From: a bacterium
GTDB lineage: Bacteria; Patescibacteriota; Saccharimonadia; Saccharimonadales; SZUA-47
Length of the DNA stretch: 64,000 bases
Direction: 5' to 3'
NCBI GenBank assembly: GCA_030427125.1
Contig: JAUHXF010000001.1
Coordinates: forward strand, 116,102-180,101
Under the pieces are notes generated by a model. It had not been told where the DNA came from. It saw only the letters and a list, made by a program, of their open reading frames with translations, and did not search any database. The stretch's first letter is position 1. Every line of letters begins with the position of its first letter. Below, one piece after another: positions 1-64,000 of the stretch. Position numbers and translations under genes: made by a program.

Positions 1-31
1 ACAGGTGGTCATGGTAGGGTAAACTAGACGT

Positions 32-604
32 ATGATAGCAAGACTTTCAGGACAGGTTGTTGAACATGATGGGTCTATGGTTATTGTTGATTGTCACGGG
101 GTTGGCTATGGTGTTCTAGTACCTGTTGATGAGCAGTCAAAGTTGCCCGTTGGTACGAAAGCGGAATTGCACATAGCTGAGCATATTAAGGAAGATACAC
201 ATGACCTTTTTGGGTTTTCTGTAAAATCTCGCAAGATGTTGTTTGACTTGCTGACAAGTGTGAATGGCATTGGTCCAAAGGCTGCTATGGCGATATTGAA
301 CATAGGAACAGAGGCGCAAGTGCGTAGCGCTATTGCATCCGGTGATACGAAATTCATCTCAGCTGCAAAAGGTGTCGGTAAGAAAGTTGCTGAGCGAGCA
401 GTTGTTGATCTCAAGAATAAAGTAGGTTTAGAAGCGAGCGATTCCGCCGTAGATTTTCTCGGTGATGCAGCAACAACCGACGAGGCTGTCGAAGCGCTCA
501 TTGCTCTGGGCCATAGCGCACAGGATGCAGCCGAGCTATTGAGAGGTGTTGACCAGTTATTATCAGTAAATGAACGTATTAAACAGGCATTGAGAGCAAA
601 ATGA
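32..604 (+). CDS. ruvA: Holliday junction DNA helicase subunit RuvA
   Basis: 190 aa. The N-terminus MIARLSGQVVE... and overall layout match RuvA (OB domain plus helix-hairpin-helix). It is followed by ruvB after one intervening gene. Confidence 0.85.
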   Translation: MIARLSGQVVEHDGSMVIVDCHGVGYGVLVPVDEQSKLPVGTKAELHIAEHIKEDTHDLFGFSVKSRKMLFDLLTSVNGIGPKAAMAILNIGTEAQVRSAIASGDTKFISAAKGVGKKVAERAVVDLKNKVGLEASDSAVDFLGDAATTDEAVEALIALGHSAQDAAELLRGVDQLLSVNERIKQALRAK

Positions 605-1161
605 ATAAGCAGGCTATATTACTACATGGGACAGGCGGAAGTGATATTGATTATTTTTGGTTTGAAGATACAAAAAAGTATTTAGAATCGAAAGGCTATA
701 TAGTTTGGTGGCCTTTGCTGCCTAGTACAGAGAAGCCTAATCTTCAAGAGACAGTAGAGTTTCTTGAAAAAGAAATGCCATCTCTCGATGAAGAGTCGAT
801 TTTCATAGCTCACTCTTCAGCCTGTCCGTTAGTACTGCACCTATTAGAATCATTTGATGTACGAGTGAAGCAAGTAATTTTAGTAGCAGGCTATTATCAG
901 TCTATTTCAGATGAATCTACTTCTATGTTGCCAGAGAATGGTTTTAAATGGTTTGAGATACGGGAGAAGTCAGAGCAATTTTTCTTTATAAACTCGGACA
1001 ATGACCCCTGGAAATGTACCGATGAGCAAGCTCGTGTAGCTGCTGAGACATTACAGTCACCACTGATTGTGAACTACGGACAGGGTCATATGGGTTCGGG
1101 TGCATTTAATCAGCCGTATAGAGAATTCCCGCTACTGAAAAAACTATTGGAGGTAGGATAA
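601..1161 (+). CDS. alpha/beta-fold serine hydrolase (RBBP9/YdeN-like)
   Basis: 186 aa with a nucleophile-elbow-like AHSSA motif and later D and H residues. Its start overlaps the ruvA stop by 4 nt and its stop abuts ruvB. Confidence 0.55.
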
Positions 1162-2216
1162 TGGCAGTTGAGAGAATTGTAGACCCACAGCAGCATGATG
1201 AACCTGATGAGCAGGTGCAAGAAGAGCAGCGTATCGAAAACGTGCTTCGACCAAAGGTGTTTGATGATTATGTCGGACAAGAACGAGTCAAAAAAGTGCT
1301 AAAAGTTGGCATCGAAGCTGCCAAGAAGCGCGGTGAACCACTTGATCACATCTTGCTATATGGACCTCCGGGACTTGGTAAGACGACGCTTGCGAACATC
1401 ATCGCGAATGAGATGGGCGCGCAGATTCGCGTCACCAGCGGACCTGCAATAGATCGAGCGGCAGACTTGGCGAGTATTTTAACGAATCTTGGCGATGGAG
1501 ATGTATTGTTTATTGATGAAATCCATCGGTTAAACAGATCAGTCGAAGAAGTTTTGTACAGCGCGATGGAAGACTACGCTATCGATATCATGCTCGGTAA
1601 AGGCCCTAGTGCACGCAGCCTGCGACTGGATGTGCCGAAGTTTACGCTCATAGGTGCGACAACGAGAACCGGAGCTCTTGCAGCTCCACTGAGAGATCGA
1701 TTCGGTATGCTGCACCGACTTGAGTATTACAAGCCAGAAGAAATTGCATCAATTGTGCAGCGATCTGCAAAGCTGCTTGACTCTGAGGTGCATCCAGAAG
1801 CAGCGTCTACACTTTCAAATCGATCACGATTGACACCGAGAATAGCAAATCGTCTACTGAAGCGAGTTCGTGACTACGCTGATGTGAATGGCGATGGCAT
1901 TATTGATACAAAAATTACGACGGAGGCATTGAGGGAGCTTGAGATAGATGAGCACGGGCTTGATACTGCTGACCGCATGCTACTGAGCGCAATTATCGAT
2001 AATCACGGTGGTGGCCCGGTCGGCCTTAATACGCTCGCTGCAGTCCTAGGAGACGAAGTGAGTACCGTTGAGGATTTTTATGAGCCGTACTTGATGCAAA
2101 TAGGGTTTCTAGAACGAACTCCGCGTGGACGTAAAGCAACACCCAAAGCATACAAGCATATGGGCAAAGAATCTCCAGAAGTCTCAAAGAGTTCTTCTCA
2201 AGAAAAACTGCTATAA
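1161..2216 (+). CDS. ruvB: Holliday junction ATP-dependent DNA helicase RuvB
   Basis: Walker [15 protein letters not shown], the AAA+ sensor motifs and a RuvB C-terminal winged-helix region. Confidence 0.95.
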
Positions 2217-2223
2217 TTAACCT

Positions 2224-2862
2224 ATGCAGAGTACCGAAAGAAACCGCATGGCTCGTGTCGATGCGGACGAAGTTAAGTTATGTGAAGTGCATAAGCATAA
2301 TTTTGGTATTGTTGCGTTGTACGCACAGATTACTCTTGGCATGATTACCGCTACACTGCTCGCTTACTTTTTGCTACCGACGCTAATCTCTAATACTGAC
2401 GATGCAATATTCTATGCAAATGTATTCGCTGCGTTTATAGTTATGATATCTTTTTCCATTATTCTGGTAGCAACATATGTGTATCGACAAAATAGATTGA
2501 TTGTAACCGATAGGAATATTACACAAGTTCTACAAAGTGGTTTATTTAGCAGAAAGACGTCGCAGTTAAATCTCTATAACGTTGAAGACGTCACGGCGAC
2601 AGAAAACGGCTTCCTATCAACGACGTTTGGGTATGGAGAGTTAATGATTGAAACTGCAGGCGAGCAGGCAAATTTTAAGTTTGCATATTGTCCGAAGCCT
2701 GACTACTATGCAAAGATTATTCTAGATGCTCGAGAGAAACTACTAGGTCAAATGAAAAAACAGTCTGCAGAAGACCGAAAACAATCAGTCAAAAAAATGG
2801 GTAAAGAAGTATTAGATAAATCAGCACTTTCGGGTGGTGAAATCTTTATGAAGACCCGCTAA
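2224..2862 (+). CDS. membrane protein with bacterial PH (bPH_2/YdbT-like) domain
   Basis: Two N-terminal hydrophobic helices followed by a segment resembling DUF304/bPH_2 (…ELMIETAGEQANFKFAYCPKPDYY…). Confidence 0.45.
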   Translation: MQSTERNRMARVDADEVKLCEVHKHNFGIVALYAQITLGMITATLLAYFLLPTLISNTDDAIFYANVFAAFIVMISFSIILVATYVYRQNRLIVTDRNITQVLQSGLFSRKTSQLNLYNVEDVTATENGFLSTTFGYGELMIETAGEQANFKFAYCPKPDYYAKIILDAREKLLGQMKKQSAEDRKQSVKKMGKEVLDKSALSGGEIFMKTR

Positions 2863-2878
2863 GGTAATCTTGTTCTGG

Positions 2879-3760
2879 TTACTGGCTTTGCTGGAAATAC
2901 AAGGCGCCGTCTTTGAAGGTTGTTCGTAGTACAAACGAGCTGCAGCCGCTTGATGTGCAGTCTATACCTCGATAGGAGTAGTCGCTATCATCGTCATTAA
3001 CCTTGGCACCTTTTGGATCCGTCGATACGAACGTATCGTTAAGAATGTCTGAATAGTATGTGTTCATGCTCTCAACAAAACTGCTTTCCGTTGGGTATAG
3101 TCTGCTTGTTGATGCTTTTGAGAAGGTATCAAGCGCTTGAGCAGTATTGTTAACCCAGTCTCGCTTCGTTGAATCAGTTTCTCCTAATTGGTAAATGCTC
3201 GAGCCAACATCAGCAGTCAAGAAAAAGCCACCGCAGCGCCCATTATCACATCGCTCTGCCGCATAGCGATAAGAACTGTTGCTTGCATTAACACTACGTC
3301 CTTCATCATCACTGGAGGGAACTCCCGCAGCGCCCAGTACTGTTATGATTTGGTTTTCAGTTGGGTAGAATTCGTTTTCACTAAAGTACGACTCTAGGGC
3401 GCTCGCGGCATCGATAACCCAGTTACTTTCTACAGTTGCATTGCTGAACGCACTACGGCGATATGTGGCAATGTTTGAGCTAATCGATACATCTTCATCT
3501 TGGCTGAGTGCGAGCAACTTTTCTTCAGTCTCAGGCTTGATATTAAGGCTTGTAACTGGAGATGGAGTGTCACCGCCAGAACTATCAATCTTCTTAGAAG
3601 TATTGCTTGTGAGTGAATTTACGCTGAATAGCGCAAAGCCAATCAATATGCCGGCTAATATGATGAGCAGAGTAAGCGAGTGATGCTCTACTGCGTTAAG
3701 AAATCCTTGGTACAGATTCTTTAGTTTTATTTGTTTAATTTTGTCTGATATTGAATTCAT
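2879..3760 (-). CDS. hypothetical secreted/membrane-anchored protein (Ser/Thr/Asn-rich, two C-terminal Cys pairs) adjacent to pilus genes
   Basis: One N-terminal TM helix, a low-complexity extracellular part, and paired cysteines near the C-terminus (CDNGRCGG…CTSSGC). No class III prepilin motif. Co-directional with the pilMNO genes. Confidence 0.4.
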   Translation of the reverse strand: MNSISDKIKQIKLKNLYQGFLNAVEHHSLTLLIILAGILIGFALFSVNSLTSNTSKKIDSSGGDTPSPVTSLNIKPETEEKLLALSQDEDVSISSNIATYRRSAFSNATVESNWVIDAASALESYFSENEFYPTENQIITVLGAAGVPSSDDEGRSVNASNSSYRYAAERCDNGRCGGFFLTADVGSSIYQLGETDSTKRDWVNNTAQALDTFSKASTSRLYPTESSFVESMNTYYSDILNDTFVSTDPKGAKVNDDDSDYSYRGIDCTSSGCSSFVLRTTFKDGALYFQQSQ

Positions 3761-3762
3761 AA

Positions 3763-4329
3763 TTATGGCTTTATGTACGTTACGATTGCTAAAGAGACAG
3801 AGAATTGATCACCGTCATTGGGGCTAATTGATAAGCTTTGAATTTCAAATTGTCGCTTATTGTTCTCTAGGTCTTCGAGGAACTGCAGAACATTTTCATA
3901 GTCGGTCTCTATCGCAGTGCTTAGGCGTAAACTAAATACTCCCGGAAGACCATCTACTTTTTCTGTTTGTGACGTTTCTGGGTCAGATGAAGACTGAGCA
4001 CCAGCAAATGAAATAGTTGCGAGTTGTAGCCCTCTGCCTGCTGCTAGATCGATCAATTCACCAACAATATTTTCTTGGGATTTAGAATCTGGCAATATGT
4101 CTTCAGTGACTTGCACGAGCTCTGCATTCTCCTCCAACTCTTCTCGTAACTGTATTGCTGCTTCGGTTTTAGTGTCAAGCTCTTGAACCTGCGTGCGTTT
4201 TTCATCAATAGTCTGTGACCTGTTATCTAGTTGAGATTTAGACCAATATAGGGTGAATATTACAGCTATAGAGACAAGGGCCAGTGCACCCAGTAGGCCA
4301 AAGAAGCTTGTTTTTGGTGTGAGCTTCAT
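3763..4329 (-). CDS. pilO: type IV pilus assembly protein PilO-like
   Basis: N-terminal TM helix, a coiled-coil, then a PilO-like C-terminal fold. Immediately downstream of pilN, with an overlapping start/stop. Confidence 0.55.
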   Translation of the reverse strand: MKLTPKTSFFGLLGALALVSIAVIFTLYWSKSQLDNRSQTIDEKRTQVQELDTKTEAAIQLREELEENAELVQVTEDILPDSKSQENIVGELIDLAAGRGLQLATISFAGAQSSSDPETSQTEKVDGLPGVFSLRLSTAIETDYENVLQFLEDLENNKRQFEIQSLSISPNDGDQFSVSLAIVTYIKP

Positions 4330-4985
4330 TAGTTTTGCCCTCCTTGGCCATCAGAGTCGGCAGCTTGTCCTGCTGCCTCTGCTGCTGCCTGGGCTGCTGC
4401 TGCTCGAGCAGCCTTCTCTTGCGCAATCTTCTCAGCACTTCCAGTGAGGCTTGCTTGGATTGAAACAGAATAACGGATAGGGTTTCCTGTGTCGCCACCA
4501 CCTGTTTGATTAACAGACTGAATGTCTGCTGTCTCAAAGACACCTGAGTCCACAAGGTTACGCCGGAGCGTACCAGCTAATTCTTGTGTGCTAGTTGTTG
4601 CGCTGATTTGAAGCGGTGCCGTGCTGGTGCCTGTAAGAGATAGACCTGTTAGCTCAGCGCCGACTGGGATTGAGCTTGCTATCTCAACCAATAGTTGTGA
4701 GAACTTAACTTCACGATCGAAAAGCTTCTCAATCGTCGACACATTTGATCTAAAGCTGTTTGCTTGGTTCTCGTATGCTTGGACATTGCCGTAGATAGCT
4801 TCTTTTTGCTCTATTGATTCGTCGAGAAAAGCTTCGTCATCTGCTGTTATCTGCAGTCCGGACAGCATCACGGCACTTGCAAGTACGCCGATGGCGACTA
4901 TTCCGACAAGTAACTTAACAAGCAATACATTGAGGCGACCATAACGTCGTTTTTTTTGAATTGCAGGAGGGAGCAGATTAATCAT
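4329..4985 (-). CDS. pilN: type IV pilus assembly protein PilN-like
   Basis: The N-terminus MINLLPP…RR plus a single TM is typical of PilN. It sits between pilM and pilO. Confidence 0.6.
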   Translation of the reverse strand: MINLLPPAIQKKRRYGRLNVLLVKLLVGIVAIGVLASAVMLSGLQITADDEAFLDESIEQKEAIYGNVQAYENQANSFRSNVSTIEKLFDREVKFSQLLVEIASSIPVGAELTGLSLTGTSTAPLQISATTSTQELAGTLRRNLVDSGVFETADIQSVNQTGGGDTGNPIRYSVSIQASLTGSAEKIAQEKAARAAAAQAAAEAAGQAADSDGQGGQN

Positions 4986-6046
4986 AGTTTTCCAAGCTCC
5001 CGGTAATCAACCATGCCGAGGCCGCTAGCAGTGGTGTATAGCGTGCTTTCGAGCTCATGCGGTGGCTGCAGACGCCCAAAAGAAACATTCTCCCATGGTG
5101 CGCACAAACGTGTCGGTATTCGGGTTCGATCTGTGAGGTACGTGCTTAGGCCAGGGAGGTTTGCGCCACCGCCTAGAATAATAATCTGGCCGATTGGATC
5201 GCCTTTGCTCTCACGATCGCTGAAGTAACGAAGCACCTTTCTTATTTCATTCACCAGTTTTTTAAGTTCTGGTTCAACTGCTGCAGTTATTTCTTTTTGC
5301 TTCTTGCTGAGCTCTAGCCCATAACGAGTTTTAATGTTTTGTGCTTTTTCTTTACTGACGTTTAGAGATGATGCGATATTCTCGGTTATGCGCTCGCTTG
5401 AACAGTCAACGGTACCTGTCGCGCGGACGGCTGACCCGTCATAGATAGTGATGTCGCAGGCAGTAGATCCAACATCAACAATAAGCGTTGACACGTCATG
5501 AGCTTCAGCATGTGCGACCAGGCGCGTCACAGCTGCAATATTAGGCTCAACAATCGCTGCTTCGAGTCCAAGAGCGTTGAACACCTCGATATATGAATCA
5601 ACGATAGAACAGGGGCTTGCAACCACCTGGACTTCACGGCTGCCATCCTCGAGTTCGTGAATAACAGAATAGTCGAAATACAGCTCATCCATTGGCATTG
5701 GGATTGATTGATCGACCTCGGCTTGAACAGCGCTCGCCAGATCTTTTTCGCTCATCTGTGGTAGTGTCAGCACTCGACTGAAACTGTGGGAGTTTGGCAA
5801 GCTGACGGCAACTCGATTAGTTGAAATATTGCCGATGAGTTTCTTCTCGAGAAGTTCGTGAGCTGCCTTGACGATAATTTCGTGATCAACAACCACGCCA
5901 TCCTTGATAGCGACAGGATCGAATGTTGTGGAGCCGTAGGCTTTGACAAGTGGTTGCTTGCCAGCCATATCTATCTCCATAACCTTAATAGAGCTCCTCC
6001 CGATGTCGAAGCCGAATACTGGTTTGTCTTTATAAAAAATGCCCAC
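4982..6046 (-). CDS. pilM: type IV pilus assembly protein PilM (actin-like ATPase fold)
   Basis: 354 aa. The FGFDIGRSSIKV start and an FtsA/actin-like fold are characteristic of PilM. Confidence 0.8.
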   Translation of the reverse strand: MGIFYKDKPVFGFDIGRSSIKVMEIDMAGKQPLVKAYGSTTFDPVAIKDGVVVDHEIIVKAAHELLEKKLIGNISTNRVAVSLPNSHSFSRVLTLPQMSEKDLASAVQAEVDQSIPMPMDELYFDYSVIHELEDGSREVQVVASPCSIVDSYIEVFNALGLEAAIVEPNIAAVTRLVAHAEAHDVSTLIVDVGSTACDITIYDGSAVRATGTVDCSSERITENIASSLNVSKEKAQNIKTRYGLELSKKQKEITAAVEPELKKLVNEIRKVLRYFSDRESKGDPIGQIIILGGGANLPGLSTYLTDRTRIPTRLCAPWENVSFGRLQPPHELESTLYTTASGLGMVDYRELGKL

Positions 6047-6187
6047 TTTTTCTGTGCTACCTTAGTCTTTGGTTTTTTAGGAACTACTTATGCTTGTAGT
6101 ATAGCATCCATAACGGATTGAACACCAATTAGAACATAAAAAAACACCCTAGCGTAAGCCAAGGTGTTTTTGATGTAGCTATAACGA

Positions 6188-6679
6188 TTAGTTCAAGCTG
6201 TTCTTGATGATATCGTTTGCTTCGTCAGTCTCCTGATATCCTGCGAGGATGTACTTCTCACATGGAGCTGTGTTGTCACAACCTGAGCTGTAGAAGTGCA
6301 AAATGTACTCTGTATCAGTGTCTGGGTTAGGTACTGTTGGAGTACCGCCTCCTGCGATGTCTACGTCTTCGTAGGTAACAGAAACGTCGTCACCATCTTC
6401 GTCAACGAGTGCAGTTGGGTCGATACCAGGGAATGTTGTCTGTGCTTGTGCTGAAGTCACAGCTGTTCCGACTGGATAGCCACTGTTGTTGTTGTAGTAT
6501 TCCTCCAGCTTAGAGAACATACTGTTAATGTCGCTGCTTCGTACTGTGTCACGACCACGTGCTTGTGCACCTTGGAAGTTAGTTAGTACGAGTGTAGCCA
6601 AAATACCGATGATAGCAATCACGATTAGGAGCTCGATGATTGTAAAACCAGCTTGTACTTTACTTTTTAGTTGGAGCAT
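6188..6679 (-). CDS. pilA: type IV pilin (major pilin candidate)
   Basis: Class III signal peptide with the G|FTIIELLIVIAIIGILA prepilin cleavage/methylation motif. 163 aa. Confidence 0.85.
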   Translation of the reverse strand: MLQLKSKVQAGFTIIELLIVIAIIGILATLVLTNFQGAQARGRDTVRSSDINSMFSKLEEYYNNNSGYPVGTAVTSAQAQTTFPGIDPTALVDEDGDDVSVTYEDVDIAGGGTPTVPNPDTDTEYILHFYSSGCDNTAPCEKYILAGYQETDEANDIIKNSLN

Positions 6680-6780
6680 TGGAGCCCACCTCCTATGTTA
6701 TTTATATGAAGTAAACTCTCTATCGAAAGAGCTTATGGTTACAAGTATCTTACGAGAGGCTTCTGTAGTCAAGCGTTTTT

Positions 6781-7998
6781 TTAGATGTTTTGTGACAAGC
6801 TACTGATTGGACCAAGGACGCTGGAAGCAATAACGCCGACCATGACGCCCATGACCACAATCATGAGGGGTTCGAGTATGGAGCTCAGGCTTTCTGCTGC
6901 AGCATCAACTTCTTCCTCGTAGAAGTCGGCAACTTTAACGAGGACCGTGTCTGTTTGGCCGGTTTCTTCACCTATTGAAAGCATCTGCGACACGATTGGC
7001 GGAAAAATCTCACTTTTAGATAGTGGCTCAGAAAATTGCGCACCATTTGCTACTTGTTTAGCGGCCTCTAGTAGTTCTTTTTCAATGACGGTATTACCAA
7101 TCGCTTTTGCTGTTATTTCTATTGAATCAAGTACGCTCACGCCAGCTGTCATGAGACTTGCGAATATTCGTGAAAAGCGGGCTACGGCCATCTTAATAAT
7201 AATAGTTTTTATGCCAGGAATTCGTAGAAGTACACGATCCCTCACCTCTCTGCCGCGCTTAGTGCGCAAGAATTTTATGAGATAAAAGCCGCCACCAACC
7301 ACAATACCGATCTCTAACCACCAATAGGTCGTCATGAATTCACTGACACTAAGAAGCACCTTTGTCATGGTTGGGAGTTCTCCACCAGACAGATCACCAA
7401 CAATCGTTCCAATTTGCGGTACAACGAACGTCATGAGCGAAATGAAGACGACTATGGTAATGCCGACAAGTACAGCTGGGTAGGTCATCGCGCTTTTGAA
7501 TTTGCCACGTAGTGTCGCGTCTTTTTCTTGCTGCATGGCGAGTTTTTTAAGAATTTCATCTAATATACCACCCGCCTCACCAGCTCGAACCATGTTGATA
7601 TAGATTGGCCCAAAAGCATCCGGGTGTTTTTCTAGGGCGTCGGCAAACGCGGTACCGCTCTCGACGTCTTTGCTGATTTCCGCGAGATGCTTCTGTAGGG
7701 CCTCACTTTCAGTCTGGCTCTGCATAGTTGCGAGTGAGCGCACGAGAGGAACTCCAGCGTTAATCATCGTTGCAAGCTGTCTTGTAAATATGACGATGTC
7801 TTTGCTTTTAACTTTCTTACTAGTTAAGAAGCTAATTTCCATATTCATGCCTTTTCTCTTCTCAGCCTTTTTGATAACGAGTGGCTTGAGTTTGAGGCGG
7901 ACAATCGCGCTGCGAGCAGCTGATTCATTGGCTGCTTCTATAGTGCCTGTGTGCTGTTTTCCGTCATCGCCCGTGGCGGTGTAGCTAAATTTTGCCAT
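6781..7998 (-). CDS. pilC: type IV pilus inner-membrane platform protein PilC (GspF family)
   Basis: 405 aa with duplicated GspF domains and three TM segments. Confidence 0.85.
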   Translation of the reverse strand: MAKFSYTATGDDGKQHTGTIEAANESAARSAIVRLKLKPLVIKKAEKRKGMNMEISFLTSKKVKSKDIVIFTRQLATMINAGVPLVRSLATMQSQTESEALQKHLAEISKDVESGTAFADALEKHPDAFGPIYINMVRAGEAGGILDEILKKLAMQQEKDATLRGKFKSAMTYPAVLVGITIVVFISLMTFVVPQIGTIVGDLSGGELPTMTKVLLSVSEFMTTYWWLEIGIVVGGGFYLIKFLRTKRGREVRDRVLLRIPGIKTIIIKMAVARFSRIFASLMTAGVSVLDSIEITAKAIGNTVIEKELLEAAKQVANGAQFSEPLSKSEIFPPIVSQMLSIGEETGQTDTVLVKVADFYEEEVDAAAESLSSILEPLMIVVMGVMVGVIASSVLGPISSLSQNI

Positions 7999-7999
7999 A

Positions 8000-9763
8000 T
8001 TACTCTCGTGTCACCCTGAGGATTTCTTCTATAGATGTCATACCGATCATTGCCTTAATGAGGCCGTCAAGCTGCATCGTCACCATACCTTCTTTTATGG
8101 CTTGCGATTGAATTTCATCTGAGGTCGCATTGCTGACAATCATTTTTTGGATCTCTTCTTCGTTACTGAGCACCTCATAAATACCCATTCGTCCTTTGTA
8201 GCCAGTTTTTGTTTCCGGCAGATCGGCTTTTGGACGCCATAAGGTCAGTTTTGTTGTTTTTGGCTTGCCGAAGTGATCTTGGGCTGCATTGACTAATGAG
8301 AAGATGCTATCCCAATCGGCTTTGGTTTTTATGCCAAACACTCGTTCGATTTCTTTTTTCTCTTTATCGTTCGGCGTGTACTCTTCGCAGTCTTCTGGCT
8401 GTAATCGACGCACAAGACGCTGACCAATGACGACTCGGACAACACTCGCGATAAGAAATGGTTCAATGTTCATGTCTAGCAGACGAGGCAGGCAGGTTGC
8501 AGCGTTATTCGTGTGTAGCGTAGAGAATACGAGGTGACCGGTCAACGCTGCTTGTACAGCCAAGCCGGCAGTTTCACCATCACGAACCTCACCAACCATG
8601 ATGATATTCGGGTCCTGGCGAAGCAAGGCACGCAAGCCTGCAACAAAGGTCATGCCTGCAACTGGGTTTACTTGTGTTTGATTAACACCTTCGAGCTTAT
8701 ACTCGACTGGGTCTTCTATGGTTGATATGTTTACATCTGGCTTATTGAGTATATGCAAAACAGAGTGCAGGGTAGTGGATTTACCTGAGCCGGTAGGCCC
8801 CGTGACGAGTATCATGCCGTGTGGCTGTCTAGAGGCGCGGTTTATATCGTCTAGAGCCTTGCCCCAAAAGCCGAGTGTCTCGAGAGACAACGGTTCACTC
8901 GATTCGTCTAATACACGCATAACGACTTTTTCACCTTCAGTAATTGGTAGTGTGGACACACGGAAGGCAAACACGCGGCCGTTCATGTTGATTTTAAATC
9001 TACCATCCTGCGGGGCGCGTCGTTCATCGATTTTAAGATTTGAGAGAATTTTTATGCGTGATACAAGTGCGGCTAGGGTCTTTTTCGGTAAACGGTTTGC
9101 TTCGCGCAAGACACCGTCGACGCGATAGCGGATCAGTACTTCTCTGTCGCGTGGCTCAATGTGAATATCACTGGCACCAGACTTGATAGCGTACTCAACG
9201 ACGAGATTTACTGTTTGAGCGATAGGGGAGTCTTCAGCGATATCTTCTTCAGAGACTTCTTCATCGACCTCTTCTTCGTCTTCATCACCAGTAACAATCT
9301 TTGAAATCTCACTGCCGATATTGCCACGGTATTGATCGAGGGCAGATAGGATATTGAAGTGCGTTGCAATGTACACCGTAATTTTCTGGCCGAATAGCTT
9401 GTGTAATACGTCTACTGCCTGTAAATCGTCAGGGTCTTCCATGGCGACTGATTTCGGCGTGTCTTTATCGTCAGGTGCGCCAGCAAAAACCACCATGTTG
9501 TACAGCTTGGCAATATGTTCAGGAATTTGCTTCAGAACTGCTTTATCGAGTTCTTTTGGATTGATCTCAACATATTCAACGCCAATCTCATCTGCATATG
9601 CTTTTATCAGTTCTGAATCACTAAGGATATTTTGCTTAGCAACTAACTCTTGCAGGTCAGTTTTTTCTGTCTTTGCCTGTTCAACAAGCTCTTCAATCTG
9701 CTCCTTGTTCAGGTCGCCAGCTGACTCGAGTATTTTTAGGATTGTTTCTTCTGCAATGCGCAT
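8000..9763 (-). CDS. pilB: type IV pilus assembly ATPase PilB (GspE family)
   Basis: Walker A VTGPTGSGKSTT, Asp/His boxes and an N-terminal GSPII-like domain. 587 aa. Confidence 0.9.
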   Translation of the reverse strand: MRIAEETILKILESAGDLNKEQIEELVEQAKTEKTDLQELVAKQNILSDSELIKAYADEIGVEYVEINPKELDKAVLKQIPEHIAKLYNMVVFAGAPDDKDTPKSVAMEDPDDLQAVDVLHKLFGQKITVYIATHFNILSALDQYRGNIGSEISKIVTGDEDEEEVDEEVSEEDIAEDSPIAQTVNLVVEYAIKSGASDIHIEPRDREVLIRYRVDGVLREANRLPKKTLAALVSRIKILSNLKIDERRAPQDGRFKINMNGRVFAFRVSTLPITEGEKVVMRVLDESSEPLSLETLGFWGKALDDINRASRQPHGMILVTGPTGSGKSTTLHSVLHILNKPDVNISTIEDPVEYKLEGVNQTQVNPVAGMTFVAGLRALLRQDPNIIMVGEVRDGETAGLAVQAALTGHLVFSTLHTNNAATCLPRLLDMNIEPFLIASVVRVVIGQRLVRRLQPEDCEEYTPNDKEKKEIERVFGIKTKADWDSIFSLVNAAQDHFGKPKTTKLTLWRPKADLPETKTGYKGRMGIYEVLSNEEEIQKMIVSNATSDEIQSQAIKEGMVTMQLDGLIKAMIGMTSIEEILRVTRE

Positions 9764-9955
9764 GTTTACTGATCGGTGCCCACTTGTTTTTATCTATCGT
9801 TCATTTTATCACGCTTATGACTAGGGCTCTAGAAAAGGTTTAGCATATTAATACTTAACAAGTTGTGAAAACATTAATGAGACTTGTGTATATTAGTGAT
9901 ATAAACATAAACAAATTCATAATTAACGTGTAAAGAACACACAAGGAGGGTTTCC

Positions 9956-10984
9956 ATGGCAAAGAAAGAAGCAAAGAAAATGGGTGAAAAAGCCGGCGAC
10001 GAAGCTGGTAAGGCAAAGGCACTAAACTTGGCGATGGACCAAATTGAAAAACAGTTTGGTAAGGGGTCTATCATGCATCTCGAGGGCGATAATAAGATTG
10101 ATGTAGAGACAATTCCAACAGGTAGTGTATCACTCGACCTTGCTCTTGGTGGCGGTATTCCAAAAGGCCGAATTATTGAGATATACGGCCCAGAAAGTTC
10201 AGGAAAAACGACACTAACGCTACATGCCGTCGCAGAGGTACAAAGATCAGGTGGAACAGCGGCATTTATTGATGCTGAGCATGCACTCGATCCAGCATAC
10301 GCGAAACGACTTGGTGTCGACATCGAGAAGCTACTTGTGTCACAGCCAGATAGTGGCGAGCAGTCGCTTGAAATCGTAGAAACGCTTGTTCGATCAAATG
10401 CGGTAGATCTCGTGGTTGTTGATTCTGTGGCTGCTCTCGTGCCGCAGGCAGAAATAGAAGGCGATATGGGTGATTCACACATGGGCTTACAGGCGAGGCT
10501 CATGAGTCAAGCGCTTCGAAAACTCACAAGTATCATCAGTCGCAGCAAATGTACAGTTGTGTTCATTAACCAGCTGCGCATGAAAATTGGTGTTATGTTC
10601 GGTAACCCAGAGACAACAACTGGCGGAAATGCATTGAAGTTCTACGCTAGTGTTCGTATGGATATTCGGCGTACATCGCAAATCAAGGTTGGCGAAGATG
10701 TAATCGGTAACCGGGTGCGAGTAAAGGTGGTGAAGAATAAAATTGCACCGCCATTCCGCCAGGCTGAGTTTGACATTATGTACAACCAAGGAATCAGTAC
10801 GGAAGGCGATATCTTAGACCTCGCGACAGAACGCGGTATTGTTGAAAAGGCCGGTGCGTGGTTCAGCTATGGTGGCGAAAACGTGGCGCAAGGTCGCGAA
10901 GCAGCAAAGCAATATCTCAAAGACAATCCAAAGGTCTTGAAAGAAATTGATAAAAAAGTTCGTGCAGCTTCAAGCGAGGAGTAG
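9956..10984 (+). CDS. recA: recombinase RecA
   Basis: [10 protein letters not shown]-loop and the L1/L2 loops. It is preceded by a GGAGGG ribosome-binding site. It carries an extra Lys-rich N-terminal extension of about 20 aa. Confidence 0.95.
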
Positions 10985-10986
10985 AA

Positions 10987-11327
10987 TGGCTGAATTATTG
11001 ACTGTTGATCATGAAGGTCAGAGGTTTCCTGTGTCTAGAATTGGGCGAGATGATCCGATTACGTTTGTCATGCCCTTTTCGTGTGTGCGGTGGGACGATA
11101 AAGGTAAGGTGACTTTTCAGCGAGAGTCGCTTCAAGCGGATATCGACAGTAGTGTTGATCCGCCACATGTAGAAGTATTGCATTTGGTGTTACCTCCTGA
11201 CGGTGGCGAGATAGTGAGCCCTGCAACGGCAGATCAAGTAGGATATCTTGCGGCCTGTGCTGAAGTAGATCTTCCTGGGCATTCAGGTGTTGCTGAGCTT
11301 CGTGATTATGCAAACAGGATGCAATGA
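10987..11327 (+). CDS. hypothetical protein embedded between recA and recX
   Basis: ATG at 10987, 3 nt after the recA stop. The longer track ORF from 10947 overlaps recA. No recognisable family. Confidence 0.35.
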
Positions 11328-11953
11328 AGATTACTGCGATTAAGGCCCAGGTAAAAAATGAGAACCGAGTATCTATATTTGTTGACGGGAAGTACTCGGT
11401 TAGTCTGACACTTGATCAGTTATTGGGACAGAAGCTGAAGAAAGATGATGAAATTGATGATGCACGCATAAAAGAGCTGAAAAAACTGTCTGATGAGGGC
11501 AAGCTGAAAGCTCGAGCAACCGAGTGGCTGATGAATCGACCACATTCGGTGCGGGAGTTTCGAGATTATATGTTTAAAAAGCGTGCTGAAAAAGAGCTAA
11601 CAGAAGCTTGGATCGAAGAGTTTACTGATAAAAAGCTTCTGAACGAAGAGCATTTTGCTCGCTGGTTTGCAGAAAACCGCGCACGAAAAAAGAAATCTAA
11701 CCGCGAAATCTCTGCAGAACTTGCAAGCAAGGGGATTTCACGAGAGGTGGCCTCGACTGTACTGACGGAATTACGTGAAGAGAAAACAGAAGAAGAATCA
11801 CTAGCCGAATTAGTGCAAAAACTCCGTAAGAGAACTCGCTACCAAGATGAGCAGAAATTGAAAACATACTTAGTCTCAAAAGGGTTTCGCTATGACGACA
11901 TCAAGCATGCACTTGAAGAAAGTGAAGCGAAATCCGATTTAAATCCGATTTAA
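11324..11953 (+). CDS. recX: regulatory protein RecX
   Basis: Position immediately downstream of recA and a three-repeat helical RecX-like sequence (…EWLMNRPHSVREFRDYMFKK…). The C-terminal KSDLNPI* is encoded by the 33-bp palindromic repeat. Confidence 0.7.
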   Translation: MKITAIKAQVKNENRVSIFVDGKYSVSLTLDQLLGQKLKKDDEIDDARIKELKKLSDEGKLKARATEWLMNRPHSVREFRDYMFKKRAEKELTEAWIEEFTDKKLLNEEHFARWFAENRARKKKSNREISAELASKGISREVASTVLTELREEKTEEESLAELVQKLRKRTRYQDEQKLKTYLVSKGFRYDDIKHALEESEAKSDLNPI

Positions 11954-11962
11954 ATCGGATTT
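11930..11962. repeat. 33-bp palindromic repeat (3 x 11-nt units AAATCCGATTT / AAATCGGATTT), copy 1
   Basis: AAATCCGATTT AAATCCGATTT AAATCGGATTT. Contains the recX stop codon and lies between convergent genes. Confidence 0.7.
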
Positions 11963-11967
11963 GTGTA

Positions 11968-12489
11968 CTAGGCTGCTGCCGCTGCAGGAGATCCTGCACC
12001 CACGCGCACGCTCGTGTCTCGAACGATGATTGCTTTGTTATTAATCTCAACGATCTGATTACGGTCAACAACGAGATCTTGCTTCGTGAGGCCTCGTACT
12101 GCACCGCGTGATACGTACAGTTTCTGAATGAGCATATTCTGGTCGTTCACTGTGTAATTAACTACTTTACCAAGTCGATGTTTTTGGTCTGTCTTGACAG
12201 TCTTGCCAATTACTTCGAAACGCATGTGTAGTAAATTCTCCATCCGCACCAAATCCTCGGGGTGTGTAATCGCATCATGATCGTTCACGATGAAGCCACG
12301 AGCAACAATTTCACGTATTTCGGTGGCCGGTAGCACCATCTCTTCTTTATTGCGCGTTTCTGTTGCGAACCATCCCTCGATACGTAAGTTAGCAGGGTTG
12401 ATAATCGGTGCATATGCATGACCGATAGGAGCACCGACACGCAAGCTCATAATGTCTTTATCGGTATAGTATTCTGAAAACCTCAGCAT
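11968..12489 (-). CDS. PRC-barrel-like domain protein (hypothetical)
   Basis: The internal Met MLRFSEYY… is the likely start. Two repeats resembling PRC-barrel halves. Convergent with recX. Confidence 0.3.
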   Translation of the reverse strand: MLRFSEYYTDKDIMSLRVGAPIGHAYAPIINPANLRIEGWFATETRNKEEMVLPATEIREIVARGFIVNDHDAITHPEDLVRMENLLHMRFEVIGKTVKTDQKHRLGKVVNYTVNDQNMLIQKLYVSRGAVRGLTKQDLVVDRNQIVEINNKAIIVRDTSVRVGAGSPAAAAA

Positions 12490-12540
12490 AGCTTTAGTAT
12501 AATACACTCCATGAAGGCCTGTTTTGAGACAAATAGCGAG

Positions 12541-12984
12541 ATGGAGACTCAAGCATTAGGTATAAAAATTGGAAAAGTTCTTCATGGCGGCGAGATTATA
12601 GAGCTCTCAAGTGATGTTGGGGGTGGTAAAACTACATTAACCAAGGCTATAGCTAAGGGCGCGGGCTCGACGGACCTCGTTCACTCGCCTACGTTTACCG
12701 TCTCAAATGTTTATCAGGCAAAAGACCTGGAGATTCATCACTATGACTTTTACCGTATTGATCAGTTGGGTCTAATGAGTGAAGAATTAGGAGAAGTTAT
12801 AGATAACCCAAAAGCAGTTGTGATTATTGAGTGGGCGGGAGAGGCTCATGACTTACTGCCGACAGAAAAGCTTACACGTGTAACTTTGAGCCGAACAGGC
12901 AGGGGTGAAAATAGCCGTAGTCTAGAGATTGAAACAAACGCTGCTTTTCTTAAAAAAGCGGATCTAGGAGAGTCGTCATGTTGA
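12541..12984 (+). CDS. tsaE: tRNA threonylcarbamoyladenosine biosynthesis protein TsaE
   Basis: P-loop SDVGGGKTTLTKAIAKG and YjeE-like size. Start taken at the internal Met (METQALGI). Confidence 0.7.
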   Translation: METQALGIKIGKVLHGGEIIELSSDVGGGKTTLTKAIAKGAGSTDLVHSPTFTVSNVYQAKDLEIHHYDFYRIDQLGLMSEELGEVIDNPKAVVIIEWAGEAHDLLPTEKLTRVTLSRTGRGENSRSLEIETNAAFLKKADLGESSC

Positions 12985-13361
12985 TGTTAGCGTTGCGCAC
13001 AGACAAACCGGAGGCCGAGCTGTATTTATACGAAAATGGAGTTGAATTGGGCAGCGTAGTCTGGCAAGCACACCGGCAACTTGCAGAAACGCTTCACAAG
13101 AAAATTGTAGAGCTATTGAACGAGAACAGTAAAGACCAACAATCTCTAGAGAAAATTGGGGCATATGAAGGTCCTGGTTCTTTTACGGGTTTGAGGATTG
13201 GATTAAGCGTCGCTAACACACTTTCATATGCACTACAAATACCTATTGTCGGTGCTAGTGGGGATGATTGGCTCAATCAATGCGTGCAATTTGACGGCTC
13301 GATGGAGCCTGTCATTCCGCAGTATGGTGCAGACCCTCACATCACCAAACAAAAGAAGTAA
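12978..13361 (+). CDS. tsaB: TsaB (YeaZ)-like protein, short form (N-terminal domain only)
   Basis: GPGSFTGLRIG motif of the YeaZ/Kae1 fold. Only 127 aa, so it lacks the C-terminal half of canonical TsaB. Confidence 0.6.
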   Translation: MLMLALRTDKPEAELYLYENGVELGSVVWQAHRQLAETLHKKIVELLNENSKDQQSLEKIGAYEGPGSFTGLRIGLSVANTLSYALQIPIVGASGDDWLNQCVQFDGSMEPVIPQYGADPHITKQKK

Positions 13362-13506
13362 AACCTGGAAGTACAGACATTAGATAGATTGTGAAGCACG
13401 TATAGTAGGTCGAACCAGAATAATCGCGCGCTATTGCAGAGGTCCGACCTCTGCATGGATGTAGATGTATAAGGTTCAGAAGCAATTTGAAGAAGTATAA
13501 AAATTG

Positions 13507-13529
13507 AAATTGCAAAAAATTTGCAATTT
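13507..13529. promoter_or_regulatory. perfect AT-rich palindrome AAATTGCAAAAAATTTGCAATTT upstream of surface-protein island
   Basis: Inverted repeat ATTGCAAA/TTTGCAAT, 210 bp upstream of the first island gene. Confidence 0.3.
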
Positions 13530-13740
13530 TAATCTGAGAGTAGATTGATGATGAGAAGTAAAAATAAAGCAGAGTTAATGGCTAGTTAGCACACGAGTGA
13601 TGTGCAATAGTCAACAATAAGCATAAACGACTTGACACACATAACAGATACACTTATAGTCGTCTTTGTAGTAATTAAAAACACATAACTTATAAGACAA
13701 AGAATCTCGCACAAAACTCTTTGTTGAAAGGGCGTAAAAC

Positions 13741-15564
13741 ATGAAATCAAATATTATAAAACTTGTTGGAGTGCAGGCTTTGCTAGTATTCGCGGCTTTG
13801 TTGTTCGGTGGAGCTAGCGCAAATGCTGCTGCCGACACATGTGTCTGGACCGGTGGTGGAACTGGAACAGTAGATTCCGGGGCAAATACAATCACATTTA
13901 ACGTTAACGACGCGTCTAACTGGAGCACTTGTGATAACGGTGCTATTCCAGAAGCAGGCGATACGCTCGAATTCCCAGCTAACCTTGCAGACGTAGATCC
14001 TGGAGACACAATTGATGATAATGACGAGTGGCAGTGGACGTATATAGTGAATAATGACTTGGCTGCTGATACAGCTTTTGCAGCGATAAACTTCACTGGA
14101 GACGCCGGGGACGACAATGTCAACAATGACGGTTATAAGCTTGCGGGTAATGCAATTCAGTTAAACGGAGACATTACTTTGGGGTATAACACTTATAACG
14201 AACGGCCGGAGATTCGACTAGATGTTGAAGCGCTAACCGATGTGGCGTTAGGGGTTGGTTTTGGTTCAAATTCAACACTTACTTATGGTGCGAATGAATT
14301 AACCTTAGGAAGTAATGGGTATCCTTCTTTTAGCGCAGAATTCAACGGTACTGGTGTCATAAATATTGGGCAAGCAAACTTTAACTTAGCAAGCACGAGC
14401 TCAATTGGCTCCTCTATAGTGGTTCAAGACGACAGGCGAATTTATGTGGATCTTAATTCACCTCTTAACGACTCAGGGCTCACAATCACGTTAGGTGATG
14501 GTGCCAGCATGGATATCAGCTCGTCACAGGCAGATTTTGATACCCTAAATACCAACATAGTATTTGTAGGAAGCGGCACCACAACATCTTATTCAACTAG
14601 TAATAATTATTCAGATCCTTCAAGTTCAGTCGAGGTTGAGAATTATAGAGGGTCAATTAGCGGGTCAGAATATAACCCTGAAACAGAAAAAACAACTCTA
14701 TTTGGTATAACACTAGCTGGCGATATGACATTGTCCAGCGATACAGTTTTACAATTACGCAGTGATGCTGAAATTACAGGTGATATTAGTGGTGAATATG
14801 AGATATCGTTAATGGCAGGTTCCGTTGGGCGTCTGGCTATTAGCAGCGAGAATAATGACAGTGAAACAAGTGGTACATTGTCTGCAGAAATGATCACTTT
14901 TAATCTGTTTGACGAAGCATTTGATATATGGCTTGCGGCAGGTAGAATCGGCATTTTGTCTCCAGATGAGGAGATTGATGACAAGCTAACTGTAATTCAG
15001 GGGGCTCGTTTACAGGGCGAAGGACAAGTAGCGGGACTAGAAGTACAGACTGGTGCGGTTGTAGCACCCGGAAATAGTCCAGGTTGTATTGTGTCTGACG
15101 GTGACCTAGAGCTGAACGGTACATACGAGTTTGAGATAGAAGAAGATACTGAATGTACCGGGTACGATCAGCTCGATGTGACAGGTGCAGTCGACATTAC
15201 TGGTGCGACTCTAGAGATATCACTTCTAGACGATTACAACTTCGATGTTGATACTGAGTTTATCTTGATAAATAATGATGGCTCAGATGATGTGACGGGT
15301 GAATTTGATGGGCTTGAGGAAGGTGACACAATCACCGTTGATGGCAATGATTTCGAAATTAGCTACGAAGGTGGTGATGGAAATGATGTATCAGTTCTCG
15401 CAATAAGCATATCTGATGAAAATGCTGCTTCTGAAGAGGCTCCTGGAGCTCCTGATACAGGTGTTGGTTCACTCATGCAGAATCCGATGGTAACACTATT
15501 AGCAGCAGTGCTCGCAGCTGGTGCGATAGTTGGATTGCGAAAAGTACAAAGCTCACGAAACTAA
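13741..15564 (+). CDS. secreted beta-helix/PATR-repeat surface protein with C-terminal APxTG-type sorting signal
   Basis: Signal peptide. An autotransporter-associated (PATR)-like motif (CVWTGGGTG…NWSTCDNG…P…D…F). C-terminus …EAPGAPDTGVGS + hydrophobic helix + LRKVQSSRN. Confidence 0.6.
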   Translation: MKSNIIKLVGVQALLVFAALLFGGASANAAADTCVWTGGGTGTVDSGANTITFNVNDASNWSTCDNGAIPEAGDTLEFPANLADVDPGDTIDDNDEWQWTYIVNNDLAADTAFAAINFTGDAGDDNVNNDGYKLAGNAIQLNGDITLGYNTYNERPEIRLDVEALTDVALGVGFGSNSTLTYGANELTLGSNGYPSFSAEFNGTGVINIGQANFNLASTSSIGSSIVVQDDRRIYVDLNSPLNDSGLTITLGDGASMDISSSQADFDTLNTNIVFVGSGTTTSYSTSNNYSDPSSSVEVENYRGSISGSEYNPETEKTTLFGITLAGDMTLSSDTVLQLRSDAEITGDISGEYEISLMAGSVGRLAISSENNDSETSGTLSAEMITFNLFDEAFDIWLAAGRIGILSPDEEIDDKLTVIQGARLQGEGQVAGLEVQTGAVVAPGNSPGCIVSDGDLELNGTYEFEIEEDTECTGYDQLDVTGAVDITGATLEISLLDDYNFDVDTEFILINNDGSDDVTGEFDGLEEGDTITVDGNDFEISYEGGDGNDVSVLAISISDENAASEEAPGAPDTGVGSLMQNPMVTLLAAVLAAGAIVGLRKVQSSRN

Positions 15565-15588
15565 AAAAAGAAAAAAGGAGAAAGAAAA

Positions 15589-16818
15589 ATGAGCAAAATG
15601 AAAAAAGTAAAAGCAGCCGTTCTCTCGACGGTAGTTGGTGCAATGTCGCCACTCGCAATGATTGCACCTGCGTCGGCAATTACAAATACTTGGACAGGCT
15701 TTGACGAGTCGAGCAATAATTGGAACAATTCAGACAACTGGTCATCTGGTTTCGGTCCAGGCAACGGTGACACATTAATTTTTCCTACATCAGCTCGATA
15801 TCAAGTTACGGAAAATGATATTGCGGGAACACTAGAGCTTGTAAGTATTATTTTCAACGGGGAATTTGACCCCGTTAACAACAGTTCAAAAGACTTCAGT
15901 ATTGAAGGCGGTTCAATAGAAATTTCAGACTCTATTCAAGCTAAAATGACTGGCAATGGCGGTAATCATACAATAGACTCTGATGTTGTGCTTGGTGATG
16001 ATGTTACTTTCAGTACCTCAGGAGTAGACACTTTAACAGTAGGTGGTGACGAAACGACACTTGATCTTGCGGGTAACGCACTTACATTGAGCGCTTCAGG
16101 TGGAACCATTACTATACAAGGTGTGATCGATGGTGAAGGAAGCGTAGAAGTCGCTAAAGGTAGAGTGAACATGCTTGCTGAGCCTGGCGATGACTATGAT
16201 GCGACAACAACAGTGTCTGGCGGTGAATATATCGTATCTGCAACAAGCCAGGGTAGTGTCACAATCGATGGTGGTGTACTTAAGGGAGAAAGTGGTGACA
16301 CAGGACTTCTAGGTACGGTAACACTCAATGACGGTTCAATTGAGCCGGGTATGAGCCCAGGCTGTCTCAATGTTTCAGAGTTAGTCCTCAATGGTGGTAC
16401 ATACGAAGTCGAACTTGAAGGCAATGCACAGTGTACAGAGTATGACTCTACAGCTGTAGCTGGCGATGTTGATCTCGGTGAAGGAGATGTGACGCTGGAT
16501 ATTCAAAGACTATCAAGCTTTGAGCCAGAAGTAGATGATGTGTTTGCAATCATTACTTACTCTGATGACTCCGATGTAAGTGGCTATTTTGAAGGTCTCG
16601 AAGATGGTGAATCTGTAACACTCGCTGAGTACACATATGAGATTAACTATGACGATGATGATGCTGTCACGTTAACGGTGCTTGGAACACCAGAAGCACC
16701 ATATACGGGTGTTGGGTCGCTGCTAAACAGTCCGTTGCTTACGCTAAGTGCAGCTGGAGCAGTGTTAGTTGTTCTTGGTGCAACACGGTACGCACAAGTG
16801 AAGAAGACGCAAAAGTAA
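15589..16818 (+). CDS. secreted PATR/beta-helix surface protein with C-terminal APxTG-type sorting signal (paralog)
   Basis: Signal peptide and NTWTGFDESSNNWNNSDNWSSG…P. C-terminus …EAPYTGVGS + TM + RYAQVKKTQK. The RBS-like AAAGGAG precedes it. Confidence 0.6.
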   Translation: MSKMKKVKAAVLSTVVGAMSPLAMIAPASAITNTWTGFDESSNNWNNSDNWSSGFGPGNGDTLIFPTSARYQVTENDIAGTLELVSIIFNGEFDPVNNSSKDFSIEGGSIEISDSIQAKMTGNGGNHTIDSDVVLGDDVTFSTSGVDTLTVGGDETTLDLAGNALTLSASGGTITIQGVIDGEGSVEVAKGRVNMLAEPGDDYDATTTVSGGEYIVSATSQGSVTIDGGVLKGESGDTGLLGTVTLNDGSIEPGMSPGCLNVSELVLNGGTYEVELEGNAQCTEYDSTAVAGDVDLGEGDVTLDIQRLSSFEPEVDDVFAIITYSDDSDVSGYFEGLEDGESVTLAEYTYEINYDDDDAVTLTVLGTPEAPYTGVGSLLNSPLLTLSAAGAVLVVLGATRYAQVKKTQK

Positions 16819-16890
16819 GTTAAAAAGTAAAACGGAATAACATCACACCCCGGGCGCAACTAAGGGGTGTGATGTTTCAAAAGAAAAAAC

Positions 16891-18006
16891 ATGGGTGCAC
16901 AATCACAATCAAACTCAAATCGACTTTCGCTGAATAGTTCAGTGTTTGCTGGTCGTGTAAAGAAGTTCGATACATATGAACCACGACCAGCTCAACAGCA
17001 GCGACCTATTCAGCGTACATCGATACAGCAGGTAGCTCAGAAAAAGATAGTTGCTCCACAGCCGCTCGCCATAGCTAAGCCAGTGGCTCAAATGAGGCCT
17101 GCTGTTTTGAAGAAGCCAGTGTTGAAGCAGCCCGCAGCAGTAGAAAAGCCTAGCCTATACAGAGCTATCCCTAAGCAGAATGTTGGTGATCAAGAACAGT
17201 CAATGCGTCCGACACATACACTTGCTATGCAGGCAGTTGGCCAATCTAACGCAAAGCAGAAATCAGTGCTTGCTGATCAGTTTGAAGAATCGCTTTATAT
17301 GAACGCTAATAAGCCAAAGCAGGAAAAATCTAAGTTGGTTACCGCGATGAACACGGTGGCAGTTATTGTGTTTATCTTTGCGAGTGCGGTTAGCGTGCAA
17401 ACTCTGTTGACTAATCGGCAGACCCAGGATGTACTCGCCGACAAAGCCGAGCAAGTTCAAACAGCAGATGCGCAGGGAGTTTCTGAAGGAACTGGTCGTG
17501 ATCCTGCTGAAGAGCCTGTGCCAGATAACGCTATTATTAACTACCAGGTAGCGCCAGAGTTGCCTAGATACCTAAGCATCCCAGACATCGGCGTATTTGC
17601 ACGTATTAAGCACACGGGTCGGGATGACAGCGGGGCAGTTGATGCGCCACGCAATATACATGACGTTAGTTGGTATACAGAAAGTGCTAAGCCAGGAAAT
17701 GCCATCGGTGCTTCGTTGCTTCTCGGGCATGTTCAAGGCTGGAGTGCGCCAGGAGTGTTTAAGGAAATTGACAAGCTGCAGCCCGGAGCTCGTTTCACCG
17801 TTGAAAAAGGTAGCGGAGAGACGATTACCTATGAAGTAACAAGGGGTCAAGAATACTCACTTGAAGAATTGAACATGGGCAAAATTCTAAGCGCTGAAGA
17901 GTCCGGAGAGCACGATATGAAGCTGATGACATGCGCTGGAGCGTTTGACGCATCGACAGAAAGCTATATGTCGCGCTATGTTGTCTATGCAAAAGTTGTT
18001 CGATAA
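16891..18006 (+). CDS. sortase (class E/F-like) with long Q/P/K-rich N-terminal cytoplasmic extension
   Basis: TM helix then a catalytic domain with LLLGHVQGW (His), KLMTCAG (the TLxTC Cys) and a downstream Arg. Located directly after two candidate substrates. Confidence 0.75.
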   Translation: MGAQSQSNSNRLSLNSSVFAGRVKKFDTYEPRPAQQQRPIQRTSIQQVAQKKIVAPQPLAIAKPVAQMRPAVLKKPVLKQPAAVEKPSLYRAIPKQNVGDQEQSMRPTHTLAMQAVGQSNAKQKSVLADQFEESLYMNANKPKQEKSKLVTAMNTVAVIVFIFASAVSVQTLLTNRQTQDVLADKAEQVQTADAQGVSEGTGRDPAEEPVPDNAIINYQVAPELPRYLSIPDIGVFARIKHTGRDDSGAVDAPRNIHDVSWYTESAKPGNAIGASLLLGHVQGWSAPGVFKEIDKLQPGARFTVEKGSGETITYEVTRGQEYSLEELNMGKILSAEESGEHDMKLMTCAGAFDASTESYMSRYVVYAKVVR

Positions 18007-18197
18007 ACCATTGCACTGAAGTGCCTTGACGTCGTATGATTATTGCAAGTTTACGTCCCAAAAGTGTGAGTGGATATAAGCTTTATTGAATTTTATTATA
18101 TTTCGATTTATTGTTGCAGTTCGATTGACTAATGAAGTGATAGTGACGTCACAGAAGGCTGTAACAGCTCGATACAAAAAGAAAGGAAGGTCCAATA

Positions 18198-19712
18198 ATG
18201 GATCCGATTACCATTGTTGCAGCTGTGGTGGCTGCTGGTGTTGGCTTTGGTGCTAGCAACTACACGACGAAACAAAAGATAGGTTCAGCTGAAGAGAAAG
18301 CTACTAAAGAGCTCGAAAAAGCCAAGCGTGAAGGTAAAAAAGCAGTAGAAGAGGCTAAAGAAGAAGCACATAAAATTGCCGAAGAAGCACGTAAAGATGA
18401 AAAAAAGCGTCGCGATGAAATCAAAGAGGTTGAAAAACGGCTGTTGGATCGTGAGACTAATTTAGACAAGAAGCTTGATGAACTTGATAAGCGCGCTGAA
18501 AAACTACGAAAAGGTGAAGATGAAGTCGAAGCACTCAAGAACGAGATTCGTGATATTCGGACCAGGCAGCAGGACAAGCTCGAGAAGATTGCTAAGCTAA
18601 AGAAGACCGAAGCAGCTGAAAAGCTTATGGCAATGACCGAACGTGATATTAAAGGTGATCTCGAAGGCCTTGTTGCGAAGTTGCAGAACGAAGCCAAAGA
18701 GAATGCAGAAGAACTTGCCGGGACCGCAATCGTTGAGGCAATGGAACGTATGGCTTCTGAAGTGACAGCAGAGCGCACAATCAGCGCGTTGAAACTAACC
18801 GACGACGAAATGAAAGGTCGAATTATCGGTAAAGAAGGCCGAAATATCCAGGCTATTCAGAAAGCCACTGGCGTAGATGTCATGGTTGATGACACGCCTG
18901 GTATGGTTGTGTTGAGCTCATTCGATCCTATTCGTCGTGCCGTGGCGGTTCGAGTGATGGAGATGCTCATGAAAGACGGCCGAATCCATCCTGGTCGGAT
19001 TGAAGAAGTTGTTGAAAAAGCGCAGAAAGAAATTCATAAAGACGTGATGCGCGCGGGTGAAGACGCTGCGCGTGAAGTTGGTATTGTCGGCATTCCGAAA
19101 GAAGTACTCGAGCTCATTGGGCAACTCAAGTATCGAACAAGCTATGGTCAGAATGTCTTGAAGCACTCAACCGAAATGGCGCATATGGCAGGGATCCTCG
19201 CTGAGCAAGTTGGCGCTGATGTGAAGACGGCAAAGTACGCAGCGCTTATTCACGATATGGGCAAGGCACTGACGCACAAGATGGAAGGAAAGCATCACCA
19301 TATCTCCGGTGAAATGGCTCGAAAGTATGGAGTGCCTGAAGCGGTAGCACAAGCTGCGGAACAACATCATGACGATGTTGAGGCGACAAGTACCGAGGCA
19401 ATCATTATTCGGGTAGTTGATGCAATATCCGCTGCTCGTCCAGGTGCACGAAACATTTCTGCAGAGAACTTCGCAGAACGAATGAAGGATCTTGAGAATA
19501 CTGCACTTTCATTTGAAGGTGTCGATAAAGCATACGCAATTAGTGCAGGTCGTGAAGTTCGTGTTTTCGTTAAGCCAACCAAGCTCGACGATCTCGGAGC
19601 GATTAAGCTTGCTCGTGATGTTGCAAATAAGATCGAATCGACGATGCAATACCCAGGTACGATTAAGGTGAATGTCATCCGCGAAACTCGTGCTATAGAA
19701 TTCGCTAAGTAG
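18198..19712 (+). CDS. rny: ribonuclease Y
   Basis: N-terminal TM, coiled-coil, KH domain (GRIIGKEGRNIQAIQKATG) and HD domain (H…HD motif). Confidence 0.9.
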   Translation: MDPITIVAAVVAAGVGFGASNYTTKQKIGSAEEKATKELEKAKREGKKAVEEAKEEAHKIAEEARKDEKKRRDEIKEVEKRLLDRETNLDKKLDELDKRAEKLRKGEDEVEALKNEIRDIRTRQQDKLEKIAKLKKTEAAEKLMAMTERDIKGDLEGLVAKLQNEAKENAEELAGTAIVEAMERMASEVTAERTISALKLTDDEMKGRIIGKEGRNIQAIQKATGVDVMVDDTPGMVVLSSFDPIRRAVAVRVMEMLMKDGRIHPGRIEEVVEKAQKEIHKDVMRAGEDAAREVGIVGIPKEVLELIGQLKYRTSYGQNVLKHSTEMAHMAGILAEQVGADVKTAKYAALIHDMGKALTHKMEGKHHHISGEMARKYGVPEAVAQAAEQHHDDVEATSTEAIIIRVVDAISAARPGARNISAENFAERMKDLENTALSFEGVDKAYAISAGREVRVFVKPTKLDDLGAIKLARDVANKIESTMQYPGTIKVNVIRETRAIEFAK

Positions 19713-19823
19713 CTAAATTCTACAACGCATTACGCTTGTGGCTACCCCTGTATTTTGGCTATACTGTTATAGATAGCTGAAAACAGGGGTAGTTCTATTT
19801 CTGCGAGGATAGATCGATCGGTA

Positions 19824-22800
19824 GTGAGGTTTTTTCGGCGCAGCCACTATGTGGTTGTTGCTTTGTTTTTACTTGTGCAGTTTTTGCCAGCTGATCAATT
19901 ACGTACACTTCTGCCGAAAGCACATGCTGCACCTGGTGATGGTCATATGTTGTTGTTCTGGGATGGCGGAAGTGCGCCGAGTGGTTGGAGTTGCGTGTCT
20001 TGCAGCCCGGGTGATGATTTCTATCAAAGATTCATTCGAGGTAATGATGCCTATGGAGCTACTGGTGGTGCCGCAACGCATACACACACGGCTGATGGTT
20101 CGGTTGACGAGACAACCACGCCAATGCCGGCTCGATCGCGCAATACACCACCGAACGACATTCACGAAAATGATCATACACATACATTTAGTCCGACGAT
20201 TGGAACTGCTAGCAATCTCCCTGAATACAGACAGCTGCAAGTTATCAGACACGACACTGCAGGTGATCCTGCAACGCTACCGGCTGGTGCAATAGCAATA
20301 TTTGACGCCGCAGTGCCAACTGGCTGGACGAGGTATTCAGCGCAAGATGGTCGATATATACGTGGTGAAAACACTGTTGGCACAACGGGCGGTTCGAATA
20401 CGCATACCCATGCCATAACGGGCACAACCGGCACAGCTCAGGGTGCTGATCGTGAACGAAACATAAACGGTACACAAACAAATGTTGCTGATGGGGCACA
20501 TACGCATGATGCATCGGGGACTTCCGCGAGCACGAGCAACGAGCCACCGTATATTGAGGTCATTCTCGGCGAATTGGACGCTGGTGCTGCCCCGCCAAAT
20601 GACATGTATGCAATGTGGGATGATGACCCGACAACAGCGTGGTCTGTGAAGAGTGAGAGTGGTGGTGTCTTCCACCAGGCGTTCTTTAAAGGTGCGAGTT
20701 CATATGGTGCTACCGGCGGGAGTGAGTCGCACAGTCATGCAGATGTGAGTTATGAATCAGGTTTACCAAGTGCGACGACTACCTCACGAACAAACGGTAC
20801 GGTCCGCGCCGCAGACGATCAGCATACGCACACGATAAACGTCACGAATTTCTCCGACGTGAATCATCTGCCGCCGTATATCGACGTTATTATTGCCAAG
20901 AAACAAGCTCCAAGTACACTGGAGCAATCATCATACCGATGGTTTAGAAACCAAGATAGTACAGATGCTGGAACGTCGCTCGCTGCTGAGAACACCGCAG
21001 CAACTGCACCACCTCAGGGCAAAGAATTTCGTTTGCGCTTCACAATTGGTGTCAGCGATGTCGACATGGGGTTGAACGGAGAGACCATGAAGCTGCAGGT
21101 TGCGCAACGCGTAGGTGCGTGTGATACGAGTTTCATCGGCGAAACATACAGTGATGTATCAGATTCATCTGGTGTGATTCGTTTTGCTAATAATCCTACG
21201 CCAGATGACGGCGATTCGTTAACGACAATTGCTAATGATCCAACTGGCGGAGGCGGGACGGTTGTCGCGCAAAGCTATGAAGAGTCTGGCGGTTTTTCCA
21301 ATACAGAAGCAGCAATAGATATTGGTGAAGATGGATTGTGGGACGTGGCGTTGGTCGATGATTCAGCACCGGCTTCAACAGCGTATTGTTTCCGTGTGGT
21401 GCGTAGCTCTGGATCAAGCCTAGATTACTACAGCGAAATACCAGAAATCACCACTGATGACGGGCTTGGTCATATGCTGCTGTTTTGGGATGGAGTTAGT
21501 GTGCCGAGCGGCTGGAGCTGTGTGTCGTGCAACCCAGGTGATGATTTCTATCAACGCTTTCCACGCGGCGAGACTACCTACGGAGCAACTGGAGGTAGTG
21601 CTGCGCACTCGCACACCGCAGACGGAACAGTTGGGGCGCAATCAGCCTTATCAGGAAGAAGTAGTGCAGGCACTGGATTCATTCGGGCACACGATCACTC
21701 CATTACGCCGATCATTGGCAATGCTAGTAACTTGCCGGTGTATAGACAGCTGCAGGTAATTCGCTTTGACAGCAGTGGAACTCCGACGACAATTCCAGCT
21801 GGTGCAATAGCAATTTTTGACGCAGCTGTACCAACAGGCTGGACGAGGTATTCAGTGCAAGATGGTAATTACATTCGCGGTGAGAGCACTGTAGGATCAA
21901 CTGGTGGTAGCAACACTCATACCCATACGATTACTGGTACAACAAGCATAGGTACAGGGACTATTCGAGGTCAAAACACAAATAATACCCAAGGCCCCGC
22001 ACCAACTGATACACACACCCACACAATCTCTGATAATTCAGACTCTGTGAGTAACGAACCGCCGTACATCGAAACGATCTTGGGCTCAATAAACGCCAAT
22101 GGCTCTGCGCCATCAAACATGCTAGCTATGTGGGATGGAGTTATGCCTGGTACCTGGACATCGCAATCAGACGCCGTAGGCGCATTTAACCAGAACTTCA
22201 TGAAGCCTGCAGCAACCTATGGCGCGACTGGCGGAAGTGCGACGCACTCACATGGCACAACTATCACGACATCATCCGGACCAAGTGCAACGGCGACAAC
22301 TAGAACGGGTGGGACGAACCTAAGTTCAGCAACGCACACGCACCAAGTTACAATTGATAATTTCTCTGACGTGAATCACCTACCACCTTACATCGATGTC
22401 ATTATCGGAAAGCTAACAGGCACCAATACTGGGCCAAATATACCGACCGCTTTGGATCAAATTCGCGTAAGTGACAGTTCATCGGTGGCGGTTGGTGGGT
22501 TCACCAATAATGGACAAGTTGAATTCACGGCGCAAGCTACAGACACTGACAATCCAGACGATTTGCAATTGTGCGTCGAGGTGCTTCCTATCGGCAGTCC
22601 ATTCACGAATGTTGAGTTGCAATGCGGCACAGCGGCGACCTACAGTGGCTCAGCGGTTAGCGTGTCAGTTACTATTTCGGGACTCAGTGATGGTACAAGC
22701 TACCATTGGCAAGCGCGGATTAAGGACGGAGCGGGGGCGACATCTGGCTGGGTGAGTTTTGGTGCAAACCCAGAGGCAAATGCTGATTTCATTGATGACT

Positions 22801-23627
22801 CTACTGATCCGAGCGGAACGGTATTTGACGGCTCGACTACGGGATTTGATGCTGATTTCAACGATGGCTCACTTGATACTTTGGAGGCGAATTGGAACAT
22901 CACAGACGGCGGTTCAGGAATCTCTGAGTACGAATATGCTATCGGCACGAGCGCAGGCGGAACGGATATTGTTGCCTACACGAGCAACGGAACAACCGAT
23001 TCAGTAACCGCAGGGTCACTTACGCTAGAGACTTCACTGCCGTACTATTTCTCCATTCGTACAACTGACAATGCCGATAATCAGATTATAATAACTAGCG
23101 ATAGTCAGCTTGTCGCACCGACGCTTACATTTAGCACGAGCACATCAGGCGGTGTACAGTTTGATAATCTGAACGCAAATAATAACTACACAGACACGAA
23201 AACTACCGTGTTAACAACGTCAACAAATGCACGAAATGGCTACGCGGTGCGTGCCTATACAACTGGGCTCTTAGAGAATAGCTACTTCGATGTTATTAGC
23301 AACTTTACTGGCGGCACCTACGCGGCCCCAGATACATGGCAGAGTGGTGATGTTGGCTACGGCTATACGTCTAATGACACACAGGTGCAGGGATCTAATA
23401 TCTTCAATGCAGTAACGTGTCCAGGTGGTGGATCAGGAAGCTCATGTTACGCGCCGTTTAGTCAGACAGCTCCGGGCGACATAGTTGCGGACAACGAGTC
23501 AACGATTACCGGGACGCCTATTACGAGTGAGCAATTCATCATTACGCATCGCGTCACAACAGATGCAAATCAAGAAGCCGGGCAGTACCAGACAATAGTC
23601 ATATTCCAGGCCACAGCAAAGTATTAG
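19824..23627 (+). CDS. giant secreted surface protein: 8 phage tail-collar-like repeats (2 blocks of 4), beta-sandwich/FN3-like domains, shared C-terminal module
   Basis: Repeats fit the tail-collar pattern (GW.C…G..Y.R…G.TGG…H.H … NEPPYIEVILG). Blocks at nt 19941–20905 and 21468–22420 are ~80% identical in DNA. C-terminal module is …PTLTFSTSTSGG…GQYQTIVIFQATAKY. Confidence 0.7.
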   Translation: MRFFRRSHYVVVALFLLVQFLPADQLRTLLPKAHAAPGDGHMLLFWDGGSAPSGWSCVSCSPGDDFYQRFIRGNDAYGATGGAATHTHTADGSVDETTTPMPARSRNTPPNDIHENDHTHTFSPTIGTASNLPEYRQLQVIRHDTAGDPATLPAGAIAIFDAAVPTGWTRYSAQDGRYIRGENTVGTTGGSNTHTHAITGTTGTAQGADRERNINGTQTNVADGAHTHDASGTSASTSNEPPYIEVILGELDAGAAPPNDMYAMWDDDPTTAWSVKSESGGVFHQAFFKGASSYGATGGSESHSHADVSYESGLPSATTTSRTNGTVRAADDQHTHTINVTNFSDVNHLPPYIDVIIAKKQAPSTLEQSSYRWFRNQDSTDAGTSLAAENTAATAPPQGKEFRLRFTIGVSDVDMGLNGETMKLQVAQRVGACDTSFIGETYSDVSDSSGVIRFANNPTPDDGDSLTTIANDPTGGGGTVVAQSYEESGGFSNTEAAIDIGEDGLWDVALVDDSAPASTAYCFRVVRSSGSSLDYYSEIPEITTDDGLGHMLLFWDGVSVPSGWSCVSCNPGDDFYQRFPRGETTYGATGGSAAHSHTADGTVGAQSALSGRSSAGTGFIRAHDHSITPIIGNASNLPVYRQLQVIRFDSSGTPTTIPAGAIAIFDAAVPTGWTRYSVQDGNYIRGESTVGSTGGSNTHTHTITGTTSIGTGTIRGQNTNNTQGPAPTDTHTHTISDNSDSVSNEPPYIETILGSINANGSAPSNMLAMWDGVMPGTWTSQSDAVGAFNQNFMKPAATYGATGGSATHSHGTTITTSSGPSATATTRTGGTNLSSATHTHQVTIDNFSDVNHLPPYIDVIIGKLTGTNTGPNIPTALDQIRVSDSSSVAVGGFTNNGQVEFTAQATDTDNPDDLQLCVEVLPIGSPFTNVELQCGTAATYSGSAVSVSVTISGLSDGTSYHWQARIKDGAGATSGWVSFGANPEANADFIDDSTDPSGTVFDGSTTGFDADFNDGSLDTLEANWNITDGGSGISEYEYAIGTSAGGTDIVAYTSNGTTDSVTAGSLTLETSLPYYFSIRTTDNADNQIIITSDSQLVAPTLTFSTSTSGGVQFDNLNANNNYTDTKTTVLTTSTNARNGYAVRAYTTGLLENSYFDVISNFTGGTYAAPDTWQSGDVGYGYTSNDTQVQGSNIFNAVTCPGGGSGSSCYAPFSQTAPGDIVADNESTITGTPITSEQFIITHRVTTDANQEAGQYQTIVIFQATAKY

Positions 23628-23824
23628 TAACACCTTGTAAACCGGTAAGTAGGCTACCGGATGGTTTATGGGCGAATCTATTTGTAAATTGCTTGTGCTT
23701 ACCTCTGTTTTTATATAGAATAAGCATAAGTATCTCGCAAAGGTGACTTGAAATTAAAAATAGGGCGCAACTATTTCAGTCTAATCTTGTACGTGGTCGT
23801 TTTTTAATCACGGTACTGCTGTTT

Positions 23825-26800
23825 TTGGTGACTGAGTTTACTTTTTTGCTTAGTTTTATCCAGCCGGCTGCAGCTGCCGGAGAAATATTCCGTACGACTA
23901 CCTATGAGATAGAGGCAGGAACTTTTACGAGTACAGTCTATTCACTGACACTCAATAACAACCTAGAGAACAACTACTTCACGATGATAAGCGGTCCATC
24001 GGAAGCTACCGGATCTCGAGCACCAAACGCTGATCGGGTACGGGTGACTGCAGATCCACATAGTAATTTTGCTAGCACTACAGCCTCAAACCAACTGGAG
24101 CTTACACGCAATAATGCGACCAATGACTGGATAGGAGCCCTTACAGTAGTTGAGTGTCTCAGTAACTGTGCAACAAAAGGGTTTGTTCTGTCAGAAATTC
24201 TTGAGACAGATTTAGCGGCAGGTACTGCCAATACACTACAAACAGTGAACGATACCTTAAGTGCAAGCCACACTGCTCAAACAGTACCGTTTGGCGGTAG
24301 GTTCGGTGGCGGCATGGAAAGTGCTGGTACGGATTCAAATGCATATGCGACAACTGTTGGTATTAAAATAACTAAAACTAGCACTAATCAAATTACGTAT
24401 GAACGTTATGGCGCTGAGAGCCGTGCTCCAGCCGCGGGGACTGTGACAACGTATATCACCGAATGGGGAAGTGAATGGACTGTGCAAGATGTGAGCGTGT
24501 CAGGCACGAATGCAGGTTCGGGTATTGATGCAACGAATGAATACGAGACAACAAGCATCACATCAGTGGTTCGCGATAATACGTTTGTCTGGGGTGGTGG
24601 CTACTCCTATGATGATGGGCTTGGTGATGGTGCACTTGGTCAAGTAATCACTCTTGGTGATGGTGTGTCTCAGAATGCAACTGAAACGCTGGTTGCAGTT
24701 GGTGCTGAAGGTGGGCAGGTATCACCAGGTAGAGATTTTCAAGTCTATGTTTTAGAGCATGAGGGTTTAGCAGTTGACTATCGTTTCCGAGCACGAGGTG
24801 ACCAAGGCAGTAGTACTGGCTATCAAGAGTTAACTCAAACAGTTGATGCACCAATTGGATTAGAAACAAGAGATAATACTGCCACTGATGTGAGGTATAC
24901 GGAAGGCTTTCGTGTGCCATTGTTCTACAACACCTCAGGAGGGACGGGTCAAGCATATTCACGAACCGGCGCCTGGGGCCTTAGGCACACTGATGTAACC
25001 GAGATCACTTATTGGCGTGCTTATGCGGGTCAGCCAATAACTGGGTGGTTTCAGTCAATTGATTTCGCAGACATAAAATTCACCAATGTGATTACTCGGC
25101 AAGAGGCTTTTCGCTGGCGAGACGACTCAACAGATCTCAATACCGACGGTGGCTGGTTGGCATCAGAAGATACCAATCTCGGTGATCAAGCAAAGAATAC
25201 TAATTTGCGCCTACGCATTAAGTCATCAAATTTTGGTACAACACCTGAAACAGCCGCTAAGACTTACGAATTGCAGTTTAGCGAGAAAACATCTGCGTCT
25301 TGCAATGCTCTTGGTTCTTGGGTTGGTATCTCTGATAGCACTACGGACGCCTTTGCCCTGTATGATTCACCAAACATCGATCCTGATGGAGAGGTCACGA
25401 CACTAGGTTTGCTGTCAAACGGAGATGGCTTCACGTATGTCAACGGAGAAGGTCGTGAACTTGCAGATACGACAAACTCTATTGGACCTATAGCAAATAG
25501 CGCCTACACAGAAATCGAGTATGCGTTACGTCCAACTGATGAAGCAATCACGGGCAAAACCTATTGTTTTAGACTGTTCGACACGACTGCTAGCATGCCA
25601 CTTGATGGATATACAGTATATCCAGAACTTACTATTGAATCTGTTGTTATCGATGCTGTTTCTGGTCTAGGCGAAGCTGGCACATTTAGCTCAGCCGTCG
25701 ATGGAGGCTGGACGACAATTAACTTCTTGGGCACATACATGAACCCTGTCGTTGTCGGGACAACAAATACGCAGAACGGAGAGGATGCGTTAGTGTTTGA
25801 AGCACGTAATGTAACCGGTACGAGTGCTGAAATGCGCGTCTGTGAGTCAGAAGGAGCTGCCGCAAACGGCTGTGATACACACGCATCAGAGACAGTTGGG
25901 TATATGGTGATTGATGCAGCCGTGGCCGCAACAACGGACGGTATTGAAGCTGGGACATTCTCTGCTGATGGCGATTTTGACACCGATGCAGTAACGACAT
26001 CTTATCCGACTGCTTTTTCTTCGGCGCCATACGTATTTGCCAATGTTAATACGGTGAATTCATCTGATGAGCCGGTCGAAGTGATGGTCAGAGGTGTTAC
26101 AGCATCAACTTTTACAGCGGGACTATGTCATCAGTTAGTTGGTCCAGATTTAAATAGCTGTGACACAACACATGGATCAGAGACAGTTGGATGGGTGGCA
26201 ATTGAACCAGGCAATGAACCTTTTTCGGAGCAGTTTGACACGGGTGATGTGTCAATTGGTAACAGCACTTGGACGCCTATTACATTCAGTCCTTCTTTTG
26301 CTGCGCCTCCAGTCGTGATCGTCGAGTCACAGACAGACAACGGAGGTGAGGACGCGGTGCTTGATGAAGCTCGATTGGTAACAACAACAGGTGCTGATAT
26401 CCGTTTCTGTGAAATGGAAAATTTTGATACTTGCGATAGCCATAATGCTGATGATATTGCGTGGTTTGCTATCGAGCCGGGTCAATTCTCAGAAGCACTC
26501 GCACTTGATCAGGACGGCTATCGGTTCTATGAAAATGCTGATGCACTGACTCCAGCCGTTTCGTTAGATGCAGAAAATACTGAGATAGCAAATGTTGATA
26601 GCGGCGATGTGCTACGGCTGCGCTTGGCAGTACAGTCGGGTTCGCAAGCTACCGTTGTCGATGCCTTTGAGCCTAAACTCCAGTATGGCGTCGGTACCAC
26701 GTGCTCTGCTGTAGGCACATGGAATGATGTTGGTGGAATTGGCTCAGGTACAATCTGGCGTGGATATAATAATGCAACACCGTCCGATGCAGCGACGCTT

Positions 26801-28885
26801 CCGAGCTCACTATTAGATGGAGGTGCTAACACGCTGCAAACTTATGAAGAGGCGAATGATGCCTTGTCAAATCCAAACCTCATCCCGGCTAATAGTCGTG
26901 GTGAATGGGATTGGGTTATACAAAATAATGGCGCTGCAAACTTTACCAGTTATTGTTTCCGTATGGTGACTGTTGCTGGCGATCCAATTAATTATGCACT
27001 ATACCCACGATTAACAACGTCAACTGGTGTGGTCAACTCGGCACCGAACGACCCTATGAATCTTACGCAAGAACGAACAACAGGTGTGAATATTGCAGTT
27101 GGTGAGCTGATCAATACCGGCTCAGTAGTATTCAAGGCAGACATAAGTGATCAGAATGCTAATGACATTATCGAGCTTTGTATAGAAGTCAAAGAAGTCG
27201 GCCAAGCTTTTACTGATACTGAAGACAGCTGCAGTTCAAGCTATGTATATAACGGCTCCATGGTCGCAGCGGAACACACTATATCGGGTTATGAACACAA
27301 TACAACATACCACTGGCAAGCTCGCGTTAAAGACGCTGCTGGTTTGTATTCTGCCTGGGCTAGTTTTGGGGGTAATAGCGAAAATGCGCCAGACTTCGAT
27401 GTTGATACGGTTGACCCGGAGGTAATCGTCTATGATGGTATGACTCTAGGAGCAGACATTGAATTTAACGACGGGTCACTTAATACGCTCAGTGCAGTAT
27501 GGGAACTGCAAGACGAAGACGTTCCGACTGATTTTAGCGGCTTGGCACTATGGCTCGATGGTGCAGATGTCAACGCAGATGGTTCAACAGTTTCAGATGG
27601 AGCTGCAGTAAGCACATGGTTTGATAAATCAGGTAACGGGAATGATATAGCCGGTACTGGCGCCTCGACTTATAGCTCAGCAAACCAGGCGCCCGGATAC
27701 AGTGGCACGGCACAGCCATTCGATGATACTTACGATCGATCTGGTGGAAACGTAAACTCACAAACGTCATTCAGCGTTGTGACTGGTGATAATACAGATA
27801 CAAATGCCGTATGGTATGAGACTACGACACCTCGTGTTGCGCCAGGAGAACAAGGGCTACTGGGTGGCGGCACAACTCTTACAAACAATAACTTGTATGG
27901 AAGCTTTATTAGCAGTCAGCAACTCGTAACTTTGGAATATCTATCGTCGGGTGCTTCAACAAGCTGGCTTGATCGTAGCCAAGAGTTCTCATTCTCCGAG
28001 ACGCAGATTTTCGCTGATTCACAACGGTTGGTTATTGGTGATGACACAACTGGTGGAAACCCGCTGCAGTCGAATGAATATGTTCATGAATTAATTGTCT
28101 ATAATCAAGATTTGACGGCTGCGGAACGAAAAGCTGTATGGAACTACCTCGAGTGTAAATGGGGTCTCAAAGATTGTACTGTTACATATGAATACTCAAT
28201 TGGTACCTCTCCAGACGGGACTGATCTTGTCGATTGGACTTCTACAGGGACAACAACAACATTTACCGCCAGCACTCTTAATCTAGAAACTTCAGATATA
28301 TATTACGTCAATATTAGAGCAACAGATCCTGCTGGTAATCAGAAAGTCTTTAACTCTGATGGTCAGCAGGTAGCACCATCGCTTACATTCTCCACGTCGA
28401 CATCCAGTGGTGTAGTTTTTGATAATCTCAATGCCGGTAATAGTTTTACCGACACAGAGTCGACCATACTCACAACGAGTACAAATGCTCGAAATGGCTA
28501 TGCAGTTCGCTCATATATAACCGGTTCATTAGAGAATGTACTTCTAGATACGATAGGCGAGTTTGACGGTGGTACTTATGCTGCTCCTGACACCTGGCAA
28601 GGTGGGGATGAAGGCTATGGTTATACGTCTAGCGATACACTAGTTGATGGTGTAAATCGATTTAATGCAGCAACATGTCCGGGTGGTGGTAGTGGTGGTC
28701 CGTGTTTCGCGCCATTTAGTTTATCTGCCCCTGGCGACATAGTGGCAGACAATCTTGGTCCAGTAGTCGGAACACCAATCTCCAATGAGCAATTTACTAT
28801 TACGCATCGAGTCACAACAAATGCCTCGCAGTCTTATGGCACGTATCAGACTTCAGTGATATTTCAAGCAACAGCTGTATACTAA
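23825..28885 (+). CDS. giant secreted lectin-domain protein (3 H-type-lectin-like domains, LamG-like domain, FN3-like domains, shared C-terminal module)
   Basis: The start is probably TTG or GTG. There are three ~100-aa repeats matching the H-type lectin pattern, around nt 25640–26480 (a representative one is ITFSPSFAAPPVVIV…TTTGADIRFC…IAWFAIEPG). A LamG_3-like segment (LALWLDGADVNADGS…DKSGNGND) lies around nt 27530–28180. The C-terminus …GTYQTSVIFQATAVY is homologous to that of 19824..23627. Confidence 0.7.
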   Translation: MVTEFTFLLSFIQPAAAAGEIFRTTTYEIEAGTFTSTVYSLTLNNNLENNYFTMISGPSEATGSRAPNADRVRVTADPHSNFASTTASNQLELTRNNATNDWIGALTVVECLSNCATKGFVLSEILETDLAAGTANTLQTVNDTLSASHTAQTVPFGGRFGGGMESAGTDSNAYATTVGIKITKTSTNQITYERYGAESRAPAAGTVTTYITEWGSEWTVQDVSVSGTNAGSGIDATNEYETTSITSVVRDNTFVWGGGYSYDDGLGDGALGQVITLGDGVSQNATETLVAVGAEGGQVSPGRDFQVYVLEHEGLAVDYRFRARGDQGSSTGYQELTQTVDAPIGLETRDNTATDVRYTEGFRVPLFYNTSGGTGQAYSRTGAWGLRHTDVTEITYWRAYAGQPITGWFQSIDFADIKFTNVITRQEAFRWRDDSTDLNTDGGWLASEDTNLGDQAKNTNLRLRIKSSNFGTTPETAAKTYELQFSEKTSASCNALGSWVGISDSTTDAFALYDSPNIDPDGEVTTLGLLSNGDGFTYVNGEGRELADTTNSIGPIANSAYTEIEYALRPTDEAITGKTYCFRLFDTTASMPLDGYTVYPELTIESVVIDAVSGLGEAGTFSSAVDGGWTTINFLGTYMNPVVVGTTNTQNGEDALVFEARNVTGTSAEMRVCESEGAAANGCDTHASETVGYMVIDAAVAATTDGIEAGTFSADGDFDTDAVTTSYPTAFSSAPYVFANVNTVNSSDEPVEVMVRGVTASTFTAGLCHQLVGPDLNSCDTTHGSETVGWVAIEPGNEPFSEQFDTGDVSIGNSTWTPITFSPSFAAPPVVIVESQTDNGGEDAVLDEARLVTTTGADIRFCEMENFDTCDSHNADDIAWFAIEPGQFSEALALDQDGYRFYENADALTPAVSLDAENTEIANVDSGDVLRLRLAVQSGSQATVVDAFEPKLQYGVGTTCSAVGTWNDVGGIGSGTIWRGYNNATPSDAATLPSSLLDGGANTLQTYEEANDALSNPNLIPANSRGEWDWVIQNNGAANFTSYCFRMVTVAGDPINYALYPRLTTSTGVVNSAPNDPMNLTQERTTGVNIAVGELINTGSVVFKADISDQNANDIIELCIEVKEVGQAFTDTEDSCSSSYVYNGSMVAAEHTISGYEHNTTYHWQARVKDAAGLYSAWASFGGNSENAPDFDVDTVDPEVIVYDGMTLGADIEFNDGSLNTLSAVWELQDEDVPTDFSGLALWLDGADVNADGSTVSDGAAVSTWFDKSGNGNDIAGTGASTYSSANQAPGYSGTAQPFDDTYDRSGGNVNSQTSFSVVTGDNTDTNAVWYETTTPRVAPGEQGLLGGGTTLTNNNLYGSFISSQQLVTLEYLSSGASTSWLDRSQEFSFSETQIFADSQRLVIGDDTTGGNPLQSNEYVHELIVYNQDLTAAERKAVWNYLECKWGLKDCTVTYEYSIGTSPDGTDLVDWTSTGTTTTFTASTLNLETSDIYYVNIRATDPAGNQKVFNSDGQQVAPSLTFSTSTSSGVVFDNLNAGNSFTDTESTILTTSTNARNGYAVRSYITGSLENVLLDTIGEFDGGTYAAPDTWQGGDEGYGYTSSDTLVDGVNRFNAATCPGGGSGGPCFAPFSLSAPGDIVADNLGPVVGTPISNEQFTITHRVTTNASQSYGTYQTSVIFQATAVY

Positions 28886-29800
28886 TTGGCAATGAAGTAC
28901 GCGTTATTTGGTTTTGGTGTATTGCTGAGTTTCGTATGTATCGCAAAAACTGGACTCGCACAGCAAGAGACACAACTAGTAGTGACGCCAGCTATTATTG
29001 ATGCGCCAGCAGTCGCCGGTGAATCTACAAAACGTACGATACAGATAAGTAATAACAATGATTATGCACTGCCAATTAGTGTTGAAGTGCAATCAGCTGT
29101 TATCGATGGTGAACCTCTTGAGGGAGTGAGTAACGACCGGTATGATGTGAGTAATTGGGTCTCCTTTGACAAAAAAACCTATATTTTTGAATCTGGAGAG
29201 ACGCGGCAAATACCATTTACTATTACGCCTCCGTTTACTGCTTCAGCTGGCGGACATTATGCACAGATTAGTATTCGAGGGTTAACCCTCGAATCTTCAT
29301 CAGGGCAGCAAGGACTTGTATTCCCTGAGATTGGTGTGCCGTTACTCGTAACGGTGCCGGGTGAAATCGTTGAGGATGCTCGTGTTCAGGATGTGTCGAT
29401 ATTTCCTCGATTCGTAACACCAAACAAACCAATTGATATCGAAATACCCGTTGAAAATATTGGAACGGTACATAATCTTGTTCGAGTGAAGATGGTCTTT
29501 GTGCAGGGTGATTCGGTTGTTGATGAACTAGAGTTACCGCCAGGAATTATTCTCCCTGGCACGAGGAAGCTCTTCCGTGGTGTGTGGCAGCCAGAACAAT
29601 ATGGGCAGTTTGATGCCTATGTAGAATTGGCGTATGGGTCTAATCGCACTACAACACGATCGCAAGCAGAACAGGTGCTTGTCATGCCTCCTGTCAGCTC
29701 ACTTATCTTACTTGGAATTTTTGTGTGGCTAGGTACTTATCTATGGCCGCGTCGGCAGAATATTGTAGGTGCTATTAAAACAATATTTACAGCTCAATAA
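28886..29800 (+). CDS. signal-peptide protein with C-terminal TM anchor (DUF916/CscA-like architecture)
   Basis: Signal peptide, a ~250-aa beta-rich ectodomain, and a C-terminal TM (LILLGIFVWLGTYLW) plus basic tail. Paralogous to 31014..32003. Confidence 0.5.
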   Translation: MAMKYALFGFGVLLSFVCIAKTGLAQQETQLVVTPAIIDAPAVAGESTKRTIQISNNNDYALPISVEVQSAVIDGEPLEGVSNDRYDVSNWVSFDKKTYIFESGETRQIPFTITPPFTASAGGHYAQISIRGLTLESSSGQQGLVFPEIGVPLLVTVPGEIVEDARVQDVSIFPRFVTPNKPIDIEIPVENIGTVHNLVRVKMVFVQGDSVVDELELPPGIILPGTRKLFRGVWQPEQYGQFDAYVELAYGSNRTTTRSQAEQVLVMPPVSSLILLGIFVWLGTYLWPRRQNIVGAIKTIFTAQ

Positions 29801-29863
29801 AGCTTGCGCTTTACTCTTGATTTCGGTACAATTTCAAGGAATTCTACAAAGAGAGGGTATTAC

Positions 29864-30922
29864 ATGACACAAACAAAGATTTTTCGACTATCGACGCTTT
29901 TGGCGATAGTTGGTTTATTAATGGCACTTTTGCTGCCAGCAGTTCCTGCGAGCGCTTTAACAAATAGTTCATTGCTATTGTCAGATCCGCGTACTGGCGA
30001 GACAAGTGACTACACACTAACGACTAGCGGTCTAACAACTGGAACTACGATCAACTGTATACAGCTGGATATCGGTACCGCATCTGATGGTACAGGCGAT
30101 GTTGGGCTTGATCTTTCAAGTGTCGATGTAACGACTGAAACAATTACATCTGGTGGTGCATGGGCAGATGCGAGCGTTGACGGTACAACTGATCAATTGC
30201 GATACACATCAGCTGGTGGAGCAACACCAAATGCCTCAGGTTCAATTACTTGGGATGATGTCGTCAATGGATCCACTGAAGGTGCAACATACTACGGCGT
30301 ATTTGAGACATTTAGCAATACCGACTGTTCAACCGGTGGTCCTGTCGACTCGGTCACTGTTGCATTCACCTACAAAGACGGAGAATTGGTGCAACTTACA
30401 ATTGATCCAACACTAACATTTACTTGTTCAGATGTCGCATCTGGACTGCCGGTAAACGGTGTGAACACAACAGTTGCTTCGACTGCGAGCGGTATTAATC
30501 ATGGCAATTCAGTAACATTTGGTGCCAAAGGTATATCAGCACATGATTTGAACGTGACCACAAATGCACCTGGCGGCTACACTGTGTACATCCGCCACAC
30601 AGGACAGCTTACAAATGGTTCTGACAACATTGCTAATCACACCGGTACAAATGCAGCGCCTACAGCTTTCCCTGCTGCAGGTACTGAAGCCTGGGGCTAT
30701 ACAACTGAGGATAATACTCTAGGAGGTGGTGGAGCGACACGGTTTACTGCTGCAAATGGATACGCCGGCTTTACGACTACTAACGAGCCAGTCATGGACA
30801 ACACAGGTGCAGCTCCAAGTGGTGACACGGTTCGTGTTGGTCACCAGGTTGGTGTAGCGAATACTACACCGTCAGGTACATACCAGACGACCATTGTGTA
30901 CACAGTTGCTTCTGTGTACTAA
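29864..30922 (+). CDS. secreted protein carrying the shared C-terminal module (small CscB/WxL-like analogue?)
   Basis: Start at the internal ATG preceded by GAGAGGG. Signal peptide. C-terminal …PTLTFTCSD…GTYQTTIVYTVASVY is homologous to the C-termini of both giant proteins. Confidence 0.55.
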   Translation: MTQTKIFRLSTLLAIVGLLMALLLPAVPASALTNSSLLLSDPRTGETSDYTLTTSGLTTGTTINCIQLDIGTASDGTGDVGLDLSSVDVTTETITSGGAWADASVDGTTDQLRYTSAGGATPNASGSITWDDVVNGSTEGATYYGVFETFSNTDCSTGGPVDSVTVAFTYKDGELVQLTIDPTLTFTCSDVASGLPVNGVNTTVASTASGINHGNSVTFGAKGISAHDLNVTTNAPGGYTVYIRHTGQLTNGSDNIANHTGTNAAPTAFPAAGTEAWGYTTEDNTLGGGGATRFTAANGYAGFTTTNEPVMDNTGAAPSGDTVRVGHQVGVANTTPSGTYQTTIVYTVASVY

Positions 30923-31013
30923 AACTCACAAGCAGTGATGTACAAAAGACCCCGTTTGCGCGGGGTCTTTCTCTTGAGTAGTCTATAAAAACAGGGTAGA
31001 CTACTTAGTAAGT

Positions 31014-32003
31014 ATGGGGTTCACACACAGACACATTGCCAGGTGGGCAAGCGTCGCTTTAATTGCACTAGTTAGTATTTTTGCTGTTTTCACTGTCTCG
31101 TCCAGTGCACAAGAACCAGCTGAGACTATTTCACTTGGTATTTCACCGCAAATTCTTGATGTGACGGCTAATCCTGGAGAGACACTTGAGAATACATTCC
31201 GATTAACGAATGCTTCTCCAGCGTCAGTCGATATCCAAGCAACACCAAAGAACTTTACACCTCGTGGGGAGGAAGGCGCCGTTGATTTAACCGTCGATGA
31301 CACTAGTTTCTCCTTAGCAGACTGGGTTAGTGTGTCGCCTGAGCGAACAGTAATTGAGCCTGGTCAAACAACTGATTTTGCTGTTACGATTGTGGTGCCA
31401 GATAACGCTGAGCCTGGTAGCCATTTTGGCTCAGTGGTTTTTCAGACAATTCCACCAGAAGATGCTACCGCAGACGCCTTAGTGAGCCAGGAAATAGCTC
31501 CGGTAATACTTGTAAAAATAGCTGGAAACACGACCGAGACAGCCGAGATAGAAGAACTCACCACTGATCAGAATAGCTACGGTAGTAACCCAACAATTCA
31601 GTTAATTTCTCGCATAAAGAACACCGGAAATGTTCACTTCAAACCGGTGGGTAAGATTACTATCAAGAATATGTGGGGAAACGAGATTGCTGAATTAGAG
31701 CTGGATCGAAGAAATGTGCTGCCAGATTCTATTCGGCAAATAACAACTGATTGGCAGCCAGAAGGGTTTCAATTAGGCAGATACACCGCAACTTTAACTC
31801 TTGTGTATGGAGAGAATGATGAAATACGTGTCGAAGAAACGAGTTTCACGATTTTCCCTTGGGAGATAATATTACCAATTGTAGCTGGAGCTGTAATAGT
31901 GAGTTTTGTAGCCATACGTTATCGAAAGCGCTTTGCACTAGCTGCAAAAGTACTCAGCGGTAAACAAGATACTAATTCAAACTCAAAAGGCACAAAAGAG
32001 TAA
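31014..32003 (+). CDS. signal-peptide protein with C-terminal TM anchor (paralog of 28886..29800)
   Basis: Same architecture: signal peptide, beta-rich ectodomain, and a C-terminal TM (ILPIVAGAVIVSFVAI) plus RYRKR tail. Confidence 0.5.
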   Translation: MGFTHRHIARWASVALIALVSIFAVFTVSSSAQEPAETISLGISPQILDVTANPGETLENTFRLTNASPASVDIQATPKNFTPRGEEGAVDLTVDDTSFSLADWVSVSPERTVIEPGQTTDFAVTIVVPDNAEPGSHFGSVVFQTIPPEDATADALVSQEIAPVILVKIAGNTTETAEIEELTTDQNSYGSNPTIQLISRIKNTGNVHFKPVGKITIKNMWGNEIAELELDRRNVLPDSIRQITTDWQPEGFQLGRYTATLTLVYGENDEIRVEETSFTIFPWEIILPIVAGAVIVSFVAIRYRKRFALAAKVLSGKQDTNSNSKGTKE

Positions 32004-32008
32004 GTAGC

Positions 32009-33394
32009 GTGCATAGAATCACACAACTAATGGTGGTAGGGTTGTTTGTAGGTCTATTTTCACTAGCTATAGCAAATAACGGCGCTGCCATCTCGCGAAC
32101 GGAAGACATAGAGTTAACAATCCCTGATACCGTGTTGGAAATTAGTGGCTATGCAGCTCCAGGCGCGCTCGTAACAATTCAGGAAGGTAGTTCTACGCTA
32201 GGCACAGTCCTGGCAAACGCGGAAGGAGCTTATTCAACAGTACTTACTTCGCAAGACGCAGGTTTGCGCTCTATTAAGACATATTTTACTGATGCAGAGG
32301 GTATACGCTCTCAGACAAGCACAAGGAATATTAGTATTCAACCACAGCGAGTTACCTCGTTTGAAACATATTTAAGCCCAACAATTATCCGGCGAACACC
32401 TACGCAAGTTCAGAGCGGCAGTATCGTACAGATTGTTGGTTATACAGTTGCTGATGCACGCGTGTCATTGTCATTCGGCGTCGTTGGAGATGAACAGCAG
32501 GTCATTGCGAACTCAGCAGGATATTATGAATTTTTATTAGACACTAAAATTTTAGATGATGGAAAGTACACTGTTTCAACATCAAGTAAAAAAACAGGAT
32601 TGACAGATAGCAGTGAGCAGTCTAAATCTGTTTCTTTTCGAGTTGTTAGCAAAGAAAAGTCAGAGGAAGGTGCCCCTGACATAATCGTCCGTCCTAATCA
32701 ATTACCTCCCCCTATTCCACAGTCACCAGATGACGGATCTGTCATAGTCGGCGACAGTGTATTAATAACTGGTGAGTCAGTGCCTTATGCTCAAATTGTA
32801 ATTTACGAAAATGGCAAGGTTATTGGCTCAGTACTTTCGAATGGACAGGGTAAATGGGAATTCAACTATACCGCTACATCAAGCCCCATAGTATTAACAT
32901 TTGAAGCGTGTCGGGAGGGGGTCTGTAGTGTTCTATCGCAGTCTTTATCTCTGTCGTTTCCAGCATTGGTAAGCACTCAGAATCCATGTAGCAAGCAGGT
33001 TTTTGAGCTGGAGTCTTATCGATTTTGGGGTGTACTGCCAAACGAGGAGGTGATGCTAGATGTATTGTTAACAAATGGTGACGGGGTGTTATTTGTAGAT
33101 TGGGGTGACGGTACTACTGAAGAACGGTTTGATCATGATGCGGATAGACCAACGTCCTACGAACATGTTTATAGCACAGGCCAGCATAATGGCTCTATCA
33201 GATTTGAACAAGGGGAGTGTAATATAGCACGATACTTTAGTGTAGATGCTCGTGGCCATAGTGGCATTAACACAAATTTTTACCTTATGGCATTGCTGAT
33301 TCTGGCCATCTTACCGTTTAGTTATTGGTCATATATCGAAGGTAAGGTTCTAATGCAAAAAGAAGTAAAAAAAGCGACAAAGAGCAACATATAG
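32009..33394 (+). CDS. Ig-like (Big) repeat surface protein with C-terminal TM anchor
   Basis: Signal peptide, repeated ~90-aa beta-sandwich-like units and a C-terminal hydrophobic helix. Confidence 0.45.
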   Translation: MHRITQLMVVGLFVGLFSLAIANNGAAISRTEDIELTIPDTVLEISGYAAPGALVTIQEGSSTLGTVLANAEGAYSTVLTSQDAGLRSIKTYFTDAEGIRSQTSTRNISIQPQRVTSFETYLSPTIIRRTPTQVQSGSIVQIVGYTVADARVSLSFGVVGDEQQVIANSAGYYEFLLDTKILDDGKYTVSTSSKKTGLTDSSEQSKSVSFRVVSKEKSEEGAPDIIVRPNQLPPPIPQSPDDGSVIVGDSVLITGESVPYAQIVIYENGKVIGSVLSNGQGKWEFNYTATSSPIVLTFEACREGVCSVLSQSLSLSFPALVSTQNPCSKQVFELESYRFWGVLPNEEVMLDVLLTNGDGVLFVDWGDGTTEERFDHDADRPTSYEHVYSTGQHNGSIRFEQGECNIARYFSVDARGHSGINTNFYLMALLILAILPFSYWSYIEGKVLMQKEVKKATKSNI

Positions 33395-33475
33395 ATAGAA
33401 GTTTTACTTTTCATTACCTAAAGTGTTACAGGGGTAGTAAATCGTATGCAAGTAAGTTATAATTGTGTCTCAGTC

Positions 33476-33552
33476 CGGGGTGTAGCTCAGTTGGCTAGAG
33501 TGCGCGGTTTGGGACCGTGAGGTCGTAGGTTCAAGTCCTATCACCCCGACCA
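33476..33552 (+). tRNA. tRNA-Pro(TGG)
   Basis: Cloverleaf folded by hand: a 7-bp acceptor stem CGGGGTG/CACCCCG, anticodon loop TTTGGGA, T-loop TTCAAGT, and an encoded CCA. Confidence 0.85.
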
Positions 33553-33608
33553 TAAAAGATTCACAGATACTGTGAGTCTTTTTTAATTGGCTGTATAATC
33601 AGTACATT

Positions 33609-34262
33609 GTGTTAAAGCTTCTCATAGCAACGGTGCCAATTGCCTTTATCTTGCTCTTGTCTGAATATTTGTGGCGCAAGAAAGTTGTCAGAGGAGAACG
33701 GGCACGAAAACTAATTCACATTCTTGCTGGTGTATGGATGGCGATGTGGCCATTCTATCTACCGTTTGACGGTATATTTATGCTTGGTTTTCTCGCTATG
33801 ACCGTGCTGTTGTACTCTCGTTTTACAAATTTATTTCATGCGATGTATGCAGTAAAGCGAAAGACTTATGGTGAGTTATTCTTCGCACTCGCAATTATTG
33901 TATGTGCGTATTTAGGCCAGGAGCCGTGGGTTTTTTCGGTGTCTATTTTGCTTCTCGCGGTTGCAGATGGTGGAGCGGCGATTGTTGGGCGCTATTGGGG
34001 TGCGGGTAATAGCTACTTTGTCTTTGGAAATAAAAATCTCCAGAAAAGTATTGCAGGGACAGCCGCATACTTAGTATTGGCGTATGTTTCGATAGGAGTT
34101 GGTTGGCTCGAAGGAGGTGAGCAAGTTATACAGGATAATGTTGTACTTGTACTATTGGTTCTCCCGTTCGGCGCGACATTATTAGAAAATACCGCACCGT
34201 ATGGCAGCGATAATATATTAACCCCACTGTATGCAACAGTCCTTCTGAACGGCCTGCTATAA
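33609..34262 (+). CDS. polyprenol/dolichol kinase-like membrane protein (DGK1/SEC59/VTE5 CTP-dependent kinase family)
   Basis: Multi-TM protein with the family C-terminal motif LAVADGGAAIVGRYWG. Confidence 0.45.
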   Translation: MLKLLIATVPIAFILLLSEYLWRKKVVRGERARKLIHILAGVWMAMWPFYLPFDGIFMLGFLAMTVLLYSRFTNLFHAMYAVKRKTYGELFFALAIIVCAYLGQEPWVFSVSILLLAVADGGAAIVGRYWGAGNSYFVFGNKNLQKSIAGTAAYLVLAYVSIGVGWLEGGEQVIQDNVVLVLLVLPFGATLLENTAPYGSDNILTPLYATVLLNGLL

Positions 34263-34271
34263 TATACGAAG

Positions 34272-34805
34272 ATGATTAAAAAAGTAGAAGAAAACCTACG
34301 TGAGTTTGTCTATGGAGGCATGGACGGCGCAGTAACGACATTTGCTATTGTCACTGGTGCTGCAGGGGCAGGTTTCAGTACAAAAATAATACTTATATTA
34401 GGTCTTGCTAACGTATTTGCCGATGGCTTTTCTATGGCGGTTGGAGCGTATTTAAGCGAAAAAGCTGACATGGAGTTAGAAGCAAAAAACACCAAAGTAC
34501 AAGGTGATCAACCAGGTGTGCCGCTTGCTGCTTCTGTGGCTACATTTATTTCATTTGTTCTCGTAGGGTTTATTCCGCTAAGTATTTATATAATCGATTA
34601 TATAGCTGATCTTGGGCTTGGTGATGATGCGCTTGTGTATTCAATATTCTTAACACTAGTCGCCTTTGCAGCCATTGGCTATTTACGAGCAGTTATTACG
34701 CATATCAGTAAAGCGAAATCTGTACTAGAGTCCCTTGGGCTTGGAGTGGCAGCGGCAATAATTTCTTACTCACTTGGTAGTGTGCTCGAAGGATTAATTA
34801 CGTAA
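34272..34805 (+). CDS. VIT1/CCC1-family membrane transporter
   Basis: FVYGGMDGAVTTFAIVTGAAGA signature. 177 aa. Confidence 0.6.
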   Translation: MIKKVEENLREFVYGGMDGAVTTFAIVTGAAGAGFSTKIILILGLANVFADGFSMAVGAYLSEKADMELEAKNTKVQGDQPGVPLAASVATFISFVLVGFIPLSIYIIDYIADLGLGDDALVYSIFLTLVAFAAIGYLRAVITHISKAKSVLESLGLGVAAAIISYSLGSVLEGLIT

Positions 34806-34811
34806 TTTTAC

Positions 34812-35297
34812 TTAGTTGTGTGGGTGGACGTCGTCAGTGTGACGTTGACCTTTGCCAAGATATTTTTGTTCAAGATTGCCAACTGCTAGGTTCGTGAGTA
34901 CCACGAGGCCTGTCAAGCAAAGCGCAAGCCAATATCGTTCAAGTCCAACTGTTATACCGATTCCTGCTGCAAAAAGTATTGATGCAGCCGTTGTAAGGTA
35001 GTAGACACTGTGTGATTTCTCACTCTTAAGAACTGTACCAGCACCGATAAAGCTAATACCGACAATAACGGCTTCGATAACACGAACAGGGTCCGACTGA
35101 ACCGCAACGGGGCTTGTGGCAAAGTCTCGGATTAGGAGTGTGCTAATGCCCATAACGAGTGCCGCTGCACCAGCGACGAACATGTGCGTACGTATGCCAG
35201 CTGGTTTTTTTGATAGTTCTCGCTCGATACCTATAATACCGCCCATGCTGACAGCAACGACAACTTGTAGGAAAATATCTATTTCTTCTTGAGTCAT
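34812..35297 (-). CDS. MgtC/SapB family membrane protein
   Basis: MgtC N-terminal signature VSMGGIIGIERE and four or five TM helices. Confidence 0.75.
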   Translation of the reverse strand: MTQEEIDIFLQVVVAVSMGGIIGIERELSKKPAGIRTHMFVAGAAALVMGISTLLIRDFATSPVAVQSDPVRVIEAVIVGISFIGAGTVLKSEKSHSVYYLTTAASILFAAGIGITVGLERYWLALCLTGLVVLTNLAVGNLEQKYLGKGQRHTDDVHPHN

Positions 35298-35385
35298 ATA
35301 GTAAGCATAAGTATTACAGAAGTCTTTATTCGATACAAGGATTTGCTGAAAATAAAAAAGACCACTACTTTGTGATCTTCATTTG

Positions 35386-35462
35386 GGGCGAGTGATGGGA
35401 ATTGAACCCACGGCCTTCGGAACCACAACCCGACGCTCTAACCAACTGAGCTACACCCGCCA
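35386..35462 (-). tRNA. tRNA-His(GTG) with genome-encoded G-1
   Basis: On the minus strand an 8-bp acceptor stem GGCGGGTG/CACTCGCC pairs G-1 with C73. Anticodon loop TTGTGGT. CCA encoded. Confidence 0.8.
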
Positions 35463-35481
35463 TAACTGTTTAGTATAACTT

Positions 35482-35558
35482 GGTACCCTGGGAGGGAGTC
35501 GAACCCCCGACACGCGGGATAGAAGCCCGCTGCTCTAATCCGCTGAGCTACCAGGGCA
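35482..35558 (-). tRNA. tRNA-Arg(TCT)
   Basis: Minus strand: acceptor GCCCTGG/CCAGGGT, anticodon stem GCGGG/CCCGC with loop CTTCTAT, T-loop TTCGACT, CCA encoded. Confidence 0.8.
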
Positions 35559-35567
35559 TCTATTTTT

Positions 35568-35642
35568 GGTGCGGGTGGCGGGAGTCTAACCCGCGTCGCC
35601 TGCTTGGAAGGCAGGAATAATAAACGTTATACCACACCCGCT
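35568..35642 (-). tRNA. tRNA-Gly(TCC), AT-rich atypical D-arm
   Basis: Minus strand: acceptor GCGGGTG/CACCCGC, anticodon stem CCTGC/GCAGG with loop CTTCCAA, T-arm GCGGG-TTAGACT-CCCGC, CCA encoded. The D-arm GTAT/AACGTTTA/TTAT pairs weakly. Confidence 0.6.
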
Positions 35643-35670
35643 CGATAAAAATAGCGCAGCGTAACGGGGG

Positions 35671-37041
35671 TTGATTATAGCAGAAAACATTCTCATTCGG
35701 AAGCAAGAACGGTATACTACCTTCATGTATCAACAAGTAAAAAACGTTATCAAGAAGCTGGTGCCTCAGAAATTTCGCTATTCTCTAGCAAATTCATTGC
35801 ACTGGATAGAGGCGTTTGGTGCCAACATCGCGACTGGCTTCCCAGCAAGAAAGCTAAAAGTCATTGGTGTAACGGGTACTTCTGGCAAGTCCACGACGAC
35901 TGCCATGATATCGCATATATTTAATGTGAACGGATACAAAGCGGCTCATTTCACAACGACAAATGCATACTGGGGTGGTGAAGAGCACGTGAATGCGTCG
36001 ACACTCACGACAGAGCGGCCACTAATGTTGTACAGACGAATAAAATCAGTCGTTGACGCAGGAGATGAGTATTTAATCATCGAGTCATCCGCGCATGCAG
36101 TTGTGCAGCATCGTTTAGCGTTCATCCCATTTGGAGGTGCAGTATTTACAAATCTCAGCCACGACCATCTTGATTATTTCGGTGATATGAATACGTACGC
36201 ATCTGCAAAGCAAGGATTATTTAAATTGGTCTCGAGACATGACGGCTATGGGGTGTTTAGGGATTCAGACGACTATAGCGCACTGATGTACAGTCCAATA
36301 GCTGAAGAGAAAAGAATGACGTTTGATTTTGACACGGGATCTATCCAGGCGCATGACATTAGTGAAAAGGACGGTGTCTCTTCGTTTACCGTGTCCTTTA
36401 AAAGCGAGTCTGTCGAGGTTAAAATGCCGCTTATCGGCAAGCATAATGTTTTAAATGCATTAGCTGCAGCTGGCTGTGCTGTGCAAGAGGGAATAGACTT
36501 TACGCAAGCGGCAAAGGCACTTGATTCATTCCAGGGAGTTAAAGGTCGGATGGAGCGGTTAACTGCCCCTAATGGAGCACAAGTACTTATCGATTTTGCA
36601 CACACGCCTGAAGCATTTGAACTCATTTTGTCCGATTTGCAGCGATCAAAAACAGGAAAATTGATAGCAGTTTTTGGTGGATATGGCGATCGAGATCCGA
36701 CCATTAGAGCGCCGTTTGGCAGTATTGCAGCCACATATTGTGATGACATTATACTTACCGAAGATACCGTTGGCTCGGAGACGGTCGCAGCAATCAACCA
36801 GGATATTATAACTGGAATAAAATCCGTAGCATCATATAAAGGTGGCTACTTAGAAATTGAGGCTCGAGAAGAAGCGATACAGGAAGCACTAAAACGAGCT
36901 GGACCTAACGACACGGTCGCGTTGCTCGGCAAAGGTCACGAGCGTGAGATTAAGCGATACCCGACAGATAAACCGTGGGATGAGATTCAAGCGACTAGAG
37001 ATGCATTTGATGTGCTTAGTAGGGGCAAAAATGCAAAATAA
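35671..37041 (+). CDS. Mur ligase family protein, MurE-like (UDP-MurNAc-dipeptide:diamino acid ligase)
   Basis: GVTGTSGKSTT P-loop, NLSHDHLDYFG, GKHNVLNALAAAG and GVKGRMER motifs, typical of MurE/MurF-type ligases. Confidence 0.6.
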   Translation: MIIAENILIRKQERYTTFMYQQVKNVIKKLVPQKFRYSLANSLHWIEAFGANIATGFPARKLKVIGVTGTSGKSTTTAMISHIFNVNGYKAAHFTTTNAYWGGEEHVNASTLTTERPLMLYRRIKSVVDAGDEYLIIESSAHAVVQHRLAFIPFGGAVFTNLSHDHLDYFGDMNTYASAKQGLFKLVSRHDGYGVFRDSDDYSALMYSPIAEEKRMTFDFDTGSIQAHDISEKDGVSSFTVSFKSESVEVKMPLIGKHNVLNALAAAGCAVQEGIDFTQAAKALDSFQGVKGRMERLTAPNGAQVLIDFAHTPEAFELILSDLQRSKTGKLIAVFGGYGDRDPTIRAPFGSIAATYCDDIILTEDTVGSETVAAINQDIITGIKSVASYKGGYLEIEAREEAIQEALKRAGPNDTVALLGKGHEREIKRYPTDKPWDEIQATRDAFDVLSRGKNAK

Positions 37042-37843
37042 CAGGATAGAATCACTGCTTCAAGATATCGAGACTGTACTCATTGGCTTGCGAGATGACG
37101 TGGTTGCTGGAGCAGGTACAACAGACGTTATGTATAAGGCGGATGGTAGTGAGCAGACCGATATGGACGTTCGAGTTGAGCAAACGGTTTTTGATTTTGT
37201 GAAGTCGCGATATCCTGAGGTGACTTTTTACGGTGAGGAGACGGGATATGGTCTGCCGTTACCTGAGCTATGCTGTTTGCTTGATCCGATTGACGGTACA
37301 AAAAGCTACGTTGAGGGTACAGATGGCTACACTGCTATGGCAGTACTTATCTTAAATAATGTAGCAGTGGGTTCGATCATCTACCGGTATACGGACGGAG
37401 CGTCATTTATCGCAATAAAGGGTAGTGGTGCAACGAAAAATGGAGAGAAAATTTCTCTGCAAAACACTGATCTTCCGAGAACTATTTACTGTCGAGAGCG
37501 CATGATTCCTTTTGTGCAGCAGCTACCAGAACTTCATGGTTACACGGTAGAAAAAGGTCCTACCGGTGCGGGTCACGGCTTCGCATTAGTTGCAGAAGGT
37601 GCGATAGCAGCTCGCATAAACGCCACACATTCCGTTGGCGGCGGCGGGTTTATCCATGACTACGCGCCTGGAACCTTGCTTGTGGAAGAGGCTGGAGGTT
37701 CAGTGGTGCCCTTTGAAGACAAGCCGTACGCAGTAGATACCTTCAGTTTTGTCGCATGTCATCCTGCATTATCTAGCACGGTGTCTTCCGTACGTACAGC
37801 GCTAGCTAGTATTGAGGTTGATAGTCTAGGAAAGAAAATCTAG
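37031..37843 (+). CDS. inositol monophosphatase family (IMPase/SuhB/CysQ-like) phosphatase
   Basis: LLDPIDGT metal-binding motif and a downstream GG motif. Start taken at the ATG at 37031, which overlaps the upstream gene end by 11 nt. Confidence 0.7.
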   Translation: MQNNRIESLLQDIETVLIGLRDDVVAGAGTTDVMYKADGSEQTDMDVRVEQTVFDFVKSRYPEVTFYGEETGYGLPLPELCCLLDPIDGTKSYVEGTDGYTAMAVLILNNVAVGSIIYRYTDGASFIAIKGSGATKNGEKISLQNTDLPRTIYCRERMIPFVQQLPELHGYTVEKGPTGAGHGFALVAEGAIAARINATHSVGGGGFIHDYAPGTLLVEEAGGSVVPFEDKPYAVDTFSFVACHPALSSTVSSVRTALASIEVDSLGKKI

Positions 37844-38392
37844 CGCGTCTTTTGTAAGCTCTTTTATATCTCGCGTTCCATCTAGCTGCAATGTGTTTTG
37901 GTGCTCGTGGAATGAAGAGAAATTTTCAACTCGGTCCATAAACGTATGCTTTGAAGGTCCGTGCTCGCCAGCAGCGATTCGTTCTTGAATGCGTTCATAC
38001 GCAATATCGGGTGGCGTATTTAGTTCAATGATGTATACATCAAGTTCTACGCTTTTTTCATGTGCTGCTGTGCGAATAAAGTCAATCAACCTGGTAAATA
38101 CACCTTCATCGGTGAATGGCTGATTCCACATAATTATTGCTCCGTCTTGTGCTGCACGTACAGCCTGGAGTCGTAGCCAGCGAAACGGGTGAATTGCTTT
38201 TGGCAAGTCTTGTGCTGTAAGCTCTTCAGAAAATTTTTTGTAGCCGGGGTTATTCAGATCAAGCGCATCTGGATCCAGCAAGACAATGTTTTCGTTTCCC
38301 AGAGTCTGCAATAATTGATGTGCTAAGTAGGACTTTCCACTTCCTGGAATACCACGTATAAATACTAGCTTTGCATGTTGTGTGTGACTCAT
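37826..38392 (-). CDS. P-loop kinase-like protein (AAA_33/zeta-toxin/CPT-like fold), function unknown
   Basis: Walker A GIPGSGKS at the N-terminus and a following Asp-containing segment. 188 aa. Confidence 0.4.
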   Translation of the reverse strand: MSHTQHAKLVFIRGIPGSGKSYLAHQLLQTLGNENIVLLDPDALDLNNPGYKKFSEELTAQDLPKAIHPFRWLRLQAVRAAQDGAIIMWNQPFTDEGVFTRLIDFIRTAAHEKSVELDVYIIELNTPPDIAYERIQERIAAGEHGPSKHTFMDRVENFSSFHEHQNTLQLDGTRDIKELTKDALDFLS

Positions 38393-38453
38393 AATCTGAG
38401 AATATTATACACTCTACAAGCACTTGTCATTGTGCTAGAGTTATATACACAGT

Positions 38454-39479
38454 ATGGAAACAAATACTTTCATTGAAGACGAAGTCGCATTTAGTTTGTT
38501 TCTTGGCGTACTGACTTTTGTGTTCGCGATGTTGTTAACGCCAATTTATACATACGTCGCCTACAAAAAGAAGCTCTGGAAGAAGCCGCGTACTCACTCT
38601 GTGACAGGTGACGAATTAAAAGTCATATCAAAGCTACGTATTAAGCGTAAGATTCCGCGCATGGCCGGAATCGTCACTATAGTCGCTGTTGCATTGACGA
38701 CGCTTTTCTTTAATCTAGATCGCGAACAGACGTGGCTGCCGCTAGCTGCACTAATCGGTGCGGGCTGCATTGGTATGATTGATGACTTAATCAATATCAA
38801 AGGTTTGGGTGGTAAAGTAGCCGGACTATCTGCGCCGTTGAAACTTGCAATGATTAGTACAGTTGGACTTATCGGTGCATGGTGGTTTTACTTCAAGCTT
38901 GATTTTGACTTGTTGCAAATTCCGTTTTACGACAGTATCTCGCTCGGGCTGCTTATTATTCCGGTTTTTGTATTTATCGTGATTGCGACGAGTAATGCAG
39001 TGAACATGACTGATGGGCTCGATGGGCTTGCAGGTGGTTTGTTGATTAATGCTTTTGGAGCATACGGCATTATTACTGCGATGCAAGGAAACTACGGTAT
39101 TGCAGCATTTTGTTTTTCTATCGTCGGTGCTCTCCTGTCGTATACGTGGTTTAATATCGCACCAGCTCGTTTCATAATGGGGGACATAGGTTCGTTTGCG
39201 CTAGGAACTGCTCTTGGTGTTGTTGCTATGCAGTCTAATACTTTATTGCTGCTCCCAGTAATTGGCTTTATTTTTGTATTAGAGGCAGGCTCTGTTCTGT
39301 TGCAGGTTCTATCAAAAAAGATCCTGAAACGAAAAATTTTTCGAGCTTCACCACTTCATCACCATTTAGAGTCTGGCGGGTGGCCCAAGACAAAAGTTAC
39401 TATGCGTTTCTGGATATTAAGCCAGATGTGCGCACTGTTTGGTGTGACGCTGGCGATTACCGGCGGCTTTATCTCATAG
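38454..39479 (+). CDS. mraY: phospho-N-acetylmuramoyl-pentapeptide transferase MraY
   Basis: NAVNMTDGLDGLAGG signature, a cytoplasmic HHH loop and ten predicted TM helices. Confidence 0.9.
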   Translation: METNTFIEDEVAFSLFLGVLTFVFAMLLTPIYTYVAYKKKLWKKPRTHSVTGDELKVISKLRIKRKIPRMAGIVTIVAVALTTLFFNLDREQTWLPLAALIGAGCIGMIDDLINIKGLGGKVAGLSAPLKLAMISTVGLIGAWWFYFKLDFDLLQIPFYDSISLGLLIIPVFVFIVIATSNAVNMTDGLDGLAGGLLINAFGAYGIITAMQGNYGIAAFCFSIVGALLSYTWFNIAPARFIMGDIGSFALGTALGVVAMQSNTLLLLPVIGFIFVLEAGSVLLQVLSKKILKRKIFRASPLHHHLESGGWPKTKVTMRFWILSQMCALFGVTLAITGGFIS

Positions 39480-39480
39480 T

Positions 39481-41004
39481 TTATAAATCGTAGATAACTT
39501 CTATATCGGCACCCAAGTTATTAAGCCGACGAGCAATATCCTCGTAGCCGCGATTGATCGTGTAGACGTTGCGAAGCATTGAAGTTCCAGGTGCAGCTAA
39601 CATGCCGATGAGGAGTAGGCTGGCCGGACGAAGCGCGGGTGGGCAGACGAGGTCTGCTGCACTGAATTTTGTTGGACCAGTTATGTAGACTCTATGCCGG
39701 TCAGCGAGATCGATGTTCGCTCCAATTTTTGAGAGTTCAGTGTAGTAGATTGCTCGATTTTCAAAAGACCAATCATGAATAAGTGTGCGACCTTTTGCGA
39801 TTGCAGCGATAGGTACGAAGTAAGGTAGATTATCCATGTTCAGCCCTGGGTATGGCCGACTGTAGATTTTTCCAGATGGGGCTTTGAGGCTTCCATTGTG
39901 TTTATGGACCGTTACATCAACGAGGTCTGTGAATCCGTTTTCTGCTTTGTAGCGCTTTGACTGCGTGAACGACGCGCCCATTTTTTCAAGCTTTAAGAGC
40001 TCGAGAGCCATAAAGTCAATCGGTACTCGATTAATTGTGATCTCAGAGTTAGTCGTGAGAGCGGTGCTGACAAAGAACATCGCTTCAATTGGGTCTTCAG
40101 CCGGGGCGTACACAATATCCTTTTTTATCTGACCTTTTACGCCAGTTATATGCAATGTTGTCGAGCCTTTGCCCTCAATCTTTACGCCGAGTGCTTCAAG
40201 ATACCCACACACGTCTTGGACCATATAATTTGCACTTGCAAATTGTAAGGTTAGCGATTTGTCGTCATGCGCCGCTGCCATCAACACATTTTCGGTGACT
40301 GTATCACCTGATTCATACATGATTATATGTTCAGGTTTTGCATACGTAGTTTCGACTTTATAGAATCTGTCTTTTGCCTCGATGTTTACACCGAAGTGTT
40401 CTAGGCCGTATAGGTGTGGTTGAACAGAACGTTCTCCCAACTTGCAGCCCCCTGCATATGGAATTTTGAATTCAGGTAGTTCATGCGCGAGAGCGCCAAT
40501 CATCATGAGCACAGAGCGAGTTTTACGCGCAGCCTTGCCATCTAATTGATCCATTTTAAGGGTCGCTGGGCGTTTTAGCTCCAGATCATTATTATCAAGC
40601 CAGCGCACTTTGACGCCAATACTCTCTAAGACTTCAATGATTCGGAATACTTCTTCGATGCGAGGGAATTTCTTAAAGGTTGTCGTACCCTTGTTGAGCA
40701 AGCTTGCACAGAGTAGAGCAACAGCGGCATTTTTACTTGTTTTGAGGGTGATTTCTCCTAACAGCTCTTTGCCACCCTTAATTTTGAGATTTACACCTTG
40801 GTTTCCTACCGATATGAGCGGTTTCTGCAATACGTCGCTAATTCGACTTAGCATATCGAGGCTGAGATTTTGGCCACCTTTTTCTATACGATTGACGGCT
40901 GACTGGGAAGTTTGTAATTTCTTTGCAAATTCTGCCTGTGTGAGTCCTCGTATCTGTCGTATCTCAGAAATGAGAGCACCAAGTCGTTGATTGGGATCAT
41001 TCAT
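39481..41004 (-). CDS. murA: UDP-N-acetylglucosamine 1-carboxyvinyltransferase MurA with fused N-terminal XRE-family HTH domain
   Basis: Residues ~10–65 are an XRE HTH (IRGLTQAEFAKKL…VNRIEKG…LSLDMLSRIS). The remainder is MurA, including the active-site loop KIPYAGGCKLGERSVQPH with the catalytic Cys. 507 aa in a single ORF. Confidence 0.8.
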   Translation of the reverse strand: MNDPNQRLGALISEIRQIRGLTQAEFAKKLQTSQSAVNRIEKGGQNLSLDMLSRISDVLQKPLISVGNQGVNLKIKGGKELLGEITLKTSKNAAVALLCASLLNKGTTTFKKFPRIEEVFRIIEVLESIGVKVRWLDNNDLELKRPATLKMDQLDGKAARKTRSVLMMIGALAHELPEFKIPYAGGCKLGERSVQPHLYGLEHFGVNIEAKDRFYKVETTYAKPEHIIMYESGDTVTENVLMAAAHDDKSLTLQFASANYMVQDVCGYLEALGVKIEGKGSTTLHITGVKGQIKKDIVYAPAEDPIEAMFFVSTALTTNSEITINRVPIDFMALELLKLEKMGASFTQSKRYKAENGFTDLVDVTVHKHNGSLKAPSGKIYSRPYPGLNMDNLPYFVPIAAIAKGRTLIHDWSFENRAIYYTELSKIGANIDLADRHRVYITGPTKFSAADLVCPPALRPASLLLIGMLAAPGTSMLRNVYTINRGYEDIARRLNNLGADIEVIYDL

Positions 41005-41167
41005 GCATAACAGTATAACATTTCAGATGATGCATATACCATACATGATATATTGTGTATTTTACGTGTACTCGAACACTATAACTGGGGTATACTTTTT
41101 TTATGATTTAGCGTATTTCTCCAGCAACAGAAATTGGTAAGAGATAGTAATTATTGGAGGGACAGAT

Positions 41168-42445
41168 ATGAATGATTTTCCGTTCATCGCAGATGAAGAA
41201 ATTCAAGAACTAGCAAAAAAAGAAGCCGAGCGTCAGGCAAATGGCCTAGAGATGATTCCGAGTGAGAACCACACATCGGAAGCTGTGCTCAACGTGCTTG
41301 GTTCACGGCTGACTGATAAGTATTCAGAGGGTTACCCTGGTGCGCGTTATTATGGCGGCTGTGAAATTGTTGATCAAGTCGAAAATATAGCTATAGAGCG
41401 GGCAAAAGAATTGTTTGGTGTAACACACGCGAATGTACAGGCATATTCAGGTTCACCTGCTAATCAAGCAGTGTATTTCGCATTACTAGAACCTGGTGAT
41501 ACTGTGCTAGGAATGCATCTTTTTTACGGTGGTCACATGACGCATGGTTTGAAAGTGAATTTTTCAGGGACGTTATACAATTCAGTTCAATATCATACCG
41601 ATAAGTCGGGATTTATTGATTATGATGAAGTCGCCAAAATGGCAAGGGAACACAAGCCGAAGCTAATTGTAGGTGGCTATACTGCGTATCCACGAAAAGT
41701 AGACTGGAAAAAGCTTCGAGAAATTGCTGATTCTGTTGATGCTTTTCTACTCGCGGATATTTCTCATATTAGTGCGTTAGTTGTGAGTGGTGATCACCCA
41801 TCTCCGGTCGGCATTGCAGACGTGGTGATGACAACGACTCACAAGGGTATGCGGGGCCCGCGAGGGGCACTCATTTTGTGTAACGGAAATCCTTCGACGC
41901 CACTTAAAAAGTTAGAGAAAACTAAGGAAAACATACCGTCTTTGATTGATCGAGCAATTATTCCTGGACTTCAAGGAGGGCCGCACAATCACCAAACGGC
42001 CGGAATTGCTGTTGCACTCAAGCAAGCACTGCAGCCGGAGTTTAAAGAGTACGGTCATCAAGTAGCTAAAAATGCAAAGGTTCTCGCTGATGAACTAATG
42101 AAGCGTGGCTTTGAATTAGTAACTGGCGGTACTGACACGCATCTCATGGTAATCGACATGAACAATAAAGGTTTGAGCGGCAAAGAAGCAGAAAAAGCCC
42201 TCGGTAAGGCTGGCATTACCGTGAATAAGAATACGGTGCCATTTGATCCTAGAAGTCCGTTTGATCCAAGTGGCATACGACTTGGAACGCCGGCGTTGAC
42301 AACACGAGGCATGAAAGAAAAAGAAATGGTACAGGTAGCTGCGTGGATTGATGAAGCTGTTCAGCATGCTGATGATGATGCGCATCTCAAAAACATGCAT
42401 AAGGAAATTACGAAATTCACAAAAGATTTCCCGTTGCCTAGCTAG
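41168..42445 (+). CDS. glyA: serine hydroxymethyltransferase
   Basis: PLP-Lys motif TTTHKGMRGPRGALI. Confidence 0.95.
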   Translation: MNDFPFIADEEIQELAKKEAERQANGLEMIPSENHTSEAVLNVLGSRLTDKYSEGYPGARYYGGCEIVDQVENIAIERAKELFGVTHANVQAYSGSPANQAVYFALLEPGDTVLGMHLFYGGHMTHGLKVNFSGTLYNSVQYHTDKSGFIDYDEVAKMAREHKPKLIVGGYTAYPRKVDWKKLREIADSVDAFLLADISHISALVVSGDHPSPVGIADVVMTTTHKGMRGPRGALILCNGNPSTPLKKLEKTKENIPSLIDRAIIPGLQGGPHNHQTAGIAVALKQALQPEFKEYGHQVAKNAKVLADELMKRGFELVTGGTDTHLMVIDMNNKGLSGKEAEKALGKAGITVNKNTVPFDPRSPFDPSGIRLGTPALTTRGMKEKEMVQVAAWIDEAVQHADDDAHLKNMHKEITKFTKDFPLPS

Positions 42446-43104
42446 AATTGAATTGGTTCGCCGAGGACTGTATCTTCTCCGATTATATTGGCGTTAAACA
42501 CTGCCTTTGTGCGAGCGAAGACTTCGCGCATGCTTTGGCCGATAAATCTACGTGGTGAGCTTCCGACGCCTTCTGCTTTTACACCAAACGTATCGATACC
42601 GAAATGCTCACACAAATAGATCGCACGGGGTAGGTGGGTTTGTTGCGAAATAAGTATAGCTGAATCGATGTTGAAAATTTTTGCGGCTCTTTCACAAGAC
42701 TCGAAGGTGCTTCTACCTGCTAAATCTTGCTGCATAGCACTACGTGGTACGCCGCGCTCGTATAGGTAATTCTCCATGACTTGTGGCTCATTGTAGGCAA
42801 GCGTTCGGTTGTCACCTGTGAGTAAGAGCTTTTTAATTTTGCCATCTTTGTACAGTTTGTACGCCGTATTGAGCCGGTCCTGTAATGGGTCCAGCGGACC
42901 TTCGTCTGTAAATCCTGCACCAAAGACTATGCCGACTCGTTTGTCATCGAAAGTGTCATCAATGCTGTATACAGACGAGACTTCCTTTTGAACAATCAAG
43001 AATGACCCGAGTACAAATGCTAATGCCAAACCCACTGCGAGCAAGATCAGCTCTTTTATATTAGATGTAATATATAGAAATCCTCGCTCAATCACCGAAA
43101 TCAC
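42442..43104 (-). CDS. SanA/YdcF (DUF218) family membrane-anchored protein
   Basis: N-terminal TM and a DUF218 core (…KKLLLTGDN…LISQQTHLPRA…). Confidence 0.55.
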   Translation of the reverse strand: MISVIERGFLYITSNIKELILLAVGLALAFVLGSFLIVQKEVSSVYSIDDTFDDKRVGIVFGAGFTDEGPLDPLQDRLNTAYKLYKDGKIKKLLLTGDNRTLAYNEPQVMENYLYERGVPRSAMQQDLAGRSTFESCERAAKIFNIDSAILISQQTHLPRAIYLCEHFGIDTFGVKAEGVGSSPRRFIGQSMREVFARTKAVFNANIIGEDTVLGEPIQF

Positions 43105-44158
43105 CTAATAGTCGAACTTCAGCTTCAAGCTCTATCGCTAGCTTTTGTCTCACCGTTGCTTGAATCAGTTTCATGACTGCATGTACGTCTTGTGCGGTAG
43201 CACCAGGTAGCGCTTCAATTTTTAAGACATTATTCTCGTGTAAACGTACGTTCCCCCATGCTTGACCTCGTTTGAACCCAGCAGCCAACAGTACGTGAGC
43301 GGCTGACACTTTTTGTTCGTTGCCAGCATGTGTTGCATTCATTTTACGGATTTCGCTACTAGTTTTACCGCTTTCATCAAAAGTAATTATTTCTGCAGCT
43401 TTTTCAGGAGTAACAAGTATGTTCTTGAAAAATGAGCCAGCAGTTCGATGCGCTTGTTTATCTTCAGGATTCCAAAGAGAACCTGCTCGTCGACGGGCTT
43501 CGATAATGACCTCCCGACGTGTTTGCAGCTTGTCGAGAGAGACACTCCTCTCTTCAGCTATATCGATAGCTTTCTGGTAGGTGACGTCCGTAGTCTGTTT
43601 CCTTGCTAGCTGCAGACATACTCTCAGAATAATCAAATTCTTACCGGCGTCTGTCTGAAAAATAGATTGTTTGTAGTCCCATGATAGGTCATCTTTGGTG
43701 AGTTTCATTATCGAAGACGTTGTCCGGTCCCATACCTCGATCCACTCAGCAACCGTACCAACAGACTGGCCATATGCAGTGATGTTGATAAATACAGATG
43801 CACCCACGCTGCCAGGAACTTTGCTCATCAACTCAATGCCCCACAAGTTGTGCTCAATTGCTTGTTTGACGACGTCATCCCACCACGCTCCAGCATCAGC
43901 AATGATCTGTGCTTTTGTCGGGTCAACTGATATTTCACCACCACGTATACATATCGTCATACCAGGCAATCCCTTATCAGATATTAGACAATTGCTTCCG
44001 TAGCCGATAGTCCACAGCTGTGTATCAGACAGTGTGCATTGCAAAGCCTCGGTTAGTTCATCTGCATTATGTACGAGTGCAAAATTCTCAGCCATACCAC
44101 CAACACCGAATGAGGTGTATGGTGCTAACTCAACGTCTTGTTTGATATGAAAAGACAT
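43088..44158 (-). CDS. murB: UDP-N-acetylenolpyruvoylglucosamine reductase MurB
   Basis: FAD-binding N-terminus (LAPYTSFGVGGMAE) and a MurB C-terminal domain. Confidence 0.8.
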   Translation of the reverse strand: MSFHIKQDVELAPYTSFGVGGMAENFALVHNADELTEALQCTLSDTQLWTIGYGSNCLISDKGLPGMTICIRGGEISVDPTKAQIIADAGAWWDDVVKQAIEHNLWGIELMSKVPGSVGASVFINITAYGQSVGTVAEWIEVWDRTTSSIMKLTKDDLSWDYKQSIFQTDAGKNLIILRVCLQLARKQTTDVTYQKAIDIAEERSVSLDKLQTRREVIIEARRRAGSLWNPEDKQAHRTAGSFFKNILVTPEKAAEIITFDESGKTSSEIRKMNATHAGNEQKVSAAHVLLAAGFKRGQAWGNVRLHENNVLKIEALPGATAQDVHAVMKLIQATVRQKLAIELEAEVRLLGDFGD

Positions 44159-44218
44159 ATGTCAGATTATACCTTGTTTACTCATCTTGTTATACCTGAT
44201 TTAAAGAGGTAAAATAGA

Positions 44219-44788
44219 TTGACAATGGGAAATGAAAAAACGCCGTATAAGCAATTCGGACTTGAGTTAAAACGGCTACGATCAAAAGCCGCCAAAACGC
44301 CAGCGGAAGTTTCTGGGGCTATTGAGATTGACGAAATTCGACTTGCTAAATTTGAAAATGGTGAGCTACGACCAAGCGAAGATATTCTTCATCTTTTACT
44401 GCAGCATTTTGATATTCAAGGTTCAAAAGCAGAAGAATTATGGAAGCTGGCAGGATATGGCAGTTCACAGACTCCAGAGCAAATCTTCATGCAGGATGAT
44501 TTTGGCACGGCCGTTGAAGAGGTTGCAATGCAGCTTGCCGCTCAGGACAATAGAATTGTCTACACGGATATGCTCCAGGTAATGGTGAATAACTATGGCG
44601 TTATTATGAATTTTATGCAGGGTGCAGGAACTGGCAATCAACCGCTCGCAGTTGCTCGTGTAGGCATGAGCAAAGAACATGCACGCACCGTTATAGATGT
44701 ATTGCAACGTACACTTGACGAGGCTGATAAGCCATCAAAACCAAAACAAATTTCACCGGGAAATAACGCGTCTGAAAAGAAGAGGTAG
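44219..44788 (+). CDS. XRE-like HTH domain protein (putative transcriptional regulator)
   Basis: N-terminal HTH-like segment. The C-terminal part is unassigned. Confidence 0.35.
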   Translation: MTMGNEKTPYKQFGLELKRLRSKAAKTPAEVSGAIEIDEIRLAKFENGELRPSEDILHLLLQHFDIQGSKAEELWKLAGYGSSQTPEQIFMQDDFGTAVEEVAMQLAAQDNRIVYTDMLQVMVNNYGVIMNFMQGAGTGNQPLAVARVGMSKEHARTVIDVLQRTLDEADKPSKPKQISPGNNASEKKR

Positions 44789-44791
44789 CGT

Positions 44792-46261
44792 ATGCTGCCA
44801 GATTTGAGTAGCGGATGGCAAGTCCTACTATTTATATGGTTTATTTTTGAGTGGATATTGCGTTTGGTGATGCTCTACGTCGTTCCGAAGCGCAAATCTC
44901 CTGCAGCAGCAAATGGATTTCTCCTCCTCATTATGCTGTTGCCGGTGCCAGGAACCATTATTTTTGTAATGTTTGCTAATCCAAAACTGCCACAAATACG
45001 TCGTGATAAACAGCGTGAAGTTGACCAGTTGACGCAAAAAGAACTCGATGAGATCCAACAAAACCACACAGGGATCATCACAAAGCCATCAAATGAAACA
45101 CATAATTCTATAGCACGTCTTGGTTCAGTTTTAGGTGGTTTGCCGCCAATGAGCGGTAATAGCGTCCAGTTGAGTACTGATTATGAGGGTGGTCTTAAAG
45201 AGATTGCGAAAGCCATTGACAAGGCAGAGCAGTACGTACATATAGAATATTTCATTATCGTGCTCGATGAGTCAACAGAGCCAATTTTTAAAGCATTGGA
45301 GGGAGCGGTAAAAAGAGGCGTTAGTGTGCGGGTGCTATACGACAAATTGGTTTCAAGAAGCTATCCGCGACACAAAGAAATGATTGAAAGACTTACAAAC
45401 GCTGGCGTACAGCATCATCAAATGATTCCTTTGAGTCTTATGCCAGGGAAGTATTTTACACGTCCCGACCTGCGCAATCACCGGAAAATAGTTGTCATTG
45501 ATGGGTCGGTTGCATTTACTGGATCGCAGAATATAGTACAGCGAAACTATCATCGAAAAGATGACTTGGTGTATGAAGAATTGTTGCTGAGAATCGAAGG
45601 ACCAGCTGTATGGCAGATGAACAATGTATTCCGGTCGGATTGGTTTCCTGAGACGGGTGACACACTCGTAGACCTCGTAGAAGATGAGGATATGCCAAGC
45701 AAAGCTGGTGACGTTATCGCGCAGGTACTACCGAGTGGTCCATCGCACGACGAGGAAAATAATCTGCGCTTCTACACATCTATGGTGCACGCTGCAAAAA
45801 AACGGGTTAGTATCGTCGTACCATATTTTGTTCCTGATGATTCCTTTCTGGATGCACTTACAACTGCAGCTCAGCGCGGTGTTGAAGTTGTCATTATTAA
45901 TTCGGCCATAATCGACAAGGTTATCGTTGGCCATGCACAGCGCTCGTATTATGAGGAGCTATTGCAGGCTGGCGTGAAAATACATTTATACAAGTGGCCG
46001 GTGTTTTTGCATACGAAACAGGTCATTATTGACGATGAGGTTGCAATTATTGGATCGAGTAACCTCGACGTGCGATCTTTTGCATTGGACCTTGAGCTGA
46101 ATGTTATCTTGTATGACCAAAAAACAGTGAAAGAATTATTGAACATAGAGGGTGAGTATATTAAGAAGTCTGATCCTGTGCTCATGAAGCACTGGATAGC
46201 GCGCCCGCTTAAACATAAGATCTTAGAAAGTCTAGCTCGCATAACTGCACCGCTGCAGTAG
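44792..46261 (+). CDS. cls: cardiolipin synthase (phospholipase D family)
   Basis: Two N-terminal TM helices and two HKD motifs (HRKIVVIDGSVAFTGSQN and HTKQVIIDDEVAIIGSSN). Confidence 0.85.
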   Translation: MLPDLSSGWQVLLFIWFIFEWILRLVMLYVVPKRKSPAAANGFLLLIMLLPVPGTIIFVMFANPKLPQIRRDKQREVDQLTQKELDEIQQNHTGIITKPSNETHNSIARLGSVLGGLPPMSGNSVQLSTDYEGGLKEIAKAIDKAEQYVHIEYFIIVLDESTEPIFKALEGAVKRGVSVRVLYDKLVSRSYPRHKEMIERLTNAGVQHHQMIPLSLMPGKYFTRPDLRNHRKIVVIDGSVAFTGSQNIVQRNYHRKDDLVYEELLLRIEGPAVWQMNNVFRSDWFPETGDTLVDLVEDEDMPSKAGDVIAQVLPSGPSHDEENNLRFYTSMVHAAKKRVSIVVPYFVPDDSFLDALTTAAQRGVEVVIINSAIIDKVIVGHAQRSYYEELLQAGVKIHLYKWPVFLHTKQVIIDDEVAIIGSSNLDVRSFALDLELNVILYDQKTVKELLNIEGEYIKKSDPVLMKHWIARPLKHKILESLARITAPLQ

Positions 46262-46262
46262 A

Positions 46263-47489
46263 GTGATTTGTATGATTAAAACTATTGCAGAAGCTGAAGC
46301 AATTCTACGAACGTATGTACCTGCAGTATCTAAAACTGGCGATGATCAGTCACTAGAGCGTATGTGGCCTGCGCTGCAAGTGGCAGGCAATCCGCATGAG
46401 GCTTTACGGGTAGTTCACGTTGCCGGGACAAGCGGTAAGACTTCAACGAGCTACTATATAGCTGCACAGCTAGCAGCAAGCGGCAAAAAGGTTGGCCTAA
46501 CCGTATCGCCGCATGTAGATACGATAACTGAGCGTTTGCAGATTAATGGTGAGCCAATTAGCAACGAAAGCTTCTGCTCGTACTTAGAAGAGTTTCTACA
46601 GCTTGTTGACGGAATTGAATTAAGTTACTTTGAGCTATTGATTGTATTTGTGCTTTGGGTGTTTGCGCGTGAACATGTTGATTATGTTGTATTGGAAACA
46701 GGCATGGGGGGTCTGTTTGACGGAACAAACGTTGTTACAAGGAAGGATAAAGTGTGCGTCATTACAGATATTGGCTACGATCACATGAATATACTTGGTA
46801 ACACCTTAGAGCAAATAGCTTTTCAGAAGGCGGGTATTGTGCACGAAAGGAATGTTGTATTTTCACAGCAGCAGGAGCCTGAAGCTGCAAAGGTTATTAA
46901 CACACATTGCGCGAAAATGAATGCAGAACTACATGTAATTACGAAAGAAATTGCAAAAAATTCGCAATCTAACTCTTATCAGTCTCGAAATTGGCTGCTT
47001 GCTCGCATGGTGGCGGACTATATAGCAATGAGAGACGGGTTGAAGCTTGCGAAGATTGACCCTTCGAGTATTACTATTCCTGGGAGAATAGAAAAAAAGG
47101 TTTTAGTAGACGGCTCAATCTTACTTATGGATGGCGCGCATAATGGTCAGAAAATGACTGCTTTTGTAGAAAGTGTCCAGTCGCAATATCCCAACCGGGA
47201 TGCAACGGTGTTGCTCGCCCTAAAGCAAGGCAAAGAAGTTAGAGAGGTATTGCAGGCACTCAAGCCGATAGCAGGTAAACTCATTATCACAGAGTTTACG
47301 AGTTACCAGGATTTACCATTTAAAGCTATATCTGCTACGGCTATTGCTGAACAAGCAACGGTACAGGGTATGGATGCTGCCATTGTGCACGATTATGCGA
47401 AAGCACTTGAAGCCCTTTTCAGCAATGATGGCCTTAAAATCATAACCGGATCTTTTTATTTGCTCTCAGATATACGCAAACTTCTTTAG
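46263..47489 (+). CDS. folC: folylpolyglutamate synthase/dihydrofolate synthase (Mur ligase family)
   Basis: VVHVAGTSGKTST P-loop and FolC-like domain order. Confidence 0.7.
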   Translation: MICMIKTIAEAEAILRTYVPAVSKTGDDQSLERMWPALQVAGNPHEALRVVHVAGTSGKTSTSYYIAAQLAASGKKVGLTVSPHVDTITERLQINGEPISNESFCSYLEEFLQLVDGIELSYFELLIVFVLWVFAREHVDYVVLETGMGGLFDGTNVVTRKDKVCVITDIGYDHMNILGNTLEQIAFQKAGIVHERNVVFSQQQEPEAAKVINTHCAKMNAELHVITKEIAKNSQSNSYQSRNWLLARMVADYIAMRDGLKLAKIDPSSITIPGRIEKKVLVDGSILLMDGAHNGQKMTAFVESVQSQYPNRDATVLLALKQGKEVREVLQALKPIAGKLIITEFTSYQDLPFKAISATAIAEQATVQGMDAAIVHDYAKALEALFSNDGLKIITGSFYLLSDIRKLL

Positions 47490-47554
47490 TGCCAACAAGC
47501 ATAAAAGTACAGTTTACGCACAAAAACATTCATTGAAGTAATATAATAAAACTA

Positions 47555-48043
47555 ATGAATGCTGTAAAAAAAGAGTACCTACAAAGTTCTATCTTTGGTT
47601 TTAATGATGCGCTTGTTTCAACGACTGGTGTAATCGTTGGCGTTAGCACGGGAACAAATGACAAATCTATCGTAATTCTTGCTGGGGTAGTGACAATTTT
47701 AGTTGAAGCACTGTCTATGGGTGCTGGCCAATACTCCAGTTCAAAATCCATACATCAATTAGATAAAATAGATACATTCAAGGTACCAGTTATTAGTGGC
47801 GCAATTATGTTTATTTCTTATTTTTTGGGTGGGCTCGTGCCGCTGCTACCCATCTTGCTCTTTCCTATGGAATATTCTCGAGATGTCGCAATTATCGCAT
47901 CGTTAGTGGGGTTATTCGTGCTGGGATTTTACAAAGGGAAAATTGTAAAAGTTTCTCCACTGAAAAGTGCACTAGAGATATTGATTATCGGTGGCATTGC
48001 AACCGCGATTGGTATCATAGTAGGAAATATTTTAGCAGTATAA
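47555..48043 (+). CDS. VIT1/CCC1-family membrane protein (second copy)
   Basis: FGFNDALVSTTGVIVGVS signature. Paralogous to 34272..34805. Confidence 0.55.
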   Translation: MNAVKKEYLQSSIFGFNDALVSTTGVIVGVSTGTNDKSIVILAGVVTILVEALSMGAGQYSSSKSIHQLDKIDTFKVPVISGAIMFISYFLGGLVPLLPILLFPMEYSRDVAIIASLVGLFVLGFYKGKIVKVSPLKSALEILIIGGIATAIGIIVGNILAV

Positions 48044-48270
48044 TATTAAGTCAAGGTCGAGGGCCTGGTGGGATTACCGCTGCGCTTTTCTAGTAAAAAC
48101 TGCGTATTTTTACTTGTATTTCATCTAACTGACTCTACCACTTCGTAGTGGCTAGGTTATCGAATCAATAAATTTCCAACTTAAAAACCCGACACAAGGT
48201 CAGGTTTGTAAGTTGGAGGGCCACCGTACTTCTTGTTGCAACCAAAATTAAGGCGCAGACTGTCTAGCGA

Positions 48271-49149
48271 TTAGCGTGCAGACCAAGTACTACCGTTATC
48301 GGTGCTTTGGAAAATCTTGAGTGATTTTGTTATGAGGTATGACTTTGTTGGCTCTGAAGCAGAAGATGCAATGTAGAGCACAGTGTCGGATGTGCTGAAG
48401 TCGCTCTTCTCCCAAGTTTCGCCATTGTCGATGGACGTCACTAATCCCTGTGCGCTCGTATTAGCAATCATCTGACCTGATACAGGATTAACCTCAATGG
48501 CAATAACTGTCTCGCCTTCGAAAGCAGCTAGCTCCCATGTGTTACCTTGATCGTTGCTTCTATAGAGCCCATTCGTTGTTGCGGCGTATATTTGGTCTTG
48601 TTTGTTTCCTGCGCTGAGCTGAATGATCTGATCGGGAGCATCATTGAGATATTCCCATGATTCGCCACCATCAAGAGTTCGCTGAAGCGCTCCCGCATAG
48701 TAGCCGTAGATATGGTCACCGTTCGCTGAATCAACAGCCATTGTGTGAAAGTCGACTGGTCCATTTAGACCTTCTGAAACATCTTGCCATGTCACACCAC
48801 CATCAACCGACTTAATAAGTCCAAAGTTGCCCCCTGCTCGTGGGTGTCCGCTTGCATAAAATACGTTTTCATCAGAGGGATGAACGGCAAAACTCATCAA
48901 ATCATCGGATATTTCACTTTGCTTCTTAATTTCTCCGTCAGATTCTTGCACGTACAAGCCCTGATGATTAGGCAGATAGAGTCGATCTGGATCGTTAATA
49001 TCTACCTCAAGCCCATGAATGTCTGATAGCGTTAGCGTTTCAGTGTCGGACGCCTCATTTGTGTCGGTGCTATCGCTACTTGAAAGAGAGAAGAGCCCGA
49101 ATAGGACGATAACAACTCCAATGACTCCCCAAAAAATCTTGTTATTCAT
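48271..49149 (-). CDS. BNR/Asp-box repeat beta-propeller protein (Ycf48/sialidase-like), membrane-anchored
   Basis: Five S-x-D-x-G-x-T-W boxes (SVDGGVTW, TLDGGESW, SNDQGNTW, SIDNGETW, STDNGSTW) and an N-terminal TM helix. Confidence 0.6.
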   Translation of the reverse strand: MNNKIFWGVIGVVIVLFGLFSLSSSDSTDTNEASDTETLTLSDIHGLEVDINDPDRLYLPNHQGLYVQESDGEIKKQSEISDDLMSFAVHPSDENVFYASGHPRAGGNFGLIKSVDGGVTWQDVSEGLNGPVDFHTMAVDSANGDHIYGYYAGALQRTLDGGESWEYLNDAPDQIIQLSAGNKQDQIYAATTNGLYRSNDQGNTWELAAFEGETVIAIEVNPVSGQMIANTSAQGLVTSIDNGETWEKSDFSTSDTVLYIASSASEPTKSYLITKSLKIFQSTDNGSTWSAR

Positions 49150-49151
49150 CT

Positions 49152-50012
49152 CTAACCCCCACAGACGCTATCACTTAGTGGTACAAGGTTAGCGAATCGA
49201 TCTTGCACCTGTTGTTCAGTCGGCTCTGTGTCTTGCACGAATATAACGACATTACCGATCAGGTTATTAATGCGCTCAAGTCGCGCTTCATCATTTTCAA
49301 ACTCTGATTCATCATGTCCATCATCCTCCATGCCGTGGGCATAGGCTTTTTGAGTGAACCAATCAAGCGGGTTGAATGAAGTTTCTTCATCAGTGTTTAA
49401 GTAGCTTTTCTTGCCCAAAAAATCCTCAAGATCCATATTGAGAAAATCGTTCCAGTCTTTTTGCTCATAACTATTTTCATCACCAATATAGACGTAGAAA
49501 TTGGCTCCTTCTGGGATATCTGGCAACAGATCGCCAGCTGTTCTAACATGATGCATGCGCATCATTCCTTGGTCATAACGTCGACCAAGTGAATCATCCT
49601 CTCCACCAATAAGATTCCAGCCGTAGAACTTCAAGAATTCACCACCAGTAATACCGCTCCAGTGTACATGAGCCATTTGGTCCATTTCGTCATGGAAATC
49701 GATTGGCTGACCAGTCAGCTCAGCACTACAAGAGTTTTTATCATACTCTTCTTGGAAATCATGGTGGGAGAAATCAACGGGCTCACCATCTACAACAATT
49801 TGAGTCCTCAAATGGTAATGCTCGAATTCTGGATTACGCAAATGAGCTGGTGTTGATGCATACAAGTATCCGTAATAGCCACCGCTAAGTAACAATACAG
49901 CCAGCGCTACCAGTCCGCCTTTAATAAACCATGTTTTCTTGTTGGAAGATTTTTTTGTATTTTCAACCTCTTTCACATCTTTATTTTCTTGTTTTTCCTC
50001 TTCTTTTGCCAT
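49152..50012 (-). CDS. His/Met-rich membrane-anchored protein (putative metal-binding), hypothetical
   Basis: N-terminal TM. Clusters HYHLRT, HHDFQ, HVHW and MMRMHHVR. Immediately downstream of the copper ATPase on the same strand. Confidence 0.4.
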   Translation of the reverse strand: MAKEEEKQENKDVKEVENTKKSSNKKTWFIKGGLVALAVLLLSGGYYGYLYASTPAHLRNPEFEHYHLRTQIVVDGEPVDFSHHDFQEEYDKNSCSAELTGQPIDFHDEMDQMAHVHWSGITGGEFLKFYGWNLIGGEDDSLGRRYDQGMMRMHHVRTAGDLLPDIPEGANFYVYIGDENSYEQKDWNDFLNMDLEDFLGKKSYLNTDEETSFNPLDWFTQKAYAHGMEDDGHDESEFENDEARLERINNLIGNVVIFVQDTEPTEQQVQDRFANLVPLSDSVCGG

Positions 50013-50013
50013 G

Positions 50014-52026
50014 TTACACCTCCTTAGTTCTTAGTAACTGTGCATTAAATGCAACGATAATTGTTGATAGCGACATCAGTACAGCGCCAATTGCTGGCGA
50101 TAACACAAAACCGACGCCCGCTAAGGCTCCAGCAGCAAGTGGTATTGCTATAACGTTATATCCAGTTGCCCACACAAGATTCTGCTGCATTTTTCTATAC
50201 GTTGCCTTTGATAGATTAATTATGCGCGATACGCCTTGTGGGTCGCTACTTGCAAGCACAATACTAGCTGATTCAATGGCTACGTCTGTGCCTGCACCAA
50301 TAGCAATGCCAACATCAGCTTGCGTGAGCGCTGGCGCATCATTTACACCATCTCCAACAAAGGCGACTTTCTTGCCATCCTTTTGCAATTTCTTGACTAC
50401 ATCTGACTTATTCTCAGGCAGTACTTCTGCATGGTAGTCATCGATTCCGAGCTGATCGGCCACCCAAGAAGCCACACCCCTGGAGTCGCCAGTGACTATC
50501 GCGACTTTTTTGCCAGCTTTCTGCAGAGTCTTAACAGCGGATTTAGATTCTTCTCGAATGGTATCTGCAATCATAAAAGCGCCTAAAACTTCATTTCCGG
50601 TTATGGCGTAGACAACTGTCTGACCATTTTCGTGTGCTTTATCGGTAGCTTTTTGCAGTTTAGAATTCAGTTGAGCTTTTTGTTCTTTTAGGAGTCTTGG
50701 GCCACCAACGTAGTAGGTAGTCTTTCCGATCTTTGCCTTAGCGCCACGACCCTCGAGCGCACTGAAATTATCAGCAGACTTTATCTTTACTTTTGTGTCC
50801 TTGGCCTTGGTAACGATGGCTTCGGCAATTGGATGTTCTGAATCTTGCTCTACACCGGCAGCAATAGCAAGCAACTCTTCTTTAATGTCAGCAACAATAT
50901 CAACCACGCCTTGTTCGCCAGTTGTAAGGGTTCCAGTTTTATCAAAAAGAACGACGTCTACATTACGCACGAGTTCCAAAGCGCTTCTTTCTCGTACAAT
51001 TACTCCCGCACTTGCTGCTTTGCTGGTTGAAATAGCTGTAACCAATGGAATCGCTAACCCTAGTGCATGCGGACAGGCGATGATTAATACCGCCACCACT
51101 CGCTCAAGTGTGTAGCCACCTGATTCGCCAGCGATTGACCACCCGATCGCAGTTACGAACGCAGCTATGAGTGCGATATAAAAAAGATAGGCTGCAGCTC
51201 TGTCGGCTAGAATTTGTGTTTTAGATTTGCTATTTTGAGCATCAGAAACAAGCTTCATAATTCCAGCAAGAGCAGTATCGTCACCAATTTTAGTTACTTT
51301 CATAGTAAGTGAACCACTGCCGTTAACGGTACCAGCTGCTAATTCACTATCCTTGGCCTTATCTACCGGTTTTGATTCACCAGTCAGCATCGATTCGTTA
51401 ACCTTGGATTCACCCTTAATAACGACACCATCAACAGGTATTTGTGAACCGGGGCGTATAAGTACCTTATCTCCGACTTTCAGCTCTTTAACCGACACCG
51501 TCTTAGTCCCAGATTTAGTCACTAATTCAGCTTCGTCAGGTAGAAGCTTGGCAAGTTCGTTTAATGCTCCTTGCGCGTTCATGACAGACGCCATCTCTAA
51601 CCAGTGACCAAGTAACATAATCGTTACGAGGGAGGCAAGCTCCCACCAGAAATCCATACCATCTACAATGTTGAGTGTAATAAGTGAGCTATATATAAAT
51701 GCAACACTAATTGCGAGTGAGATAAGCGTCATCATGCCCGGTTGACGGTTGGCAATTTCTGCTTTTGCACTCTTTAGAAAAACCAAACCACCGTAAAAGA
51801 AAATAATCACTCCAAAAATTGCCGGGATGTATTCACTTCCTGTGAACGAAATAGCGTTGTAGCCCAATAAATCTTGAATGGTTTGGGAAAAATATAGGAC
51901 TGGCAGAGTGAACAGTAGCGATAACCAGAATTTCTGCTTAAACATATTGGGGTTATGGCCCGCATGTTTATCATGGCCTCCATGCTCTGAATGATTCATA
52001 TGATGGTGATGCTCGTGATGATTCAT
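50014..52026 (-). CDS. copB: copper-translocating P1B-type ATPase (CopB-like, CPH motif, His-rich N-terminus)
   Basis: N-terminal MNHHEHHHHMNHSEHGGHDKHAGH, TM6 motif CPH (IACPHALG), DKTGTLT and GDGVNDAP. Confidence 0.85.
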   Translation of the reverse strand: MNHHEHHHHMNHSEHGGHDKHAGHNPNMFKQKFWLSLLFTLPVLYFSQTIQDLLGYNAISFTGSEYIPAIFGVIIFFYGGLVFLKSAKAEIANRQPGMMTLISLAISVAFIYSSLITLNIVDGMDFWWELASLVTIMLLGHWLEMASVMNAQGALNELAKLLPDEAELVTKSGTKTVSVKELKVGDKVLIRPGSQIPVDGVVIKGESKVNESMLTGESKPVDKAKDSELAAGTVNGSGSLTMKVTKIGDDTALAGIMKLVSDAQNSKSKTQILADRAAAYLFYIALIAAFVTAIGWSIAGESGGYTLERVVAVLIIACPHALGLAIPLVTAISTSKAASAGVIVRERSALELVRNVDVVLFDKTGTLTTGEQGVVDIVADIKEELLAIAAGVEQDSEHPIAEAIVTKAKDTKVKIKSADNFSALEGRGAKAKIGKTTYYVGGPRLLKEQKAQLNSKLQKATDKAHENGQTVVYAITGNEVLGAFMIADTIREESKSAVKTLQKAGKKVAIVTGDSRGVASWVADQLGIDDYHAEVLPENKSDVVKKLQKDGKKVAFVGDGVNDAPALTQADVGIAIGAGTDVAIESASIVLASSDPQGVSRIINLSKATYRKMQQNLVWATGYNVIAIPLAAGALAGVGFVLSPAIGAVLMSLSTIIVAFNAQLLRTKEV

Positions 52027-52030
52027 GAAA

Positions 52031-52312
52031 TTAACCTCGTACGTTCGTTAAGTCATAAATCCGCAACATCTCATCGATAATTTCCTGTTGAGTTTTTGCA
52101 TCACCCTCGGTCATGCCTTCTTTAACATGGGTCTTCATGTGGTTTTCTAGTACTAGTTTATTAAGAGAGCGGAGAGACTGCTGGATAGCTAAACTTTGGG
52201 TAAGAATATCTATGCAATATTCTTCCTTTTCAATTGCTTTAATCAGCCCCTTAAACTGTCCCTCAATAATCTTTGACCTGTGTGTCGCGCGTTTTTTAAT
52301 ATCTTGAATCAT
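52031..52312 (-). CDS. csoR: CsoR/RcnR-family metal-sensing transcriptional repressor
   Basis: Core …IIEGQFKGLIKAIEKEEYCIDILTQ…H…C-type ligand pattern. Start taken at Met8 of the track ORF. Confidence 0.75.
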   Translation of the reverse strand: MIQDIKKRATHRSKIIEGQFKGLIKAIEKEEYCIDILTQSLAIQQSLRSLNKLVLENHMKTHVKEGMTEGDAKTQQEIIDEMLRIYDLTNVRG

Positions 52313-52323
52313 ACATACAATAT

Positions 52324-52340
52324 ATACCCCCATGGGGTAT
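52324..52340. promoter_or_regulatory. candidate CsoR operator: GC-core inverted repeat ATACCCC-CAT-GGGGTAT
   Basis: Near-perfect palindrome 12–28 nt upstream of the csoR start codon. It resembles described CsoR operators (TACCC…GGGTA type). Confidence 0.6.
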
Positions 52341-52545
52341 TAATGCAACTTTTCAAGCAACTAAAAAACGCCTCTGTCTTGAGGCGAATTTGAGTTACAA
52401 ATGTTGTAATTTACTCTGGAGGGCCATCTGGGACAATGCACGTTTCGTCGTATTCTCGAAGCGAGCTTCTGTGAGAACTCCTTACGAGCGAACCCATCCG
52501 CCTGTCGGCGGAATCTGGGTTCTCGTCGCTAAATACATTTCCAAT

Positions 52546-52570
52546 TCAAAAAGCCACACAATGTGGCTTC
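52546..52570 (-). terminator. rho-independent terminator after the tRNA-Arg/tRNA-Lys pair
   Basis: On the minus strand, hairpin GAAGCCACA-TTG-TGTGGCTT followed by TTTTTG. Confidence 0.55.
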
Positions 52571-52576
52571 ATGAAT

Positions 52577-52653
52577 TGGAGGGCCTGGTGGGATTCGAAC
52601 CCACGACACGCGGCTTAAGAGGCCGCTGCTCTAACCAACTGAGCTACAGGCCC
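52577..52653 (-). tRNA. tRNA-Lys(CTT)
   Basis: Minus strand: acceptor GGGCCTG/CAGGCCC, anticodon stem GCGGC/GCCGC with loop CTCTTAA, T-loop TTCGAAT, discriminator U, CCA encoded. Confidence 0.8.
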
Positions 52654-52663
52654 ACATATATTG

Positions 52664-52738
52664 TGGTGCGCCCGCAGGGACTCGAACCCCGAATAATGGT
52701 TCCGAAGACCATTGTGATATCCATTTCACCACAGGCGC
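52664..52738 (-). tRNA. tRNA-Arg(TCG)
   Basis: Minus strand: acceptor GCGCCTG/CGGGCGC (with one G-U pair), D-stem GTGA/TCAC, anticodon stem ATGGT/ACCAT with loop CTTCGGA, T-loop TTCGAGT, CCA encoded. Confidence 0.75.
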
Positions 52739-52849
52739 ACGTCAGAAATTTGTCTTACTTTCGTTTTGCTAATCCTCTCGCAAAACGAGAAGCTGCAATC
52801 GGAAGATAATTTTAACAGAAAACAGATAAGAATGCTAGAATGCAATGGT

Positions 52850-53677
52850 ATGAAAAAAGAATTAAACGGTGCAGAGCTTGCTGATTTTGTCAAAGAACGA
52901 CAAGCTAAGGCTGTGCGCGGGTTGCGTCAACAATGGAATATACTGCCGAAGCTCGCGATTATTCGTACTAATCCAGAACCAGTGGTAGATAGCTATATGC
53001 GTATCAAAACTGGGTACGGTGAAGATATTCTTATTGATGTCGAGGTACATACAATTGACCAATCGGAAGCAATGCAGACTATACAGCGTTTAAATTCCGA
53101 TGATGCAGTGCATGGGATAATCGTACAGATTCCACTCCCTGATAGATCTCAAACCACTGAAGTCCTAAATGCGGTTGCGGCACAAAAAGACGTTGATGGT
53201 CTCAGCGAAAAATCACGATTCGACGCACCGACGCCAGTTGCTATAACGTGGCTACTGAACGGCTATAACATTGAGCTAGCAGGCAAGAAAATAGTACTCG
53301 TTGGCAATGGCCGGCTCGTTGGCAAGCCGCTCGCGCGTATGTGGAAGCAATCCGGCTATGATGTGACCGTGGCAGATAAAAATACTGCGAATCTTCCTGA
53401 GCTTACAAGACAAGCTGATGTACTTGTGTCGGCTACTGGTGTGCCAGGGCTTATAACTGTAGATATGGTGAAGCCAGATGCAGTTATCGTTGACGCTGGT
53501 GTGGCGACAGACAGTAATGGACTCATTGGTGACGTGTCCCAAGACGCTCGAGATCTGCCAGGAGTAATTATGACACCAGTAAAAGGTGGGGTGGGCCCGT
53601 TGACCGTTGCAGCGTTATTCGAGAACGTTATATCCGCCGCGCGTTCAACTGTGAAATCGGATTTAAATCCGAGTTAA
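52850..53677 (+). CDS. folD: bifunctional methylenetetrahydrofolate dehydrogenase/cyclohydrolase FolD
   Basis: IVQIPLP and GGVGPLT motifs. Start at the ATG at 52850 (MKKELNG). The C-terminal KSDLNPS* is encoded by the palindromic repeat. Confidence 0.85.
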   Translation: MKKELNGAELADFVKERQAKAVRGLRQQWNILPKLAIIRTNPEPVVDSYMRIKTGYGEDILIDVEVHTIDQSEAMQTIQRLNSDDAVHGIIVQIPLPDRSQTTEVLNAVAAQKDVDGLSEKSRFDAPTPVAITWLLNGYNIELAGKKIVLVGNGRLVGKPLARMWKQSGYDVTVADKNTANLPELTRQADVLVSATGVPGLITVDMVKPDAVIVDAGVATDSNGLIGDVSQDARDLPGVIMTPVKGGVGPLTVAALFENVISAARSTVKSDLNPS

Positions 53678-53686
53678 ATCCGATTT
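53654..53686. repeat. 33-bp palindromic repeat, copy 2
   Basis: AAATCGGATTT AAATCCGAGTT AAATCCGATTT followed by a T-run. Contains the folD stop codon and lies between convergent genes. Confidence 0.7.
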
Positions 53687-53696
53687 CTATTTTTTG

Positions 53697-54959
53697 CTAT
53701 GTTAACTCAAGAACTGCTTGCTGAAAAAGGCTGCCTTTTTCTTCGAATGAACTCCACAAGACAGTGCTAGGAGCTGCTGTCGATAGTAGACAGATGCTGC
53801 CGCTTGGCGTTTGTTCTGCTGCCCAGTTAACTGCTTCTTTCATGTCACGCGTCTCAAAAATGTCTGGTGTATACGATTCAGGTAGTTGAGATTTAATTAT
53901 AGCGCCGGTATCTGGAAACAGCACTAGTTTCGGTATGCCCACTCGGCTAATCATCCGTATCAGTTCAGAGAAGTCGTATTCTCGATCAACACCACCAAGC
54001 ATGATGCAACCCACTGGCCCTCTGTTACGGATGAGGGCTTCAATACCTGCTATTGTTGCCTCTGGTGTCGAGCCGATGGCATCATCAACAAACGTCACGC
54101 CGTTCACGTTCTTAACCGTTTGCAGACGATGTCTAACGGGTTCAAATTCCCGCAGTGACAGCATCGTGATGTTCCTATCAACGCCAAGCGACTCTGCAAC
54201 TGTCCTCGCCATAAGGAAGTTGAGCCGATTATGATCACCAATAAGCTTTGCTTGCGACATATCGATAGTTTCATTGGGGTCAATTGCAACCGTTTTAGCT
54301 TTCGTGTCTGCAATCCAGTGCAAGGCGAATTCAGTCTGTGGGTTATAAACAAACATACCACTCTCATCCATGTGACGCATAATATTACGCTTTGCTTCCC
54401 AATACGCATCAATGCTGCCGTGGTAGTCTATATGGTCTCGGAAGAGGTTTGTGAGTATCGCTACATCAGGGCTTTGTGTAAGTTCATTCAGCTGAAAACT
54501 AGAAAGCTCGACGACAAATATATCTGTGCTCTTTGCGTCTCTTAAGGAATCGAGCATTGGATCACCCATGTTGCCACAGAGCCTAACCGGAAAACCGCCG
54601 TTTTTCAGCATGAAGGCGAGGAGTGATGCTGTCGTTGTTTTACCTTTTGTACCAGTCACACCAATTGTCTTTGCTCCAAGTTGCTTTACGCAGTCGAAAA
54701 ACACTCGAGTTGGTGTCGTATACGGTAACGGCAGCTGATTACCGGGATAACCTGCTGTTTTTACAAATATGGTTGATTCAGGGTTCATTGCTTGTAGTTC
54801 TGTAAGCTGTGTTTCTTTTGTGTCCTCGGTTAAGTACACAGATTTTAAAGATTTTATCTGCGCATTATCGGTGATAAATTTTTCAAAGCTAGACCACTCT
54901 TTGCCTTTACCTATAAAAACCACATCTTTACCCGTAAAGTACTCTAGATTAAATATCAT
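53697..54959 (-). CDS. Mur ligase family protein, MurD-like (possibly MurD2-type)
   Basis: P-loop GVTGTKGKTTT, DHIDYHGS and GDHNRLN motifs. The N-terminal Rossmann-like VVFIGKGKEWSS resembles MurD. Confidence 0.6.
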   Translation of the reverse strand: MIFNLEYFTGKDVVFIGKGKEWSSFEKFITDNAQIKSLKSVYLTEDTKETQLTELQAMNPESTIFVKTAGYPGNQLPLPYTTPTRVFFDCVKQLGAKTIGVTGTKGKTTTASLLAFMLKNGGFPVRLCGNMGDPMLDSLRDAKSTDIFVVELSSFQLNELTQSPDVAILTNLFRDHIDYHGSIDAYWEAKRNIMRHMDESGMFVYNPQTEFALHWIADTKAKTVAIDPNETIDMSQAKLIGDHNRLNFLMARTVAESLGVDRNITMLSLREFEPVRHRLQTVKNVNGVTFVDDAIGSTPEATIAGIEALIRNRGPVGCIMLGGVDREYDFSELIRMISRVGIPKLVLFPDTGAIIKSQLPESYTPDIFETRDMKEAVNWAAEQTPSGSICLLSTAAPSTVLWSSFEEKGSLFQQAVLELT

Positions 54960-56299
54960 AATAGTTTCTCCTGTATTTTCTGTGTTAAGGCAGTGTTTAT
55001 TTTTGGTGGAAATGCTGATTCTTGTGAAAGTAGCTCAGCCTCCACAGTGCTCTTATCGTTACCAACGAGCCCTTCATTACTGGCTTTTTGCATTAGAGCT
55101 GTGTTTGTAAATCGCTCTTGTCTGTGGAGTTCTTGCAGTGAGTAAAGGAGCTCGTTTGGTGTACCGACGCAGTCTAGTATCGGAGTGTTGCTACGTCCGA
55201 GCAGCGATATAAAAAGTTCTTCCAGCTCAGGTTCGTCAAGAAAGTTACGTCCAAAAGTCTCTTTGAGTTGTTCATCGGTCATATATGGACTCATGAGAAT
55301 GAAGCTACTCAGCGATTTAGGAGAGTCGTGTGACCAGCGAGGGTGATCGCGTTCACCTTGTTTTATACGAAAGACACTGTTGTCGCTTGTGAAGACGTTA
55401 AAATAGCTTGGATACCGCGAGAATAACTTGGCTATACCAAGTGATGTGAGTGGACGTATTGCACTAAAGTATTGCAGCTGCTCATCAATCTCACGCACGA
55501 CGTATTCCTGGAATAAACGCTCAAACTCTAATGATTTACTCCATTGGTGATTGATATCCATGCCATCCCATGAGACATGCGGGATGCTTGCACTCGCTTC
55601 ATTAGCGACAACCACGTATTTACGCTGATCTGCAGCTGCCAACATACAACCAGTAAGTGCAAAAATAAGCGAAATAGGAATGTGCCCATTGAATGCACCA
55701 TCAAGTTTGTTGATTTCAATGATCTGTTGATCGAGTCTTCTTTTTACTGGCTGCAGGTTTATCCCCATTATGTCTGCTACATCTTTTGTTTGACCGAGAA
55801 TTTCGCCTGTTGCTAGCACAAAACCACTTACGTCGATAGAAAGTTCTTTTAACAGTTCGCCAGCAACGATTGAATCTTTGCCGCCACCGATTCCCAGCAA
55901 AGCTTTTTCTTCATATGTAGCGGATGCGCTTGTTATCTCAGTGCCATTTTGTGGGGTAAATTGTGCTAGTTTGTCTGCGCTAAGATTGTTCTTATACAAA
56001 AACTCACCGAGCCCATTTCTGTATACCGTATTCCAGAAAGACGCCTCGTAATCGCTCATATTGTAGGAGTGGAGAAGCTCAGGCGGTATGAATGCTTTGT
56101 AGTAGCTAATGCCTAATGCGAGGTGGAGTGCCTTCGTCAGCTTATCAGTAGTAACATTTTGCGGGATGGCAATTGGGAAATCGAGCGATTCAGAAAGTTG
56201 AAACGATTCTTCATCGGTTTTGATGACATATTCACAAGATAGTATTGTTCTATCTTCGTTCCACGTCGTTTTTGCAAAGCTGAAAGATACGCCGATCAT
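54956..56299 (-). CDS. PP-loop (SGGxDS-type) ATP pyrophosphatase-fold protein, candidate MurL-like partner of the MurD-like ligase
   Basis: LLGIGGGKDSIVAGELL PP-loop located mid-protein. 447 aa. Start overlaps the upstream ligase stop by 4 nt (translationally coupled). Confidence 0.4.
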   Translation of the reverse strand: MIGVSFSFAKTTWNEDRTILSCEYVIKTDEESFQLSESLDFPIAIPQNVTTDKLTKALHLALGISYYKAFIPPELLHSYNMSDYEASFWNTVYRNGLGEFLYKNNLSADKLAQFTPQNGTEITSASATYEEKALLGIGGGKDSIVAGELLKELSIDVSGFVLATGEILGQTKDVADIMGINLQPVKRRLDQQIIEINKLDGAFNGHIPISLIFALTGCMLAAADQRKYVVVANEASASIPHVSWDGMDINHQWSKSLEFERLFQEYVVREIDEQLQYFSAIRPLTSLGIAKLFSRYPSYFNVFTSDNSVFRIKQGERDHPRWSHDSPKSLSSFILMSPYMTDEQLKETFGRNFLDEPELEELFISLLGRSNTPILDCVGTPNELLYSLQELHRQERFTNTALMQKASNEGLVGNDKSTVEAELLSQESAFPPKINTALTQKIQEKLL

Positions 56300-56318
56300 T
56301 AGAGGTATTATAGCCTAC

Positions 56319-56684
56319 TTACGCGACGTGTTCTTTGACCATTTCAGCGACTTGTCGAGGGGTCATATTTGCTTTTAGGATAAATGCCTCTACTTTAAGG
56401 TCTTTAATCGTTGCAGGTGCTTCGCTTTCTCCCATGTTTGTCAGAATAATCACTTTCAGGTCTTTGCCCCAGTCGGTTTCGCGCAGTTTCGTCAGCATTT
56501 CCTCGCCATCCATCTCAGGCATCATTAAATCGAGCAGAATGATATCTGGCTTCATTTCTTCAACGAGCGCCAGGCCTAACTTTCCATTCTCGGCAGTTTC
56601 TACCGTGTAACCTTCAGCTTCAAACTTTATACGGTACATCTGGCTGATAGCAGCATCGTCCTCAATAATTGCTATTTTACTCAT
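56319..56684 (-). CDS. stand-alone response regulator receiver (CheY-like) domain protein
   Basis: DD…D phospho-acceptor pattern (IIEDD…LLDLMMP) and a conserved K. 121 aa with no output domain. Confidence 0.8.
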   Translation of the reverse strand: MSKIAIIEDDAAISQMYRIKFEAEGYTVETAENGKLGLALVEEMKPDIILLDLMMPEMDGEEMLTKLRETDWGKDLKVIILTNMGESEAPATIKDLKVEAFILKANMTPRQVAEMVKEHVA

Positions 56685-56688
56685 AGTT

Positions 56689-57810
56689 CTATTTAAGCAT
56701 ATTCACAACGTGAGTTAGAATATCTAGCCCTTTTTTGACCTCATTTATTTCAGCACCATATGAAAGCCGAACATATCCGTGTCGACTGGAAAATGCACGT
56801 CCAGGTACTAGTATAAGATTATGCTCAAGAAGTAATTCACAGAACTCTATATCTGTCATGTCGTTTGGCGCTCGGAAGAAGACATAGTAACTTCCTTGCA
56901 CGCCTTCAATTTGAAGCCCTAGTTCTGTAAGTGCATTCACCACCAGGTCTCTCTTCGTCTTATATTTGGTTGAGAGGTTTTGTTCTAGTCGGAGTGCAGT
57001 GATGGCTGCGTGTTGTGCGATGGCTGATGATGAAAAAACGGCGTATTGTTGTAGTTCATTGATTGCTTCTATGACATCAAGCGGGCCTGACATGAACCCG
57101 AGTCGCCATCCAGTCATAGCATGTTGTTTTGAAAAACCAAACATACTTATTGTATCTGGATAAACACTTCCGACACTAAAATGCTCCCCCTCATAGATAA
57201 AATGCTCGTATATCTCGTCAGAAATAATGTACAGTCCGTGTTTTTCAGCTAATTCTGCTACTGCTAAGAGGTCTTTTTTTGGATAGACGGTTCCTGTTGG
57301 ATTATTCGGACTATTAATGACAATGGCTCTCGTTTTATCAGTGATACTGGCTTCTATCGCGGCTAGGTTGAGCTGGAAGTCAGGGAGGGTTACGACCGAC
57401 ATGACTGTTACGCCGAGTGCATCTGCAAGCTGATCGTATGGCGGGTAGCCCGGATCCATGGTGATTATCTCGTCGCCCGGGTCCAAAATGCTCATGTACA
57501 CAAGAAGAAGCCCAGTTGTCAGGCCAGGAACAACTGTAATTTGGTCGACTGATGTGTGTATGTTGTTTTGTGTGGATAGCTTCTTTTGTACTTCTTCGCG
57601 CAACTCGAGCAATCCATTCGCAGGGGTATAGCCAGTTTTGTCGTCGTTTATGGCTGCTATGCCTGCCTGTTTGATAGCAGTATCTGTCTTCTCTTCAGGC
57701 GTGCCGACACTTAAATCTACGGGTGTATCAAGTAGTGCTTGTTTACGAAAGACGTCACGAAACACACTGCTGTCAAAACTATTAATTCTAGCTGATACTC
57801 GTTTTTTCAT
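56689..57810 (-). CDS. class I/II PLP-dependent aminotransferase (aspartate aminotransferase-like)
   Basis: FGFSKQHAMTGWRLGFM PLP-Lys region. 373 aa. Confidence 0.8.
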   Translation of the reverse strand: MKKRVSARINSFDSSVFRDVFRKQALLDTPVDLSVGTPEEKTDTAIKQAGIAAINDDKTGYTPANGLLELREEVQKKLSTQNNIHTSVDQITVVPGLTTGLLLVYMSILDPGDEIITMDPGYPPYDQLADALGVTVMSVVTLPDFQLNLAAIEASITDKTRAIVINSPNNPTGTVYPKKDLLAVAELAEKHGLYIISDEIYEHFIYEGEHFSVGSVYPDTISMFGFSKQHAMTGWRLGFMSGPLDVIEAINELQQYAVFSSSAIAQHAAITALRLEQNLSTKYKTKRDLVVNALTELGLQIEGVQGSYYVFFRAPNDMTDIEFCELLLEHNLILVPGRAFSSRHGYVRLSYGAEINEVKKGLDILTHVVNMLK

Positions 57811-57862
57811 TTTTATTTTCTTTTGATAGCTGGATTATACCATAAACTTTATATTCGAAACT

Positions 57863-58996
57863 TTGTCGGGTACTATGTTAACGATCACCATGCACAAAAA
57901 ACTTACACACCTAGAAGTAGAAGGTTTATTGAAACAGAATGATAGCTTAAGCGTCCACGACGAAATGTCCTATGTAGCCGAGGAGCTTTTTGATATCGAG
58001 TTCCCGCAGAAAAAAGACAATAAATCTGAGAAAGAAATAGAAAAATTTTTTAATAAATTGACGAACAACGACCCAAATAACTGGGGTAGTTGGTTCTATT
58101 ATCCATGGCTTGGAAAGATTGTTCATGTGCCGCCAGTGGAGCAGTTTAGGGCGCTGAGAACCTCACGGAATAGAAATCTCGTCACCAAAGAAGAGCAGGA
58201 GCAGCTATATAACACGACAATATTGGTTGCAGGGCTGAGTGTCGGTAGTAACATAGTCGAGGCATTAGTCTCACAGGGAATAGGGGGCAAACTCGTCTTG
58301 GCGGACATGGATGTAATAGAGCCGAGTAACCTCAACAGAATTAGATCTCCGTATCATCACGTCGGATTACAAAAAACTGAGGCGATTGCTCAAAAATCGT
58401 ATGAGATAGACCCATATCTGGAAATAGTTCAGGTGACTGACGGCGTTAGCAATGAAACATTGGCTGAGATCTTAGAATCCGAAGGCATCGATGTGATAGT
58501 AGATGAAATCGATGATTTACCTATGAAGATAGCCATAAGGAAACATGCAAAAGCTCACGCTTTGCCGGTTGTTATGGCGGCAGATGACGGTGACAACTCA
58601 CTGGTTGAAATAGAGCGGTTTGACGAAAACAGTGAATTACCGATTTTCAATAATAGAATCCCAGAACCTATCTTAGACAAAGTTGAAAACGGTGATGTAA
58701 CTAGGGCAGAACAAGGTGTGATAATTGGTAAATACTTCGTAGGGTTTGAGCATGTTCCTTTGAGGATGTTTGAATCATTAGTCGAAGTAGGAAAGACTTT
58801 ACCGAGCTGGCCTCAGTTGGGCGGTGCGGCTACGTTATCAGGTGTTGCAATTGCGTACATCGTAAAAAGAATTGTTTTAGGTCAAGATGTACTGTCTGGA
58901 CAGACACTCATATCACTGGATGAAAAGTTGACCGAAGAACATAAAAGCTCAGAATACCAAGAAGCAAAACAAGCAATTATAAATAAAATGCAATAA
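57863..58996 (+). CDS. ThiF/MoeB/E1-like adenylyltransferase-fold protein with ~110-aa N-terminal extension
   Basis: Nucleotide-binding VAGLSVGSNIVEAL and LADMDVIEPSNLNRI motifs. Confidence 0.6.
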   Translation: MSGTMLTITMHKKLTHLEVEGLLKQNDSLSVHDEMSYVAEELFDIEFPQKKDNKSEKEIEKFFNKLTNNDPNNWGSWFYYPWLGKIVHVPPVEQFRALRTSRNRNLVTKEEQEQLYNTTILVAGLSVGSNIVEALVSQGIGGKLVLADMDVIEPSNLNRIRSPYHHVGLQKTEAIAQKSYEIDPYLEIVQVTDGVSNETLAEILESEGIDVIVDEIDDLPMKIAIRKHAKAHALPVVMAADDGDNSLVEIERFDENSELPIFNNRIPEPILDKVENGDVTRAEQGVIIGKYFVGFEHVPLRMFESLVEVGKTLPSWPQLGGAATLSGVAIAYIVKRIVLGQDVLSGQTLISLDEKLTEEHKSSEYQEAKQAIINKMQ

Positions 58997-58998
58997 TC

Positions 58999-60525
58999 AT
59001 GGATAAAACATTACACACACCCTATCTAAACGAAGCAAAAAGCTTATTGAGCGATGTTAAAAAATACAAACAACCTTATTGGACAGAGAGAGGCGAAGCT
59101 GCGGCATTGAAACTTTTTCATGAAGCGGCTACAAGAATCCCTGCCTACAAGGATTTTTTAGAAAAACAAGGATTCGATCCAGATTCAGTCGTGACTATTG
59201 AGGACTTTCAAAAGGTGCCTCTCACCAGTAAAGATAATTACTTAAGAAAATATAAACGCAGTGAATTGTGTTGGGATGGGAATTTCACAAACAATAGTTG
59301 GACAATAAGTGCAACTTCGGGTTCGACAGGCAAGCCTTTCTACTTCCCAAGACAAGATGTCCATAATGACTACTACGCACTAACTGCTGAAATGTATTTG
59401 CTAGAGCACTTCAAAATCGATCAAAAGTCTACTCTCTATGTAGACGCTTTTGCTATGGGAGTATGGATTGGCGGTGTATTCACATACGAATCTGTCAGAA
59501 AGGTCGCCGAAAGAGGCTACGACATTAGTGTGGTTACGCCAGGCATTAATACAGATGAAGTCCTAAACTGTGTACGTGAGCTCGGTGGAGAGTTTGATCA
59601 AGTTATTATTGGTTGTTATCCACCGATACTGAAGGACATAGTAGATATAGGTGTAGAACAGGGTATCGAGTGGTCGGACTATAACCTGGGTATAGTCTTC
59701 TCTGCTGAGGGCTTTAGTGAATCATTTAGACAGTATATTTTTGACAAAGCTAATTTGAAAGATTCGTACCTGTCTACCCTTAATCACTACGGGACTGTTG
59801 ATATGGGTACAATGAGTCATGAGACTGCGCTAACGAATCTTATTAGGAAGAATCTAGCCGATAGCGATGAGCTATCACGGTCAATATTCGGAAAAACCAA
59901 AAAGTTACCAACTCTGACACAATTTCTACCAGAACAGTTTTACTTTGAGCAAGTAGATGGGAATGTAGTCTGTACATCAAACAGTGGCTATCCGCTTATA
60001 AGGTATGATCTGAAGGATATTGGTGGTGTGCTCACAATGGAAGAGGTAGAAGTAGCCTATCGAGAATCTGGGGCTAGTCTCAGGGATGAGGCGTCTCGAG
60101 CGCATATCGACGGGCATATATGGAACCTGCCCTTCGTATATCTATTTGAGAGGGCAGATTTCTCTGTGACCTTTTCCGGAGCTCAAATATATCCTGAAGA
60201 AGTAAAAAAGGCCTTGCTAAATCCAGAGCTACACGATTCAGTAACAGGTAAGCTCACGTTAATTAGTGATTATGACGAAGAAGCACGTAACTACCTGGAA
60301 GTGCACATAGAGCTTCGTCGGGGTGTTGATGCCAGCAAAGATCTAGAGAACTTAGTACAAGAGAAAGTTGTTGAAATTCTTATAGCCGAGAATTCCGAAT
60401 ATCGAGTTTTACATCAAGCCAACCCCGATAAACTTTTACCAAACATAAAACTATGGCCCTTTAAACACGAAGAGCATTTCTCTGGAAAAGGAAAGCAAGT
60501 CTGGAGCAAGAAGCGTCAGAGGTAG
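58999..60525 (+). CDS. PaaK/CapK-like adenylate-forming enzyme (phenylacetate-CoA ligase / F390 synthetase family)
   Basis: AMP-binding motif SATSGSTGKPFYFP and PaaK-like size and topology. Starts 3 nt after the E1-like gene. Confidence 0.55.
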   Translation: MDKTLHTPYLNEAKSLLSDVKKYKQPYWTERGEAAALKLFHEAATRIPAYKDFLEKQGFDPDSVVTIEDFQKVPLTSKDNYLRKYKRSELCWDGNFTNNSWTISATSGSTGKPFYFPRQDVHNDYYALTAEMYLLEHFKIDQKSTLYVDAFAMGVWIGGVFTYESVRKVAERGYDISVVTPGINTDEVLNCVRELGGEFDQVIIGCYPPILKDIVDIGVEQGIEWSDYNLGIVFSAEGFSESFRQYIFDKANLKDSYLSTLNHYGTVDMGTMSHETALTNLIRKNLADSDELSRSIFGKTKKLPTLTQFLPEQFYFEQVDGNVVCTSNSGYPLIRYDLKDIGGVLTMEEVEVAYRESGASLRDEASRAHIDGHIWNLPFVYLFERADFSVTFSGAQIYPEEVKKALLNPELHDSVTGKLTLISDYDEEARNYLEVHIELRRGVDASKDLENLVQEKVVEILIAENSEYRVLHQANPDKLLPNIKLWPFKHEEHFSGKGKQVWSKKRQR

Positions 60526-60558
60526 TTTTTTCCTACAAACCACCTTATAATCAAGCTA

Positions 60559-62754
60559 ATGCTTTTAACGATTTCTATCACTGCTCTTGTAGTTCAGGCG
60601 CTTGTTGCACTAGTTGTCCTTCTTAAAGACAGAAAAGAATCCTCTCATATTTACTTTAGCCTACTTTCATTTGCACTGTTGTTTTGGGCACTATCAAGTT
60701 TCATGTTCGAGGCATACGAAAGTGCACAAACTATCGCTACAGTTCGTCTTACAATGTTTTTTGTAGTACTTCAGAATACGTTTTTTGCGTTCTTTAGTTA
60801 TTCTCTGGCAAAAACGAGCGTCTCAAAAAGAAAGAGAAACTCATACATTATTTTTTCGGTTATTACTGCCTTGGTGGCCTTGTCCCCGATCTTATTTACC
60901 GGGCTAGAAGAAGGGCAGAATGGTACATACCCAGTGGCAGGCCCAGGTATGCTGTTTTTCATAATTCATGCCCTAGCCTCTATCATTTACGGGTTCAGGT
61001 GTATGGTTAGCGCTCTTCACGACGCAAATGACCACGAAAAGAAGCAGCTAGAGGTAATTGTTGCTGGGTCAGTGATTTTGTGGGGTGTGGTGCCAGCAAC
61101 CAACTTTATTTACTCGATAACTCTCCAGACCACTTTCTTTGGGCTGTTTAGCCCGCTTTACGGATTAGCATTTTCGTCGCTTATTGCGTATGCAATTGTT
61201 AAACACAGACTGTTCGATATTCGTGCTGTTGCTACTCGTGCCGTTGGTTATGTAATTATTACCGGGGTAGTAGCTGTTACTTATGTTGTTTTGGCTAACT
61301 TGCTTCAAGCAATAGTGTTTGAAGACACGGAGATATCTACAGGATTTCTGTTGTTCAATATAACTCTTACAGTCACGTTAATCATCCTTTATCCATATCT
61401 AAAAAGAGTCATTGATCATCTGTCAAACAGTATCTTTTACAGAGATAATTATGACACACAGTCTTTTATTGACGAGCTTAATCAGGCTTTAGTGACGGAT
61501 GTAGAAGTCGAGTCACTTTTAAAGAAAACAGCAAAAATAATCGAAACAAATCTTAAAGCTTCATATTGTGGATTTTATATTCGTGAAACAGCGTATTTTC
61601 CTAGTCGCTTTGTATCTACTCAGTCAAAGAAATTGCCTACAGCCGACCTAGAAAGGATTCGTCAGGTTTCCCCTGAAATATCACAACTTGTGTACACACT
61701 CGACTCTAAGCCTCTGAATAACGAAGAGAAAATTCTTGAAGAGGTGATGAAGAAGAACGACATTGAAATTATTGGTAGACTGGTCAGTACCTTAAAGTAT
61801 GAGGTAGCTGGTGTGGGGTTCCTAGTTGTAGGACCGAAGAAATCAGGAAGTTCGTATACAGATCAGGACATAAAGGTGGTTGAGATAATCTCTAATGAGC
61901 TCGTATTGGCTGTTGAAAACGCGCTACGTCTCGAAGAAATTGAGAAGTTCAACGTTACCCTGCAGAAAAAGATTGATGAGGCGACGAAAGAGCTCAAAGA
62001 GAGTAACGACAAGCTTAAAGCGCTCGACGAAGCGAAGGATGAGTTCGTCTCAATGGCCTCGCATCAATTACGAACACCGCTCACCTCTATAAAAGGTTAT
62101 ATTTCCATGGTACTTGAAGAAGATGCAGGAAAGATAAACGAGACGCAGAAGAAAATGTTAGGTCAGGCGTTCTTTAGTTCGCAGCGGATGGTGTACTTGA
62201 TCTCTGATTTGTTGAACGTATCACGCTTAAAGACAGGGAAGTTTATTATAGAAACAAGACCAATTAACCTCGCCGACCTTGTCGAGTCGGAGCTTAATCA
62301 GTTGCAGGAAGGGGCCGTTGCCAAGAGTCAGACACTGTCATTCACGAAGCCAAAGGATTTTCCAATGCTCCACCTCGATGATATGAAGATTCGCCAAGTA
62401 GTTATGAATTTCACAGATAATGCGATGTATTACACCCCTGTTGGTGGAAAAATAACCATTGAGCTGAAAGATAAGAAAGGCAGTGTTGAGTTTACGGTAA
62501 AAGACAGTGGAATCGGTGTGCCAAAGAAGGAACAGCCAAAGTTGTTTACGAAGTTCTATCGTGCAGAAAACGCGCGAAAAGCTCGCCCTGACGGTACAGG
62601 CTTGGGACTGTTTATGGCTAAAAAGGTGGTCGTTGCACAAGGCGGAGCTATCATTTTCTCTTCGAAAGAGGGCAAAGGAAGTACCTTTGGATTTAGCTTC
62701 CCGAAGGAAAGACTGCTCGTGAAAAATGAGCCTAGCAGTAACGGTAAGAGTTAG
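60559..62754 (+). CDS. sensor histidine kinase with N-terminal multi-pass membrane sensor domain
   Basis: ~7 TM helices, a cytoplasmic linker with coiled-coil, H-box SMASHQLRTPLTSI, and N/G boxes (GTGLGLFMAKK). Confidence 0.8.
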   Translation: MLLTISITALVVQALVALVVLLKDRKESSHIYFSLLSFALLFWALSSFMFEAYESAQTIATVRLTMFFVVLQNTFFAFFSYSLAKTSVSKRKRNSYIIFSVITALVALSPILFTGLEEGQNGTYPVAGPGMLFFIIHALASIIYGFRCMVSALHDANDHEKKQLEVIVAGSVILWGVVPATNFIYSITLQTTFFGLFSPLYGLAFSSLIAYAIVKHRLFDIRAVATRAVGYVIITGVVAVTYVVLANLLQAIVFEDTEISTGFLLFNITLTVTLIILYPYLKRVIDHLSNSIFYRDNYDTQSFIDELNQALVTDVEVESLLKKTAKIIETNLKASYCGFYIRETAYFPSRFVSTQSKKLPTADLERIRQVSPEISQLVYTLDSKPLNNEEKILEEVMKKNDIEIIGRLVSTLKYEVAGVGFLVVGPKKSGSSYTDQDIKVVEIISNELVLAVENALRLEEIEKFNVTLQKKIDEATKELKESNDKLKALDEAKDEFVSMASHQLRTPLTSIKGYISMVLEEDAGKINETQKKMLGQAFFSSQRMVYLISDLLNVSRLKTGKFIIETRPINLADLVESELNQLQEGAVAKSQTLSFTKPKDFPMLHLDDMKIRQVVMNFTDNAMYYTPVGGKITIELKDKKGSVEFTVKDSGIGVPKKEQPKLFTKFYRAENARKARPDGTGLGLFMAKKVVVAQGGAIIFSSKEGKGSTFGFSFPKERLLVKNEPSSNGKS

Positions 62755-62921
62755 AAACTTTCTAAGCAACGTTTTCTAAGCAACGTATATAGTGATAATT
62801 ATCTCATTGCACGATGGCGTTTATAGTGCTGTAATAGTATTGATTTGCATGTTAAGAATTCTGCGGGAGTCTAGCATAAATAAAGGCGTTTAAGCATAAG
62901 GAGTACACCTATATAATAGTG

Positions 62922-62950
62922 TTGACAAAAAAAGAAGCATATGGTAATAT
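62922..62950 (+). promoter_or_regulatory. sigma70-type promoter (TTGACA-17 nt-TAATAT) for downstream partial CDS
   Basis: Consensus -35 and near-consensus -10 with a 17-nt spacer. An AAGGAGAG RBS lies at 62991. Confidence 0.55.
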
Positions 62951-63004
62951 GTAACGGAAAATCTCATTATGTTAAGAGGTGGGATTCAATAAGGAGAGAA
63001 TAAC

Positions 63005-64000
63005 TATGTCAATGACACCAGAGCAATTAGCTGAGTATGGACTACCAGAAACAGCGTTTCAGGTTACTCCGGAAGCAATGCTATCAGCAACCCAAGAAGT
63101 ACCCGAAGACAATAGAGGTATTTTCCATAAAGCAATAGATAAGCTAAAAAGTCCGTTTACGAAAGCAGCTATTGTCGCTGGAGCCGGAACTTTAGTACTA
63201 GGAGCGTGTGGCGGTGACGATGATGCAGTAGGCAGCACCGACATGCCACCTGTAACCACTACAGCAACCGAGACTACAGACCCGACAGCAACAACCGTTG
63301 CTGCAGACGGAGATGAGCCTGTTGATACAGTTTCTGATCTCGAAGCCCGAGGTATGGCAAATGATGAAGCAGTGCGCAAACGATTGCGTGACACTGGCAT
63401 GGATGAAGATCTTATTGCTGAAATTGTTGGTATAAAGAGCATCGTAGAGGGTTCGGCTGATAAATGTGTAGCTCGAGTTGATTCTGCTATGAGCGAAGAA
63501 CTTACTGTTGAAACTGAACATGGCGCGTTCATTCGTCGTGAAAACGTACAGTCAGCAGGTATACTTGGCGGCCTTATTACGAATGGTGGTGTAAATCAGT
63601 TTACTGATTCAGTATCGCGCGATTACAAAGACGGTGAAGGTGATACTCGTGAAGAAGTGGCTGAATACTTTGCACAAGGTGTTGAAAATGATGAAATCCG
63701 AATGGAAGCATTGCAAGAAGCAGCTGCACGACTCTGTGCAGACCCATATTCAGCAGCATCTGGTGCAGTAATGATTGCTAATGCTGAACTCGGTAACTCG
63801 GGTGTTCGACTCGGTGAAATCTTTACTGGTCTTGAAGAGTACGTTGTAGACGGTGAACGAACTGAAGAAGCAATGGATGAGAAGTACGAAATTGCTCTCG
63901 AAGACTTCCTTGGTGAACCGAATGCAGACAATGAAGATGTCGTAGATGCATACTATACGCAGCAGGAGAAGGCAGCGACTATGGCCGCTATTCTTGAGTC
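63005..64000 (+). CDS. hypothetical acidic protein, 3'-truncated by window end (possible lipoprotein-like segment LVLGACGG)
   Basis: Open frame from the ATG after a strong RBS to the window edge. Not in the ORF track because there is no stop within the window. The antisense ORFs listed here are probably spurious. Confidence 0.35.

Follow-up and report, generated by a model that had tools for sequence, protein, structure and literature searches.

Within the window analyzed here (the whole 64,000-nucleotide stretch of contig JAUHXF010000001.1, from a member of the Saccharimonadales), a single open reading frame on the minus strand (39481..41004, 507 codons and a stop) encodes two Pfam domains in one chain. 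These are an XRE/Cro-C1 helix-turn-helix (HTH) domain (HTH_3, residues 12-63, 40816..40971 on the minus strand; E 5e-14, 52.5 bits against a cut-off of 23) and an EPSP_synthase domain (residues 76-493, E 4.8e-40), with positions 2-416 of the 417 in the PF00275 model covered, as expected of the full two-domain MurA fold. MurA, the UDP-GlcNAc enolpyruvyl transferase (EC 2.5.1.7), catalyzes the committed step of peptidoglycan synthesis and is the target of fosfomycin. The original prediction had read the locus as one 507-residue frame carrying an XRE HTH at residues ~10-65 followed by a complete MurA with its catalytic Cys loop, and each part of this reading is borne out: the frame is uninterrupted, the HTH match falls within those limits, and the catalytic body of the protein, hereafter HTH-MurA, is complete from residue 73 to 504 (39493..40788, minus strand), as delimited by the NF006873 match and by alignment to solved MurAs. 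The Cys loop occupies residues 184-197 (40414..40455, minus strand) in the alignment with E. coli MurA, with GGCKLGERSVQPH forming residues 185-197 and the catalytic cysteine at position 187. Downstream, the gene adjoins a convergent family-4 glycosyltransferase gene of the MraY family (38454-39479); upstream, it shares a 163-bp intergenic region with the divergent serine hydroxymethyltransferase (SHMT) gene glyA (41168-42445), which is also the divergent neighbor at 10 of 11 other loci of the HTH-MurA family that were examined. A DUF218 gene is also among the neighbors, and a MurB-like ORF, read by eye, lies ~2 kb away.

The XRE head and linker together make up ~72 extra N-terminal residues. 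An AlphaFold2 model built from an alignment of 47 relatives (mean pLDDT 90) places four helices in the N-terminal part (4-18, 23-30, 34-41, and 49-59), followed by a drop in pLDDT to 57 over residues 60-69 (40798..40827, minus strand) and to <50 at 65-68, with confident domains on either side, which suggests a flexible linker of ~10 residues. The solved structures closest to residues 1-72 are those of the XRE DNA-binding proteins PlcR, CylR2, HipB, and C.BclI. Reading the translation around the HTH/MurA junction, we found no in-frame ATG, GTG, or TTG from which a separate MurA could start. In the recognition helix and the following turn (TSQSAVNRIE, residues 32-41, 40882..40911, minus strand), Q34, R39, and E41 are invariant across 47 fused proteins with overall identity down to 47%, T32, S33, S35, and A36 are at least 90% conserved in the same set, and the motif is also present in HTH-MurA copies from Actinomycetota.

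Aligned end to end with canonical MurA from E. coli and E. cloacae (e.g., PDB 1UAE, 1NAW, and 5UJS), HTH-MurA shares ~27-35% identity and keeps the principal catalytic residues, including the Cys115 loop, but differs in its XRE head, in a subclade-specific insert, in the motif CPPALRPA around D369, and in a predicted dimer of the enzyme body. The residues K22, N23, R91, C115, and R120 of E. coli align with K91, N92, R163, C187, and R192, and D305, R331, R371, and R397 with D391, R417, R459, and R485; all of these are invariant among 47 family members, as is H197 of the Cys loop together with C187 and R192. In the position of E. coli D369, the whole subclade carries Pro-Ala, with the Leu and Arg of the motif retained. 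Given that catalytic residues are invariant and recognition-helix residues invariant or at least 90% conserved amid 47-85% overall identity, the alignments argue that neither domain is degraded and that selection acts on both. The protein passes the NCBIfam model for MurA, NF006873 (306.3 bits over a cut-off of 297, residues 73-504), but misses the stricter equivalog TIGR01072 (288.4 bits, under its cut-off of 392.7), which marks it as a divergent MurA by sequence; NF009470 likewise scores under its cut-off (206 bits against 552). Because the TIGR01072 score is below cut-off and D369 is replaced by Pro-Ala, the kinetics or even the substrate could differ from those of the canonical enzyme. Enolpyruvyl transfer by the MurA body is nevertheless supported indirectly, since HTH-MurA is the sole EPSP-fold gene in the 0.92-Mb (924 kb) genome (40 contigs, 90% complete) and has wall-synthesis genes as neighbors.

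The fusion is conserved well beyond this assembly. The junction (~nt 40800, residues 60-72) is in frame in every full-length relative, the in-frame fusion occurs in >100 protein clusters at 69-85% identity, and the source names of its close homologues are Candidatus Saccharibacteria or Saccharimonadales. The fusion stands as a single intact frame in 34 of 41 genomes of the order (one of them, G021, being an unpublished genome on which no conclusion depends by itself), 4 others hold it in fragments, interrupted by stops in G020 and otherwise truncated at contig ends, and the remaining 3 (G003, G009, and G039) gave neither an HTH-MurA match nor an EPSP-family match. Across an even sample of 301 Patescibacteria genomes the fusion was found in 30 and a close unfused relative (45-57% identity) in 19 more; the MurA of the remaining genomes is an ordinary one, with about 30-37% identity. 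The fusion is also present in 12 of the 301 Actinomycetota sampled, and a scan of one genome per species returned at least 560 HTH-MurA loci. An assembly or gene-calling artifact, in which a small HTH gene and murA had been joined by a sequencing error, could draw on the contigs of G035 and G222 that end at the junction and on the stops in the N-terminal part of the G020 copy. Yet hundreds of assemblies made independently, among them complete chromosomes and genomes of cultured Actinomycetota, share this in-frame junction, and these comparative data refute an artifact, whose probability we regard as negligible; the apparent stand-alone HTH genes of G035 and G222 were rejected as products of contig ends rather than genuine small genes. 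The frameshift or chimera at ~nt 40800 against which the original prediction had asked to be checked is thus excluded, the frame being kept in all those clusters and order genomes, and the survey of relatives that it had proposed recovers the same fusion in most of the order and in Actinomycetota as well. Its description of the architecture as non-standard for MurA also stands, with the qualification that by these searches the fusion is the rule in the order and not rare overall.

Aligning upstream regions at the start codon exposed a palindrome, TATATCA-N4-TGATATA, which we scored over its 14 arm positions, leaving the spacer unscored, in the 200 nt upstream of each gene. At least 12 of 14 positions match upstream of 32 of 41 fused genes, with a spacer of 4 nt in every one, and the other 9 score below 12, though these scores come from the very fused genes that defined the model, and related genomes do not count as independent cases; by comparison, only 2 of 25 unfused or ordinary murA genes reach 12/14 and none reaches 13. 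In 23 of these 32 sites, 6-15 nt separate the right end of the palindrome from the start codon. The spacer, unscored in the search, proved to be conserved as T-A-T-R (T in 24/31, A in 20/31, T in 25/31, then A or G), so that the entire 18-mer is palindromic. Half-site centers are 10 bp apart, about one helical turn, a spacing that would suit a dimer bound to a single face of the DNA. In most relatives the right arm leads into TATAAT, and a TG two bases upstream makes this an extended -10 box; part of the right-arm conservation therefore reflects promoter conservation. With the -10 box in the right arm and only 6-15 nt from the start codon, we infer that the murA leader would be very short or lacking, as in leaderless transcription. 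In two fused genes with decayed recognition helices (L047 and L051), the palindrome is lost.

A palindrome also stands at the corresponding position in all 18 actinobacterial loci read, mostly as ATCTCA-N4-TGAGAT, with a TAnnnT-type -10 motif after its right end. Relative to the Patescibacteria consensus, the identical base is altered in both arms in most of these sites, a pattern that recognition by a symmetric dimer would produce. Searches for the exact sequence ATCTCA-N4-TGAGAT in a 7.1-Mb and a 9.2-Mb actinobacterial genome gave one occurrence each, at the promoter of the fusion. Other palindromes with at most one mismatch in three relatives' genomes, and the extra ones in G168 and G252, fall inside coding sequence. 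In the relatives G010 and G102, the single palindrome matches are not near murA or glmS, and a reversed-pattern control gave 0-1 matches per genome.

The original prediction had proposed a search for a palindrome in 41005-41160, and a dyad-symmetric 18-mer is indeed found there. The putative operator, TATATCA-tgta-TGGTATA (41035..41052, minus strand), matches 13 of 14 arm positions, with a single mismatch to the family palindrome when the window was scanned. It ends 30 nt upstream of the ATG and is the only site of at least 13/14 in the 924 kb, with none in five Markov-3 shuffles; matches of 12/14 are no commoner than chance (6 in the genome against 6-13 in the shuffles). Across the genus, this genome included, the site is either displaced, standing 30-43 nt from the ATG, or degenerate, and the two other genomes of the genus have a more degenerate left arm (L003, 10/14; L004, 11/14). 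The -10 box embedded in the palindrome has here decayed to TATATG, and an extended -10-like element, TGTTATACT (41012..41020, minus strand), lies 7 nt before the ATG. With this fresh box so placed, the palindrome would cover its -35 region; these promoter readings were made by eye, since a two-hexamer consensus scan of 40950-41220 returned no canonical promoter or terminator. Other near matches in the genome are either coding or indistinguishable from chance and give no sign of a regulon. The original prediction had offered autoregulation or moonlighting as a transcription factor as the meaning of the fusion: autoregulation gains support from a unique palindrome that co-occurs with the HTH, and the moonlighting alternative does not, no wider regulon being seen. 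One 12/14 match lies directly before a probable aminoacyl-tRNA synthetase gene (C20:16626) and is not separable from chance. No glmS was found in the 90% complete genome, and an operator at glmS was rejected as a candidate after the upstream regions of three relatives scored at most 9/14.

Folding two copies of residues 5-504 predicted a homodimer with an ipSAE of 0.62, the best of three controls reaching 0.00. Among solved proteins, 20 of 30 same-chain pairs and 1 of 23 single chains attain this ipSAE mark, counts that hold only roughly here because an alignment of our own was used. At least 90% of contacts are shared between runs, with a partner pLDDT of at least 86, and the predicted interface is two-fold symmetric and wholly within the MurA body (residues 192-199, 228-232, 254-255, 281-283, 330-341, 377-387, 410-412, and 435-437), including the invariant W412 and H437. 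Since W412 is also present in an unfused member of the subclade (it is absent from E. coli MurA and from one ordinary CPR MurA in the alignment), a dimeric MurA body may predate the fusion. The predicted interface also touches R192 and its neighbors in the catalytic loop, the sole hint that ligand state might affect dimerization. The model's success may in part reflect memory of the crystal packing of solved MurAs, and it speaks to the enzyme bodies, the positions of the HTH heads lying outside it.

Taking these observations together, we propose, with a probability of roughly 0.7, that HTH-MurA is a bifunctional enzyme and autorepressor. The MurA body would be active as the UDP-GlcNAc enolpyruvyl transferase of the cell, and its sole one, while the tethered N-terminal XRE domain would bind the 18-bp palindrome in its own promoter, with two subunits joined via their MurA bodies placing two HTH heads on the half-sites. 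The site would overlap the core promoter, at the -10 box in most relatives and just upstream of the -10-like box in this genome, and owing to that overlap bound HTH-MurA would block RNA polymerase; excess MurA would occupy its own promoter, and the concentration of MurA would in this way limit its own synthesis.

Binding of the HTH to the palindrome could also have a different outcome, namely activation, or control of the divergent glyA, and the recurrence of glyA across the family loci and the position of the site upstream of, not on, the best -10-like box in this genome are consistent with that. Against it, the site in most lineages has a repressor's geometry, sitting over the murA -10 box at 6-15 nt from the murA start; it follows murA into Actinomycetota, where the neighbor is aconitase, the glyA context being seen in the loci of this family alone; and here it lies 116 nt from the glyA start. 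We regard an activator or a glyA regulator as fairly unlikely. It is a little harder still to credit that the palindrome is only a conserved promoter element or the site of another regulator, with the HTH serving protein contact, nucleoid localization, or non-specific DNA binding. In favor of this, the right arm is an extended -10 box and the predicted dimer forms without involvement of the HTH, but the left arm and spacer are conserved where promoters are rarely constrained, the site is missing upstream of unfused sisters and of the genes with decayed HTH domains, both arms change together in Actinomycetota, and the site is unique in the genomes searched.

Autorepression by an active enzyme must also be weighed against the converse arrangement, in which the MurA body has become the ligand-sensing domain of a transcription factor and is no longer an enzyme of wall synthesis. 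A score below the TIGR01072 cut-off, the subclade insert, the Pro-Ala in place of E. coli D369, and the occurrence of the fusion as a second copy beside a canonical MurA in Actinomycetota all point in that direction. We nonetheless consider loss of the enzymatic role very improbable, because here the gene is the sole one with an EPSP fold and sits beside the MraY-family gene with the MurB-like ORF close by, and the equivalents of the catalytic residues from K22 to R397 are all invariant.

Among known systems, the nearest in logic are the bifunctional enzyme-repressors, or so-called trigger enzymes, BirA, PutA, and NadR. Each couples a metabolic enzyme to a DNA-binding domain working at a promoter of its own pathway, and in BirA operator binding is controlled by dimerization through the enzyme body. 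HTH-MurA resembles these in combining an enzyme and a DNA-binding domain in one chain with a putative operator at its own promoter, but the folds and the pathway are unrelated, and ligand control of DNA binding by HTH-MurA would be hypothetical. By relationship, the known proteins nearest to HTH-MurA are canonical MurA and, probably, Streptomyces MurA2. With HipB, CylR2, C.BclI, and PlcR the head shares the XRE fold, a palindromic operator, and half-sites about one helical turn apart; those proteins dimerize via the HTH or their own C-terminal extensions, whereas HTH-MurA is predicted to do so via the fused enzyme. An XRE head on an enzyme also occurs in the HTH-shikimate kinase fusion (NF006015 / PRK08154), whose model gives a weak hit to the HTH (E 1.3e-5); the enzyme is a different one and the likeness is an architectural analogy alone. 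In the literature searched, subscription journals lying largely outside it, we found no description of the HTH-MurA fusion or of its operator and no MurA classed as a bifunctional enzyme-repressor.

Control of MurA is under active study, with CwlM-dependent activation described in mycobacteria (PMC4946905) and control by PrkA-ReoM in Firmicutes (bioRxiv 10.1101/2019.12.16.877605). If our proposal is correct, a MurA with its own repressor head and operator would represent a third solution, purely transcriptional and self-contained, and a self-repressing MurA would suit ultra-small genomes with few regulators.

The same design recurs in Actinomycetota as a second MurA. There the species-level scan found the fusion in the cultured Actinopolymorpha rutila DSM 18448 and Brachybacterium vulturis, and a protein search found it in Streptomyces sp. 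BHT-5-2 and Nonomuraea gerenzanensis, in plasmid and chromid records. Of the genomes searched, five, Actinopolymorpha and Brachybacterium among them, pair the fused copy with a canonical MurA, and the search of two smaller ones, an Aeromicrobium MAG and G467, turned up the fused copy alone. HTH-MurA and the actinobacterial fusion L161 are 53% identical over their full length, HTH included. The 7.1-Mb and 9.2-Mb genomes, which are probably Streptomyces, have exactly two MurA-like genes each, one of which is the fusion, adjoining a divergent aconitase gene. In S. coelicolor, SCO5998 (MurA2) adjoins SCO5999 in this aconitase arrangement (PMC12161575); murA2 is a target of BldM-WhiI in S. venezuelae (PMC4125116, PMC11005364) and is SigB-dependent in S. 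coelicolor (PMC8346170). As the second of two MurA-like genes with the same aconitase neighbor, the Actinomycetota fusion is probably MurA2 of Streptomyces (SCO5998 / vnz_28735), an assignment made from synteny and copy number and not from the SCO5998 sequence. Through the actinobacterial fusions, MurA2 would thus share with the window protein 53% full-length identity and a palindrome at the corresponding position, but as an extra, developmentally regulated copy (PMC4125116, PMC8346170), whereas HTH-MurA is here the sole MurA. The Streptomyces murA2 papers (PMC12161575, PMC4125116, PMC11005364, PMC8346170) mention neither the HTH nor the palindrome, and autorepression would offer a testable function for this unexplained second MurA.

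To place the fusion in the history of the enzyme, we used a maximum-likelihood tree of MurA bodies only (66 rows, quick search). The subclade holding HTH-MurA has 100% SH-aLRT support and its earliest branches are unfused; one clade within the tree (98% support) unites all 41 fused genes with 11 unfused ones, and every row is fused in the 27-row clade to which all 25 sequences from the window's order belong. The minimum number of state changes is 8, at least 6 of them forced by well-supported branches, which fits one gain followed by repeated losses. Fission was rejected as the origin of the unfused genes, as the flanks of the 19 unfused subclade genes, out to about 1.4 kb, contain no separate HTH ORF, and these genes would therefore be losses or pre-fusion forms. 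A second tree, of 69 rows, groups its eight Actinomycetota sequences in one clade (99%), nested among Saccharimonadales next to a group including Nanosynbacter. Constraining all Patescibacteria together is disfavored (AU test, p = 0.022), a value that is optimistic because the constrained group was named after the tree had been seen. Given the nesting and the AU test, transfer from Patescibacteria to Actinomycetota is the better-supported direction by phylogeny, though with that optimistic p value and the deviant amino acid composition of several actinobacterial rows it is not settled.

Actinomycetota is the phylum of the known hosts of Saccharibacteria, and HTH-MurA is a concrete candidate for gene flow between the two. 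A more speculative reading, which we consider possible but doubtful, joins this history to ligand sensing: HTH-MurA would be a metabolite-sensing trigger enzyme, and the fusion would have been born in Patescibacteria and passed from a Saccharibacteria-like epibiont to actinobacterial hosts, becoming MurA2 of Streptomyces. The open or closed state of MurA, free or with UDP-GlcNAc, PEP, or UDP-MurNAc, would then set dimerization and operator occupancy, and the supply of wall precursors would directly tune murA transcription. In base composition, the actinobacterial fused copies are like their host genomes, at 68-70% G+C.

Within single families of Patescibacteria, one MurA subclade alternates between versions that carry the N-terminal HTH head, versions that lack it and versions in which the HTH has decayed (murA loci L020-L029 and L041-L054, in the family coded f33 and its neighbours), and these alternating forms provide a natural series in which to study how a regulatory head gets lost. 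Two assemblies of the order, independent of each other, have HTH-head fragments at contig ends (G035, contig C1, 77229-77445, locus L014; G222, contig C12, 1-237, locus L015). Each contig breaks off only a few codons from the point where HTH and MurA join, and neither assembly was found to have a MurA body elsewhere. These breaks may be coincidence, or they may reflect a recurrent assembly break, such as could arise if strains differ in what lies downstream of a conserved head. Three further genomes of the order (G003, G009 and G039; 98%, 92% and 81% complete) showed neither an EPSP-family gene, the fold family of MurA, nor a copy of the HTH of HTH-murA, making loss of MurA in some lineages a possibility.

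The intergenic region that separates murA from the divergently transcribed glyA (window 41053-41167), like the homologous regions of L005-L013, contains two more conserved blocks, which on the strand of murA read approximately gcTAAATCAT and ATTGTACyCCA. Taken in the orientation of glyA, the former looks like an extended -10 box (TGATTTAG or TGATATAG), and both blocks probably represent the glyA promoter. Elsewhere in the window's genome, a site resembling the putative murA operator (TATATCA-gttg-CGGTATA, contig C20, 16626-16643) shares the right arm GGTATA with the murA site and immediately precedes the start of a gene whose N-terminal sequence suggests a probable aminoacyl-tRNA synthetase; at 12 of 14 arm positions, this match cannot be told from chance.

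In the window, an MraY-family gene separates murA from a P-loop gene. The P-loop gene (37826-38392, minus strand) encodes a 188-aa protein matching Pfam AAA_33 and Zeta_toxin. Four relatives carry an ORF that looks similar by eye and shares that protein's N-terminal GxPGSGKS motif, no more than about 1.5 kb from HTH-murA (L003:3009-3587, L004:937-1494, L008:57-683 and L011:3847-4434). Given that zeta toxins phosphorylate UDP-GlcNAc, the substrate of MurA, the linkage between the P-loop gene and HTH-murA may be functional.
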